64,000 bases of DNA from Hyaloraphidium curvatum SAG 235-1 (lineage: Eukaryota > Fungi > Monoblepharomycota). The DNA is taken from the NCBI GenBank assembly GCA_025558095.1, contig JAIVFI010000045.1:142728-206727 (forward strand). Direction: 5' to 3'. Position numbers and translations under genes: made by a program. This document shows positions 1 to 64,000 of this stretch, in pieces (within the stretch, counting starts at the first letter, position 1; each line of letters starts with the position of its first letter). The notes beneath the pieces were generated by a model, which was not told the origin of the DNA, did not search any database, and worked only from the letters and a program-made list of their open reading frames with translations.

Positions 1-1409
1 GTGGGACGCCCTCTGGACGGCATGGGAGACGGTGACGGAGCGGATGATCCCCGCGGACAGGGTGCTCGAGAGGCCGATCGCGCTGAGGCACCCGTTCGTC
101 TTCTACCTCGGGCACATCCCCGGGTTCCTCGACATCATGGTCGACAAGGCCATGAAGTGGGGGCTGATGGAGCCGGCCTACTACGCCGACATCTTCGAGC
201 GCGGGATCGGTGAGCATTTCGCATTCGGAGTTTGGTGCTGGTCGCTCACGCTTCGCCTGAAGACCCCGACATGGACGATCCCACCAAGTGCCACCCGCAC
301 TCGCTCGTGCCGGACGTGTGGCCCCCGCGCCACGAAATCCTCGAGTACAAGGGACGGGTGCGCGCCCGCATCGAAGCGCTATGCGCCGCGCACGAGCGCG
401 CCGTCGCCGAGGGCGTGGACGAGGTCGACGGCACGAGGATCCCCAAAGAGCTCGGCCGTGCCCTGTGGATGGCGTACGAGCACCAGGCCATGCACCTCGA
501 GACCATCATCTGTGAGTTGGACGTTGCTTTCTTCGCATGCCTTTCTCCTGACGCCGGGCTTCTTCAGACATGCTGGTTCAGTCGCCCAACATCGCGGCGC
601 CGATCGATATCGTGCCTGTTCCCATGCCCCGGCACAAGGAGCTCGTCGTCCCTTCTGAAGCGGCCATGGTCTCGCTCCCCGGCGGTACCTTCATGCGGGG
701 CATCCCCTTCTCCGTCGATCCCGCAGGGAACCTGCTCGGCTGGGACAACGAGTCGCCCGCGCACGAGGTCACGGTGGCGCCCTTCAAGATGCAGGAACGG
801 CCCGTCACCAACGTCGAGTACCTCGCCTTCCTCGACTCGGTCCTGCCCCAGGGCTGGCGCACGCAGAGCCCGCTGGACGAGCTCGTCCCCTCCTCCTGGC
901 ACGTCGCCGAGGACGGTTCGATCTCGGTCAAGACGGCGCTGGGCCGGCTGCCCATGCTCACTGCACAGCACTGGCCGCTCTTCGGCTCGTGCGCGCAGGG
1001 CGAGGCCTACGCGGCGTCCAAGGGCATGCGGCTCGCGACCGAGGACGAGATGGCCTTCGCGATCAAGACCGAGGGCAAACAGGCCGGCGAGGGCATGTGC
1101 GAGGCCAACGTGGGCTTCGCCCTCTGGCACCCGTCCGACGTCGTCTCAGTTGGACCCTCGGACGGCAAGCTCAAGCACGTCCTCGGGCACGGCTGGGAGT
1201 GGACGTCGACAACCTTTGCGCCCTTCGACGGCTTCGTCTCGGACGCCATGTATCCCGGCTACAGCTCCGACTTTTTCGACGGCAAGCACAACACCATCCT
1301 CGGCGGCAGCTGGGCCACCGTGCCCATGATCGCCGGCAGGGAATCCTTCAGGAATTGGTACCAGAAGACTTATCCCTTCGTCTTCTGCAAGTTCAGATGC
1401 GCACTTTAG
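1..1409 (+). CDS. egt1: Ergothioneine biosynthesis Egt1-like sulfoxide synthase (DinB-like + FGE-sulfatase domains), 5'-partial; introns 210-262 and 512-567
   Basis: Spliced translation WDALWTAWETVT..ERPIALRHPFVFYLGHIP..FERGIDPDMDDPTKCHPHS..EHQAMHLETIIYML..GWDNESP..GWEWTST..YPGYSSDFFDGKH..GGSWAT..FRNWYQ matches fungal Egt1 motifs; the GT..AG introns restore the frame. Confidence 0.9.
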
Positions 1410-1554
1410 ATCTTGTACAGTTTGAAAAATCAATCTTCTTCGATGCTCGATCTTCGGGTCATCGTCAGTCACCCTCCTTGCTCGGAACTCCGGTCCCAAA
1501 CACGAGCGCTTTCTCGCCATTTCACGCGTTCTAGAGTCGGCAATTGAGCTCTAT

Positions 1555-2467
1555 ATGGCGGCCTCTCCGCTCAGCATCATCATCACGGGATCAGCCAACG
1601 GCATCGGGCGCCATCTCGCCTATACCTTCCTCTCGTCGCCTCGACGGCACTGTGTGACTGCCCTGGACCTGGACAGCCAATCGCTCGGCCGTCTGCGCGC
1701 GATCTTTGAGCGGCAGAATCCGAAGCTGGAGGACCTCGACTCGCGGCTCCTCGTCGTCACGTGCGACGTGGGAGACGCGAAAAGCGTCGAGGACGCGGTC
1801 AACCAACACGTTGCTGCGTTCGGGGGGGTTGACGTCGTCATCAACAACGCATCTCCTGCGCCTAAGGATTTTGGCAAACCTGTCGACGGGACCGGCATGG
1901 TTTCCGTTGAAAGCTTTGAGCGGTCGCTTCGAACGGGCTTGGTCGGACCGTTCCTTCTGTCACGCTCCGCCGCCCCGTACCTGAAGAAGTCTGCAAACAA
2001 GGGGAGGATCATCAACATTACGAGCACTAGGGCACACCAGTCGGAACCTACCGGGGAAGGATGTTAGGTCCTTCGTCGTCCTCCTCCTACGCCGTTGACG
2101 CCTCCAATTGGCAGACGCGGCTGCAAAAGGTGGCCTATATTCGCTCACCCACTCCATGGCCATGTCGCTCTCACCTCATGTCCTCGTGAATGCGATTGCG
2201 CCCGGATGGATCGATGTGAGGCACTTGAACACCGCCGCCCTCTCCGAGTCGACGTCGAAGGACGGCATCTTCGTCGACGTGGATCCCATCCCTGAGAACG
2301 AGCACCGACAGCAACCTGTTGGCCGCGTGGGCACACCTGATGACATCGCGGCTTGTGTTGTTTTTCTTGCCGAAGAGGAAAGGGGGTTTCTGCAGGGGCA
2401 GGAGATCGTCGTCGACGGCGGGATGACGAAGAGAATGATCTACGACGAAATACCGCAGCACTTGTAG
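1555..2467 (+). CDS. Short-chain dehydrogenase/reductase; intron 2063-2114
   Basis: TGSANGIG, NNA, spliced YAAAK catalytic motif, VNAIAPGWID, VDGG. Confidence 0.9.
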
Positions 2468-2624
2468 CGAAACTCCCCGGCACTACAGATCCGTTTTTCA
2501 ATCGCAGCAAACGCCTCTATCGTGGAGATCGACGACGAGAGTCCGGAACACGCCGGGTGACCGGGTGCCGACCGCCGCCACACGGCCTTCGTACTCCGCA
2601 CATCTCGCCGCGTGTACCTGGAGA

Positions 2625-4114
2625 ATGACCTCAATAGGGTCTGCATCTGCACCTCAAGCCGCTGAGGCAAAAGCGGCGCCGCCGGCGATCCCAAAGGCGC
2701 TTTCTCGGACTGCCACCGTGCTTTCTTCTTCACGGATGCGCCTCACCGTGTTCCTCAGCCGACACGGCGAATCGGAGTTCAATCTCACTGGCCGCGTTGG
2801 CGGCGATTCGGACTTGAGCGCCATGGGCCACGTTTACGCCCGGAAGCTCCCGGAAACAATGGCCAAGGTGGGCTGCCTCCCACGTCCGAGCTTCGCGTCG
2901 AAACCGCTAACCTCCCTCGTCCGGCTCAGATTCTGCCTGAATCGGTGGAAACGTTGCACATTTGGACGTCAACGTTGCGGAGGACACATTCCACGGCGGC
3001 TCATTTTCCGGAGAACTATCCCCGGAAGAGCTGGTCCGAGCTCGACGAAATCTACGCCGGGGATTGCGACGAGTACACCTACGAGGAGATTGAAGAAAAG
3101 TGGCCCGAGGTCATGGAGGACAGGGAGCGCGACAAGTTCAACTTTCGGTGGGTCGTTCTATCTGGGAATCTCGGTCTCGCTGACGACAGTCGGCCCACAG
3201 GTATCCGAACGGGGAGTCTTACTCGGATATCACGGATCGGCTGCTCCCATTGCTCCACCATTTGCAAGATGTCCTCTCTTCACCTTCCTTCCTGTCGTCC
3301 GAGGATCGGTCTCCGCGGGAAGCGGTCCTCATTATCGGACATCAGGCCGTCCTGCGTTGTGTCCTCGCCATGCTGAAGAAGAACGTGGCAGACGACGAGG
3401 TTCCTTACGTCAAGGTTCCGTTACACACGCTGATGAGGGTGGAGTGGGGAGGAGACAAGCCCGCCCTGGAAAAGCGATGGTGTGTTCATCGATCGTTCCA
3501 TGTTGGCAGGCGCTCATGTCTTCCTCATGTTCTGAAGGCGCATGGACATTCCCGGAGCCGATACCCATCGGGAAGCGCAGGCAAAACGGACTAATGCTCC
3601 GCCGGAACCCGAAGTTCCCTACTCGCCGATCTATTTGTCGAGCTTGAAGCCCGACATCGAGCTTCCACTAGCTCCTGCAAAGGCCGACTCGGCTCAGAAC
3701 ACACAACCGGCCGCCGTCGAGGACTCTTCGACAAGGAACGGAGGCAAAGCAGGGCCGGACGAAAGCGCGGCCACTTCAGCAGGGCCATTGCCCATTGTTG
3801 GACACGCTGCTGTCGGGGCCTCGGTTTCGCACGCGGCTCCAACACCCATCAACACCAAGCCTCCCATATTTGCGCTTGCGTTGACCCCTCCGCCGGGCCC
3901 TTCGGCATTGGGCGGTGGGGATCAGGCGGACCTTGTTCCAACCTTGATCCGCGTGCCGTCTGTTGTCGACGTTGCGTTGGTGGCCGAGAATCTGGACTCT
4001 AAAGTCGACGACAACAACAACCCGTCGCTGCAGCTTCCCAAGGGGTTGCCAACTGGGCCCTTTGCGGATCGAATGAACAGGGGGAAGAGCTTTTCGTACG
4101 GAGATTCCCATTGA
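2625..4114 (+). CDS. Histidine phosphatase, fructose-2,6-bisphosphatase-like domain with low-complexity C-terminal tail (multi-exon)
   Basis: RHGESEFN..GGDSDLS, IWTSTLRRT, LDEIYAGDCD..TYEEI, RYPNGESY, IIGHQAVLRC, VPLHT across spliced exons. Confidence 0.8.
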
Positions 4115-4167
4115 TCGTTGGTATAGAATTATGTAACACTTCAAGCTCTTGGCACCGTCCCATTCTC

Positions 4168-7100
4168 TCACGCCGAGCCAGAAGGACGAGGTTGTCCGAG
4201 AAGCTTCGCCAGCGCGCTCGACACTGGCGCAGTCTTGAGCCTTTCCCTTTCGACCATGCTCTCGAAAGAATCCTCTCGTTCCTCCTCCTCGTACTGCCGC
4301 AAGTAGTCCCGCCCTTCGTTCAGGAACCTCCCCACTTCGTTGAAGAATCCGACCGCCCTCTCCCGGTCCCCCTGGTTTCCGTCCCTCGCTTTGTGCAGCT
4401 CCCGCGATATCATGCCCTTCCAGGTGTTGAGGTCGTTCCAGCTCGCGGTCTGCTTGGCCTCCAAAGCCTCGTGCTCCTGCGTCAAGCGCGCCACATCTTT
4501 TCTGAGCTGATCATTCTCGCGCTCCAGCTGGTTCAGTCTCCTTAAGATGCCCGACAGGCCATCTTCGCGATCGGAATCAGTTGATCCGTCCACCGAGTCC
4601 ATGATTGGCGTCACTTCATCGTCGAGGGAGGCAGCAGAAGGGGCGCTGGCCCGGACTCCATCCAGACGATCCTGCGACCCCAGAATGACGCGGTCGTCCT
4701 GAGTTTGGTGTTGTCCGTGCAGAAGCCGCGATGAGCCCGTCGATTCTTTCAGAGGTCGTTTCGCCGCGGCACTCTCCGCGCCCGATTCCTCCAGCTCGAG
4801 ATCGTCAAGCTTCCGCTTACTGCGGCCCACCGGCTCCGATTTCCGACGACTGCCTTCTTTAGACGCCTGAATGGCGAAGTGCGTGAGCACCATGGCGAGG
4901 GAAGCCTATGAATGACTAACCGCGCCACTTTCGATCGGCAACACCTCCGACTTCCGTGCCTTGGCCATCGCACCACGTTCCCGCGCCAATGCGTTGCAAA
5001 GCTTGCAACCTCTGTTCACAAAAAGATTGACTGTATCCACGAATCGATGCGTTGGCTCCCCTCGGCACTCAAAAACAACGCGGCGACTGGATCCTTTGGT
5101 TATGCGCGTGGGATCCTGGAAAAGCTGCCCCTTGTTCTCCACCCTGCACTGCACTGCCAGAGGATCATCCGGTTGAAGATCACGCACCACCATCGCCGCG
5201 ATGTGGGGGTGAGTGTCCGCAAGCGTTTCTTTGACCGCAGCCGCCTTGCAGTCCCTGCAGCCATAGTGCACGAAATAGTTCACCGTATCCGCGACTCGGT
5301 GCGTTGGCTCTCCCCGGCATTCGAAAACGACGTGGCGACGGGATACTGGAGATAGGAGCGTGGGATCCTGCAAAAGCTGGCCGCTGTTTTCTTCCCTGCA
5401 CTTAACCGCCAACGGATCGTCCGGTTGAAGATCGCGCACCACCATCGCCGCGATGTCGGGGTAGGCGTCCGCAAGCGTTTCCTTAACCGGTGGTCCCTTG
5501 CACTCCCTGCAGCCATTGCGCACGAAAACGCCGACCGTCTCCACTTGTCGGTGCGATTGCTCCCCCCGGCACTCGAAAACGACGCGGCGACTGGATCCTT
5601 TGGATAGCAGCGCGGGATCCTGGAAAAGCCGGCCCTTGTTCTCCTCCCTGCACTGCACCGCCAACGGATCATCCGGTTGAAGATCCCGCACCACCATCGC
5701 CGCGATGTCGGGGTGAGTGTCCGCGAGTGATTTACCGGCTGCTGCCTTGCAGTCCCTGCAGCCATTCCGCAAGAAAATTTGGACCATGTCCACGAATCGG
5801 TGCGATGGCTCCCCCCGGCACTCGAAAACGACGCGGCGACTGGATCCTTTGGATAGCAGCGCGGGATCCTGGAAAAGCCGGCCCTTGTTCTCCTCCCTGC
5901 ACTGCACCGCCAACGGATCATCCGGTTGAAGATCCCGCACCACCATCGCCGCGATGTCGGGGTGAGTGTCCGCGAGTGATTTACCGGCTGCTGCCTTGCA
6001 GTCCCTGCAGCCATTCCGCAAGAAAATTTGGACCATGTCCACGAATCGGTGCGATGGCTCCCCCCGGCACTCGAAAACAACGCGGCGACTGGATCCTTTG
6101 GATAGCAGCGCGGGATCCTGGAAAAGCCGGCCCTTGTTCTCCTCCCTGCACTGCACCGCCAACGGATCATCCGGTTGAAGATCCCGCACCACCATCGCCG
6201 CGATGTCGGGGTGGGTGTCCGCAAGCGTTTCTTTGACCACAGCCGCCTTGCATTCCCTGCAGCCAACGCGCAAGAAAACGTGAACTGCCTCCGCAAATCG
6301 GTGAGCTGGCTCCTCCGGGCACTCGAAAACGACGTAGCGACTGGATCCTTTGGATATGAGCGTGGGATCCTGAAAAAGCTGGCCATTGTTTTCCTCCCTG
6401 CATTTGGCCGCCAACGGATCATCCGGCTGAAGATCGCGCACCACCATGGCCGCGATGTCGGGGTGAGTTTCCGCAAGCGATTGCTTGAACCACTTCCTCG
6501 CCGGTTCGGGAGACTGCTCGTCGCCATCAGAGCCGTTCGCAACGCTCTGCCGATCATCACTTCCCGCCTGCAATCCGTGCCCAGGCAGATGCAGCTGATC
6601 ACCAGCGGCATCCTCCGGTTCCGAATGAATGTCATCCTCCGCGCTGGCGGCATCCGTCTTCTCCCAACACAACGGGCACGAGGGAGGGTTCTTCCTTAGA
6701 GCAAAGCTCTTGATGACGGCACTCCAAAGATGGGAAGGATCGTCCGGGCATCGCAAGACGACCATCTTGTTGGAAAACTTTCTCAGCTCAGCCGGATTCT
6801 GCCACAGCTTGCCACCGTTGATGGGATGCCCTTTGCACTTCAGGGCTACCTCCGAGTTCTCGTCCACGTCCTGAGCTACCATGCTGGCCAAATCAGGGCG
6901 CAAGGGCCTCGGTGCCTTCAAGAGGGGCGGCTTCTCGAGTTCGTCCGCATCGTCCTCCTCTGAACTAGCCCCTTCTGCATCCTCGGCAGAGGCCAATACC
7001 GGATCTTTCGGCGTCGATCGAGTCCCTCTTGCTTTGGTCAGCTTCTGCGTAGGCGCTTCATCGCTCTCAAGAGGAGGCTTCCGCGTCCGGCGGCGTTTCG

Positions 7101-8836
7101 GCTCGCTAGAGCTTTGTCCGTCGAGCTCGTTGCCGCGCCGCTTTGCCAACCGAGCAGAGGCATGGCGCTCAGGGCTCGCCAAGGAAGACCGGTGAGGGCT
7201 GCTGCCTCCAGCAACACCACTGACGTCGGATCCAAGGTCGTCCTTGACGAGGCGTGCGTTAGGGCGGTACGTCGAAACGGAACGCAAACAAACCTCCTCA
7301 TCTGACGCGAACTTCAGCGAGCTTCCAGAGAAGCTCTCGGATCGCGGCTCCGGAGTCTCGACTTTTGCCAGTGTTGCAACGCGATCGATCGACTGAGAAG
7401 ACGCGGAACTCGGGGAATCGGACACATTTGGCTCGCGAGGCGCACGAGTCCGGGTGTGGGGCCGCCGAAAGCTTTCTGGAGCCTCGAGGGGTGCTTCGAT
7501 GTCCGCGGCATGTGCGGAATCCGCAGTCAGCAAAGGAATGTCCAGATTGGTCTGCCACCTCGTCCGTGGCCCGTCCCTGGTCGTTGGCGGAGACATCCTG
7601 CCATCCCGGACCTTGGGCGCGGTTGACACAGGCTCCAAAGTCTTCCTGCGAAGCCTCGCCGCATAGTCGCCAGCCTTTAGGCTTGCAACCGTCCCTTTGG
7701 CCGTTTGCACAGTCAAAGACTTGGTCCGTGCGCCCCTCCGCGCGGCGTTTGCGGCGATAGGCTGCTCAATGATCTCCGATGTTGGAGAGGAAAGTCCACT
7801 TCGCCGTGGTTGCTCTTGCCGCTGCTGCTGAGGAACATGCATCAGAACAGGGTGATGGTGCTCTTCCTCGAGGACTCACATAGAGTAATACGGGATCATC
7901 ATCTTCACCTTCGCTCGAGTTCGAAACCAAATGCACGGGTCGTTCTCGGACACGCCCTTTCGGGCTCTCCGGCGGAAGGGAAGAGGCGCGTCCACGCGAG
8001 CGCAACGGCCTCGGGGTCCGAGCAGAAACAGAATCGGAACTCGACGAGCGGTTCCTCCTTCTGAACTTGCCGGCAACAACACCGCCGTCTTGTGATGCCG
8101 AGGGCGAAGGCACTTCAGTGCCGATTCCCATTGCGAACAAGCTTTCTTTGATGGCTCGGTCCCTCCTGTTCAGAACCATCCTCTCGAACGCTCCGTTTGC
8201 ATGGTAGCTCAGCAGCTTGCGCTGCTCGACGCTCTCTGCTGTCAAGGGAACCACCGTATCCTCCGGCTGCACCCATCCGACGCGTCCCCCGTCGTTGACG
8301 TACCTGGGAAGCCAGTGAGGTCACTTTCCAATCTGCTTTCGCAGCAACGACAGAGAACTGACTGCACCGGCAGCGCATCAACGCCCTCATCGTCCTGAGT
8401 TTTTCGAAAGTAATCCCTATTCTGCTTCTTGAGATTCGCCATGTCGCTAAGGTCGACGACCATCGCTGGCCAGGGCGGGAACTTGTCGTCGGTTTCGCCC
8501 TTCGACACGCGAAAGGGAAAGGTAGCATGGTGAGATAGAGACAAGCAAGCAACTTTGAGAACGGAGACGCGTCCCCGGGTCCGCCGAAACGCGTCCTCCA
8601 GATCCTGGACGAACTCGGGGCGACAGTCCCTCCATCCCCCCTCCCCCATGTTGGCATCGAATCCCGAAAATGCCGCGCCATGCTCTCCCATGGCATAATT
8701 CAGACATCGCACTCACCTCGTCGTAATTGGGGACGACAAGCAGGTATGTGCCGGGGGGATACCGATTGACGTCCTTTTGCCCATTGCTGCTGGTGCCCCT
8801 TCCCCGGGTCTGGCGCCTCCCGGGGCTTGCCGACAT
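4168..8836 (-). CDS. Large multi-exon protein: N-terminal PWWP-like domain, disordered linker, 7 zinc-ribbon (DUF4379-like) repeats, C-terminal coiled coil
   Basis: ORFs 4168-4893, 4906-7842, 7766-8272 and 8242-8836 join in frame via GT..AG introns (e.g. 4867-4920). Motifs: FPPWPAMVVD..VQYVNDGGRVGWV; repeats LADTHPDIA..P..LSKGS.R.VVFEC...H....GCxxC. Confidence 0.75.
4990..6490 (-). repeat. Coding tandem repeat, six units of 249-252 bp (83-84 aa); a seventh degenerate unit lies near 6660-6900
   Basis: Near-identical units seen directly (5717-5965 vs 5966-6214). Confidence 0.95.
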
Positions 8837-9001
8837 CGCGCGTCTTCCGATGCGGCGCGAAATTCAATTCTGCGCCGACGCGCCTTTCGCGACGGGCGCG
8901 CAATACGCGCCTACCCGCGAAGGCGGAAAAGGAGCGAAAAGCGCCGCAGTCGAGCGATCACTCGCTCTTTCTCACTCCTCTGGCCACCAGGAGCCCATAA
9001 A

Positions 9002-9050
9002 GACCACTTCAATCAACGCGTGCTTGACCTCTTCAATCAACGCGTGCTTG
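9002..9050. repeat. 2 x 24-bp tandem repeat in divergent promoter region
   Basis: GACC(A/T)CTTCAATCAACGCGTGCTT occurs twice. Confidence 0.85.
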
Positions 9051-9383
9051 CTTTAGTCTAGGTAAAGTTGATCCGTTGGATCCGTTGGAGCGGGATCGGC
9101 GTGGTCGACTTGGTCTCGAGATCTCGACGAGATTCGCGGTCAAACGCCGCAGGGAAAAGAATGAATGCCACCGACGTGCTTCTCGAGAGCTACTCTTACG
9201 AATACGATGAATGGAGAGCTATTCAATGGCTGAATCCGCGTTTGTTCTGGTAGGTTCTGGCAGAGTCCGGGATCCGGGAATGCTCCGCCGCAGGACCGCG
9301 CCGCGCAAGCAGTTCCTGCTCACTACAAATCTCGAGACACCCGGGAAGGACCGGTCGCAACCAATCTACTCCAGTACGACACT

Positions 9384-10634
9384 ATGCATCATCGTCGTCA
9401 CCCGCTGGAGGACCTGTTTGCCTACGGCGGGCCGCCGTGGAGCGCGCTGAACCCTCGTGCGGGAGATGGCCCCTGGAACTCCGCGTCGCTCTTCAACGAC
9501 CCCTTCTTCACGAACTACGGTCGCTTCGGCAGCGGCGCCAGTCCTTGGGGCGTCGCCGCGCCCGCGGAGCCTTCCAATCGCACGGACACAGGATCGGGAC
9601 ACGGACAGTCGGCCGGTTCCCGCACCCCTTCTCCTCAGGACTCATCGCGCTCCATGGGCCGGAACTCCCGTTATGAAGTCGATGGTGCGCCGCCCTCGGA
9701 GACTGCTCCAGTTTCGTCGAGAGTGTCACGCGCACCGCAACGCACTGTTCGCTTGAGGCGATTCCCGTTCTACTTCCCGACTCCCTACTGCGATCAATGT
9801 GACTCGGACGAGGACGATTATGGGATGGATTATCTTCCCTTTGGAGACCTGTTCTGGTCGGATTTCCCGCGGGGATGGTACGAGCCTCGCCAGCCCGCGA
9901 CGCGGAAGGCTCCTGGCCACACCGATGCCGCGGCGGCCGTTGCTCCCAAACCACCACCAGCTTCATCGACACCTCCATTTGAAGAAGAGCCGAGGCCTGT
10001 GAGAAAGACCGCTCCTGAGCAAGCCGAGTTGCGCTCCCCGGCGTCGCCAGCCGCGCCTGCGAAGGACATGGACTTTGAGACGTCGCTCAGCCACAAGGAA
10101 ATGCTCTACTCCGCGTTGGACTCCATGGACATTAAGCATAAGGACGTTGGCGGAGCTGGCGATTGCCTTTTTTTGTCGCTGAGCGACCAGATCGCCAACT
10201 ATCGCGCTCCCTTCGGAAACACGAAGCAGGCACGTTTTCCGAAGCTCAGTGCCAACCAGATCCGCGGCATCGTGGTCGACGAGATCGCAACGTCGAGAGA
10301 TCTGTACAAGTGGGACGTGCTTGCCCTCGTAAACGGCAATGCACGATCGGAAGACGAGGCATTCGACGCCTACGTTGCAAAAATGGCGCGCCCGGGCGAG
10401 TACGGCGACGCAATCTGCCTCGCTGCTTTCGCCAGGGTCTTTGACTGCGGCGTCGTTGTCTGGATGTGGGACGACAAGAAGGACCGTTTGAGCCGCGTGA
10501 TCGTAGAGTGGGAGGAAGACGGGGACGGACCGCGGGTGGAGAAGCGGAGGCTGCACGTGGGCTGGTTTCCTGCGGGAGAAGGCGAAAGCGGAAATCACTA
10601 CTTTTCGGTGTTTCCTGGCGATGTGGAGCTGTAG
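9384..10634 (+). CDS. OTU-domain cysteine protease (deubiquitinase-like) with disordered N-terminus
   Basis: GAGDCLFLSLSDQ (catalytic Cys), GEYGD helix, C-terminal NHY (catalytic His). Confidence 0.85.
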   Translation: MHHRRHPLEDLFAYGGPPWSALNPRAGDGPWNSASLFNDPFFTNYGRFGSGASPWGVAAPAEPSNRTDTGSGHGQSAGSRTPSPQDSSRSMGRNSRYEVDGAPPSETAPVSSRVSRAPQRTVRLRRFPFYFPTPYCDQCDSDEDDYGMDYLPFGDLFWSDFPRGWYEPRQPATRKAPGHTDAAAAVAPKPPPASSTPPFEEEPRPVRKTAPEQAELRSPASPAAPAKDMDFETSLSHKEMLYSALDSMDIKHKDVGGAGDCLFLSLSDQIANYRAPFGNTKQARFPKLSANQIRGIVVDEIATSRDLYKWDVLALVNGNARSEDEAFDAYVAKMARPGEYGDAICLAAFARVFDCGVVVWMWDDKKDRLSRVIVEWEEDGDGPRVEKRRLHVGWFPAGEGESGNHYFSVFPGDVEL

Positions 10635-10776
10635 CTGTCGTATATGAGTCTCTCTTCGTTGTTATCCGTTTCCTTCGTGACATGATTTGCGCCTCTCGCG
10701 TGCGGAGGAATGCTTGTCCGCAGCCCCTTGCGTCCCCGCCTCAGCGCCCCTTCGCTGAGCGACGCGACGCGAAACG

Positions 10777-13700
10777 ATGTCTGCCTCGGCGCCATCGCCA
10801 TCGACGCCGTCCGGAGAGCCGATGGAGCAGTCCGTCCTCGGTGGCGGCGCCGGCAACCTTCAGGTCGACCCGGACGTAATCAAGTTCCTCGAAACTCCGG
10901 ACCTCCCCATCCTGGGCGCGAAGAAGCTCACTCCGCGGCAACGATGGAACATCGACATGTCCGAGCCATTGATTACCACCGCCAAGTGCTACATCTTCAA
11001 GTTCAACATCCCGCAGTGGGGCAAGCTCTACCTGTTCGAGAAGAACATCTGCTTCCGGACGCTGCTGTCGGCCGGGCCCATGAAGCACAGCATCAAGAGG
11101 AGCTGGTCCGATGTCGAACGCGTCGAGTCCGAGGATGGCATGGTCCTCAACTCGATGCGGATTATCTACAAGTACGGGACCAAGGTGGGACGTTCGCTTC
11201 TTGGCCTGGCGGCCCTGACAACGCTCTCTCCAGACCTACCTGGCCTTTGAGCAGCCTGAGGAACGCGTTCGGATCCTGACCGCCGCCGAAAAGCTTCTCC
11301 GACGCGCGAAGCTCGGGTCGACGGGCTCCTTCGACGTTCTGAGTCCCATTTCGGAAACGGAAGACCTAGAGGACGAGTCGGATCCGCTCAAGGTCGCCGA
11401 CACGGCCTCCGTGAACGTGTCTTTGAACCTGACAACCCTGCGGCGTCCTGGGGCCGAGGGCACGCTCCGGATCCTGAAAGGGGGCAAGCCGAAACACATC
11501 ACCATCTTCACAATCGGAAGCAGGTGATGCCAAGCGTCGTGATGATCGCGGCTTTTGCCTTACCGTCGTGCCAGGGGTGATGTTCAACCCTTCATTTCGC
11601 TCTCGAAGACATTGATGAAGCGCGGCTACAAGGTCCGGATAGCCACTTTTGCGGAGTACAAGGCCTGGGTCGAGGGCCACGGCATTGAGTTTCGGACGGT
11701 TGCGGGTGATCCGACGGCGATCATGAGTCTTTGTGTCGACAACGGGTGAGCCGGCCGTGCTTATCGGTGGTCGATATCTCTGACAGAATGATAAAGGATG
11801 TTTACGATGAAGTTCGTCAAGGAGGGTCTCCAGCAGCTGGACTGGATCAAGAACCTCTTTGAAACGGCCTACGAAGCCACGGAAGGAACGGACCTCATCT
11901 TGCTCACGCAGAGCGCCATGATCGGCGCCAACCTCGCCGAGGCGCGTGCTGTGCCCTGTATGCACGTCTTCACGATGCCTTGGTCCGCCACGAAGGAATT
12001 CCCTCACCCGTTCATGGTGCCCGAGAAGGACAAGGGCCCGAGCTACAACCTCAGCTCGTGGAAGCTGATCGAGAATGGCATGGGGGCCGGTTTGCTGCTG
12101 AAGATCAACGAGTTCCGCAAAGCACACAAGCTTGTGGGTCGCAGTTTGGCTCGTTCACATTATCCTGCTCATCCGTTCTTGCTCAGCCGCCTACGTGGCC
12201 GCAGGGGCCTGTCGACTACACCCTCATCCCGACCATGTACTGTTTTTCGGAGCTGCTCGTGCCGAAACCGAGCGATTGGTCGCCACACACCTACAACACC
12301 GGCTTCTGGTTCCTGGACAATCCCGACCTTTCGTGGACCCCGCCGGCGGACCTCGTCGAGTTCCTCGATCGGAAGGACGGCAAGAAGATCGTCTACATCG
12401 GTTTCGGATCGATCGTCGTGCAGGATGCCGAGGCCATGAGCCGCGCCATCATCGCCGCGGTGGAACAGGCCGGCGTGCGCGCGATAGTGGCCGAGGGATG
12501 GTCGTCCCGCGGGAAGGAAAAGAAGGAGGCGGGGAAGCCGGCTGCCGCCCCGGCGCCGGCCAAGGAACAGAGCGACAAGGCTGTTGTCCCGACCCCTAGC
12601 TCCACCTCTTCTGTCGACGCCGCGGCGCCGCCGCTGCCTCCCAGGCGGCCGAATGCCGTCTTCCCCCCCGATCTGTCTCTCGGCGAGCGCGTGACGAGCT
12701 TCCTCTTTGATCACAATGGACTCACCAACGACGAAGCGTATGCCGGCCTCTACCAGATCCTCGCCGACTACTCCAGCAGAGTTGCTGGGAAGGGCGTGGA
12801 CGCGCCCATCGCGCCTTCCAAGTTCACCGAGGAGCAGGTTGCCGCGCTGAGGGCGGGCAAGCCTGTCCTGGGCCAAACGATCCCGGCGCGCGGCTCCCTG
12901 GGCCAGGCCGCGGACTTCGGAACGTCAAAGTCGAAGAAGGACAAGAAGGCCAAGGAGCCCGAGGCGCCGATCGTGTGGCCCGACACGATCTACAAGGTCA
13001 AGGCGATCCCACACGACTGGCTCTTCCCCCAGCTCGACGGCGTCGTCCACCACGGCGGCGCCGGGAGCACCGCCGCCGGCCTGCGCGCCGGGTGCCCCAC
13101 CATCATCAAGCCCTTCTTCGGGGACCAGTACTTCTGGGGCAAGGCCATCGAGCGGCAGGGCCTGGGCGTGTCGCTCGCGGAGCTCGACGCCGAGGACCTC
13201 GCCGCGGCGCTGGTCAAGATCACCACGGACGCGGACATGCGCGCGCGCGCGCAGGCGGTGGGGGAGAAGCTCCGCGCCGAGAACGGGCCCGAGGTCGCCG
13301 CGGACGCGATCGAGAAGGAGCTGGGCTGGGCACGGGACCTGGTCGAGGACCTCCTGACGCGGGCGCAGGAGAAGAACCGGCTCCGCGAGACGCGCAAGGC
13401 CGAGATGGCGGAGCTCAGGAAGCGCAGGGCGGAGATCGCTGCCGAGCGGTCGTCGCTAGAGGCCAAGCTCAAGGCGCAGGGCAAGTCCAAGAGCGAGATC
13501 GACGCCGAGGTCAAGGAGACGCTGCTCAAGTCGGTGACGATGGATCTCGACAGCGACGACGAGAACCAGGACGACGACGACGAGGACGAGATGTTGCAGG
13601 CAATGGCCGAAATCAGCATCGCGCCTCCCGGCGGCGTCATGACCCGCATGGCCAAGAAGACGGGTCAGGGGCTCATCAAGGCCACCGTGCTGGGCGCGGG

Positions 13701-13833
13701 CTTGGTGACCACGGGCCAGGTGTTCGGCCTGCAGCTGGCCAAGAATGCCTGGGACTTTGTCGTCGGAGGCGGCAAGAAGAAGGCGGACAAGGAGAAGGCG
13801 GCGGCGGACAAGGCGGCGGAGAAGGCGACCTAG
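10777..13833 (+). CDS. Sterol 3-beta-glucosyltransferase (UGT51/Atg26-like, GT28 N-terminal fold) with GRAM domain, multi-exon
   Basis: PQWGKLYLF (GRAM), TIGSRGDVQPF, VYIGFGSIVV, IPHDWLFP..VVHHGGAGSTAAGLRAG.PTIIKPFFGDQ.FWG. Confidence 0.9.
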
Positions 13834-13927
13834 AGCGCGCGACAGTGCTCTGATTGTGCTCGTAAACTTGCTATGGTATTGAACCATCAACGTTGAAAGT
13901 CCAAAAGGCCCAGCCGGCGCCTGCTTT

Positions 13928-16487
13928 TCATCCCAGCACCGTCAGGTTCGGGATCTCCTCGGGCCACGGCGCCCCGCCCCTGTCGATAACCCTGCGGAAG
14001 ACCGCAAAGGCGATCCTCGCCGACTCCCACGCCGCGCCGACCGCGCTCAGGCTTTCGAGGCTGGACGGGGCGTCAGCTGCCGGCCAAAGCGCACAAAGAA
14101 GAGCGAGCAGCCCACCAGGCCTCGACGTCCCTGATCAGCTCGTGGATCACCGGCGCCGAGACCGACTGCTCGCCGGTGGACCAGTCGGTGAACCTGCGGA
14201 AGCGGGCGAGCGCGAACACGTGGACCATCCCCTGGGCGGCAGATTCAGCAACGAACGGCCGATCGCACAGGCAGCCGACGCCCACCGCGCGGAGCACCGC
14301 CTGCAGCAGCGACGCCGGGAACTTTTCCGCCAGCTCCAGCTGGTTCCCGGCGTAGTTCCGGAACACGGACCGCACGAGCCTGCTGATGAGGATGGAGCTC
14401 GTCGAGGCGTCGAGGAAGTGCTGCGAGTTGAGCCACTCCTCGTCCGGCTCCTCTAGGTTCTTGATCCAGTTGGAGGGCGAGTTGAGGAGCACGTGGCACT
14501 GGTGGAACCAGATCATCTGGTGCAGGAGGCGGTACCCGACCATCTGGCCCCAGCTCGTGTCGCCCAGCGCGATCAGCCCCGGGCCGTCGCCCGCCGCGTC
14601 GAGCGTCTTGACCTCCGCGGGCACGTGCGCCGCGAAATCGTCCAGCATTCCGACCACGTCCTCGCGGCGGCGGCGCGCCTCGCGGTACAGCGCCTCGGTC
14701 GCGGGGTCCTCGGCCTTGACCGCCTTGCCCGCCGCGGCCTCGTACTCGGGCCGGTGCACCGAGAGGCCGGCGTCGCCGAACCACTTGCACACGCCGAGCG
14801 TGCGCCGGATCAGCTCGCCGAGCATCATCCCGCTGCCCGCGCACCCGAGGATCATCCACCTGCCCACGCTTGCGGCGAGCCTGCGCTCGCGCTCGGGGCC
14901 GCGTTGGTGCTCCATCCACAGCACGCCGTCCTCGCAGGTCAGCGGCACCGCCTGCAGAGGCGAGACGATCTGCATGGCCACCAGGCGCTCGAAGACAAAG
15001 TCCGCGGGGGCGGCGGCGCGCTCGAAGCCGGCTCCGTTGTGGGAAAAGTGCTCGAGGGGGGCGGGGTGGTGCGGGCCGGCGCGGAGGAAGAGGTGCTCGA
15101 AGCCCGGGTCCACGGGGGCGGGGAGGATGTGGAAGGTGACCTCGCTGCAGGGCACGGCTATGGTGCGGTACGCGTCGGTGCGCATGGTTGGGTAGGCATC
15201 GCGGACGTCCGAGAAGGCCGTGTCGACGTTGACGGTGATGAGGCAGGCGCGGGCGTACTCTTCGGCGCGGATCCATTCGCGGAGGGTAATGCGGCGCATG
15301 TTCTCGCGGGAGCGGTACGAAGCCTGCGCGGGGCTGGCGGGGTCCATGAAGGCGAGGAGCGGGTGCAGGGCCTTGAACGCCCTGTGCATCTCGATGGCGT
15401 TCTCGCGGTCGCCGGCGCGCGCAAACACGACGGTCGCAAAGACGGTGGCCTGGAGCAGCCGCAGCAGGCCGTCGTCGAGGCGCGGCGCGGGGTTGCTCAT
15501 CTCGTAGCGCAGGCGCTCCTCGACTGCGGACACGAGCGCGTTGCGGTACTCTGCCGAGGTCATCCCCGTGGTTTCGGCGACGGTCGTGACGAGCCAGCGG
15601 CGGTCCGCGCGCTTTTCTGCGGCCAGCAGCCCGCCCCACACGACGACGGTCGCCAGGATCGGGTCCGCGGTGCCGGTGAGCACGTCGACGACCAACGTGG
15701 GGTAGTGCAACAGCGGCGAGGTGGCCTCGGTGGTGGCGCAGAAGAGCTCGACGAAGTAGGGGAACAGGTCGTGCGGCGGCAGCTGCGGGTAGGCCGGACG
15801 CGGCATCTGCGGCGCCTGCTGCACCTGCTGGGCGGCGACGGGCGGCAGCACCGGCGCCTGCGGCGGCGGCAGGGCCATTGCGGGCGAGACCGGGCCGAAC
15901 GGGCCGCCTGCCATGGCGGGGAAGCCGTTTGCGGCCTGGAAGCCGGTCGTTGCCGGGAATCCGCCCGCCTGCGCGAAGCCGGCCTGCACGAAGCCGTTTG
16001 CGCCGAAGTCCTGCGGCCAGCCGGCCTTTGACCAGGCGAAGTTTGCGTCGCCCATGCCGGGCACCGCGGGCAGCCCGCCCTGCAGCACGGCGAACTGCGC
16101 CATGTCGGGCGTGGGCGGCAGCGGCGGCTGCTGCGGCTGCGGCTGCGGCTGCTGCTCGCGCTGTGGCCGGCGGCGCGGGGCGGGCGGCGCCCCTTTGGCC
16201 CCCGCGCACCGCGCGTTCCCGTTCGTGCCGCGCACGTGCTTCGCCAGCGCGTCGCGCCGCGTGAACGTCTTGCCGCACGCGTCGCACTCGAACGGCTTCG
16301 CGGCCGAGTGCGACTTCTCGTGGCGCCGCAGGTCGTACGCGCGCGCAAACGCCGTGCCGCACACGCCGCACAGGAACGGCTTGTCGTCGCTGTGCGTGAC
16401 GAGGTGGCTCTTGAGGTTGTGCGGCCGCGTGAACACCTTGCCGCACACGGGGCACGGGTGCAGCCGGTCGCCGCCGCCGCCCTCCAT
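13928..16487 (-). CDS. C2H2 zinc-finger transcription factor with fungal-type C-terminal regulatory domain; probable last intron near 14060-14115
   Basis: Three C2H2 fingers (CPVC..H..H, CGVC, CDAC) with KPF linkers; PLLHYPT and WIRAEE..R motifs. Confidence 0.85.
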
Positions 16488-16761
16488 GGTGGGGGAAGGG
16501 GGGTTGTTGCTTGAAGTTGGAGCCTGATCGACCTCGCCGCCCAGCCGCCGGATCCACGTCCCCATCAGCCTCTCGCCAGCCGCCGGGCTCCAAAGAACGT
16601 GGGTCGAGCCAAGAATTAGTCGTGGATCGTGGTATGCTTTGCTGCTCTGCTGGGCCGTGTTCTCTAAACCATCGATGTCCGGTCGTGACGTAAGGGGGAC
16701 TCCCCTCCCCCCCTCCACTTCCCGGCTCCAATCCACTCTCGATTTTGGTGCTGCCCGCTAT

Positions 16762-18035
16762 CTACATTTTGCTCTTCGTCTCGTTCACAGCCTGCCTCGC
16801 CGCCACCGCCATCAGCCCCGAGTCCGACGACAGGCTCACGAGCCTGAACCCCATCTCGATCGCCCTCTTCGCGTCTGCCGAAACAGCTTTCAGCATCGAT
16901 TCCGGCGCCCGGAAACGGCGACAAAACACCCACACTTGGCCGTGCCGCAGTGGATCCCCGCGAACTGCCCCCGCTTCTTGGTCTCGGCCAGCACCCGCGA
17001 GAAGATCTGCAGGATCTCGGGCTCCTCCCGGTCCAGCATGGGCTTGTAGCCGAGCGAGAAGCCGAGGTCCGCGGGGCCGATGTCTGTTTCGGGGCGGTCA
17101 GTTGCGTAGCTTCGGGGACGGTGGCGGGGAACCCACAGACGCCGGCGACGCCGGGCACGTCGAGGATGGCCTCGAGGTTCTCGACGGCCTCGCGGGTCTC
17201 GATCATGGGCAGGCAAAGCACCTCCTCGTTGGCTGCAAGTCCCAGTGAGCCGAATCATTGCCACGATCGCCGAGATGTCGGTGATTTCGACGGGAGTGTC
17301 AGCACCGGCTTCGACACCAGACGAAGCCTCCAAAGCCCCACCCGTGGTCTGGTACGACACGTTGGGGCTCCCGTACATGGCCACCCTGATCGGCCCGTTG
17401 CTCCGCTTCCCCATGGGCGGGTACTTGCACGCCGTGACAAAATCCTCGCACTCCTTCCGGTTGTTCACCTTTGGCGATCGCCGTCAGCCGCATTCGAGCA
17501 AGAAGCAGCCGGTGATTCCCACCATGGGGCAGATGACACCGTATGCCCCGGCGTCGAGCACCTTGCCGATGATCCCGGGCTCGTTCCACGGCACGCGGAC
17601 CATCGGCGTCACCGGGTGCGGGCCCATGGCCTGGAAGCACTGGACCTGAAAAGGCGCGGACCGTCGCCCGGGATCGCGGCGGGAAGGGTGCGGGACTGCG
17701 TACCATGCTCATGTAGTCCTGGACGCCGTGCTGCAGATCCACCGTGACCGAGTCGAAGCCGCTGCACCGGCGACGGGGAGCAAAGGAACCCAGAAACCGT
17801 CAGAATCCGCCTTCTCCGGCCGCAGAACGCAAGTAATCCCACCATCCCGCGATGACCTCGGCCGCAAACCCGCTCGGGATCGAAAGCCAGCTTGAAAACG
17901 TGCGGGAGACACCGTCGCGGGACGGGCCGGGAAAGTCAGCGTTCCCGCGTCCGGAAAACGGATCGCGCCAGAAAGAACAGACCCATTGACGACGGCCTTA
18001 TCTTGCGCCCAGAGCTCTTTCACTTTGTTCGGCAT
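16762..18035 (-). CDS. HpcH/HpaI-family class II aldolase, about 6 introns
   Basis: Spliced [67 protein letters not shown]. Confidence 0.9.
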
Positions 18036-18142
18036 GCTGAAGTTCCGGGGTGGTCGCCACAAAGGTTGGCGCGGCTGAACAATCACCACGCCCGCTTCCA
18101 CCCCTTTCGCCCCCCATCCCACGCGTTCCCGGCCCCTGAACG

Positions 18143-19269
18143 ATGCCCGACGCGCACCCCAGCCCGCTCTACAAGCCCCTCTCCGGGATCCCGGAGCTCC
18201 TCGCCGGCTGCGGCATCCTCTCGGGCGCCTACGGCGAGCTCGAAAGCACCGCCGCCGAGATCGTGCGGAGGGCGCTGTACCTCAAAATGAACTTCTTCGA
18301 CACGAGCGTGTACTACGGCGAGTCGGAGAGGATACTGGGGGAGGCGCTGGCCAGCGTGCGGTCGAGCTATCCGCGGTCGTCGTACTACCTCGCGACCAAG
18401 TGCGGACGATACGGGTACAAGACGTCGGAGTGCGACTTTTCGGGGAAGCGGACGAGGCAATCCGTGATGCAGAGCCTGGAGCGGCTCAGGACGGACTACT
18501 TGGACGTGGTGTACGCCCACGACGTCGAGTTTGCGGCGAGCGTGGATGACGTCTGCGGGCCGGGAGGCATTCTGGAGGAACTGTTCAAGATGAAGGTGGG
18601 CAGCAACCTTGTCTGATGCTCTTCTTAGGGCATCGGGGTGAGCGAACGTGTCCACAGGACGAGGGTCTGATCGGCCACGTCGGCATCTCCGGCTTCCCCC
18701 TCCCCGTGCTCCTCGCCATCGCCGAGGAACAGCAGTGCCGCGGCCGCCCCCTCGACGTGGTCCTTTCCTACTGCCACTTCACCCTGCAGAACGGCACCTT
18801 CGCCTCCTACGCCCCGAAGCTGCGCGCCGCGGGCGTCGGCACGCTCATCAGCGCCTCCCCCATCGCCATGGGCATCCTCGGGGAGCGGGACCTACCGCCC
18901 TGGCACCCCGCGCCGCCGGCGATGCGGGCGGCGAGGGAAGAGGCGGTGCGGTGGTGCACCCGGAACGGATGGGCGCTGGGAAACCTGGCGCTGCGGTACG
19001 CGCTGCGGGAACGGGTCAGGCCCGAGGACGGGGGATGGGACGCGACGCTTGTGGGGCTCAGGGGCGCGGACGAGGTGGAGAACGCGGCGATGCACAGGGA
19101 CGAGGTCAACAAGGGGGTCAAGGGGGAGATCGAGTTCGAGAGCGGGCTCGTGGAGGATGTGAAGGGCATCTTCAAGAAGCACGGGATGCTGGACTACTCG
19201 TGGGAGAGCCCGAGCGAGAAGGAGCGGGATAGGGCGGCGATCGGAAACATTCTGAAGTTAAGCTATTGA
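18143..19269 (+). CDS. Aldo/keto reductase (D-arabinose/L-galactose dehydrogenase-like); one intron near 18596-18657
   Basis: FFDTSVYYG, LATKCGRYG, SLERLRTDYLD..HDVEF, GISGFPL, LSYCH. Confidence 0.9.
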
Positions 19270-19482
19270 ATCGAAGAGTCGGTGATAGTAACACGTTTCC
19301 CCGCTTTGTCCCGTTCACAGTCCTCATGCCACGCCTCACATCTTGGCTACCTTCTCCCCAAACATCCTGAGCAGAATCCGGACGAACCGCCCCGTCACGC
19401 TGAAGACTGGTTGACGTTGAGAGAAGTGCCAAGTGGATCCAGCCATGAGCGAGACTCGTGTGAGACCAGAGCCCCACAGGCG

Positions 19483-20172
19483 CTAGTCCCACACGGAGAA
19501 TGTTTGATTCTGCAACGAGCGTGGTCGTGGAGGTGGTGATGGTGGGGAAGGGGTCCGGTCCCATGGACCGCGTGCGGCATACTCATGGGCCGCATCGACG
19601 GCAGGAGGCAGCGCCGGGTCGATGGCGGGAGGCAGCGCCCGATTCCGCCGTTGTCTCCCGACGCGCGCTCCCCCCGTTGCACCCCAAGGACGTGAATTGG
19701 TGTCGACGACTTTCGTGCCCAGCAGCATATCGGCCACGGTCCTCCGGGTCATCAGGTGGAGAACACCATCCACTCCCGGCAACAATAGATTCCGGGAGGG
19801 AAGAGAGGCGATAGGGACGGTGATGCGCAAATGCCTTCCGTCGAATTCAAAGTCAATGGCATGGTTGACGACACAGGCAATAGAGAGCCACTTTACGACT
19901 TCCCTGACCAGGACGGTGGCGGTACTCGCGGGCTGCCCAGACGCGGTGTCAACGACCGCAAGCCCGACAATACGCTTCCCGGGTTGAATAAGGGCGGTTC
20001 CAAAGCTGTAGAGGACCATCAAAGCGGTGGCGAGGACTGTGTCGCCGATTTGCTGCGGAACCACCTCCCTCGCGAGCTTGCGCAGAAGCGGTGTCAGCAC
20101 TGCGACATCCGTGGCAAATGCCAAGATCCGCTTCCCCGTTCCCGCGACGGGTGTGTCAACAGGTGGGGGCAT
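19483..20172 (-). CDS. RDD-family membrane protein (3' end uncertain)
   Basis: KRILAFATD, PGKRIVGLAVV, RRTVADMLLGTKVV. Confidence 0.7.
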   Translation of the reverse strand: MPPPVDTPVAGTGKRILAFATDVAVLTPLLRKLAREVVPQQIGDTVLATALMVLYSFGTALIQPGKRIVGLAVVDTASGQPASTATVLVREVVKWLSIACVVNHAIDFEFDGRHLRITVPIASLPSRNLLLPGVDGVLHLMTRRTVADMLLGTKVVDTNSRPWGATGGARVGRQRRNRALPPAIDPALPPAVDAAHEYAARGPWDRTPSPPSPPPRPRSLQNQTFSVWD

Positions 20173-20597
20173 CGTTCCGTTTTCGGCTCTGGGGTCCGAA
20201 CCCCTTTATGTTCTGTCCGTGCGCGTTCGATTCTAGGATCCATGCCGGCGATGGCGGCGCATCAGAGCGGGCCGGACATTGACGGGACGGCGGCGCTCAC
20301 TTCCAGACACTCGGGACGCCCGAGAGCAGCCGACCTCGCCGGGTTCGAGCGTGAAATCCTGCGGGGACCTTCCATTAGTCACAGGCGCGCGGTCATGCTG
20401 ACTGACAGGGGAACTTTCCAGACAACTACCTCAAAACGCATCTTATAATAGCACGCCTCGTCCAGAACGGGTCCGATGGACCTGATCGTTGTCTTCTTCA
20501 CGCGGACCGCGGCCCATTCCGCGGCCCATTGACATGCCGACATACCCCGTGAATCCCCAAAGGGCAGCTTGCTACTCCCTTAGTGTCGCCCATCGCA

Positions 20598-21113
20598 TCA
20601 CTTAAAGTACTCCTCCGCTTTGTGCTCCGTATTATCGCCCAGGTTAATAACCTTGGCTCTTCCGTCCTGCTTGTCCAGAATCGTGAAGTGCTTGGCCTTG
20701 TACTTGATCGTACAATTCCCGTCCACCTTGCCTTCCACCACGACATCTCCATTCTCAGCACGCAGCTCCACCTCCGAACAGCCGTCGATTTTGCCCTTTA
20801 TGGTTATGTTCTCCTTGGCGCTGATCCTGACCTTGGATTTACCGTCAATCTTGCCGTTGCCGGCCGTGCCAATCACCACGCTGCCGTCCCTGGCCACCAG
20901 TGTCGCAATGGAAGCCCCGTCAATGAACTCCTTGATTTCAATGCTCGTGGCCAGGAGCGTCGACTTGGACTTCCCGTCGATCTTGCCAACCTTGATGGAG
21001 CAGCCATCACAGTCAACGCTGACGTGGGCATGCCCATCTATCTTCTCATACTCCTGGTCTCCCTTCGGCTTCAGGTCAGCTCTGACGTCGGGACCGTCAA
21101 ACTTGATGCCCAT
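20598..21113 (-). CDS. Small intronless beta-solenoid-like repeat protein (~7 x 20-aa KIDGxS repeats)
   Basis: 171-aa ORF with repeats KIDGH, KIDGKS, FIDGAS, KIDGKS, KIDGCS, KVDGNC, KQDGRA. Confidence 0.75.
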   Translation of the reverse strand: MGIKFDGPDVRADLKPKGDQEYEKIDGHAHVSVDCDGCSIKVGKIDGKSKSTLLATSIEIKEFIDGASIATLVARDGSVVIGTAGNGKIDGKSKVRISAKENITIKGKIDGCSEVELRAENGDVVVEGKVDGNCTIKYKAKHFTILDKQDGRAKVINLGDNTEHKAEEYFK

Positions 21114-21299
21114 CGTCGAGAGCGGTGGCGGCACGCTGTGAGGCCGGCATCGTGAGTGGAAAGCATGCACGTGCGCACGAAGAGTACACGCACGACGGAG
21201 CAAGTGTGGAGAAGGGGTCCGGAAGAGAGGGGCGCTCGAACAGAAGAGCGGGGTCGGAGCTCCAACCACGGGACCTGAGACTTTGCAGCCGCCAGCGAG

Positions 21300-22150
21300 T
21301 TCAGCTCGGACCCGTCTGCGCCGCTGCTATGGTACGCACGTTTCTCACGCGTGCTGATGTGGAAACGCGGCCGGTTGGGGCGCCACTTCGCGCTGCAAAG
21401 CTGTCGCGAAGTCAGTCAGTCACGAGGAAGGGTCCGTGCAGTCGCCGCTCGTCCGCGTACGCTGGAACAGCGCTAAGGCGAACGAGGCCGCGCCATTAAG
21501 CAGGCGCAGGCCCCGGGCAACGCGCCCGATAGGAGGTCCGCAAACTCCCACGTACCGTCGTCGCGTCGGCAGACCCGGTTGCTGGTCTCTCGGCGGCGGC
21601 GGCGCTCCGGCAACCCAAACACACACTAACCTGATTACCGTTCCCAGAAGCCATCGTCGAGTTCCACCAAATCCACAAGTTCCACCAGGTCCGGGGAAGG
21701 GGAGGGCGAAACGGGGCCGGGGAGGGAAGGAGGGCAGAGGTGAGTCAGCGATTCCACGGCGAGGTGGATGCGGCTGGCCAGGGAGGCCGCCTCCTCCTTG
21801 ACGTCCGCATCGCACGCCGGCCGATGGTTCAGCTTGCGAGCAAAGTGACGACGAAGGATGGGGGTCGGGAGAAATCCGAGGTCCGTGGTGCAAAGGTGTC
21901 CGTACTTCGCCACGTCCTGGTGAACATGGGCGTCCGACAGGGCGAGCCGTGCGCACGGGCACGGGAACGACGCCCGCTGCGCAGCCCAATCGGAGAGTTG
22001 CATGCGGGCGAGCCACGAGTAGTGGTTGAAGGTCGTGCGGGCTAGAGGATCCGGGTAGGAGGCGATCGCACCGAAGGTCTCGCCGGGTGCGGGCAGCGGA
22101 TGGCGCCGGATGAAAAGTTGGGCCTTGTCGAGGAGGTAGGCCATGGGGAA
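21300..22150 (-). pseudogene. Possible degenerate Penelope-like retroelement fragment (pre-RT region)
   Basis: FPCPC..GHLCTTDL..LRRHFARKLNHRP resembles the CxC..GHxxTxDL..LR..KG motif that precedes PLE RT domains; broken downstream. Confidence 0.3.
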
Positions 22151-22675
22151 CGAAGAGCATTGAACGGAGACCGCCAGACTGGGCATGACCCAACGTCGGG
22201 GCCGGGAAGGTGCCTGGGGCGAAGAGTCCGATAAGAATATGTCTATACGAACGTCCCCCAACGATAGCAATACACGCGCGCGAAGTCTAGTTGTCACGAA
22301 AGCGGCGCAGCACCCTCTTCTGCCGCCGGGCCGAGCTGGAGGCGAAGAGCCGCCAGAAACGCGCCAGCGCCAGACCGTGGAAGCGAAGGACACCACGGTT
22401 GCGGGCCTGCGTCGTCTTATCCGACCCAAGGTCCAGATCACGGAATCATAGACGGTCGCGAGATCACACAAACGCGCATTTATGCTCTTTTCGCACGGCA
22501 CCTCGCGTGCAGTTATGGAGATGGTTCACCTAAGATTTAGACCGTCGGGTGATGGCGTCCCGCCAGTCGGAGACGTCCGATGCTTCACAATGAGGTCCAT
22601 CTGGACAGGATTCCTGCGGATTTCCTGCGCAAACCGGATGTGAAGGGATAGAATTGTTCAGGGCGGGAGCCTCGT

Positions 22676-23296
22676 TCATGCTGTCAGTACAAGGTCCACT
22701 CTCCTGTCCCACTCCTCGCAAGGCACATCCTCGCTCGCAACGAGCTGGCAACTGAGGCAAATGCCGACCACAAGTGGCTTCGTGAGCCCCCTTTGCTCAT
22801 AGTCGGCCGACAAAGTCTCCAGGAAAGTGTCGTAGTAACCTTTCCCGTGACCCAGCCGCTTCCCATCCTTCGAAAAGGCAACGCCCGGCACGATAACGAG
22901 GTCCAAAGGCGGGGAAACGTCGCGCCACTGTGTCCGTGCCGACCCGTCCGCGAAGGTGAGAGGAGGTTCCGGGATCCCCCATCGCGACTTTGGAAACGCG
23001 TCGACGGACTCTTCCGGCACGATTCTGAGCATGACCATGTCCTCCCTCCGCTTGCCCGTGATGCGCGGAACGAGCAGGGTCTTTTGCTTCGCGGCGTCGG
23101 CGATGATTTCGCGCGTTTGCAGCTCCGCGGGCATAGAAAGATAACAGGAGACCGTCCGCGCGGCCTGGTAAGCTTCCGACGCAAAAAGCCGCTGGACGAC
23201 CGCTGCCGATTCGGCGGCAATCGCGGCCGGTGTCAGAGCTGCCATGGTGGCAGCCATTCGCTTCCGAAGAGCGGCTTTCGAAGCAGCGACCGTCAT
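22676..23296 (-). CDS. 5-formyltetrahydrofolate cyclo-ligase
   Basis: KAALRK, WGIPEP, LDLVIVPGVAF..RLGHGKGYYD, D..VD. Confidence 0.92.
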   Translation of the reverse strand: MTVAASKAALRKRMAATMAALTPAAIAAESAAVVQRLFASEAYQAARTVSCYLSMPAELQTREIIADAAKQKTLLVPRITGKRREDMVMLRIVPEESVDAFPKSRWGIPEPPLTFADGSARTQWRDVSPPLDLVIVPGVAFSKDGKRLGHGKGYYDTFLETLSADYEQRGLTKPLVVGICLSCQLVASEDVPCEEWDRRVDLVLTA

Positions 23297-23459
23297 CCCG
23301 TCCGTCGGCCGACGCGTTCCGTTCTCCCTCAAGCCAAAGCCGATATCAACGATGCCAAACTGAGCGCTTGAAGTCGGAAAGCGGGAAGAATCGCTCGCAG
23401 GAAGGAGGTTCAAGCTGTCAAAGGGAACCGCGTGCGCCGCGACATCTCGACTTGATCCG

Positions 23460-24662
23460 ATGTCTCGTTCCCCGGTATCCGCCTTCGGCATCTGCCGGCA
23501 GGCTCTCTCTGCCCGGAGAACGATACTTCCGGCACCATCTCCGGGATTTCCGGGGCTATTGGCCCCCCGGCTGCCCTCCCGATTCGCCGGCTGCATCCGA
23601 AACTCCTCGACAGACACGACGAGCTCCGGCGACGATGATCCTGTCCAAAACCTGCGCAACATCCTGCAATCGTCGTTTTTGCTACAGACGCGGTCTTCTG
23701 CGGAGGTTGCGAAAGCCTGGGACGCGTTCCAGCGTGTTCCGAACAAGAGGCTCCTCAACCGCACGGACTTTCAGAGCATACTCAACACTCAGCTCTGGGA
23801 ACACCAGGAACTTGGTTCGAAGTCGCAGGCCTCTGTCAGGATCGAGTCCATTTTGTCGGACATGGCCCAGAACGGCTTCCCGCCTGGATACATAGAGAAC
23901 AGTGTGCGACTTCGCGTCCAGGCGCCGTCGTTCGACTACGAAAGAGCTGCTTCCGAGATTCGGACAATGCACGCTGCCGGCAACCTTGCGGATCAGCACT
24001 CTGTGATCATCGTTCTCGCTCTGGCGGACCGTGACGGGCACGTCGGCCGGGCTCGAAAAGTCATCTACTTTCATCAGCATCTGCTCGGTCTCCTCACGCC
24101 TTCGACGTCTTTGACGATCCCGCTCTTGCTCCACGTGTTGAACAATCCCCAAAAGTTCGAGTTCTCCGACTCGGATCAGCCGGACGAACCTGTTTCCTTG
24201 GACGAGAGACCGCAGGAACCCGTCCCCTCCCTTCCCGGGTACCTGGACAACGCGCTCAAGGCCTGGCAGCGCGACATCCTGGCCTACTCGCTGCCGCTCT
24301 CGTTGCCTGCCTACTCGCTTCTGATCCACCATCTTCTGCGGCACGACCAGCTCCACACTGCCAACACGGCCCTGAATGACGCGCTGGCACACGGATTCGA
24401 CCTCGGATGGACGCTGATGGCGCCCTTCATAGAGCACTTTGTCGCGCTGGGCGAACTGGAGAAGGCTATGAGGGTCTTTACCGGGATCCGGGGCAAGGAG
24501 GGGCCGAGCGAGCCCGTTCCGGGCCGGGTGTACGAGACGCTGATCGGCGGGCAGCTCCAGGCGGGCAACATGAAGCTGGCGAAAGAGCTTTTCGGGGAGG
24601 CAAAGAAGAACGGGCTTTCCGAGGGCGCAATAAGGCGGTTCAAGGCGGGAGCGGGCTTGTAA
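23460..24662 (+). CDS. PPR/helical-repeat protein, probably mitochondrial
   Basis: Basic amphipathic N-terminus; PPR-like repeats AYSLLIHHL, VYETLIGG..AGNMKLAKELFGEAKK. Confidence 0.6.
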   Translation: MSRSPVSAFGICRQALSARRTILPAPSPGFPGLLAPRLPSRFAGCIRNSSTDTTSSGDDDPVQNLRNILQSSFLLQTRSSAEVAKAWDAFQRVPNKRLLNRTDFQSILNTQLWEHQELGSKSQASVRIESILSDMAQNGFPPGYIENSVRLRVQAPSFDYERAASEIRTMHAAGNLADQHSVIIVLALADRDGHVGRARKVIYFHQHLLGLLTPSTSLTIPLLLHVLNNPQKFEFSDSDQPDEPVSLDERPQEPVPSLPGYLDNALKAWQRDILAYSLPLSLPAYSLLIHHLLRHDQLHTANTALNDALAHGFDLGWTLMAPFIEHFVALGELEKAMRVFTGIRGKEGPSEPVPGRVYETLIGGQLQAGNMKLAKELFGEAKKNGLSEGAIRRFKAGAGL

Positions 24663-24675
24663 CAAGCCCAAGAAT

Positions 24676-25974
24676 CTATTGCTTCCATTCCGCGATCCCG
24701 TTCCAAAACCAAAACTCGTGCACCCTCCCCTGCCAATGGGCCGCGTCCTCCGATCGCGGAATACCACGGATGACGACCTTCTTGGGCGCCGCGGCCCGGA
24801 GCACCTCGGCCGCCTTTGCCAGGTCCTCGAGCTTCATCGTCGGCTTGGGATGGCGCAGCTCCAGCGTCGACAAGCCCGCCGGCAACCCCTGCCGGATACA
24901 GTCCGTTTCGCAATCATTCAGCACGAGCCGTCCGATATCCGAAGATCTGATCATCCTCAACCGCGGGTGCGGCGAGTTCAGCTCGAGCGTCCCGAGCTTC
25001 CTAGGTATCCCGAACGGGATGCAAGAGTACTCCCCGCCGCGGAGGGTAAGGTGCGAAAGCTGCAGCGAGTCGAGACCCGGCACGGGGCGGCTGATCGTCG
25101 GCACGTGGGTGATCTCGAGGTGCGGGACGCCCGCCAGGGCCGGGAGGAGCGGCTCGAGGTCGTGCAGCGGCACCACGGCGCGCTTGAGCTTGGTCATCAG
25201 CTGTGGGTAGGCGGAGAGGTTACCGACGGTCGGGCCGGTGGTGTTGAGGAAGATAGAAGAAACCTGGTCCGGCTTCGTGGCCAGGAGATCAAACAGCGGG
25301 CGAAAGTCGGACAGGTAGGTGAACCCGTTCACGACGACGTGCTTCAGCGACGGCGGCAGGGTCCCGAAAGCCGGTGCGCTCGACCCGAACATCCACTTGT
25401 GCCGGGAAAAGTGAGGCAGGCTCGGAAAGTCGAGCACCAGGGTCTCCAACGCCCGCCCGGCCTCCAAGTTGCCGAGCAGCGGGGGCAGCTCGTGGAGATC
25501 CTCCAGGTATACTTCGAGCCGCGTGATCTGCGGCAGGCAGCGCCGGACGAGGTCGCGGTGCCACGGTTCCTCCGGGTCCACGCGCAGCCTGAGCGTCCTC
25601 ACGTGGCACAGCCTGGGCAGGCCCCGCCTTTCGCCCGCCAACAATGTTGCAACGTGGCGCTCCCGCAACCGGAGTTTCCTGCAGCTGTCGCGTTCGCCCA
25701 CTTCGAGCTCGCGGAAGGCGATTGGGAGGCCGAGGAGATAGCAGCTCCGGCTCGCCAGGAGCAGGCAAAGGAGGGAACGCCTCCAGCCTCGGCGCAGAAG
25801 CTCGTCCATGATGACAATGAGCAGTTCCATCGGGAGCTTTGGCCTGTCCGGGGGTTCCTTCGGGCCGGGAGACGGCGCCGGAGATTTGGCAACTTGGGCC
25901 GTCAGGCGGCCACCGAGGGCGCCGCTGCCCGCAGGGAACGGCCCCATGTCGTCGAGGAGTGAATGATCTATCAT
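24676..25974 (-). CDS. F-box-like / leucine-rich repeat protein
   Basis: KLPMELLIVIM..LLLASRSCY..P..FREL followed by LxxLxL repeats. Confidence 0.7.
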   Translation of the reverse strand: MIDHSLLDDMGPFPAGSGALGGRLTAQVAKSPAPSPGPKEPPDRPKLPMELLIVIMDELLRRGWRRSLLCLLLASRSCYLLGLPIAFRELEVGERDSCRKLRLRERHVATLLAGERRGLPRLCHVRTLRLRVDPEEPWHRDLVRRCLPQITRLEVYLEDLHELPPLLGNLEAGRALETLVLDFPSLPHFSRHKWMFGSSAPAFGTLPPSLKHVVVNGFTYLSDFRPLFDLLATKPDQVSSIFLNTTGPTVGNLSAYPQLMTKLKRAVVPLHDLEPLLPALAGVPHLEITHVPTISRPVPGLDSLQLSHLTLRGGEYSCIPFGIPRKLGTLELNSPHPRLRMIRSSDIGRLVLNDCETDCIRQGLPAGLSTLELRHPKPTMKLEDLAKAAEVLRAAAPKKVVIRGIPRSEDAAHWQGRVHEFWFWNGIAEWKQ

Positions 25975-26142
25975 ACTTGCCCGGTTTCGGGGCAAGTTTC
26001 GTCCACCGCTATGGCCAGCTGACCTCCGTGCTGACAAGCTGCGGCGCCTGAGTCGATCAGATCACAACTACACGCGACTTTTGTGACCGCCCTCTGCGCC
26101 GCTCCGGGGGGTCGATATTCCCCGCATCGCACCTCAACTGCG

Positions 26143-26493
26143 ATGCAGCTTCCCCTATTGGCCTACCGGACACTTTCACGGGCGCTCCCGCGCCCGCGCC
26201 CCGGCGTCCTCCGCCCAAACTCCACCTCCGCCTCCCCCCGCCCCTCGGCGGAGCACACGTCCTACCCCCTCCCCAAACTCTCCCCCGTCGCCGCCAAAGG
26301 CCAGCTCCCCCCCTCGTTCTACCTCAAGGCGTACCTCGTGGGCATCCTCCTCGGGGGCGCGATGGAGGCGCTCATGTCCACGACGGGGTTCTACGACTCC
26401 CTGAGGATCGCCGAGGGGAAGCGGATGGCGAGGGAGATGGAGGAGATGGAGAAGGTGGTGGAGGAGATGAAGAAGGAGGGGAAGGTGGCGTGA
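26143..26493 (+). CDS. Small single-TM mitochondrial protein (SMIM4/UQCC5-like)
   Basis: Presequence-like N-terminus; LGGAMEALM..GFYD motif followed by a charged helix. Confidence 0.55.
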   Translation: MQLPLLAYRTLSRALPRPRPGVLRPNSTSASPRPSAEHTSYPLPKLSPVAAKGQLPPSFYLKAYLVGILLGGAMEALMSTTGFYDSLRIAEGKRMAREMEEMEKVVEEMKKEGKVA

Positions 26494-27277
26494 TGGACGC
26501 AACGGGGCGGACCGGACGCGGAGGCGACGCCGGGACGTGAAATCGGCTTCTTGGACGCGTTGTTCCGGGCTTCGCGGTTCCGGAGGGCACCGGTCGGTCC
26601 ATGGACGCTGGAAGCGTTGCCTCGAGTGGCCGATGAAGGTCATCTGCTCGTAGGATTGTCGGTCGAAGGCAGCTCGGTCATGTAGATCCCCTGGAGGAAG
26701 GATCTCGATTCCCAAACAATCTACCGCATTACTCTGTAATCGCAGCAAGCTCCACGTCGCGCCGGTAGGCCGCGATCGATCGGGCGGGATCAGGAACGCG
26801 TCGGAGAAGGCGTCATCGTGACAACTCTTGGCATCCGACCTCTGCCCTCTATTCTCGATGCGCAGAGCGGTAGATATGGTCTGAACGTCGAATGAATTCA
26901 GCTGGGCCCGCAAAATCACGGTGGACGAGGGGTATTCGCTGACGGGAGACGTTCGGAGAGCGTCCTTGCGGTTCCATACCCCATCTTTCGACAGCTGCAC
27001 ATCGGCGACGCGATCCGCCGGCGCGATCGGATCAATGCAACCGATCCAAACTGCCAGCGGTGGCTCGGCGGTGGTATAGAGGACGCGAAGTTGGCGTTGC
27101 GTGCGGGATCGTGCACCCGACCCGATCGCGTGTGCGCGCTCGAGCACGCGACCTCCGCGTCTGCCAACCGTCGGGCGGAGTCAGCCGACGGTCCGCGCAC
27201 GCGCACCTCCGCCCCTCCGTCTCCGTTGCCTTAGCCCGCTCCCGTTTTCTCCGCGCCGCCGCCGCCCGCCCACCGCC

Positions 27278-29547
27278 ATGCCGCGTCTCCCCCCCGCGGT
27301 CGCCGCCGGCGCTGTGCTGCTCGCTCTCGCGCTCGCCGCGCTGCCCGCCGCCGCGCAGGTGCCGTCGGCGTGCCTCGCCGCGCAGCGCGATCCCGAGATC
27401 CCCGAGTTCGAGCACTGCTCGTGCCCCATGAACGACGAGGTCGACGCTTTCCGGCCCGGCGTCGACTACTTCCCGGACAAGGCCGTCTCCAGTGGGTACC
27501 GCGCGAGCGCGCGAAAACGGCGCGGGGGCTGCACGCGATCCGCTGCCGGGACCTGCTGGCACGGCGCCGCCTCCGTCGGGTGATCAGCAGAGCGGGGGGC
27601 ATGGGTGTCCCCAACAGGCTCGGCGCCCTTTCGGCGGTCCTGCCCCGCGGCGCCTGCCATTTCGCCCCTTGCCTATTTCTTACGCACGTATCTGTCCCGC
27701 AGACAACCCGCAGTTCTGGCGGATCGACTACTACAACTCCTACAAGGTGGGCCGTCATCTCGGTCCGCTCAGACTGCCCCTTCTGATCGACCGCGTTTCC
27801 AGGTCATTACGAACTTCCGCGACGGGGAAACCTACGTCCTCTATCTCTGCAGCACTCCGGTACGTGGCCTGGCGTTCGAAGTGTGACTGGCGAGCCTCGA
27901 GTTGATCACCCACCCTTTGTCTCGCAGCCCCCCAACGCGACCAACTTCGCGCCCAACGCCAAATTCTTCCAGATCCCGCTGCAGCGCGTCATGATCGGCG
28001 ACATCGGCCTGCTCGCCTTCTTCACCCGTCTCGGCCTGCTCCCCGCCATCGGCTACGTCCCCGACCCGTCGGACCTCGCAGGGGGCTGCGGCCAGCGCCT
28101 GGTCGAGCTGGGCCGCATCCGCGGGATCCCCGAGACCGAGGGCGTCGGCGACTCGGTCGACGCGGCTTTTGTCACCTCGGGCGAGCTGCTCAACAGGACC
28201 GCGACCAACGGCTCGGGGAGGATGCTGGTACCGCCGTCGCTCGCCGTGCGGGTGCCCATCAGGCTCGACCCCTCGCCCATCTCGCGGATGGAGTACATCC
28301 TGTTCCTGTCGGCCTTCTGGAACCTCGAGGAGTCGGCGAGGCGGATCTGGGCGCAGGGCGTGGGGCAGTACGAGTGCAACGTCAACCAGGTGGGCCCCCA
28401 CATGAAAGACTTTAATGTATTGTGCTAATTGCGCCGTTTCTCAGATCAAGCTCAGCGTTCTCCGCCGCCCCGTCGTCGCCTGGCTCCGCCGCGAGCCGTC
28501 CGGCTTCTTCATCACGGTATGTTCGCTGATCCACCCAACCGTGCTCTGCTCATTGCCTTTTTGGTCGCCAGCCGGAGCACCCGTACCGCACGTCCATTCT
28601 TCTATCGGCCGGCGCCAACGCCATGGTCGCCCAGCAGCCCGTCTCGCTCGCGGACGTCCAGAAGGGTCTCCTCGGCGCCGAGTGAGTGATCTCATGCCTT
28701 GGGCGCCGGTCGCCTCCTGATTCGACCCCATCGCAGCTTTATCATTGACGAGACGGAGCGGGTCAACGACCTCGAGGACTTCCTCTCGGTCTACCAGCTC
28801 AACTCCACGGGCCTGTTCGGAAAGAGCCCGTACCGCTTCCTGGAGAGGAGGCAGGTATGGCGCGTGGACAAGGTCAAGCCGAGCCCCAACAGTCTGAGCA
28901 GCGGTGCGTTGGCGGCGCACATTACAAGTCGCTTCGCGTGCTTACTGTGCTGCCATTCCTCAGGCTTCGCCCAGCTTTCGCTCTCGACCGCCGACATCCT
29001 GCTCGCTGACGTGCTCGCCGCGGTCTACCCGAGCTACAACCCCGGCATCTCCACGCGCTGGCTCCGCAATATCGCCGTCGCCGAGCCCGTCCTGCAAAAC
29101 ACCCCCCTCTCGTGCCAAACCACCGCCCAGGTGTCGGCCCCCGGCCCCAACGTACCGCGGGACCTCTGCCCCAGCGCGCCCTTCCCCAACGGCAACCCGT
29201 GGGCCGTCAGCCCCCCGGACTCGAGCTCCGGCGTCTCCTCTGCCCCTCCTCCGTCGCCCGTCAACGCCCCCCCGCCGCAGGGGAGCACCGTCAACGTCGT
29301 CGCCATCTCCGTGGGCGTCACCCTGGGCGTCGTCGCCCTCCTCGTCGGCGGCGTGCTTTTCTGGGGCCACAGGCGGCACGGCTGGTTCGCCCCGCGGGGC
29401 GGGTCCGACGGCCCCGGCGGCAAGCCCGAGGGCGGTGGCTTCGTCAAGCTCGAGGACGACTTTGCCGGCGTCGCGGGGAGGAGAGGGACCAAGATCCCCG
29501 ACGCGCCCGGGGCGCAGAGGGGCGATTCGGCGGTCGACCTCGCCTGA
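27278..29547 (+). CDS. Secreted, C-terminally TM-anchored periplasmic-binding-fold protein (CBA1 cobalamin-acquisition-like), multi-exon
   Basis: Signal peptide; DYFPDK, F.IDYYNSYKVITN..YVLYLC, P..RMEYI.F.S.FWN.E, FIIDET, VWRVDK, D.LLAD, RWLRNIA; TM helix then FVKLED. Confidence 0.65.
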
Positions 29548-29976
29548 TCGCCGGTCGGGGGCGCGGATGTTTTGGGAACCTGCTTTTGGATCGGGATACC
29601 GGGTCATTTGGGGTGAGAACTGATTCATTGGGAACATGGGACGATACCCGGCCCCGGGATGGGGCCCCAACGGGGAGTACAGTTGGATGCGATACCAGAG
29701 TCTCGGGAAAGGACGCTTGGCTGTACATAGCGCATCGCTGCCATTTGTATCAAGCACGGGGCTCGCAAAAGTATCAGTACATTCTTTCTGGTGGAATCTT
29801 TCGGGAGACAATGTTCGTCCGGTATGCGTTGCGGCGCGGCGATAATGGCGTCACTAGGACCCTGCACAGCACTCCCCTGAATACAACCTTGGCGTTCTGC
29901 CGTTGCGAAGGATACCTTTGCCAGACGGTCCGGGCACTTTGCTCTTCTCCTCGAGACAAAGATTGTGCAGCACAGG

Positions 29977-30491
29977 ATGGCCGACTCGAGGGAGCGCAAC
30001 CTCGCGACCGCAGGCGCCATTTACCAGGCTTTCGGAACGGGAGACATCCCGACGATCCTCTCCCACCTCGCGGACGACGTGCTGTTTGATGCCGACTGGG
30101 CCGATAACTTTGCGCAGCGCGGCCAGGGCCCGAACACCCTGAAGCCGCGGCGCGGGCACGCGGGCGCCGGGGAGTTCTTCGCCGCCGTCGGCGCGAGCAA
30201 GGTGGAGGAGTTCCAAGTCGTCGACATCCTCGCCAGCGGGAACCAGGTGGCCGCGCAGATCACCATCGCCACCAGCTCGCCCAACGGGGGAAAGCTGCGC
30301 GACGAGGAGATCCACCTGTGGTGGGTGGCTTCACATCCGTGTTTGAGGGACGCCGTCTGAACAGGCAACGGCCGTATGGGGCGCACAGGAAGTTCAACGA
30401 AGACGGCAAGGTCGTCGCAATCCGCCACTACTGCGACACGGCGAAGCACATCGAAGCTGCCAAGGGTGTGGACACGACAGTCAAGCCTTGA
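29977..30491 (+). CDS. SnoaL/ketosteroid-isomerase-like (NTF2 fold) protein; one intron
   Basis: YQAFGTGDIPTILSHLADDV, EIHLWKFNEDGKV..RHYCDTAKH. Confidence 0.85.
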
Positions 30492-30742
30492 TAAGCAGCA
30501 TTAGTAGCATTGGCCGATGCGCTCTGACAACATCGTTGCGCAATCGTCTTGTCAACGCTTAGCCGGCAATTGTTCGTCTGCTGTTTTCCTAGCATTTGGA
30601 GGTCTTGTAGCTGCCCTCCTGTCGTGAGTCACAACACACTCGGAGCAGGTTACCGACATATAGCGCTGAGCCGCGCAGTCGTGCGTCGACCGTGTCGCTG
30701 CGCCACACCGACTGACTACCCACTTGGCCGAAAAGAATCCAG

Positions 30743-31566
30743 CATGTAAATTTCTTCACTCCTTCCGCAGATTGCCTCTTTTGATTCTCCGTTCGGTTGG
30801 AACCGCTCGCGCGCGGCGTCCCTCTCAACTTGCCAACTTTCAAATCCCTCTTCAGGCAGCGCTTTAGGACGATGGCAGCAATTGCTGCCTCCAAAGCGCG
30901 CATGCAAGAAGCACAGACGACTTGGGCTTGGTCGCTGGGCACAGCACAGGACGCGGAGGCCTCCCTTGCGGCCCGCGTCCACGCGAAGGACGCTGCGGCG
31001 CGCGCGTGGGCCGCGCTCTTTCCCGGCCCGAGCGAGGAAATGGCTGTCGTCATCTCTCTACAGTGATGCTTCGTTTTTGGCCAAGATTCGCACTTTTGCC
31101 GGGACCACAGGCGAAAGCAACCACAGCCTTCGCACCCTCTTTCGGAGCCCTAGTTTCAGACCCACCAAGCTCACACTTTGCTTGACGGATTTGCGGAACT
31201 TTGATTGGACAGCCATCAGACACATGGAGAGTCTTCAACACCTTGCACTTCGTTCACCACAAGCATCTCCCCTCCGTCCTGCCTAACGTCAAAGTACTGG
31301 AGCTCAGCTTCCTTCCTGGTATTGATTATGACGCAAGGAATTGCTCAGTCCTTGCGGAGCCCGATCCCGCTGTCTGGAATGACTTCGGAGCCGTGCAAGT
31401 GACCTGGCAGATGCAACGGCCTACGAGGCACCTGTTTAGCTGTGAGCTACCTCCTGGCGAGAAGCGCACTTCGCTTGAGGAACTGCTGCGGCGGTGGGAG
31501 TCGGAGCGAGCTTTCTGGATGGAGGTTGCGGCCTTGACAGGAGGGTGGTTCTGGGATAGGACCTAG
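30743..31566 (+). pseudogene. Fragmented F-box/LRR-like relic
   Basis: Short ORFs in shifting frames with LQHLAL, LPNVKVLEL and WESERAFW, similar in style to the neighbouring LRR genes. Confidence 0.3.
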
Positions 31567-31716
31567 CTGATGCCTAGATGTACAAAGACGCATTTACTAC
31601 TTGAAGGAGCTTGCTCGAAATGTCCCCTGTTCCCACCGATCTTGGTTTCGGAGGTTCCAGTGCTGATGACTCGCCGGCCGGCTGACGGCTCAACAAACCG
31701 ACGCGGCGTCATCGCC

Positions 31717-32590
31717 ATGGCCGATTTCCAGCCCCTCGACCCCATCTTCTTCCGTCTGACCGCGTCGGACCCATACTGGCGCTTCGGCCACGTCACGGAC
31801 GGCTGGAATGGCGGTCCCGGCCCCGTCCCGTGCTCCCCACGCGCGCGCGTTTCGGTCTCCGTCCCGCGGGAACCCCTCCTCCTCGCGCGCGCCAGCCCCG
31901 AGACCGCCCTCCTCCAACCACCCGAGGGCTCCGCGCCGAGCGACGCGGAGCTGCGCGCGATGCTGGTCTCGCACCGCCTCGCGCGGGAGCGGTTCCGCGC
32001 CGGGGTCGCGCAGGACAGGTTCGCGTTCGTCGCACTCAGGCAGCCGGGCGGGCCGTGGGCATTGGGCGTGATAACCGGGGACGAGGAGGGCGGGACGGCG
32101 CAGGTGGAACTGATCCTGGACGAGGGGACGACGTGGGTCTGCCCCTCGTGGGAGGCAGTCGCCCTGCTGACGACGCGCACCCCCCCGCAGGATCATCCAC
32201 ATCCCGCGCACCCGGCTCAGGCCGGTACCACTGGACTGCCTGCTCCTCCAACCTCACGATCCGGCGCCCGACGGCGCGCTGGAGGAGCTGCGGGAGGCGC
32301 AGGCGCACGTCGCCGTTGTCCGCCAGAGGGCCGGGGGCGCCTCGTTCCTCGGCGACGAGCTGCCGTCGCCCAACGACGACGGCCCGCCGGGAGCTTCCGT
32401 GTCGAGCGAGTCGTACATGACCGAACCGCCCCCGGGCAGCTCCTCGTCGGAAGGGCTCATGTTCCGCGGGCCCGCGCTGCTCCCCGGCGAGACCCGCAGG
32501 CAGCTGTACCTGCCCGAGTCGCCGCGCGATGCGACCAGCTCTCTCGTGGGGATCCCGCTGGGGCCGAATCCGTTGCCTGACGGCCTGTAG
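31717..32590 (+). CDS. Hypothetical protein, one predicted intron
   Basis: GC3-rich ORF starting MADFQPLDP joined to ORF 32399-32590 via GTGGGT..CTGAC..CAG. Confidence 0.5.
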
Positions 32591-32658
32591 CTTATTCACG
32601 CATTCTCTCTCTCTTGTATCTACTTTCATTGCTCTTCTGTAATGCACCTCCGCCTGCG

Positions 32659-33333
32659 TCAATCCTTCCTCTCCACCGGCTTCTCGGAGATGTCGCTCTG
32701 GAGCAGGAAAAACAGCGGGCACGCCGCCGCAAAGTAGCACCAGAACCTCCCCACGCCGGCATGCACGTAGAATCTCCACATGGAGAACGCAAAGGTCGCG
32801 TTGGTCAGCAGCAGCGCGAGCCACCTGATCCTCGGCGTCCGCAGGTTCTGCCACATGCTGGTGTCGAACGAGACGAGGAAGGCCAGGTAGACGAAGGAGT
32901 TGCCGGGCAGGTGGTTCCACTCCCAGTCCAGCGAGGGGGCGGAGCGGGGGGAGGCGGCGGTCCCCCGTACTTCGCGGAGGCAGCGGAGGGTGTAGGGCAC
33001 GGCGACGAGGAGGTAGAGCGACAGGGCGAGGAGGGTGAGCAGCGGGAGCCGGCGCCCGCGGAGGAACCGCATCGCGAGCGCCAGCACCACCGGTTCGAGG
33101 TGGTTCGTCACCGTAGCGGCGCGGGTGGCCCACAGGTTGGCCTTTGTTCCGGGCGGGTTGGACCACAGCAGGTAATCCCAGAGCTGCATGAGGGAGACGA
33201 ACCCGAAGAAGAGCCCGAGCGCGCGGTGCTCCCGCCCCAGCGGGCGGTGCCGGTGCGGGAGGAACCACAGGAGGAGGGAGCCGCCGAGGCCGATGGCGAG
33301 CGCCTGGGCGGAAGCGGAGGCGGAATAGCACAT
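32659..33333 (-). CDS. Intronless multi-pass membrane protein, DUF5765-like (family common in giant viruses)
   Basis: MCYSxxxS start, MQLWDYLLW, NHLEP, L.WEW and GRFWCY motifs; about 6-7 TM helices. Confidence 0.7.
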   Translation of the reverse strand: MCYSASASAQALAIGLGGSLLLWFLPHRHRPLGREHRALGLFFGFVSLMQLWDYLLWSNPPGTKANLWATRAATVTNHLEPVVLALAMRFLRGRRLPLLTLLALSLYLLVAVPYTLRCLREVRGTAASPRSAPSLDWEWNHLPGNSFVYLAFLVSFDTSMWQNLRTPRIRWLALLLTNATFAFSMWRFYVHAGVGRFWCYFAAACPLFFLLQSDISEKPVERKD

Positions 33334-33799
33334 CTGTTGTCTCTGTTGTTTGGGGGAGTTGGGAGTTGGGACGGTTGTGCGGATGAGTCAGATGGAGTCA
33401 GACGGCGTCCCAACGTCAAGGATCCGCAGGCGAATCCCGCCCGCGAGGACAAACGGATGGCGGTTCCGCGCAGGCCGAACAAAATGCCCGGATTTCTGGT
33501 CACGATTCAGACTGGGATCGCGATGCGGGCTGGATCGTCCGAGGCACGAGCCGGGGAGAGGAGGGCCCCGCGCCCATCCCTTTCGACCAAGCAAGGCAGT
33601 ATTCCGACGCGACGCAAGCCCGAGCCACAAGCAGATCGGTCCGGACGACGAAGCATCCCACCTGGCTCCGCCGCGTCTCGCGTTGCATGGCTCCCGACGG
33701 AGAGCGACACTGCAGGTGCCAGGCACCAGCCCGTCCTCGCTGTGCACCACCCCGCGCAATCGCCGCCCGAATCTCGCCACGATTCCCCCTCTCCGCACG

Positions 33800-34711
33800 A
33801 TGTCCTCCCCCGACGCCACCCTGCCGCTCCCCGCCGACGTCCTCCTTGCCCTCGCCGCGCTGGTCCTCCGCCGCGGGCACCTCTCCACGCTCGCGTCGCT
33901 CTCCTCATGCTCGTCGGAACTGCGCGCCCTTTTGGCCCCGGAGCTGTTCCGCTCCGTCGCACTGTCGGACGCCGGCATTGCCGCGGACCCCGCGCGGTTC
34001 GCGGCGGCGGTCGCCGGGTCCCGGTGCGCGCTGCTCGTGCAGGGGCTGCGGCTGCTGAGCGTGCACCGCCCCGCGTCGCTCGCCGCCCTGTCTTCCGCGT
34101 TATCTGCGATGCGCGGCGTGACGGTGCACGCGGACGGGTGCGGTCCCTCGCTGTGGGACGCGCTGGGCAGGCTGCCGACGGGGGCGCTGGGCGGCGTGCG
34201 CGACCGCGCGCCGGTGTCCCCCGACTGGGCGAGGTGGCCCTCCCTGGTCCCGCTCTTGGAGGCGGTGGGATGCACATTGGACGGATTGGGAGCGATCGCG
34301 GCGCTAAGGGCACCGAAACTGGCGGAACTGCGGGTGTCGTGGTTCGCGGCGTCCTTCTCCGGGGGACGGGTGCCGAGTTCGGACGAGGCGTGGGCGGCGA
34401 TCGGGGGTATGGGAACGCTGGCGGTGCTCAGGATCGCGAGGGCGCCGACGGACGCCTTGCGGGGCGCGCGGATGCCCCCCTCCTTGCCCACGTTGGTGCT
34501 GGAGGACCCTCGCCCAACCCTCGGCGAAGACGCGGGGCAAGTGGCACGCGGGATCGCGGAGGCGGGGATTGGCGTGCAGATCGAGCTTAAGGGGAAGCGG
34601 ATGGCGGATGCGTGGGGCTGTGGGGAAAGGCAGGCGTGGGAAGGTGCGGGGGCCAAGTTCGTCGTGCTGCCGGCGACGGTGCTGGCGGGGATGCCGGCGA
34701 TACCGAGGTAG
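33800..34711 (+). CDS. F-box-like / LRR protein
   Basis: LPADVLL..LASLSSCS..LAPELFRSV, LAELRV, LAVLRI. Confidence 0.65.
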   Translation: MSSPDATLPLPADVLLALAALVLRRGHLSTLASLSSCSSELRALLAPELFRSVALSDAGIAADPARFAAAVAGSRCALLVQGLRLLSVHRPASLAALSSALSAMRGVTVHADGCGPSLWDALGRLPTGALGGVRDRAPVSPDWARWPSLVPLLEAVGCTLDGLGAIAALRAPKLAELRVSWFAASFSGGRVPSSDEAWAAIGGMGTLAVLRIARAPTDALRGARMPPSLPTLVLEDPRPTLGEDAGQVARGIAEAGIGVQIELKGKRMADAWGCGERQAWEGAGAKFVVLPATVLAGMPAIPR

Positions 34712-35023
34712 CTGACATCATGTGCGCGTATGGTGTTGGATCCGCGCGCTGGTGCCGGAGAGGGGATCGGCGATGGGGGGCCTTTGTAGTGCGAAGAGCT
34801 GTCTTTCGTGCCATCCCCCCCCATCCGCGGAATCCGCCCCCCGGATCGCTTTCTTTTCGATCCTGGCTTGCATTTCCGGTGCCAGGTTAGCCAGCCGATG
34901 CTGGATGCAGAAGCGAGTCGACTCGGTGCAACATCGGGTCGCGGCATCCGAGCGGCCTCCGACATCTGCCGGCCCCTCGCGACCCTTGACGGACCCCAAC
35001 CTCCCTTTCGCCGTATTGGTACG

Positions 35024-37273
35024 ATGGATCGCTGCGGCAGCGCATCCACTGCGACTTCGGACGGGTCCGACGACGTGCCGCTGCCGCCCCCCACGGACGT
35101 CGGCGAGCTGGTCGCGCCGGCGGCCCCTGGGGGCGTCGGCGAGGGCGACTTGCTCGCGGGCGAGAGCGGCGTCGACCGGCGGCTGCGGGGGATCGTGGGC
35201 GGCGGCAGCCCGGCGCGGCAGACCCCGGGCCCGGTGGCGGGGGGGGCGGAGCGTGGTCCGGCGGAGGCGCCGACCGACCCCGGCACGCCGGCCCGCGGCC
35301 AGCCGGACCAGGCGCAGAGCGACAACGACACGGCAAACGACGCGCTGATCGCGCAGCTGCTGCAGGCCGAGTTCGAGGCCGAGGCGCGCGAGGCCGCAGA
35401 GAGCGAGCGGCGCGCGAGGGAGTCCCAGGGGCAGCGGCTGCCCGCCCAGCCCGCCCAGCCCGCGCCGTGGAGGCCGCCGCCGGTCGAGCTGCCGCCGCAG
35501 AAGCCGCCGCGCTCGCGCGTCGCGTCGCAGGAGGTCATCGGGGGCGGCGCCGGGCAGCAGCCCCAGTCGCCGACAAACCAGGGGTCCCAACCTGGGCAGG
35601 GGGGACAGGCACGCAGGCCCTCGCCGGCCTGGCTCGCCGCGCAGCAGCCCCTTCCCCGGCCTCCGACGGACGTCCCGCCTTCCAACCCGCTCCCGGCCCC
35701 ACCGCGCCCCCCGCCGCGCGACGACCTCCCCGACCCCCCCTCCCCCGACCGCCCCTCCCTCCTCCCCCCCGCCCCCCCCTCCGATCCCACCGTCCCCCCC
35801 TTCCTGTCCCTCCTCCGCACCCCCGCCCTCGCCCCGCTGCTCCCCTTCCTCCGCTCCTTCCTCGCAAACTTCCCCAACGTGCCCCCCGAGCGCCGCCCGG
35901 GCGAGTGGCACGGGTACATGGCCCGCCTCAGGCCGCAGGTCGCTTCGTTGGAGCCCTTCCGCGAGGACCCAGAGCGGGGGATGGAGGGCGTCGAGAAGCT
36001 GCTCCTCACAAAGGTCTACCCGCTCGTGTTTGCCCCCGGCCCGGACAGGGAAGCCGACTCGCGGCTGCGCAAGAACCTCGCCAAGCACGCGTGGGTCACG
36101 CCGTCCCGCCTGGAGGTGCGGCACGACCCCGCCAAATCCGGGCATTGGGACCTCGCAGGGCGCGAGCTGGCGCGGCTGGAGGAGTACCGCGCGCCGCGGG
36201 ACAAGCTCACGGTGCTGTGCAACGCGTGCCGCGTGGTCGTGCTCCTGCTGGACCCGCCGTCCCCCGCGCGGGCGGCGCCGAACCCGGGGCCGGCAAGCGA
36301 CGGCAACGCGTCGCCGGTCTCGGTCGCTTCCTCGGCCTTTGACTCGCCGCTGCCCTCGGCCGACTCGCTCCTCCCCGCGCTCATCGCCCTCCTCGTGCTG
36401 CACCCCCCGCCCGCGCTGTTCTCCAACCTGCACTACGTCCAGCGCTACCGGCACCAGCCGCTGACGGGCGAGGAGGGCTACATCCTCACCTCGTGGGCGG
36501 CGGCGGGCGAGTGGGCGGCGCGGATGGGCGCGCGGGAGCTCCGCATGGCCGAGGCCGAGTGGCGCGCCGCGTGCGGCGCGGAGGAGGGGCGGAGGAGCGC
36601 CGAGGCGCGGAGGAGCCAGGAGGCGCGGAGGAGCACGGAGGGGCAGAGGGAGGGCGGGGTGGCGGAGGCGCTCCTGCGGCCGCTGCAGTGGTTCGGGCGG
36701 CTGCTCGACGACGGCGCGGGGGCGGGGAGGTCGGCGAGCTTCAATGCGCCCGGTGCGGCGGCGCCGGTGGGCCAGCCGCAGGGGGTGCAGAGGAGCGCGA
36801 GCCAGCCGCCCAGTTCGCGCGCCGCGGCCGCAGCCGGTGGGGACGAGGTACCCCCGTGGATGCGCGGGCTGAGCGAGGAGGAAAGGAGGAGGTACGAGGA
36901 TTTCGAGGGGCAGATGCGGTGGGCGCTGGAGCAGAGCGAGCGCGAAGCCAGCGAGGCCGAGGCGGTGCGGCGGGCGGCGGTCGAGGCCGCACGTGCCGAC
37001 GGGGCGGGGGAGGCGGTGAAGAGGGGGGCGGCCAAGGTGGATCTGCTCACGGGGGACGACGGGGCGGACGGGCTGCCGCCGCCGATGGGGGCGATCGGGG
37101 TCGGTGTGGCGGCGGTTGCGGCGGGGGAGGACGACGACGACGAGGTGCCGCTGGCGAGGAGGAAGGGCACGGCGGGTGCGGCCGCGGACGGGGCGGCGGC
37201 GAGTGCGGACGGCGGGAAGGGCCACGAGAACGGGGCGGACGGCGGGGAGGGCCAAGAGAATGGGACGGCGTAG
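35024..37273 (+). CDS. VPS9-domain Rab5 GEF with UIM-like motifs
   Basis: MEGVEKLLLTKVY, YRAPRDKL..CN.C, SADSLLP.LI, L.SNLHYVQRYR, GEEGY.LTS. Confidence 0.9.
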   Translation: MDRCGSASTATSDGSDDVPLPPPTDVGELVAPAAPGGVGEGDLLAGESGVDRRLRGIVGGGSPARQTPGPVAGGAERGPAEAPTDPGTPARGQPDQAQSDNDTANDALIAQLLQAEFEAEAREAAESERRARESQGQRLPAQPAQPAPWRPPPVELPPQKPPRSRVASQEVIGGGAGQQPQSPTNQGSQPGQGGQARRPSPAWLAAQQPLPRPPTDVPPSNPLPAPPRPPPRDDLPDPPSPDRPSLLPPAPPSDPTVPPFLSLLRTPALAPLLPFLRSFLANFPNVPPERRPGEWHGYMARLRPQVASLEPFREDPERGMEGVEKLLLTKVYPLVFAPGPDREADSRLRKNLAKHAWVTPSRLEVRHDPAKSGHWDLAGRELARLEEYRAPRDKLTVLCNACRVVVLLLDPPSPARAAPNPGPASDGNASPVSVASSAFDSPLPSADSLLPALIALLVLHPPPALFSNLHYVQRYRHQPLTGEEGYILTSWAAAGEWAARMGARELRMAEAEWRAACGAEEGRRSAEARRSQEARRSTEGQREGGVAEALLRPLQWFGRLLDDGAGAGRSASFNAPGAAAPVGQPQGVQRSASQPPSSRAAAAAGGDEVPPWMRGLSEEERRRYEDFEGQMRWALEQSEREASEAEAVRRAAVEAARADGAGEAVKRGAAKVDLLTGDDGADGLPPPMGAIGVGVAAVAAGEDDDDEVPLARRKGTAGAAADGAAASADGGKGHENGADGGEGQENGTA

Positions 37274-38040
37274 AGGTGGCGAGGCTCAGGTCGCGAGCGA
37301 TCCGATCTTGCGATTCCGATACACGATGGCGGGAAGTCTAAAACTGGGAGAGGTGCAGCAGATGGTCCGTGTCTGCATGCGACGCACGCGGCGGTGGAAT
37401 CTGCGCTGCGGAGCCCGCGTGTTGGGTTGCGTCCCAGGCAGGCCGATTTGCCGACACGTATCGGACGCTTCGCATCCGCAGAGACGGAAGCGCGCATCGC
37501 CGCTTCGGGCACCCCGCGGCGTGCGGATGCGAGCCCCGCGGAGCCGCAGCTTGCGTCCCGGCTTGCGCCCCGGACGCTCCCCGCACCATCTCGTTGACGC
37601 GGGTCCATGTCTGGCGGGATGGGGCGCAAGCTTGCGGCCACCGAGATCCCGGACGCGCGCATCCCCCGGTCCTCCGTGCGCCCGGAATGCCGGACGCGGG
37701 GCGGCGAGCGGGGATCGGCGGGTCCGGTGGCGGGGCGGGCCGGCGTCCCTCGCCGGAGGGGGAGAAGGGAGGGCCGGGCTCAGGACCCGATGCCGGGCGG
37801 CTACGGATTTTGGAGCATAAACGGCGAAACAGCATGCCGGAGGGACGGACGCGAGGCTGCAGGGGGATTCCGTTTGGGCGGGTTGCGGGCGGGGTCATGG
37901 GCGGGGAGGGGATGGGGAAAGGGTGGGGCGGCGGCATCCCTCGCCGCTTCCGAGGTTTCCCCGGGTCGGGACCGCGGCCATCATACGATCGAACGGCCGC
38001 GCGTGGCAAGCGACCCACCGCATAACTGCCCGTTAAAAGC

Positions 38041-39057
38041 ATGCCCTCCGCGCCGGCGCCGATGTCGGACAAGGCCGCGGCGGTGCGCGGGCCGCCGGCG
38101 GGGTTGGCGTCGCGCAGACGGGAGCGGTACCGCGGGGACGGCGTGCCGGCGACGCTGGAGGAGCTCGGGCCGGCGGGCACCGCCGTGCTGTCCGCGTACT
38201 CCGCCGCCGGCGTGCTGCTGGAAAGGCTGCGCGCGTCGCTCGGCGTGGGCGCCGCCGGGCCGGGCCGGGGCGCCGCGGCGCGCGACGACGCGCCCGCCCG
38301 CGAGGTGCTCCGCGCCGCCGCGCACACGGACTGGTTCGCAGACGCCGTGCGCAAGCTCGGATCGGCCGAGGTGCCGCCCAAGGCCGGGCCCCGCGCGAGG
38401 ATGGCGCTGCACGACGCGCGGGCGGGCCCGTTCGGCTCGCTGGCGGCATCCATCAGCCTGGCCGCGCAGGGCAGGGACGAGGAGGGCGACGGCGTGCGGG
38501 CGTACTACCTCGCCCGCGATGCACGCAAGCTGATGCGCGCCGCGGTGCCCGATCTGGACCCGGCCGCCGCCGCCGCAGACACCCTGCCCAAGCTGCACGC
38601 CGTCGGCCTGCTCGTGGAAAAGTGGCAATCCGCACTGCACCGCCTCCCCGCCGGCGGCCCCTCCGCCAGGTTCGAGGTCGAGTGTTCCCTGGTGGGCGCC
38701 GTCGCCGAACGCTGTGTCGAGTTTGCAGCCCTGGACGGGGTGATCTACGCCTGCGCCGCTGCGGCGGTCCGCGCCTCGATCGACGGCAAGGTGAAGCTCA
38801 CCATCTCTCCCGTACGGCCCACGGACGGCCGCACGGCGCCGGATGCGCGGTTCATGTTCACCACCGCCGCCTCCTTCTCCCCCGACCCGGCTCCGCTTTT
38901 CATGCCCGGCACCGGGGCCGACAACCTCGCCCTGTGCGCCGAGATGGTCGGCGAAGCGTACGGCGTGGACCCCGAGGAGGCCGTGGAGGATGGGTACGTC
39001 GGCGCGGCGGTGCGGGGAGGTGCGCTGGCGCTGTGGGTTCACTGGCCGACAGCGTGA
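38041..39057 (+). CDS. Intronless bacterial-type histidine-kinase/GHKL-like protein, apparently degenerate
   Basis: H-box-like ALHDARAG, ARD..KLMR..DLD, C.EF.ALD.VIY, L.LCAEMV..YG, GYVGA, WVHWP; the expected N-box Asn residues read as Ala. Confidence 0.5.
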   Translation: MPSAPAPMSDKAAAVRGPPAGLASRRRERYRGDGVPATLEELGPAGTAVLSAYSAAGVLLERLRASLGVGAAGPGRGAAARDDAPAREVLRAAAHTDWFADAVRKLGSAEVPPKAGPRARMALHDARAGPFGSLAASISLAAQGRDEEGDGVRAYYLARDARKLMRAAVPDLDPAAAAADTLPKLHAVGLLVEKWQSALHRLPAGGPSARFEVECSLVGAVAERCVEFAALDGVIYACAAAAVRASIDGKVKLTISPVRPTDGRTAPDARFMFTTAASFSPDPAPLFMPGTGADNLALCAEMVGEAYGVDPEEAVEDGYVGAAVRGGALALWVHWPTA

Positions 39058-39263
39058 CGGGCACGAGGATGGAGCGGAGCCCGGTACGGCTTGGGGAGTG
39101 GGAGCGTGTAGACAACGGGAAGATAGACAGCCCGCGGATTTTCGGTCTTGCATCATCGCCGTCTAATTGCCGTTCATGTATCTTGGCGCCTCCGGTCAGC
39201 AACGGGGAGGGGCGCGCTCAAACAGCCTCAGCACCCCTCAGCACGCGCGGCCCTCCTCCCGCT

Positions 39264-41194
39264 ATGCCGCGACGGAGAACAATGCAATTGCTCCCCGCGA
39301 TCGCGCTGCTGCTGGCTGCGCTCCCCGGCGGCCTGTGTTTGCCCGCCGACCCGCTCGCGGCCGCGGCCGAGCTCGCCGCGCTGCGCCGCCGCCTGCCCCA
39401 ACGGATCGCGGTCGGCGCGCCGCAATTCGCCTCGGAATTGGCGGGCGATGAGGATTCGGCGGCGTCGGAGAGGGCCGCGGGGTTGGGCGCCGCGGCGGCA
39501 CGGCAGCTGCCCGCGAACCTCTCCGTCTTCTATTCCCCCATCGGCGGCGACCCGGGCTGCGGCTTCACCGTCTCCCTCGACATCGGCGGCGCGCACCCGT
39601 ACGATCTTATCCTCGACACCGGCTCCTCCATCTTTGCCGCGTCCACCTCGGCCTGCCCCGCGCTGGCGGGCTCGAACGACGAGGGCTGCAACCTCCCCCC
39701 AAAACCAATCTCCCTCCTCGCCAACGAGACCTCGACCTACGCGCAGAACTACGGCACCACCGCCAACCCCGCCGGCTGGACCGGCAACCTCACCTCGCGC
39801 GCCGTCTCCGCCCCCCTGTGGTCCTCCTCCCGCGCGCCGCTCTCCGTGTCCCCGTACACCCTCGTCGGGATCACCGCCGCCACATCCTTCTTCGACCCGC
39901 GATGTCCGCACTCGGAGGGGATCCTGGGGATCGGCACCGCCTCGGTGTGCCTCGCGTCGGGGGAATGCCCGCTGATCCCGTTCCCCGAGCCCTTTTTCCG
40001 GGGGCTCAACTCCGCTTCCTCCGCGGTTCCGAGGGGATACGCGCTGCAGCTGTGCGGCAACGGCACGGACCCGTCGAATTCCGAGTACGCCACGATGGGC
40101 GGCAACTTCTGGTTCGGCGGCGCCGACTCGCGGTTCCTCGCCGAACCGTTCCAGTGGGCCGGCATCCTCGACGGGACGCGGTACGACAACGGGTCGGGCA
40201 CCATCGCCGTCGACCTCAAGGCGTTCCAGGTCGACGGCGAAACGGCCGCCGAGGTCGGCTGGACGCGCACCGGCCCCGTGATCGCCGACTCGGGAACCTC
40301 CCTGCTCGTCATGGGCTCCGATCTGTTCTCCAAGGTGTCGGCGGCGATGCGCAACGCGAGCTTCGTCGAATTCGACCCGCGGGTGTCGGCCCGCTCGGTG
40401 GAGCAGTTCTGGTCGGGCATGGGCTACGCCATCATCGTGCCCTGCACCTACGTCACCTTCGGCACCTCGACCCTCTCGCTGCTCGTCGCCGGCCCCGAAT
40501 CCTCCCCGGGGGACGTCTCCCTCCCCCTCGACCCCACCGCGCTGATCCTCCGCCGCGCGGTTCCGTGTCCCTCCAACCCGCAGGGCGTGCTGGACTGCAT
40601 GCAGGTGCAGCTCGCCATCGCGCTGAGCGGGCAGAGGGCGGGCATCACCATCCTGGGCGCGCCGGCGTTCCAGGGCAGGGTGGTGTTCTTCGATTTCCCG
40701 GGGAGGAGGGCGGGGTGGGCCGGGAGCGTGGGATGCAGGGGCGGTGGGTCGTCGTTTGCCGGCGCGGTTCGCACGTGGGGCTGACTGTTTCGTTGGCAGG
40801 TCCGACGCCGTCGGCGCAGGGGATCGACATCTTCCCCGGCGCGCTGTACAGGGAGCCCAGCATCACGACGCAGCCCGTGCCGGACGCCTACCCGCCTGCA
40901 ACCTGCGGTGGCCAGCCCGCGACAAGCACCGCGGTGCCGACCACCGCGCGAACCACGTCCGAAACCACCACGTCGAGGACGTCGAGGACGACGACGGGGG
41001 TCAGGACGACGACGGTGTTCACGATCGACACCGAGGTGACCGTCGCGACGTCTTCCGCTTCCGCGGCGACCAGCGCGGCCACCAGCGCGGTGCCGACGTC
41101 GACGACGTCGCGGCCATCGGCGGCGGAAAGGACCTTCGGAGGGCGGGGATGGGCGGCGCTGGCGGGCCTCGTCGCGCTCGCCATCGCGGTCTGA
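39264..41194 (+). CDS. Secreted A1 aspartic protease with S/T-rich stalk and GPI-like signal; intron near 40744-40799
   Basis: Signal peptide, ILDTGSS, GILGIG, IADSGTS, ILGAP, hydrophobic C-terminus. Confidence 0.9.
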
Positions 41195-41261
41195 CGCTCG
41201 ATTATGCCGCCGGTATATCCGCATACCCGTATCTGAGCCAGTAGAGCTGCCGTGCCACGGA

Positions 41262-42118
41262 TCACTTGGGGGGCTCGGTGGACGAGATGCTCTCCCTCTC
41301 GAGCGCCTTGGCGTAGTAAGCCGCGACCTTGGGCGGGATTGCGAGCTCGGGGAAGCGGAAGCGGAGGTAGCCGATCGCGCAGACCGTCTGCGCGGTTGAG
41401 GAAAGCCGCGTCAGAGCCTGCCTGAGGCGGCAATAGGGGAGGGAAACCCACCGTAACTTCCCCGATCGTCATCTTGTCCACGGGCGCCAGCGAGTCGGCC
41501 TCCTTCTCGAGCTGGGCGAGGGCGGCGTGCACCTTCTTCATCTGCCCGTCGGTCCAATCCTTCCACCGGAACTCCTCGGGGCGCAGGGCGTTCTCGTAGC
41601 TTCCCGACGGTAAAGTCAGACCAAACCCCCCACGGGGATCGCCGAACGAAACCAACCGGACGAGGATCGCGGCGTCGAGGATGCCGTCCGCGAGGGCTTG
41701 CAGCCTCAGGGCCTTCCAGCGGGACGCGTCCGAGGGGAAGAACTTGGGCGCGGAGAGCGAGTCGAGGTACTCGCAGATGACGGGGGAATCGTAGAGGGAT
41801 TCGCCCGACGGGAGGACGAGCGCGGGGACCTTGGCGAGGGGGTTGGCTGCGCGTGGGAAGGGCGGTCAAGAACGCGTCTCTCGACGGCGAGACGGAGGGC
41901 GGTTACCATCGTCCGTAGTGGTGACCTTGATGGTGTAGGGTGATCAGCGGTGGAGGGGTGGATAGCCCCGGGAGTAGAGAACTGACCTTGATGTTGGGCG
42001 CGACCGCCGCGGCGAACTTTTCGATGCGGTCCCAGATGCCGTGCTCCTTGGCCACGACGGCGACCTTGCGCGCATAGGGCGAGGTGGGGGAGAAATGCAG
42101 CGTGCCGAGGGAGGCCAT
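41262..42118 (-). CDS. Glutathione S-transferase (bacterial YibF-like), multi-exon
   Basis: SPTSPYARKV, NPLAKVPAL, LYDSPVICEYLD, ADGILDAAIL. Confidence 0.88.
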
Positions 42119-42460
42119 GGCGCGTGAGAAGGCGGGGTTGCGGCGCGTGGAGGCGGGGATGCGGCGCGGGGCGAGGCGGGAGGCGGAAGGCAGGAAGGCG
42201 GATGCCAGGTTTCGGGGCCTAGGTGGTGCTCCGCGAGATTTCGTGCGTCGAATCGCGTGATTGGGAGTTGGGAGACGTTGGAGGCAAAAGACGCGCGACG
42301 GTGTGTGGACTTGGCCAGCTGTTATGCGAGCTCTTGCGGGACGGGCCCTGCAGCTGAGTTTCTGCGTCTGTACCTTCGCATCATGCTCATCTTTCATCCG
42401 TCGAGCAGTCTAAACTACCTCGGAAGAAGACGATCGAGTGAGCCGACGCCTCGCCCGCAG

Positions 42461-43961
42461 CTATCCTGCCGTTCCAAACTCGACCAGCAACCACAGGTCA
42501 TAGACGATCTTCAGTCCTCCTAGTAGATACCAGATCATATCCGGACGCCCGATCTGGAACAGCCAGCCCGCCAGGCCCGGTCCGAGCGCCGTGGCGAGGC
42601 CCTTTGCGATATTGAATGCGCCCATCATCTGCGTTCGGTGCTCGGCGGGGGCGATCTGGGCTTGGAAAGACGCCCGCGGCACCGTGTCCATCTGTGACAG
42701 GGAGAACCGGGCAAACAGCAGCGCAGCAGCCTGCTCCGAAGTCCGCGCAAAGGGCAGGGCGGCGGCGAGCACGTTGGAAGGCAGGTGCGTAAAGACCATC
42801 GTCCTGACGAGCCCGAAGCGCCGCGCGACGAGCGGAGCAAGCAGTACGGAAACGCCCGCAATGATCTGGGTGATGGAAAGGAGAGATCCGAGGGAGGACA
42901 TTGGTAGATGAAAACGATCGTCGAACCACAGCGCCAGCAGCGACCCCGTCCCCAGAGAGCCCGCAAAGGAATCGAGGGCAAAGAGCACGCAGAGCCGAGT
43001 CGTCAACCTGGCCAGCTCCGGGGGCAAGGGCGGCGGGGAGGCAGAAGGGTTCCGCGGTACGGCTTTGCCAAGTAGCGGCGACCTTTCCGAAGGGTGCATC
43101 GTTGGACTCGCTATTTGTCTGACCCGGTACCCGCTGTCCAAGGGTTTCTTGCACATCCTCTGCTGTCCCAGGTTCGGCGTCCTCTTCCACTGGGAGGCCG
43201 TCTTCCGGCTCCTTGGGCTTCGACTCCGCCGGCTGAAACTCCACTTCCCGCGAAAGCAGTCCAAACATACCCGCCAGGAAGAGCCCCGTGACGCTGTAAC
43301 CCCACATGACCGCGCGCAGGCTGTCCAGATGGGTAAACCCACGGTCAGCAAGCCCGGCAACGCCCATGCCTGCGGCCCAAGCTCCTGCGCCGGCGGAGCA
43401 GTATCCAACAAACTGGTACAGCCCAAACAGGCTCGTCCGATCGTGCTTGGCGCCCTCGTCGTCGCCCGGATGCGCGCGGGCCACCAGATCGGAAAGCACA
43501 GACTGTTCCAGGGCGACCGCAGGGCCGACCTCGAATCCCGAAGGCGACACGACACCAAGGGTCGCGGCGAGCGTGATTACCACGAGGCCCGCAGTCCGCT
43601 TCCATGGCTCGTTCCCCACGGCCTCGGGGCCCAGCCACGGTGCCACAGCAAAAATGGCACCTGCCAACGCCATCAGCAGCGATGAAACAACTAGCGAGGC
43701 GCGCCTGCCCCATCTGTGGTCGGCGTTGCGAGTCACAAGCAGCGAGAAGCCAGCGTCGCCAAACAGCGTCAGCGAGAGAATGACTCCGGTTTCGGCAGCG
43801 TCGAGGCCTAACGCGGCGAAGTACATGGCGAGGAAGAAGCCCAAAGCGCCGTATCCAATCAGCCGGACGGCCCTAGTCGCGAAGAGAGCGCGTCCCGAGG
43901 CAGGAAGCGCGACGAGAGGGCCCACGCCCAGCGGCAGCGCACGTGCAGAGACGCAGGACAT
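42461..43961 (-). CDS. MFS transporter (two ORF halves, intron or frame change near 43100)
   Basis: LFATRAVRLIGYG, ADHRWGRR, SPSG.EVGP..EQ, LFALDSFAG, GLVRTMVFTHLPSN, LSQMD.VPR, LKIVYD. Confidence 0.85.
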
Positions 43962-44520
43962 GATCAGACTCGCGTCGAGAGATCGACGCGTGCTTCAGCG
44001 CGGCCGGGCCGGACAACAAACAAATGTTGCAGGACTTTCTAGGTTCGCTTCTCGCGTACTCGCGGCGTCGCCGTCGCCTCAGGGCCGGTCATCAACCGCC
44101 ATCGCACTCGAGTTCCATCGTGGAAGCCGCCGTTCTCGCCTGCGGGGTAAGCATCGGTTCGGAAACACGCGGCGCCGCACGGGAGGCTCGACCCGAATGA
44201 TTTCAAACATGAAGCTGAGGCGAGATTACCCTTTCGCCGTTTGCATGGTGAAACAACGAGATTTCTGTCTGATGGGTCGTGCTGCACGCGCTGCTGAGCG
44301 GTTGGAGGCGGGCCGTGGGAACACTTGGGCTGACTATGCCTTCGGCCTCCTTCTGCTCCAGATACCTCGGTCTTGACGAGTTCAAGCCAGTTGGCAAGGG
44401 TTCGGTTGCCATGACAAAGGCATTATTTGGGATCCACCTCGAAAGTAGACATCGGCCCTCTTCCGCTTACAGAATCTACACTTTTCCAATAGACACGCTG
44501 TTGGACACTTCAAGATCCCC

Positions 44521-45432
44521 TCAAAGCTTTCCCTTCCTCCCCTCCACGGCGTCCAGGAATGGGACGAGCGCCTCCAGATACAGCGATGCGTTGGCATCGG
44601 TGGTGTCGTGCCCAACCCCGTCCAACATCGCCAACTTGGCCCCGGGGATCGAAGCGGCCGTGTCCTTGCCTCCCTCGGGATTGACCAGGGGGTCCGCATT
44701 GCCGTGGATGACCAGCGCCGGGCACTTCAGGCTCTTGAGCTTCTCGTGCCGGGGCTCGGTGCCCATGATTGCGGCCATCTGCCGCGAGATGCCCGCCAGG
44801 TCCGGCGGCGCGCGGCGCACGACGAGGTCGGCGACCGCATCCAGTTGAGCGTCGGAGAGCTGGTATTTGGGCGAGCCGATAACGCGCTGCGCGGCCTTGT
44901 AGGCGTCCTTGCGGTCCTCGATTGATAGGGACTTCGGAGCCTGGTTCAGCACGACCTGCGCCGCGGGGCTGGGGCCCGGGAGACCCGGCCGGCCCGTGCT
45001 CGACATGACCGAGGTGAGGCTCTTGACCTTGTGCGGGTGCTCCAGGGCCACCAGCTGCGCGATGTAGCCGCCCATCGATGCACCGACGACGTGGGCCTTC
45101 TCGATCCCCAGGGCGGTCAGCACCCCGGCCGAATCCTTGGCCATGTCGTGCAGCGTGTACTTGGCGCCCTTGTAGACCTGGCCCTTGGCGACCGCCGCAC
45201 CGGCTTCCTTCAGGTTGCCAGGGCCGAGGTCGTGGAGGTGCGTCGACAGGCCGACGTCGCGATTGTCGAACCTCACGACGCGATAGCCCCGGTCCACGAG
45301 CCCCTGCACAATCGCCATGGGCCATTCCACCATCTGGGCCGTGAACCCGTGGATGAGGAGAACCACGGGGTCGTTGGGAGACCCGTGGACGTCGTACTCG
45401 AACGTGAGCCCATTCGCCTTGATTTGCGGCAT
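44521..45432 (-). CDS. Alpha/beta hydrolase, intronless
   Basis: LLIHG, FDNRDVGLS, GASMGG nucleophile elbow, IHGNADPLV, GVGH. Confidence 0.92.
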   Translation of the reverse strand: MPQIKANGLTFEYDVHGSPNDPVVLLIHGFTAQMVEWPMAIVQGLVDRGYRVVRFDNRDVGLSTHLHDLGPGNLKEAGAAVAKGQVYKGAKYTLHDMAKDSAGVLTALGIEKAHVVGASMGGYIAQLVALEHPHKVKSLTSVMSSTGRPGLPGPSPAAQVVLNQAPKSLSIEDRKDAYKAAQRVIGSPKYQLSDAQLDAVADLVVRRAPPDLAGISRQMAAIMGTEPRHEKLKSLKCPALVIHGNADPLVNPEGGKDTAASIPGAKLAMLDGVGHDTTDANASLYLEALVPFLDAVEGRKGKL

Positions 45433-45672
45433 CGTGGGATATGGGAACTTTCGTACAACGAGCCGCTGAGTCGGCAGAGGACTCAAAGTGGTGAAATGGA
45501 GCAAGCGGGGGCCGAATCGGGCCGCGCGGCCGGCCGCCGATCGTCGGCGCCAACAACGCCATCAAAGGGAGACAAATTCATTCTCCACCGCGCCCGTGAG
45601 CCCTTTTGCCACTGCAGCATATACTTTATTCGCCTGACAACTGTCATTCGAAAGTGCTCAATCAACGTGGAG

Positions 45673-46202
45673 ATGGGCCCCAGCCGCGTGGACGTCGAGT
45701 GGTCGACAGTCGTTGATGCCCCCGTCGGCGACGTTTGGAAGCTCATCCGCAACTTCAACGACATCAAGAGCTGGCTCGTGGGTCGTCCGTCCATCAGTTT
45801 AACGAGGAGCCTCTAACGCGCGTTGCCGATTAGGGCGTCCCGACCACCATTGAAGGAGGCGGGCCCGACAACCAGGTCGGAGCCACCATCCGCGTCATCC
45901 CGCTGGGCCCCGGCCAGCTCCGCGAGCTCCTGGTCGCCCACTCGGACGAAGACCACTACATGAGCTACCGCATCCTCATGACGGAGGACGATAAGGCAAA
46001 GAACCCTTTCCCGGGGCCCATCGAGAACTACATTGGCACCCTCAAGCTCACCGAGATCAAGGACGGCAACCGCACGTTTGCCCACTGGGCTGTCAAGTTC
46101 TGGACCGATGCCGACAAGACCGAGCTGCTCGCGCAAGTGATCAACGGGGGCGTGACGCAGGGCGGGCTGGAGAAGCTGAGGGACCACTTTGCTAAGAAGT
46201 GA
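45673..46202 (+). CDS. SRPBCC / polyketide cyclase-like protein; one intron
   Basis: IDAP..DVWKLIRNFN, VGATIR, RELL, SY.I..P.PIENY. Confidence 0.8.
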
Positions 46203-46747
46203 AGATATGTGGTCGGAGCCACAGTCCGCCACTTGCCGTGGAAATGAAAAGAGCGCCGGAGCTACACGTAGGAGGATTTATAGACGTTCGTCGTCAATGC
46301 CGTACGGTGATCGAGAAGATTAGGAGCGTTGCCTTCGAGTAGCGGGCCGCATTGACCGGGGTCCACCGTTTCTAGCTCGACGCCCATTGTCCAGGAGCAT
46401 CGCAACCTAGAACGTGGGCAGCAGCGGAACGGATGGCCAACGCTGCGAGAAGCAAACGCTAGCAGCGTCAATCGACGGCTGGCCGATCACCTGGGGTCCA
46501 GAGGCTGGTGCTCCCGTTCCGTTCACTCATTCCGCACTCGCCTCGCCTCCTTAGAGTCGCGTCGGTTGCGCAGGGACATTGCCATCGGCCATTCAGTCGT
46601 CGCCCGGCGCTTGCGACTGCGATTAGAGCCTCTACTCGCGCCTCGGTTCTCGCGCGCTCCCTATCGCGCCAACCTTGCGGGCGACACGGCCGTTCCTCTT
46701 CCTCCCCTTCCCGTTAAAGCCGTCATCAGCTCCCCCCTGACGCGGCG

Positions 46748-48717
46748 ATGGATAACCTCCGCCTGAACGGCACCACCGACCCCGTGGACTCGGGCTACCC
46801 CTCCCTCACGCGGACGGGCTCCGCCAACAACATCGCCGAGTTCTCCCTCAAGGGCACGCAGGTCCCCATGCCGACGCAGCCCGAGCTCGTCGTCACCTCC
46901 GAGCCCGGCGTGTTCCCCGTCACCATCGACATCGAGGCCCTGCACCAGCAGTGCGTCCGCGACGGGATCAAGGTGGGCGCCGCCACGCCCCGCGGCGCGC
47001 CGTTTGGGCGCCGGCTGACCGGTCGTGTCGCGGCAGCTCGTCAGGCAGTGCTTCCTCAACAACTCGGGAACGCTCGCGACGTACATGGTCCCCACCGCGG
47101 TCTTCTTCCGGCGGCACGCGGTCAAGGGCCGCGGCATGGTCCCCGGCCTGCAGACGCTGCCCATCGGGGAGGACGAGCCCGTGTGGGACCTGGTCCGGCT
47201 GGGGCTCGTGGACCTGGCCAAGGAGGTGGATTTCAAGCCGGATTGGACGACGTTCAAGTACCTCCCGCAGGCGCCGGGGCACGCTTTCTGCCTCGGGCTG
47301 ACCTACACCCGCGGTGGGCATTTGGTTCGGTCCTGCGCGACGCCGAGGCGCCAACTGACTTTCCGATGTCTTTTCTGTCGGTTGCATTGACGATTCGCGC
47401 GGAATCTTGCCTCTCCCGTTCAATGATCCCCCATCGGATCCACCAACTCGATCAGACCCCGCCGACACCCCCTGGGAGCACGACCCTCGCTGGCTCCTCC
47501 GCAAGCTGAGCGACAAGCTCAAGGAAAAGTACAACCTCAAGATGGTCTGCGGCACGGAATCCGAGTTTGTAGGTTTTCCCGCGCCGTGTCCCCCGTGGCG
47601 CTCCCTGATCAAAGGACAACTGCGATCTTTCCCGCCCCCGACACCTCCTTTCAACCCTCCAGTACATCTACGCCAAGACCGACCCCCAGACCGGCCGGCC
47701 CCTCCGCCTCGACGAGACCCTCTACGCCTCGTCGCACTCGCTGCACGGCCCCGTGGGGCACATGTTCGACGAGATGATCCTGGCCAACGAGGCCGCCGGG
47801 ATCGGCATCTACGATACGCACTCGGAGATCGGGCCGGGGCAGTTCGAGATCGCGACGGACCCCAGCGAGGTCAACCAGTGCGCGTTCGAGCTGATGCTGA
47901 CCAGGGAGATCATCCACGGAGGTTGGTGGCGGGCCGGGTCGGCGTCCGAGGGTGCCCTGTTGATTGCCGGACGTGCAGTTGCCCGCAAGAACGGCGCCTA
48001 CGCCACCTTTGCCCCCAAGCCGTTCCCCAACGAGGTCGGCACGGGCTGCCACATCCACATCTCCCTCGCCGACGCCACGACGGGCCGCAACATCTTCCCC
48101 TCCCCCTCGGACCCGCACGGGATCCACCCCCTCTGCGCCTCCTTCATGGCCGGCATCCTCGAGCACGCCCGCGCCATGTGCGCCATCACCATGCCGACCG
48201 TGGGCAGCTACATGCGCGCGCAGCCGGGCATGTTCGCGTCGGCGTACACGGCGTGGGGCAACGAGAACCGCGAGGTGTGCCTCCGCGTGGCCACGGCGCC
48301 GCCGGGGCCGCCGAACAACGTCGAGTTCCGGTTCTGCGACGCCACGGCGAACCCGTTCACGGTCATGGCCGCGCTGCTGATCGCCGGGATGGACGGGATG
48401 GACCGCAAGCTGGCGCTGGGGGAGCCGTGCCAGGACATGAACATGAACGACGTGACGCAGGAGCAGCTCGAGGCCCGGGGCATCTACAGAGCGCCGACGT
48501 CGCTGATCGAGGCCGTGGACCACCTGTCCAAGGACAGGGTGCTGCTGGAGGGGATGGGCAAGCTGGGGCCGGCGACGGTGCACATGCGGAGGTACGAGGC
48601 GGGGTGGTGGGGGAAGAAGAGCTACGACGACCAGTGCCTCGAGATGATCAAGAGGTGGGTTGGCCGCCGGGTGCGTGCCCGAGCGGACTCTGACGGGGCG
48701 CCGCGTGCAGGTTCTGA
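46748..48717 (+). CDS. Glutamine-synthetase-family ligase (FluG/PuuA-like), multi-exon
   Basis: DPRW.L, GTESEF, HSEIGPGQFE, ATFAPKP..GTGCHIHISL, SY.R, WGNENRE..LR, EFR..DATANP. Confidence 0.88.
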
Positions 48718-49218
48718 AAGTGCGGAGATGCGCGTGCGGGCGGGGTGCGGGGCGGGAGGAGTGCCGCCGATCTCGTATGTATTGAGTGAGGCGGGCGATA
48801 GAAGTAGTACTAGTTGGCATTGCGGCTTTCTGTTCCGCAATCATCCGTCCCATTCGCTTGCTTTGCTGCAGCACATCAGCACCGAAGGGTCCCGGTCCCA
48901 GCATTCGGGATTCTGGGGTCTTCGAGTCGGCGGTGGTTTGAGGACGGCGGGGATCGGCCGCCCGGGAACCGCCGACTGCACCTCGACGGTCCTGGCGGGC
49001 GTGCAATCGGCACCAAGGGCGGGGTACGGAACGGCCAGAGGGGATCGCAGGGAGTCCGCGTCCCCGATCCGGGGCTCGCGGCATGCGGGGGGCCGGGAAG
49101 GATTCGCCCCTAGGTGATCGGTGCGTCTCGGCCTCGATCGCATCGGCGGCCGCCGGCGGGTCGCGGCGGGAACCTCCCCACTGCCCCCGAGAAGGCGACC
49201 GCCGCCGCCGCTGCCGCG

Positions 49219-51867
49219 ATGGAGACCTCCGGGTCGGACGCCGAGGACGCGCCGCGCAAGGAGTTCCCGTGCGCCGAGTGCCCGCGGGTGGGCGGCTCCG
49301 TGCCCGCTGACTCGTCCAACTATAACCGCCCCTTAACCCCTCCCTATGCCTCCCTATGCCTCCCTTTAGTCCTTCGGCCGCGTGTACGAGCTGCGGCGGC
49401 ACGTGCGGTCGGCGCACGGCTCGGCGGTGTTCGAGTGCGGCGAGTGCGGCACGCGCTTCTCGCGGCAGGACGCGCTCCACCGCCACAGAAAGCGCGCCGC
49501 GACGAAGCCGTGCGGTGGGCCGAGGCGGCGCGTCGGCGAGGAGGACGACGACGACGACGAGCCGCGCGGGTCGCCCGCCCGCGCCTCGCCCGCCCCGCGC
49601 AGGCCCCGCCCACGCCGCCCGCCGTCGCCCGACGAGCCGTCGCCGGCGAGCACCGCCTCCTCCAACCACGTTGCACACGGGACTCATGTCGCCCCCCACG
49701 CCCCCGCCCTCGCCGGGCTCCCGCACCCCGCGCTGGCGCACCCGTACGCGCCGCCCATCCCACAACTCCAGCCCTCGCTGGCGGACCCCGACCCGCTGCT
49801 GCGGCCGTACCCCGTCGTGCCGTCGGCCGGCGCCACCCCGCAGTCGCTGATGCTGCCCGTCGACGTCGTGCTGTGCCTCATCGACCAGCACGCAGAGTTC
49901 AACGGCCCGTACCTCAATTTCCACCACATCCCCACGCTCAAGAAGCGCGTGCTCGACGGCGCTGCCAACCCCACCGAGCTGCTCGCCGTGCTTTGGAGCG
50001 CGCTGGCCGTGTCGGACCGCCCCGCGGACCCGTCTGCTCTTAAAGGCCCGTGGCCGCGCGTGCTGGGCGACGACTTCCGCCGCACCGTCGTGCGCGACTG
50101 CCTCGAGGGCATCCGGACCGACTACGACGCGCTGGTCGGCGACGCCCGCGCCGCGGACTCCGCCGACATGCGCGCCGCCGTGCGCCTGGCCGCCCGCGCC
50201 ACCGTGCTCCTCAAGGCCGCCGTAACGGCCCGCATGCTCGTCTTCGCCGAGCTCTCCACGCTCCCCCCCGACACCATGCACCGCATGGACCGCCTCGTCG
50301 AGGACCTCTTCCCCCTCGCCCGCTTCGCCGAGCTCCCCTACGACGCCGACGACTCCCACCGCGGCATGCGCGACCTCGCCGCCTGGATCTGGTCCGAGGA
50401 GCGCTCCCGCCTCCTCGGCACCATCCTCCTCGTCGACGCCTCGGCCTCGGACACGTGGCGCCCCTCGCGCCCGCAGTTCCCCCCCGGCACCGTGCGGTTC
50501 GACGAGGCGACGGGGCGGTACCGCCCCGCGTGGGCCAACCTCTCCCTCCCCTGCTCGGACCCCCTCGTGGACTCGCTCCCCGCGGCCCCCTCCACCGCGC
50601 GCGAGGTGGAGGAATGGCTGCGGCGCGACGCGGCGCAGGGGGGCATCCTCGCGGCGGCGGAGCTCCGCCCGCACGGCGAGGCCCACACGTGGATGGACCA
50701 CCCGCGCGGGAGCAGGCGCCGCGCGGAGCTGCTCCGCGCGCACGGCGGGGGCCTGCTGCGGAGGGGGTACGCGTCCCACCTGGCGATGCAGGCCGACGCG
50801 TACGCGCGGTTCGTGGCGGTCAAGGGGGCGTTTGCGGTGCGGGGGTGGAAGCTCTCGGACCCGCCGCGCGGTTCCTCGCCCGACGAAGCGGGGGCGAGGG
50901 AGGCGAGGCAGAGGATCGTGGAGGGGCTGGAGGACTACCTTGGGTCGTTCCCCGAGGACGTGAGGGCGGCGGTGGAGGCGTCGGACGGGCAGGTGCTCAA
51001 GACCGAGGCGGCGAGGTGGTGGGGAAAGTCGAGGCGGAGGCTTCTGTGGGTCCCATGCCGCATGCGTCGACCGCTTTGCCCGTTTCTTATACCCGCCGCG
51101 TGCCGCAGAGCCCACGGCATCGCCTACGTGCAGACCTTCCGCCTCGTGCTCCACTCGCCCTACGACATCCTCGAACCCCGCGGGCACCCCATCCCCGACG
51201 ACGACTGGCCCTTCAGCCAGTCCTTCATCGTCGCGGAAAGTGCCGCCATCTCGGTCTCGCGGCTCATCCGGACCTACCTGGACCCGCAGTTCACCCCGTT
51301 CGTGGACACCCCCGCGCAGAGCCCGCCGTGGGCGAGGTGGTCGGGGAGCGATTCGGGGTCCGGGACGATCGAGCGGCCGGCGACGCCGGCGAGGAGCCCG
51401 CCGCAGCGGGGAACGCTGACCGAGGAGGACTGGGCCAAGGCATGCCACGTTGCGCGCTCCCCGCCGCGCATCCGCGCTGACCCCCGTCCCCGCACCAGTA
51501 CAAGCGCGACGAATTCCGGCGCATCCCCCCCCTCTGGTCCATCGTCGTCCTGCGCGCATGCTGGGTCCACGTGATCGGCATGCGCAAGCTGCGCGCGTGC
51601 CTGCTCTCGGAGCGGGTGGCGGCCGACGCCGAGATGCTCCGCTCGACGCTCGAGACGATCCGCAGCCTGGTCAACGACGTCGAGGCCGCGCTCGAGGGGA
51701 TGGAGGACACGGTGTGGGCCAACACGGCGCAGGGGTACAGGATCATCAGGGGGTGGGCAGAGAGGGACGTGCTGGCGCCGGGGGCCGGGGGGGACATGGG
51801 GATCTGGGTGGGGCCGAGCAGGGAGGAGCTGGAGCTGATCAGTGGGAGGGTCGGGGGGGCTGCGTGA
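49219..51867 (+). CDS. C2H2 zinc-finger transcription factor with fungal-type regulatory domain (paralogous style to 13928-16487)
   Basis: CAECP..F.R.YELRRH..H, CGEC..F.RQDAL.RH; FHHIPT, WIWSEERSR. Confidence 0.8.
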
Positions 51868-52141
51868 TAAGGCGGATGGGTGGATGGTAGGGGTGTAGGG
51901 GGGAGGCTGTCTCGGTAATCGTAAGCCCGCATTGGGCCGTCTGCTTGTATGAGCTCCATCCGTGCCCCCCGAACGATCTACAGCTAGTACAGAACAAGCC
52001 TTTGCCGTTGATACTGTTGGATTGCCCGCGTGCTGCGCATTTTTGGCGTCCGACGCCGCATCACATGCGAGCAAGCTCGCTTCATTTGTCGGGCCGCAGC
52101 GCCGATCCGCTGATACGCTTCCCCTCGCACACACCCGCGAA

Positions 52142-53531
52142 ATGGCCACTTCCGCCGCCGCGCCCGCCAAGGCGGCGGCCGCCAAGTCGTCGACCTTCGA
52201 GACGCGTGGGTTTTGCGGCCCGCCGCGGCCCGCCCGCGTCCCCACGTTGCTGATGCCGACTTCCGCTCCGCCCCGCTTCTCCGCGGCTCGTCGGTCGTTC
52301 CGGCGCCGCAGTCGCGCCCATCAGCGCAGCATGTGCCGTTACTGCCATCGGTCGGTCCTCTTCGGCCCGTCCCGGGCCCCGCGGAGCCTTTTGTCTAACT
52401 TGAGCCCGCTCCTCCCGCTTCCGACCGAACTTCTTATCTCTTCTGGACATTCTGCACCCTTCTCCGACTTGGTTCCCGCCTTTGCCCGAACCTCTTTTGC
52501 TTTTGGACCTGTTTGGCTCCTCTCTGCGTTGGTTCTGGCCTCTCTCGCCCATCCCGCTGGCCCCGGACAGCCATGTACCCCGTGGACGTCGTCCGCGCGC
52601 TCAAGATGGCGTCTGCGACGGGCGGCGGCTACACGATCAAGCAGTTCATCGCCGTACACGGCGTCAAGGGCCTGATGAGCCAGGGCGTGGTGCCCGAGGT
52701 CATCCGGGCGACATGGATGCGGATCCTCAAGTTCTTCTTCTTCCCCATCACCCACGAGAAGATGTGGGGCAAGCCCACGTCCAAGGGCACGCCGTATGAA
52801 AAGGGGCTGGCGGGGACGGTGGCCGTGATCCCCGAGGTCATGACCATCACGACCTTGGAGCTGGCGAAGATCGGCCTGCAGCTCGACAAGGACAAGAAGT
52901 ACGGCAACAGCATCGGGAAGCTCGTCGGGGACGTGTACCGGCGACAGGGCGTGGCGGGCTGCATGATGGGGTGGCAGGGGGTCCAGTTGAGGCAGAGCTT
53001 GTGGACGGGGACCTACTTCGCGACGCTGGACTACTTCAAAAAGGTGTCGGACGGCCTTGTCGCGGGCGCGATGCCGGAAAAGACTCCGACGCGGGCCGCT
53101 GTCGTTGATTTTTCGGCCGGGTTCTTTGCGGGCGTCGCTGGCGCGTGGGTGATCTTCCGCGCTGTGCTATGGCTTTGTGTTGACGGTTCCTCTCGGACTC
53201 AGGATGGCAAACACCCCCGTTGACGTCGTGCGGACCAACATCCAGAAGCTGGGCCTTTCGGCGAACCCCGGATACTCGCCCGCGTCGCTGGCGGTCAGCC
53301 TTACCCCGATGATGAAGATCGGATCGGAGATCGTCGCGGCCAAGGGAGTCGGGGGCTTGTACTCGGGATTCCTCTTTAAAGCACTCCATATGGGAGGGTC
53401 GTGAGTCTCCGTCAACGCAGCGGATCAATTCGTCGTCTAATCGTGAATATCTGTGATACAGCGGCGCCTTTGTCGCCATGCTCATCCCCGTCTTCTCGCG
53501 GCTCATGGGCGTGCAAAAGTCGATCATGTAG
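52142..53531 (+). CDS. Mitochondrial carrier family protein, multi-exon
   Basis: YPVDVVRA, TLELAKIGLQ and TPVDVVRT carrier signature repeats. Confidence 0.85.
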
Positions 53532-53640
53532 GACACTTTGTCACAAGCGTTGCCCTGGTCGGATGTAGGCTGCATTGTCGTTATAGATCGATGGTACTGA
53601 CTTCTCGTGTTGTGGTCGCTGTGGATCTATCTAGCTAGGA

Positions 53641-53735
53641 TAGTGCTGGTATCAAAAAGATCAGGACTCTCTAAGTGTGAGAGCGCAATCAAGCCAGAAA
53701 CCCACCTTTACACTATTGTTTTGCTCACTGGAAGT
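53641..53735 (-). ncRNA. Candidate Fanzor omegaRNA scaffold ending at the element right end (..CCAGCACTA)
   Basis: Lies immediately 3' of the Fanzor stop. Nested stems CTGG/CCAG, GATTG/TGATC and CTCTC/GAGAG; TAGTGT (53710-53715) can pair with the terminal GCACTA (53641-53646). Confidence 0.55.
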
Positions 53736-54699
53736 CTATGAGCTCTCCTGCGCTTCCCAGTGCTCACGCGTGTACGTCTTGGGCCTCTTCTTGTAGACGA
53801 GAAGCCAGAGAGCAATGACGAGCAAGTTGCGCGCAGAGTTGACGTCCCGAGCCCAAAACCGTCCACAACACCAGTCTGTTTCGCTTTGGCAGACTTGGAG
53901 GCCGTGAGCTTTCTTCGGGGTATCGTCGTGCTGGTGCTTCACTGCCACCAGCGTCCGTGTCACGTGTCTGAAAGATTTCGAGCAATACTGGCTCGAATAA
54001 TCCTCTCCCACGTCGACGAAGAACTGATTGTTGTCCGGTTGGAGGAACCGAACCAGGGAACGGCGCCCTTTGCGCACAGATACCGGAAGGCAGCCACGCA
54101 TCGTAGGTCGGAAGGTTGCGGCACCAAACGCCACGATTGCCGGCTTGTCTGTTCCCTCGGCCAAGCACTAGCGCCGGAACCTTCTTGGCGTAGTAGACCT
54201 GCTGAGCAATGTACGCCTGCCAGCGCCGGTGTGCCACAGCGTCGGAGAGCGTCACTTCCCACACACGGTCCAGGATGGCAAACACCCGGCCTAAGTGGTT
54301 CGCAAGTGCCTCCTGGTTGAGCGTCTTAGGCGTTCCAATGTCCGTGAACGCCGCGCGGCTGCCGAGTGCCTCCTCCAGCCTAGCCGTTGTCTCCTCAGCC
54401 TGTCGACGTGCCTTGGTGTGTTTGCGCACGTTGTTGGCCGAGATGCTGAACGAGTCCAACTTGCCCATCCCTTCCAGCGGATGGTTGCCGTTTGCAAGCC
54501 GGTCCTCCTTCCGTAGCTCGCCAAGGGTAGCTCGCACCCCGGTCATCGGGCGCTTGACACCCGGATCGATGGAGACCACGATCGTTTCGTCCGGCATGTG
54601 TTCAAAGGCATTCCGAAGTGCCTCCGAGATCTTGTCCACGTCTCCCACCCACGCACCCGTGCCGGTGCGTTTGGCCTTGCGGTTGGGATCGGCAGCCTC
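53736..54699 (-). pseudogene. Fanzor1 (eukaryotic TnpB-like) RuvC region; frameshift near 54165-54180; 5' part cut off by LTR insertion
   Basis: RuvC-I VVSIDPG (D at 54565-54567), IVAFGAATF, RuvC-II VGEDYSSQYC (E at 54003-54005), Zn-finger Cys, RuvC-III WARDVNSARN (D at 53844-53846), terminal RP..Y.R. Confidence 0.88.
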
Positions 54700-54775
54700 T
54701 GCGAAGGTACAGGACGTCTGACATTCGGACAAGGGTATTTTCATTTTCGGTTCGGAGGCGTGGAGGCGTCGGTCC

Positions 54776-54866
54776 TCGCGATCGACTCGTGATCGACTCG
54801 CGATCGACTCGCGAGTGACTCGCGAGTCACTCGCGAGCGACTCGCGAGCGACTCGCAAGTGACTCG
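54776..54866. repeat. 11-bp tandem repeats with palindromic TCGCGA cores in the LTR U3 region (mirrored at ~60720-60810)
   Basis: About 8 copies of TCGCGA(T/G)(C/T)GAC. Confidence 0.85.
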
Positions 54867-54886
54867 GCACAGCCACCCTCCTGGGA

Positions 54887-54894
54887 TATATAAA
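54887..54894 (+). promoter_or_regulatory. LTR TATA box (TATATAAA); mirrored at 60691-60698 on the minus strand
   Basis: AT-rich box in a GC-rich LTR, just after the U3 repeats. Confidence 0.7.
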
Positions 54895-55181
54895 GAGCGG
54901 GACATGTAACAGTACAATCTTGATCGCCAGTTGACTCTACGTGCTCTCCGTGTCGTTCGACCACCGTGCGGAACCCCGCCCGGCCGGATCCTCGTTCTGA
55001 GAGCCCTTGGGACGCACCCCGGGAGACATCCCGTAACCTCTTTCCCCCGGCTACAGTCAAGTATCTTCAGCGCTGTTCGCTTATTCATATTCAGGGCCTA
55101 TCCGACCCGAAGAGCCGAGCGGGATTCGCGCGCCGGGTTAGAGCTTCAGGCCCGGTTCCGACCCGGACCGTCGCACTGGTC

Positions 55182-58100
55182 CGACGTCGGCTTCTTGCAC
55201 TTTGCGCAGGGCATCCCGGGATCTGACGTCGGCAAGGTCAATAGCACTGATGCCCCCGACATCGGGTAGCACCTCAAGCAGTGCCGGATGAAGGAACGCC
55301 AGGTCTCGCTCAGGCACGTCTGCCGGGTCGACCTGTGCGTTCGTCGTTGGGATCGGCAGGAGGATCTGCGTCTCCGGTGCCGCAGCCTCGGGCAGGGTCC
55401 CCGGATCGCTCCACAGGGTTCCCTCCACTGCGGCAACCGTGGCCGGGAACTCCGTGCCAGACAGCACTCGCTCCATTGATTCACAATTGACTGAGGAACC
55501 CGCAGTAGCTCGTCCCGAGTCTGACTCGGTGACTGGGGTTGACGAAGAACGGGAAGTCTGACCGAGATCACTCCCGGAGAGGAATCCGGGCGCCCGTCCC
55601 CCCCCAGAAAAAGAAGAAAAAGGCAAGGGGTCGGGAGGGTTTGGGGGCCAAAAGGCAGGGATGTCCAAGATTTCCTCGGGGTCGCCCATAGGCACGTCCT
55701 CGTCGGGCGACGGCGCCACGAGCTGACGAGACAGGAAGTCGGCGTTGGAGTTCGCTTTGCCCGAGCGATGGATGATCTGGAACCTGAAGTCCGAGAGCCG
55801 GAGGATCCAGCGCTGTAGGCGGCCCGGCTTGGAGGTCTCCAAGAGCCATTTGAGGGCGCTATGGTCGGTGACCACCTCAAACTCGTCCCCGATCAAATAC
55901 GCCCGGAAATGCTCGCATGCCCAAACAACGGCCAGGGCTTCGCGCTCCCGAGTGTCCCACTTGCGCTCGTTCGGCTGCAGAGCGCGGCTGGCGTAGGCGA
56001 TGACGTACTCCTTGCCATCGGAGTCCCGCTGGCTGAGCACCGCGCCGAGGCCGATATCGCTGGCATCCGTGAACAAGACGAAGCGCTTGGAAAAGTCGGG
56101 GCGACGGAGCACGGGCGCCGACGTAAGCCGTTCCTTTAGCATACGGAAGGCGGCCTCGCATGCGTCGTCCCAGGCCCGAGAGACCGAGACGCCGTCCTGC
56201 GTCAGGCGGGTGAGCGGGCTGGCAATGTTGGCGTAGCCGGCAATGAAGGGGCGATAGTAGTTGGAGAGGCCGAGAAACGATTGGAGCTCCTTCTTGGTCG
56301 TTGGGCGGGGGAACTGGTCCACCGCGCGGGTCTTCTCGGGGTCGACCTTGAGGCCGTCGGCGGTGACGTAATGCCCGAGGTATTTGACCTCGCGGCGGAA
56401 GAACTTGCATTTGGCCAGCTTCAGAGTCATCCCGGCCTCGCGCAGTCGGTCAAAGAGGAGCTCCAGGTGCACGAGGTGCTCGTCGACCGTCTGCGAGAAG
56501 ATAATGATGTCGTCGATGAAGACCACCAAGCAGTACCACTGGAGGCCGGCGAGGAGCTCGTCCATGATCCGAGCAAAGGTTGCAGGAGCGTTGGTAAAGC
56601 CCATGGCCATCCGCTCCCACTGGTAGAGACCGCGGTGCGTCGTGAAGGCCGTCTTTTCCTTGTCCTCGTCGGCCACCTCCACGTGCCAAAAGCCGGAGCG
56701 GATGTCGCAAACGCTCCACACCTTGGCCGCGCTGAGGAGAGCGAGAGTGTCGCTTGGGTTCTTCATCGGGTAGACGTCGCGCTTGGTGGCGGCGTTGAGC
56801 TTCCGGTAATCGATCACCAGGCGCCATTCGCCCGAGCCGTGCCCTTTTGGCACCATGATGCAGGGCGTGGCCCAGGGGCTTCGCGAGGGGACGACTACGC
56901 CCTGCACGAGCAGGTCGTCGATGATCTTGTCCATTTCCCCGCGAAGCCGGAACGGGGTCCGGTACGGCATCTGGTGGATCGGCTTGAGGTCGCCCGTGTC
57001 GATCCGGAAGCGATGGTTGCGCAGCTTGCCGATCCAAGGACCAAACACGTCCCGGTAGCGGTCGCAGAGCTTATGGAAACGAGGTTTGTCCCCCTCGCTC
57101 AGGATCGTTTGGTCCATCTTGAGCTCGATAGCCTCGACCGGAGGAGGCTCCACGCCGGGAGGCTGAGGTGGTCCAATCGATCCCGGCGAGGGCACCGCGA
57201 ACAGATCGATGGTCTCCTCGACCGTGAGCGTGGATTCGGCCGGTTCGGTGTGGGGCAGCTCGGGCTCCAGCATCGAGATCTGCGCGGGAGCCAGATACGT
57301 GGGCGGTTCCGGAGCGAGAAATCCAGGAATCCGCACGCGGAAGCGGCCGAGGTGGGTGCCCGGGCCGATCGTGACCGGTGTCGTCCCGTAGTTGCGGATG
57401 AGAATCGGCAGCCGACCGTCTCTGTCGGGCGTCGCCGACGGGATGATGAAGAGGCGATCGAACGGCGAAGTGTTCGGCGTCTCGATGACCCCTGTCAAGT
57501 CCATCTCCACGACGGTCGCCAAGGGAGTCGTCGGGGCCAGCTCAGCGGTGATCGAGACGTCCTCGTTGGGGTAGACCGTGATGGAGGTGGTTGAATGGAG
57601 CGGGGCGACCAGGTGTGATCCGAAGAGCGGTCGCGCAACAATGTGCATTGGCACGACGACCCCCTCCGGATCGTCCTTGAAATAGAGGACCGGCGTCTCC
57701 CAGTCCATCTGAACGCGTAGGGCGGAGAGCCAAGGGGTGCCGAGGATCACGTCGTCCATGAGACCGTCCATGATGGCGACGTCCATGACGCAGTGTTGAT
57801 TCCCGACCAGGATGTCCATCTTAGCAACTCCGCGGACCCACATGGTTCCGCCGGCCGCGGCCGTGCTGAGGGTGCCGAGTGTCCATGGTTTGATCGGTGG
57901 CGACGGGTGGATCCGGCAGAAGAAGGACGACCGAACCGCCACCACTGAGGCACCGGAGTCGACGAGGGCCGCGGGGGTATTCACGCCGTTGACCCATGCC
58001 GAAACGCGTGCCGCCTGATAGTGGAACTGCACTTGCGAAGTCCACGTCCAGCGATCCGGCGGAGGGGCGACCGGAGCAGGTGGCCGCGGGCGAGGCCGAG

Positions 58101-58596
58101 GGCCAGGCAGCGGTGGTCGTGCGTAGGCGGAAGGAGGAGGGGGCCTTTCGAAAGGTCCGGGAACGGCGCGGACGGTCGGGCCCTCGTGCATAGGTGCATC
58201 CGCTGATCCCGCGTCCGCATCCTGTGCCGCCGGTTCACCGTTTCCCACGACCTCGACCGAGCCGGGCGACGCCGAATCCGCTGCCGGCGGCGGGGCCAGG
58301 GTCTCGTCGATCGGCATGAGCGCCTCCCGCTGCTGACGAACGGCGGCCTGTCGAGCTGCCTCCGCCTCGAGGAAGAGGATGTACTCCGTGCCCCCGAAGG
58401 GCCAATGATGAACGTGGTCCTCCGCCGTCGGTTCATCGGTCGCGGAATCCGACAACTCCGGCGATCCGCCAGGAGATGAAGGGTCCGTGCCGTCCGGCAG
58501 CGGGGAAGTTCCAGGAAGAGGTTCCACATGTGGTTCAAGAGCTTGGATCTCTGCCCCCCTATGGCCGTGCGGCACTGAGGGCAAAGCTAGTTTTTT
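55182..58596 (-). CDS. pol: Pol N-terminal part: aspartic protease, reverse transcriptase, RNase H; cut just before the integrase
   Basis: LVDSGAS; WRLVIDYRKLN, DIRSGFWH, GFTNAPATF, FIDD; TDASDIGLGA, EREALA, TDH, ADFLSR; ends LRKVQEADV at the breakpoint. Confidence 0.95.
58549..58596 (-). promoter_or_regulatory. -1 programmed ribosomal frameshift signal between gag and pol
   Basis: Slippery A AAA AAC directly before the gag TAG, followed by hairpin CTTTGCCCTC/GGGGGCAGAG; pol is in the -1 frame. Confidence 0.85.
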
Positions 58597-60242
58597 GGCA
58601 TCGAAGGGGTGTTGCCGAGGCGAGACTTCCAGTTGAGTGGGCGGCGGTTGGCATTCTTCTCCAACTCCCAGCACTCGTCCTGAGCATGCCCATCCATGCC
58701 ACAGAGATGGCAGTGGCGAGGCTGGAAGCGCTTCTGGTCGCGGTACTCCGAGGTGAAGGGCCGGCGATCCTGGCGCTCCTGCTGCTGGCGGGGCCGATCG
58801 ATCGGAGGAGGCCTCGCGGGGGGGTTCGACCTGGTCTCCGCGGCCTGAACCTGATGGCGAGGCGACGGCAGCAGCTTGGTGATGAGCTCCTTGATCTCGA
58901 CGAGGTCGCTGTTCGGCCCCGAAGGCGGCAACGGCTGGCTCCGACGAGACTGGAAGGGGACGAAACGGCGCGGAGGCCGGAACGCAGACTCCCCCGGCGG
59001 TCCACCGGTGGGCCTGCGCTCTCCCTTAGGCTCCAGCAGCTTTGTGAGAGCCTGCGTATGAGCCAGCAGCACTTCCGTCGTCGCCTTGTCGGTCGCCTTG
59101 GAGGAGCCCGAAGACGAGTGCTGGCCGACCAGAGCCGGAATCTCCGAAATCGAGTTCTGGCCCAGGAAACGGATGTCGCGCGGCTGCGCAGGGCCCGATG
59201 CTTGCATGACGGTGCGCATCTTCTCGATGACCTTGGTGACGGAAGTGCGGTTGATGAGGTGATCCCCGAGGAGCTCCAGCGCCTTCCCGCGTAGCTCCGG
59301 GCGCAGTCCGTAGAGCAGGTTCTGGCCGTACACGCTGTCTTGCACTTCCCTGGTAGGAAGCTGATCGCCGCAGTGCGAGAGGAAACGCGTCTCGGCCAGG
59401 GATACGCGGGCAACGAAGGCGTCGAGGGTCTCATCGTTGGTCATCTGAATCGTGTTGTAGTGCCGGCGATAATGCATCGATGCGTCGCGGGGCTCGAAGT
59501 GGTAGCGTAGCCAGGCAAGCACATCGTTCTGGGTCACCGGAGGATAGGTGGCCGTCGCGGGATAGTCCGGAGGGCGGTTCTGCGGCGTGATGTTGTGCCA
59601 CATTGCGCGCGGCAGAGGCCCAAGGAAGACCGGGAAGACCTTGACGAGGTTGTTGATGGAGCCGAACGCCGTGAGAACCGTAGTGAGGTCGCGGAAGAAG
59701 TCTTCCGGGTCCTGCGTAGCGGGATCGAAGGGCTGAACAGAAGCAGGCAGCAGCTGAGCCGGGAGCTTGGCGGCTCCGCCCTGGCGATCCGCCTGGGGGA
59801 GGCCGGTGCTTCCATCGTTCGGCGGCTGAGCGCCAACGATGGCCCGTACGGCGTCGACGAACTGCTGCGGCTGGAGACCAGCGGCGGCAGCGTTGACAGC
59901 CGGGGCTTGCTCGCTCCGCTGACCCTGCTGCTGTGCGGCGAGCTGCTGGAGCTGCTGCGCTGCAAGCTGCTCGGCGGCGGCTTGCTGTTGAACTTGGGCA
60001 GCTGGCAACTGCTGAGCGGTCTGTTGCGCCACGAGCTGAGCGGCAAGCTGATCGGCGACGGCTTGCTGGGCGGCTTGCTGGGCGGCGAGTTGGGCGACGT
60101 CGTTGGCGGCGGCGCCGACTTGCTGGATCGCGGCCTGCGCAGCTTGGATAATCGCCTGGGCCTGCGGGTTGTTCTGCAAATCGTTAGCTTCCTGAGGCTG
60201 CTGAACCTCCTGCTGAGGGGCGGCTTCTTGAACGGGGTCCAT
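58587..60242 (-). CDS. gag: Gag with Q/A-rich N-terminus and CCHC zinc knuckle
   Basis: Q..DETLDAFV.R (retrotransposon gag motif), GLRPEL, CHLCGMDGHAQDEC. Confidence 0.92.
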   Translation of the reverse strand: MDPVQEAAPQQEVQQPQEANDLQNNPQAQAIIQAAQAAIQQVGAAANDVAQLAAQQAAQQAVADQLAAQLVAQQTAQQLPAAQVQQQAAAEQLAAQQLQQLAAQQQGQRSEQAPAVNAAAAGLQPQQFVDAVRAIVGAQPPNDGSTGLPQADRQGGAAKLPAQLLPASVQPFDPATQDPEDFFRDLTTVLTAFGSINNLVKVFPVFLGPLPRAMWHNITPQNRPPDYPATATYPPVTQNDVLAWLRYHFEPRDASMHYRRHYNTIQMTNDETLDAFVARVSLAETRFLSHCGDQLPTREVQDSVYGQNLLYGLRPELRGKALELLGDHLINRTSVTKVIEKMRTVMQASGPAQPRDIRFLGQNSISEIPALVGQHSSSGSSKATDKATTEVLLAHTQALTKLLEPKGERRPTGGPPGESAFRPPRRFVPFQSRRSQPLPPSGPNSDLVEIKELITKLLPSPRHQVQAAETRSNPPARPPPIDRPRQQQERQDRRPFTSEYRDQKRFQPRHCHLCGMDGHAQDECWELEKNANRRPLNWKSRLGNTPSMPKN

Positions 60243-60390
60243 GTTTGGCGAAGGGGAATGAACTTGGTTGACGGAATACGGTTGACAGAAAAGAGTGGCA
60301 GTCGACAAGCGCCGGTGCCAGGCGAAGTTGTTTTTGGATTATCGAAGTCGAAACTGAAGTCGAACGAGGTGTCGAAGACCCGAGAGCAGG

Positions 60391-60408
60391 ATCACGGAGG
60401 TCGGACCA
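60391..60408 (-). promoter_or_regulatory. Primer binding site TGGTCCGACCTCCGTGAT (probably tRNA-Tyr)
   Basis: Begins 1 nt after the LTR CA and starts TGG; the implied tRNA end AGGTCGG-A-CCA has G72/A73, typical of eukaryotic tRNA-Tyr. Confidence 0.75.
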
Positions 60409-60409
60409 G

Positions 60410-60885
60410 TGCGACGGTCCGGGTCGGAACCGGGCCTGAAGCTCTAACCCGGCGCGCGAATCCCGCTCGGCTCTTCGGGTCGGATAGGCCCTGAATATGA
60501 ATAAGCGAACAGCGCTGAAGATACTTGACTGTAGCCGGGGGAAAGAGGTTACGGGATGTCTCCCGGGGTGCGTCCCAAGGGCTCTCAGAACGAGGATCCG
60601 GCCGGGCGGGGTTCCGCACGGTGGTCGAACGACACGGAGAGCACGTAGAGTCAACTGGCGATCAAGATTGTACTGTTACATGTCCCGCTCTTTATATATC
60701 CCAGGAGGGTGGCTGTGCCGAGTCACTTGCGAGTCGCTCGCGAGTCGCTCGCGAGTGACTCGCGAGTCACTCGCGAGTCGATCGCGAGTCGATCACGAGT
60801 CGATCGCGAGGACCGACGCCTCCACGCCTCCGAACCGAAAATGAAAATACCCTTGTCCGAATGTCAGACGTCCTGTACCTTCGCA
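60410..60885 (-). repeat. LTR copy 2 (476 bp), flanked by both PPT and PBS
   Basis: Inverted copy of 54700-55175; no differences seen by eye. Confidence 0.95.
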
Positions 60886-60900
60886 CGCCCCCACCCAAAA
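60886..60900 (-). promoter_or_regulatory. Polypurine tract TTTTGGGTGGGGGCG
   Basis: T-run plus G-rich tract immediately 5' of the LTR TG on the minus strand. Confidence 0.75.
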
Positions 60901-61027
60901 GAAGGCGCCGCCCTCGGCGCCACGAAATCGAAGATCCTCCGCGGAGTGACGTCATGCTTGCAGTAGAAGATGTTGAAGGCCGAGGTGGAGACAACAGATG
61001 TTGGAGAGTGTAGGGCCGAAGGGTGGC

Positions 61028-62033
61028 TTAGGCGTCCTCAAAGTCGACGTCGGCGTCCGCCTCGTCGTCGCTCGGCGGCGGGGCGCGGAGCCGGCGGGTA
61101 AAGCCGAGAGCGAAGGCGGCATGCACGGCTGAGCCGTCCGCGGCCGAGGGGGTGTAGACCGGGGGCATGGTCGACTTGTAGGGAGCGGCCGGGATGTCGT
61201 CGTACAGGGCGGCCAAGAGGCCGTCGTCCTGCGAGACGATGGAGGAGGCGTCGCTGCTGGACACGCTCTCGGGGCGAGGAGCTGGAGGTTGCATATCCCC
61301 AGCCTCATCGTCGGAGGTGACGAGGTCCTCGTCCTTGACGCGGCCGACCGGCGTGGAGGTGACCACGGCGGGCGTCGTTTGCCCCGCCAGGGGAGCCACT
61401 TGATTGCCGAGGAAGCGACGCAGGAGGGCCCGTTGCTCGTCGGCGGTCTTGGTGAAGTGCTCGCGCTGCGCGTTCAGGCCGGCCGTGAGGAGCGTGGTGT
61501 GGTCTTGAGCTGAAAGCATGAGCTGCTTGTGCTGCTCCGACCCAAATCGCTGCAGATGGGCCGCCAGGACGCTCTTGAGGTCGGCCGCAAACTCCGCCAT
61601 GGGGCCATTGTTGTGACGGGCGAGATTGGTCTCGACGACGGTCTCGATGGTGGTTTCGAGGTTGGTCCCGGTCTGAGCAACCAGCCCGGCGAGGGAAGAG
61701 CCGAACTCCCTCAACTCCTCGATGGTAGCTTCGTCCACCAGGAGAATGCCGTTGAAGTTCTGACGTTGAGCCTCGAGCACCAACGCAAGCCGGTCGAGCT
61801 GCGTCTCGATGGCACCGAGACGAGCGTCGTCGGTCCGGCGCAAGGCGGTGACGGCGAACTCAAGTTCGCGGTGGCGGCCACTGAGGACCACCTGGAGCTC
61901 GTCACGCTGCTGGCGGATCTGGGCGTCCAGGCGGGCCTCTTGCTGCTCGAGCGTCGCCGTTACGCGGTCAAGAGCGTGCTGCTCCAGGTTGCCGACATTG
62001 ACGAGGGTGTTGAGCACCGGGTGGAGTGCGTCG
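61028..62033 (-). CDS. C-terminal ~334 aa of an extra retrotransposon ORF (env position), coiled coil plus acidic tail; 5'-truncated by the inversion
   Basis: Open GC3-rich frame, same sense as gag/pol, stops ~130 bp before the PPT; heptad-rich LEQQEARLDAQIRQQRDELQ. Confidence 0.7.
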
Positions 62034-63676
62034 AGACCAGCGCGCTGATCCGCTTCGTGCGAGACGGGGAGCTCCCTCCCAACGTGAATCTGGCCAAATT
62101 CTGCAAGAAGTACGGCGAGCAGTACTTCCTCGCTACGGACGGCGTGCTCTGCCGGCGCGATGTACTCGCGACTGGTACCCGTCGTATCCCGGTCACCCAG
62201 CTCGTGATACCGCACGAGCTGAGGGAGGCCTACCTGCAACGTGCGCACGACGATCCCCTGAGCGGGCACGTCGGGCGACACCGGGCGTACAGCAATCTGC
62301 GGCGCCGCGTATATTGGGTCGGCATGGCGCACGACGTTCGCCGCTGGACGCGAGCCTGCCTTACATGCATGACCCGGAAGATGCCTTCGGTATCGAACCA
62401 GGGCTTACTGAAATCGGTTCCTCTCACAGGTCCCAACGAGGACATCTACATCGACTACATCGGCGAGATCAATCCGGCCACGCCCCGCGGCAACAAGTAC
62501 CTTCTCGTCGTCTACGATCCGTTCACTAAATGGGTCGCGGCGTATCCGACTCCGGACCTCTCTGGGCCGACGACGGCGAAGCTGCTCTATACGCGATGGA
62601 TTCTCGAGCACGGTCTTCCGAAGCGGATTCACCACGACAACGCCTCGAACCTGGACAACCATTACATGGAGTACCTGCTCAAGCTACTCGGCATCAACCG
62701 GGGCCTGGTCACGGTTGGGCATCCCAGGGCTTCCCTCGCGGAGCGCCCGAACCGGTGGATCATCGACGCCCTGAGCGCAGCGGTCTCCAAGAACTACCAG
62801 ACATGGGACGAGGACATCGTGGGGGTCATCTTTGCCTTCCGGACCTCCATCCACGCGACGACCGGCGAAACTCCGTTCTTTCTGATGCATGGTCGGGATG
62901 CTCGTATTCCGCTCGACCTACTTTACGACGAGACCGAGATTCGCGAGCCAGTGCACCTGCGGGCCAGCGACGAGGAGGACAAGAAGACAGAGGATGAGCG
63001 CCGGCGGACCTACGTCGTGGAGCTCGTGGCGCAGCTTCGTGCGGCCTACGACCTGGTGGCCGAGAAGATGGCCGCAGCGGCGGAGACTCGGAACGCCAAG
63101 GCCAACGCTACCCGGCTTCCGATTACCTTCCGCCCCGGCGACCTCGTGCTCATCTGGGGACCAGAACGACCGCGCAAGGGCGAGCCGGGCAAGTTCGTCT
63201 CTCGTTATCTTGGGCCCTACCGCATCGAGGAGTCAGGCCACACCGAGCTCACCTGGAAGTGTAGACACGTCTACGAGACCGACCACGTCACCACTGTGCA
63301 TGTGGACCGGCTGGCGCGCTACAAGCCTTGGGAGTCGGCCACCTTCAACGCGCGCTCGTGGAACGCACGCGCCCCGGAGCTCGCCGCCGGTGAAGAGCTC
63401 GATCTCTCGGAACCGGTGAACGAGTTCGAAGAGGAAATCGAGGTCGAGAACGCGCTTGGGAACGAGCAGGAGTACACCGTCGAGGACATCGTCGGCCACG
63501 AGGGCCAGGGTCACGGACTCAAGTTCGAGGTCAAGTGGCGGGGCTTCGCTCGCACGACCAAGCTCCCTCTGGACATGTTGCACGGCGCCATAGGGATCGT
63601 CCGCGCCTATGCCGATCGCGTTGGTCTCCAGCTCCCGACGGGTCTCCCCAGGCGCATGCGGACTCGGCGTCGCTAG
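62029..63676 (+). CDS. Pol C-terminal part: integrase (HHCC, DDE, GPY/F) plus chromodomain
   Basis: AHDDPLSGH..CLTC; IDYIG, HDNAS, AERPNR; GPYRI; EYTVEDIVGH..FEVKWRGF. Confidence 0.95.
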
Positions 63677-63746
63677 TAACACCAACGACGTCTATCCGGT
63701 CACAGCACTACCATCTCTGTGCTCCGATCCCCGGCTTTTCACTGAC

Positions 63747-64000
63747 TCAAACCCGACGTACTACCTCGAGCCTATCCTCGACCCCCTCGAACGCCAACTT
63801 GTGATACCCGGACTGAAAATGCGTGTTCAGATTGCCCAGGAGGCCCTTAGCCTTGTGCTTTACCAGATGGCACCACGGGAACGAGCATACCGCCACTTCG
63901 CCCTTGGTGGGGCTCCGGTACAGTTCGCCGGCGTACGTTCCGGCAATCTTCCATCGGAGGAAGGAGCCTGCCGGCACGGCATCAGGGACCTTCTTCGTCA
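63747..64000 (-). CDS. Possible antisense ORF end with BED/C2H2-like zinc finger, open to the window edge
   Basis: CSFPWC..GNLNTHFQSGYH; no stop between 64000 and 63747. Confidence 0.3.
   Translation of the reverse strand, partial: TKKVPDAVPAGSFLRWKIAGTYAGELYRSPTKGEVAVCSFPWCHLVKHKAKGLLGNLNTHFQSGYHKLAFEGVEDRLEVVRRV

Follow-up and report, generated by a model that had tools for sequence, protein, structure and literature searches.

The minus strand of positions 53739–54699 of the 64,000-nucleotide stretch analysed here (the window) very probably carries the C-terminal RuvC/NUC half of a dead Fanzor1-type gene that has been split by an LTR retrotransposon. The source organism, Hyaloraphidium curvatum, is an early-branching fungus of the Monoblepharomycota. 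Fanzor1 proteins are eukaryotic relatives of TnpB, related to CRISPR-Cas12, and act as omegaRNA-guided endonucleases on double-stranded DNA. They are common in early-diverging fungi (PMC10432273, PMC10530073), and a literature search that included supplements returned no paper on Fanzors in Hyaloraphidium. What remains of the coding sequence in the window lies in two minus-strand frames:

54166–54699, minus strand: frame A, 178 amino acids, with the linker motif RTGTGAWVGDVD, the RuvC-I motif SIDPG and the helical insert of the RuvC domain
54153–54167, minus strand: interval that holds a 1-base break between frames A and B, placed by comparing the limits of the frames
53739–54164, minus strand: frame B, 142 amino acids, with the AFG..F strand, the alternative glutamate, the putative zinc-binding NUC/TNB region and the RuvC-III aspartate
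53736–53738, minus strand: stop codon TAG of the Fanzor reading frame

Together, these frames contain all three residues of the D-E-D triad that had been read from the sequence (SIDPG, VGEDYSS and WARDVNSARN), as well as the AFG..F motif and the Cys-rich region noted between RuvC-II and RuvC-III, both of which lie in frame B. Specifically, frame A contains IVVSIDPGVKRP, with the RuvC-I Asp codon at 54565–54567; the column of this G/S-x-D-P-G aspartate is near-invariant in a 53-sequence alignment and invariant in 37 canonical hits. Frame B contains AIVAFGAATF, whose Gly (54123–54125) occupies the canonical RuvC-II position, VDVGEDYSSQYCSKS, with its Glu at 54003–54005, a Cys/His-rich stretch between GEDYSS and WARDVNSARN, and the RuvC-III Asp (53844–53846) within WARDVNSARN, where the R, D and N of the R-D-x-N pattern are invariant or nearly so. 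The catalytic D, E and D columns are nearly invariant across the 53 sequences, and the window copy keeps all three. The glutamate is present as read, but it is the “alternative” glutamate of a rearranged Fanzor site and not a residue at the canonical RuvC-II position. The AFG Gly and the GEDYSS Glu are 40 residues apart and both columns are conserved (G544 and E579 in alignment A4); in Fanzors, Gly or Pro stands where the canonical RuvC-II glutamate would be, and a conserved alternative Glu follows some 45 residues further on (PMC10530073). Both frames are free of internal stop codons, and about 870 codons are open where, by our own estimate for this base composition, a stop would be expected every ~34 codons.

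The assignment to Fanzor1 has to be weighed against the idea that these motifs arose by chance or belong to some other protein of RuvC-like or RNase H fold unrelated to TnpB and Fanzor, an idea that gains something from the single-sequence matches of the window pieces, which fall under curated thresholds. Frame B matches PF07282 with E 0.002 (18.7 bits, below the cut-off of 26.3) and the NCBIfam TnpB model with E 0.002, and the C-terminus of SpuFz1, the Fanzor1 of Spizellomyces punctatus, aligns to it directly with a weak E of 0.58. Searches of solved structures with single sequences or with the subfamily alone gave SpuFz1 at E 0.58 or nothing relevant. The link to Fanzor1 needed a wider profile and a comparison of folds. 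A search with a profile of the subfamily (the window copy, the genes C37 and C13 of the same genome, and the environmental proteins P0002, P0003 and P0005) found 255 proteins, and all nine tested hits of 566–712 amino acids have PF07282 above Pfam's cut-off. Aligned by hhalign to the canonical Fanzor1 hits, the subfamily profile gave a probability of 100 and an E of 1.2e-60 over 626 columns. A joint profile matched SpuFz1 at 5.7e-69 and the Fanzor1 proteins of Parasitella parasitica (PpFz1) and Guillardia theta (GtFz1) at 1e-47 and 2e-46, with Fanzor2 at 9e-14 and TnpB at 2e-4.

Since the protein of the window copy is broken by a frameshift and split over two contigs, the evidence from folding rests on a natural homologue 58–61% identical to it. 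The pieces of the gene were searched apart, with the frames and the contig halves left unfused, and P0003, an environmental homologue of 743 amino acids, stood in for the fold. Its AlphaFold2 model (pLDDT 85, pTM 0.84) superposes end to end on SpuFz in Foldseek (E 2.6e-13, TM 0.50–0.64) and aligns to it in VIA-align with Z 16–18 over 521–538 of about 600 residues. The WED-REC-RuvC-NUC arrangement was found on this model of P0003, as distinct from the broken copy: SpuFz, PpFz and GtFz take ranks 1–7 with end-to-end matches, and structures other than Fanzor1 match over residues ~420–743 only. The sequence-only reading had been staked on a match to the TnpB/Cas12 RuvC fold, and both profile and structural matches to the Fanzor/TnpB/Cas12 RuvC fold were found, which upholds the view that this early-diverging fungus carries the remnant of a TnpB/Fanzor1-type nuclease. 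The profile-profile match extends over the whole length and, with the ~870 open codons, argues that the motifs are not there by chance; furthermore, three solved Fanzor1 proteins match the P0003 model over its full length and rank ahead of every Cas12 and TnpB chain. A chance or unrelated origin is thus vanishingly improbable.

It is informative to compare this gene with the known members of the group. SpuFz1 (PDB 8GKH, 9CEU–9CEZ) likewise comes from a zoosporic, early-diverging fungus and matches over the whole length of the fold, with residues 1–737 of the P0003 model lying on chain residues 49–633. The order of motifs is the same (G.DPG,.FG.A.F, E..TSQ.C, H....C, W.RD.N...N), and a C-terminal RP..F/Y tail is common to both. 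Nonetheless, identity is just 13–16% of structurally aligned residues, the family of the window copy is ~200 amino acids longer, and the window copy itself is split and frameshifted. PpFz1 and GtFz1 (PDB 9CF0, 9CER), from a Mucoromycota fungus and a cryptophyte, also match structurally over the full length (Z 15.0–15.5) but are more distant than SpuFz1. Bacterial TnpB (ISDra2, 8H1J/8EXA), Cas12f and Fanzor2 (ApmFz2, 9B0L) share a common core of RuvC and zinc ribbon (TNB/NUC) with the PF07282 domain, and their match is limited to this C-terminal core (Z 9.8–10.9 over ~180–290 residues). ISDra2 TnpB has the canonical RuvC-II glutamate, while Fanzors and “TnpB2” have the alternative one (PMC10530073); unlike ISDra2 TnpB, the family of the window copy has Gly at RuvC-II and the alternative Glu ~40 residues downstream.

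In its zinc region the subfamily departs from the canonical pattern. The zinc finger of SpuFz1 is CCCC (PMC10432273), and the canonical hits have four invariant or near-invariant Cys residues, whereas the pattern C-x2-C ... C-x(2-5)-C is not found in the subfamily. Of the four, the subfamily retains the first, the third and the fourth, but as a whole it is without the second Cys of the first pair, which is replaced by Ser, Pro or Arg (CSKS, CSKP, CSKR, CSTS); it has instead a conserved C-x2-H (C-V/I-K/N-H) ~13–16 residues later. In frame B these positions correspond to Cys 53982–84, Ala 53943–45, Cys 53889–91 and a Cys-Cys around 53865–53870. The first CxxC had been correctly read as CSKS and then taken for decay; intact relatives read CSKP, CSKR and CSTS, so that CSKS is a trait of the subfamily and not a lesion. 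The Cys of the C-x2-H element, on the other hand, is Ala (53943–53945) in the window copy alone and Cys in all five relatives.

The first of the two breaks is the shift between the frames, which had been put near 54170. Frame B is bounded by a TAG at 54168–54170 and frame A matches its homologues no further than ...PALVLG, and in the assembly the two can be joined solely by a 1-base shift inside 54153–54167; the frameshift is real in the assembly. The intact homologues are colinear across the break, which leaves no room for an intron there. The other break is the insertion, whose features in the window are as follows:

54696–54699: target-site duplication, CCTC on the plus strand and GAGG in the orientation of the gene; the same four bases end the flank on contig C31 before the mate LTR
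54700–55175, plus strand: LTR of 476 bp, TG..CA, Ty3/gypsy-type; the 5′ LTR of the element, followed by the family's primer-binding-site bases
55138–58674, minus strand: retrotransposon protease-RT-RNase H frame (Pfam Asp_protease_2, RVT_1, RT_RNaseH), a block inverted relative to the adjacent LTR
60410–60885, minus strand: the same LTR again, oppositely oriented, within the rearranged insert
61529–63676, plus strand: retrotransposon integrase frame (Pfam Integrase_H2C2, rve); the insert runs off the contig end

The LTR that had been proposed to part the gene from its N-terminus begins exactly at 54700. Identical 476-bp LTRs at both gene junctions, a 4-bp duplication, and protease, RT, RNase H and integrase recognized by Pfam place the element, which lies antisense to the Fanzor gene, among the Ty3/gypsy retrotransposons. 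The LTR at 54700–55175 is 100% identical to that at L028:6081–6556 on C31, which indicates that the insertion is very recent, and a 441-bp LTR query has at least 27 identical copies elsewhere in the genome. Of the two lengths proposed for the target duplication, the 4-bp CCTC is the correct one: GAGG stands on both sides, and 4-bp duplications likewise flank further members of the LTR family (CTTA on C43, GAGT on C42). The contig of the window (C45) ends at position 64000, so the missing N-terminus does not lie beyond the window, where it had been expected to resume. Rather, the N-terminal half is found at the end of contig C31 (NCBI protein DFJ74DRAFT_687620, H. curvatum), with the mate LTR, the GAGG duplication and an in-frame join across the empty site.

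Both halves end at abundant identical repeats and at contig ends, and this invites the suggestion that they belong to two different Fanzor copies made adjacent by LTR-LTR recombination or misassembly. The interior of the insert is indeed rearranged, and it sits at the ends of two contigs, the parts of an assembly that deserve least trust; a simple nested-insertion model of the 12.6-kb insert was rejected, as its pieces form a mosaic when mapped to reference copies, and the protease-RT-RNase H block is inverted. However, the two halves have matching 4-bp duplications and join in frame; they are exactly colinear with the intact homologues P0002 and P0003 in the order C31, frame A, frame B, with no gap and no overlap, so that nothing is missing or doubled, and both are similarly distant from these homologues. 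Likewise, the LTRs are what a single antisense element would leave: the polypurine-tract side is at one of them, the primer-binding-site side at the other. Where their ends overlap, over 6641 bp or more, C31 and C45 are 100% identical. We thus regard an origin from two copies as highly improbable, and treat the halves as one gene.

A different objection is that the frame break is an assembly error, or that the insertion is heterozygous, such that the organism may keep a working allele and the word “dead” would be an overstatement. The public runs are small contig sets and 53869–54632 lies outside their coverage, which means that the break, in a GG/CC context, is known from the assembly alone; leaving the break and the insertion aside, the 870 codons are clean, with every catalytic residue retained, and an insertion with identical LTRs is young enough to be polymorphic. 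Against this, the 6641-bp contig overlap and the 27 copies of the 441-bp LTR query show no differences at all, so that random indel errors must be rare, and no empty-site contig is present in the assembly, where searches with both halves give only C31 and C45 for the window copy. We consider a surviving allele unlikely. The copy at 53739–54699, halved by an LTR retrotransposon and further interrupted by a 1-base frame break, is dead as had been proposed, and a full-length protein cannot be made from it.

These observations suggest a sequence of events. Before its disruption, the gene would have encoded a protein of ~830 amino acids with an N-terminal CCHC knuckle, a basic cluster resembling a nuclear localisation signal, WED and REC domains and a split RuvC domain. 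Its active site would have been typical of Fanzors (the SIDPG Asp, a Gly at the canonical RuvC-II position, the alternative Glu of GEDYSS and the Asp of ARDVN), with a remodelled zinc site. By analogy with SpuFz1, such a protein may have bound an RNA from the ~95 nt that separate the stop codon from the right end of the element, and the resulting ribonucleoprotein would cut DNA that matches the 3′ guide of the RNA beside a TAM. A Ty3/gypsy LTR retrotransposon then appears to have inserted antisense into the linker just before RuvC-I, and the insert is now an internally rearranged 12.6-kb composite with a 4-bp GAGG duplication. It parts the 5′ 1.5 kb of the gene (at the end of C31) from the 3′ 1 kb (in the window, at the end of C45), with the 1-base break at 54153–54167 as a likely second lesion.

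The relatives of the window copy indicate what the intact gene may have been like. Frame A is 59–61% identical to P0002 and P0003 and frame B is 58% identical to both, with dN/dS of 0.13–0.20 against them and no stop codons; as judged from these alignments, the window copy and its homologues were under purifying selection in the past. In the same genome, C37 (KAI9005058.1, 969 amino acids) is full length with an intact D-E-D triad and ~40% identical to the window copy, and since a 4189-nt contig of the spliced (RNA) public run X2 carries its sequence, this sibling is apparently both intact and transcribed. C13 (KAI9024103.1, 531 amino acids) is without an N-terminal half, and its residue in the alternative-Glu column is Gly. 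Both belong to the subfamily of the window copy and share with it the RTGTGAW..D.D linker, the PVSVRK motif and the remodelled zinc region; they differ from it in being 38–42% identical, in a ~90-amino-acid insert after RuvC-I, in having introns, and in a His in place of the first Cys. The genome also holds several other Fanzor1 families and truncated Fanzor fragments at C39, C13 and C1. The suggestion of an uncharacterised family with intact siblings therefore holds in part: C37 is apparently intact, but even the nearest relative in the genome shares just ~40% identity, and the remaining intact Fanzors are of different Fanzor1 lineages.

Evidence on the ends of the element comes mainly from the 3′ side, where the following feature is proposed on a weak basis:

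53641–53735, minus strand: 3′ flank from the stop codon to a conserved terminal motif, candidate right end and candidate omegaRNA scaffold

The last 19 nt of the environmental 3′ flanks are identical in L030 and L032, and window positions 53641–53658 match them with 4 edits, a degree of similarity seen nowhere else on the two strands of the 64-kb window and reached by 4 of 500 shuffles of the 538-nt flank. Between these environmental flanks, identity is ~93% over 57 nt, as against 75% between their proteins. P0003 is identical in three environmental samples, and its contigs all stop 72 nt past the stop codon. A DNA search of the H. curvatum genome with the environmental 3′ flank gave no match, an Rfam search for an omegaRNA gave none, and predicted folding of the 3′ region was no better than that of shuffles (z −0.62 for the window copy, −0.18 for L030). 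A metagenome scan for the 19-nt motif returned one bacterial contig, a chance match inside coding sequence. No homologue has a 5′ counterpart of the motif, and no inverted repeats were found between the upstream flank on C31 and the downstream flank in the window.

It is also worth considering that the subfamily (the window copy, C37, C13, P0002, P0003 and P0005) is a low-copy Fanzor1 retained or domesticated by its hosts, with the window copy a lost paralogue. The in-genome paralogues are only 37–57% identical and each is at a unique site, which argues against recent transposition; the gene has no transposase adjoining it and no inverted repeats nearby, C37 is full length with its triad intact and is represented in the RNA run, and dN/dS is 0.13–0.27. 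Set against these points are the recurrence of an identical P0003 in three environmental samples, whose contigs stop at a motif better conserved than the coding sequence, as would fit the end of a mobile element, the fragments C39, C13 and C1, which look like transposon debris, and the fact that the window copy was dispensable. We find retention by the host improbable on balance. Its stronger form, in which the subfamily is a host-kept, expressed, domesticated RNA-guided nuclease with a partly His-based zinc site rather than the cargo of a jumping gene, is doubtful; if it were true, the conserved ~70-nt 3′ flank of the relatives would be a guide-RNA scaffold.

As one further, broken Fanzor1 copy, the gene in the window changes little, and it is best seen as real but unremarkable, a dead member of a gene type already known. 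Its value is in documenting a divergent subfamily of Fanzor1 in which the zinc site is rearranged and whose intact natural members (P0002, P0003 and the C37 gene) and short conserved 3′ flank offer a directly testable nuclease plus guide. The locus also provides a cleanly dated case of one mobile element inactivating another, and shows that contigs C31 and C45 of the assembly abut.

Finally, the Fanzor gene is convergent with a host gene:

52513–53831, plus strand: mitochondrial carrier gene (Pfam Mito_carr, 2e-15)

Its transcript has a 61-nt GT..AG intron at 53401–53461, with a spliced 629-nt contig of run X2 covering 53300–53400 and 53462–53831, and at its 3′ end this transcript runs antisense over the final ~95 nt of the Fanzor frame.

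The window holds the rear half of a Fanzor1-type gene, which lies on the minus strand as two open frames that end in a single stop codon:

54166–54699, minus strand: frame A, open, 178 aa, bearing ...RTGTGAWVGDVD... and SIDPG
53739–54164, minus strand: frame B, open, 142 aa, bearing AIVAFGAATF, VDVGEDYSSQYCSKS, a Cys/His-rich stretch and WARDVNSARN
53736–53738, minus strand: TAG stop codon of frame B

Taken by itself, the 142-aa frame B piece gives weak matches to PF07282 (Cas12f1-like TNB) and NCBIfam TnpB (both E 0.002) and to the C-terminus of SpuFz1, the solved Fanzor1 protein of Spizellomyces punctatus (E 0.58). Three uninterrupted environmental homologues, P0002 (804 aa), P0003 (743 aa) and P0005, are 58–61% identical to the window pieces, and a subfamily profile search of 1.84 billion representative proteins yielded 255 relatives, most of them 550–750 aa long and matching across the last ~200 positions. 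PF07282 scored above Pfam's cut-off in all 9 of the 9 relatives tested, and the consensus of the relatives is the standard Fanzor1 signature (G.DPGR ... VAFGDA.F ... E.NTSQ.CS.C ... H.VRRC....C...WNRDVNAA.NI). Aligned against canonical Fanzor1 proteins with hhalign, the subfamily matches over 626 columns, from an N-terminal CCHC knuckle to the C-terminus (probability 100, E 1.2e-60). A combined profile finds SpuFz1 at E 5.7e-69 and the Fanzor1 proteins of Parasitella parasitica (PpFz1) and Guillardia theta (GtFz1) at 1.3e-47 and 1.6e-46, with Fanzor2 at 9e-14 and TnpB at 2e-4.

The evidence from the fold comes from an AlphaFold2 model of the intact homologue P0003, not of the split window copy (pLDDT 85.4, pTM 0.84). 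It matches best, along its whole length, the solved Fanzor1 structures (Foldseek E 2.6e-13 to 4.6e-9, TM 0.45–0.64; VIA-align Z 15–18 over 487–538 residues), whereas Cas12, TnpB and Fanzor2 chains match only in the RuvC/NUC core. The sequence-only reading had proposed a Fanzor nuclease locus in a fungal genome, one that a lack of any profile or structural match would undo; both kinds of match exist, and the gene is a true Fanzor1-type remnant, another member of a family already known. The host is likewise early-diverging, as supposed: Hyaloraphidium curvatum sits in chytridiomyceta, phylum Monoblepharomycota. No mention of Fanzors in Hyaloraphidium was found in the searchable literature.

In Fanzors, the canonical RuvC-II glutamate is replaced by a non-acidic residue and an alternative glutamate lies ~45 residues downstream (Jiang et al., PMC10530073). 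The window gene has this same arrangement, in that the Gly of AFG fills the canonical position, with the alternative Glu (in GEDYSS) 40 residues further on; all three residues of the predicted D-E-D triad are present in the window frames. The zinc region differs from the known pattern. SpuFz1 and TnpB possess a CCCC finger (PMC10432273), and all four Cys are retained in the canonical Fanzor1 matches, but the second Cys is missing from every member of this subfamily (CSKS in the window; CSKP, CSKR and CSTS in intact relatives), and a C-V/I-K/N-H motif follows ~13–16 residues further along. Because intact members share this absence, CSKS is a trait of the lineage and not the sign of decay for which it had been taken. 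Peculiar to the window copy is an Ala (53943–53945) in place of the Cys of C-V/I-K/N-H, which is possibly a further lesion.

As had been proposed, an LTR insertion parts the gene from its N-terminus at 54700, the first base of a retrotransposon nest that continues to the contig end:

54700–55175: LTR, TG..CA repeat, 476 bp
55138–58674, minus strand: protease–RT–RNase H block, inverted relative to the adjacent LTR
60410–60885: second LTR
61529–63676, plus strand: integrase

This family of LTRs is abundant in the genome and very young; a 441-bp LTR query finds 27 identical copies genome-wide, many paired ~10 kb apart, and full elements are ~10.5 kb with 4-bp target duplications (for example, contigs C43:367334-377861 and C42:235155-245809 of assembly G000). 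Tandem arrays of elements with LTRs in common occur at C11:502083-532855. The N-terminus and a target duplication had been expected past 64000. A 4-bp duplication does exist, but the contig (C45, of which the window covers 142728-206727) ends at 64000 and the N-terminal half is on contig C31, where the N-terminal half of a paralogue on contig C37 matches 560615-561760. An open frame of 1.66 kb there (L028:4424-6079, with its Met at 4556) leads directly into the same 476-bp LTR. The NCBI protein DFJ74DRAFT_687620 of H. curvatum is identical to this half; its gene model (520 aa; L028:4556-6118) is thus an orphaned Fanzor N-terminal half whose final 12 residues are LTR-derived. The C31 flank ends ...GACGAGGAGG and the window flank, in gene orientation, begins GAGGCTGCC..., which gives the 4-bp duplication; two other elements of the family have CTTA and GAGT. 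The empty site reads in frame throughout (...DEMDEE|AADPNRKAKRTGTGAW...), and the C31 frame, frame A and frame B are colinear with intact homologues, with no residue lost or duplicated. Because the bases adjacent to the C31 LTR mark the polypurine-tract (3′) side and those in the window the primer-binding-site (5′) side, the two LTRs belong to one element, antisense to the Fanzor gene. The LTRs are identical, which implies that the insertion is very recent.

Both contigs finish in the same nest (window 54700–64000; C31:562080-572809; L028, L033) and appear joinable. Their ends overlap by at least 6641 bp at 100% identity, so the contigs abut and the insert is ~12.6 kb. It is pieced together as a mosaic from a single Ty3/gypsy family, with 14–16-nt microhomologies at the joints; its interior is not a plain element, in an order read at contig ends, where assemblies are least reliable.

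Frames A and B are offset by one base, and the switch is confined to 54153–54167 because a frame B stop codon lies just upstream and the likeness of frame A to relatives is gone just downstream. An intron is ruled out as the cause, as intact relatives are continuous here with zero extra residues. The break is read from the assembly, the sparse public-run contigs lying outside 53869–54632; since the assembly's repeats are error-free, a real break is more likely than an assembly error. Apart from these lesions, the ~870 codons of the whole gene are free of stops, the catalytic residues are all retained, and dN/dS against homologues is 0.13–0.20 (with dS saturated), so through most of its past the gene evolved under purifying selection. 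This copy was killed by a young retrotransposon and has a frame break besides.

Beyond the stop codon, the environmental homologues offer a guide to the right end. Their genes contain introns and are therefore eukaryotic genomic DNA. P0003 contigs from three samples each end 72 nt past the stop codon and the single P0002 contig 68 nt past it, all at the same conserved motif:

L030:3775-3846 and L031:3330-3401: 3′ flanks of P0003
L032:2992-3059: 3′ flank of P0002

The last 57 nt are ~93% identical between P0002 and P0003, whose proteins are 75% identical, and the motif at which the contigs end may well be the element end or an omegaRNA scaffold. The final 19-mer of these flanks matches window 53641–53658 with 4 edits, the sole such match in 128 kb (the window, both strands); when the 538-nt flank was shuffled 500 times, only 4 shuffles did as well. 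These similarities make 53641–53735 a reasonable, if thinly supported, candidate for scaffold and right end. Prediction gave no RNA fold signal in the 3′ region, the candidate scaffold has no Rfam match, no left-end partner of the terminal motif was found, and a metagenome scan for the 19-mer returned a chance bacterial match only. A neighbouring gene converges on the Fanzor gene here:

52513–53831, plus strand: mitochondrial-carrier gene, downstream of the Fanzor gene

Its 61-nt GT..AG intron (53401–53461) is spliced out in a contig of the public RNA run X2 that reaches 53831, so the transcript overlaps the Fanzor tail in antisense.

The practical interest lies in the intact relatives rather than in the window copy. 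Intact siblings had been anticipated elsewhere in the genome, and one looks intact: the C37 paralogue (KAI9005058.1, 969 aa; C37:276790-280099, L012:3291-6580) is spliced with at least two introns, full length and D-E-D-bearing, and 38–42% identical to the window copy. It is probably transcribed, since a 4189-nt X2 contig encodes its own residues (…GFTRDPNGR…, …IPDQVKENF…) around the conserved RTGTGAW segment. The others are incomplete: C13 (KAI9024103.1, 531 aa) is missing its N-terminal half, with Gly in the column of the alternative Glu; C39 (L029) encodes 447 aa of the N-terminal part, at 57% identity to the C31 half; and C1 is a small fragment. The C39 fragment adjoins a 920-aa non-LTR-type reverse-transcriptase frame in more AT-rich DNA (L029:394-3156 and 4102-5445, both minus strand).

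Searching the whole genome with a profile produced 63 matches, among them other Fanzor1 lineages that are each present in several young copies. One is a ~5-kb element, two copies of which are 97.7% identical over 5 kb:

C2:357953-359914 (L036:3504-6365), C31:258145-260106 (L037), C1:1444950-1446911, C7:693722-695683 and C14:723263-725047: ~5-kb Fanzor1 repeat
C3:632733-633226 (L038:3470-4467) and at least nine other places (C5, C6, C7, C11, C15, C28, C35): intron-split Fanzor1 gene

The open frames of the repeat span 950–1230 aa; several CCHC knuckles lie at the N-terminus, and the finger is of the canonical C-x2-C ... C-x4-C type. The intron-split gene (AYGAARF / VNEYLTSQMCSWCG / FWMRDVNS) has at least 10 equal-scoring copies, and a further Fanzor1 family has five, on C4, C5, C16, C25 and C36.
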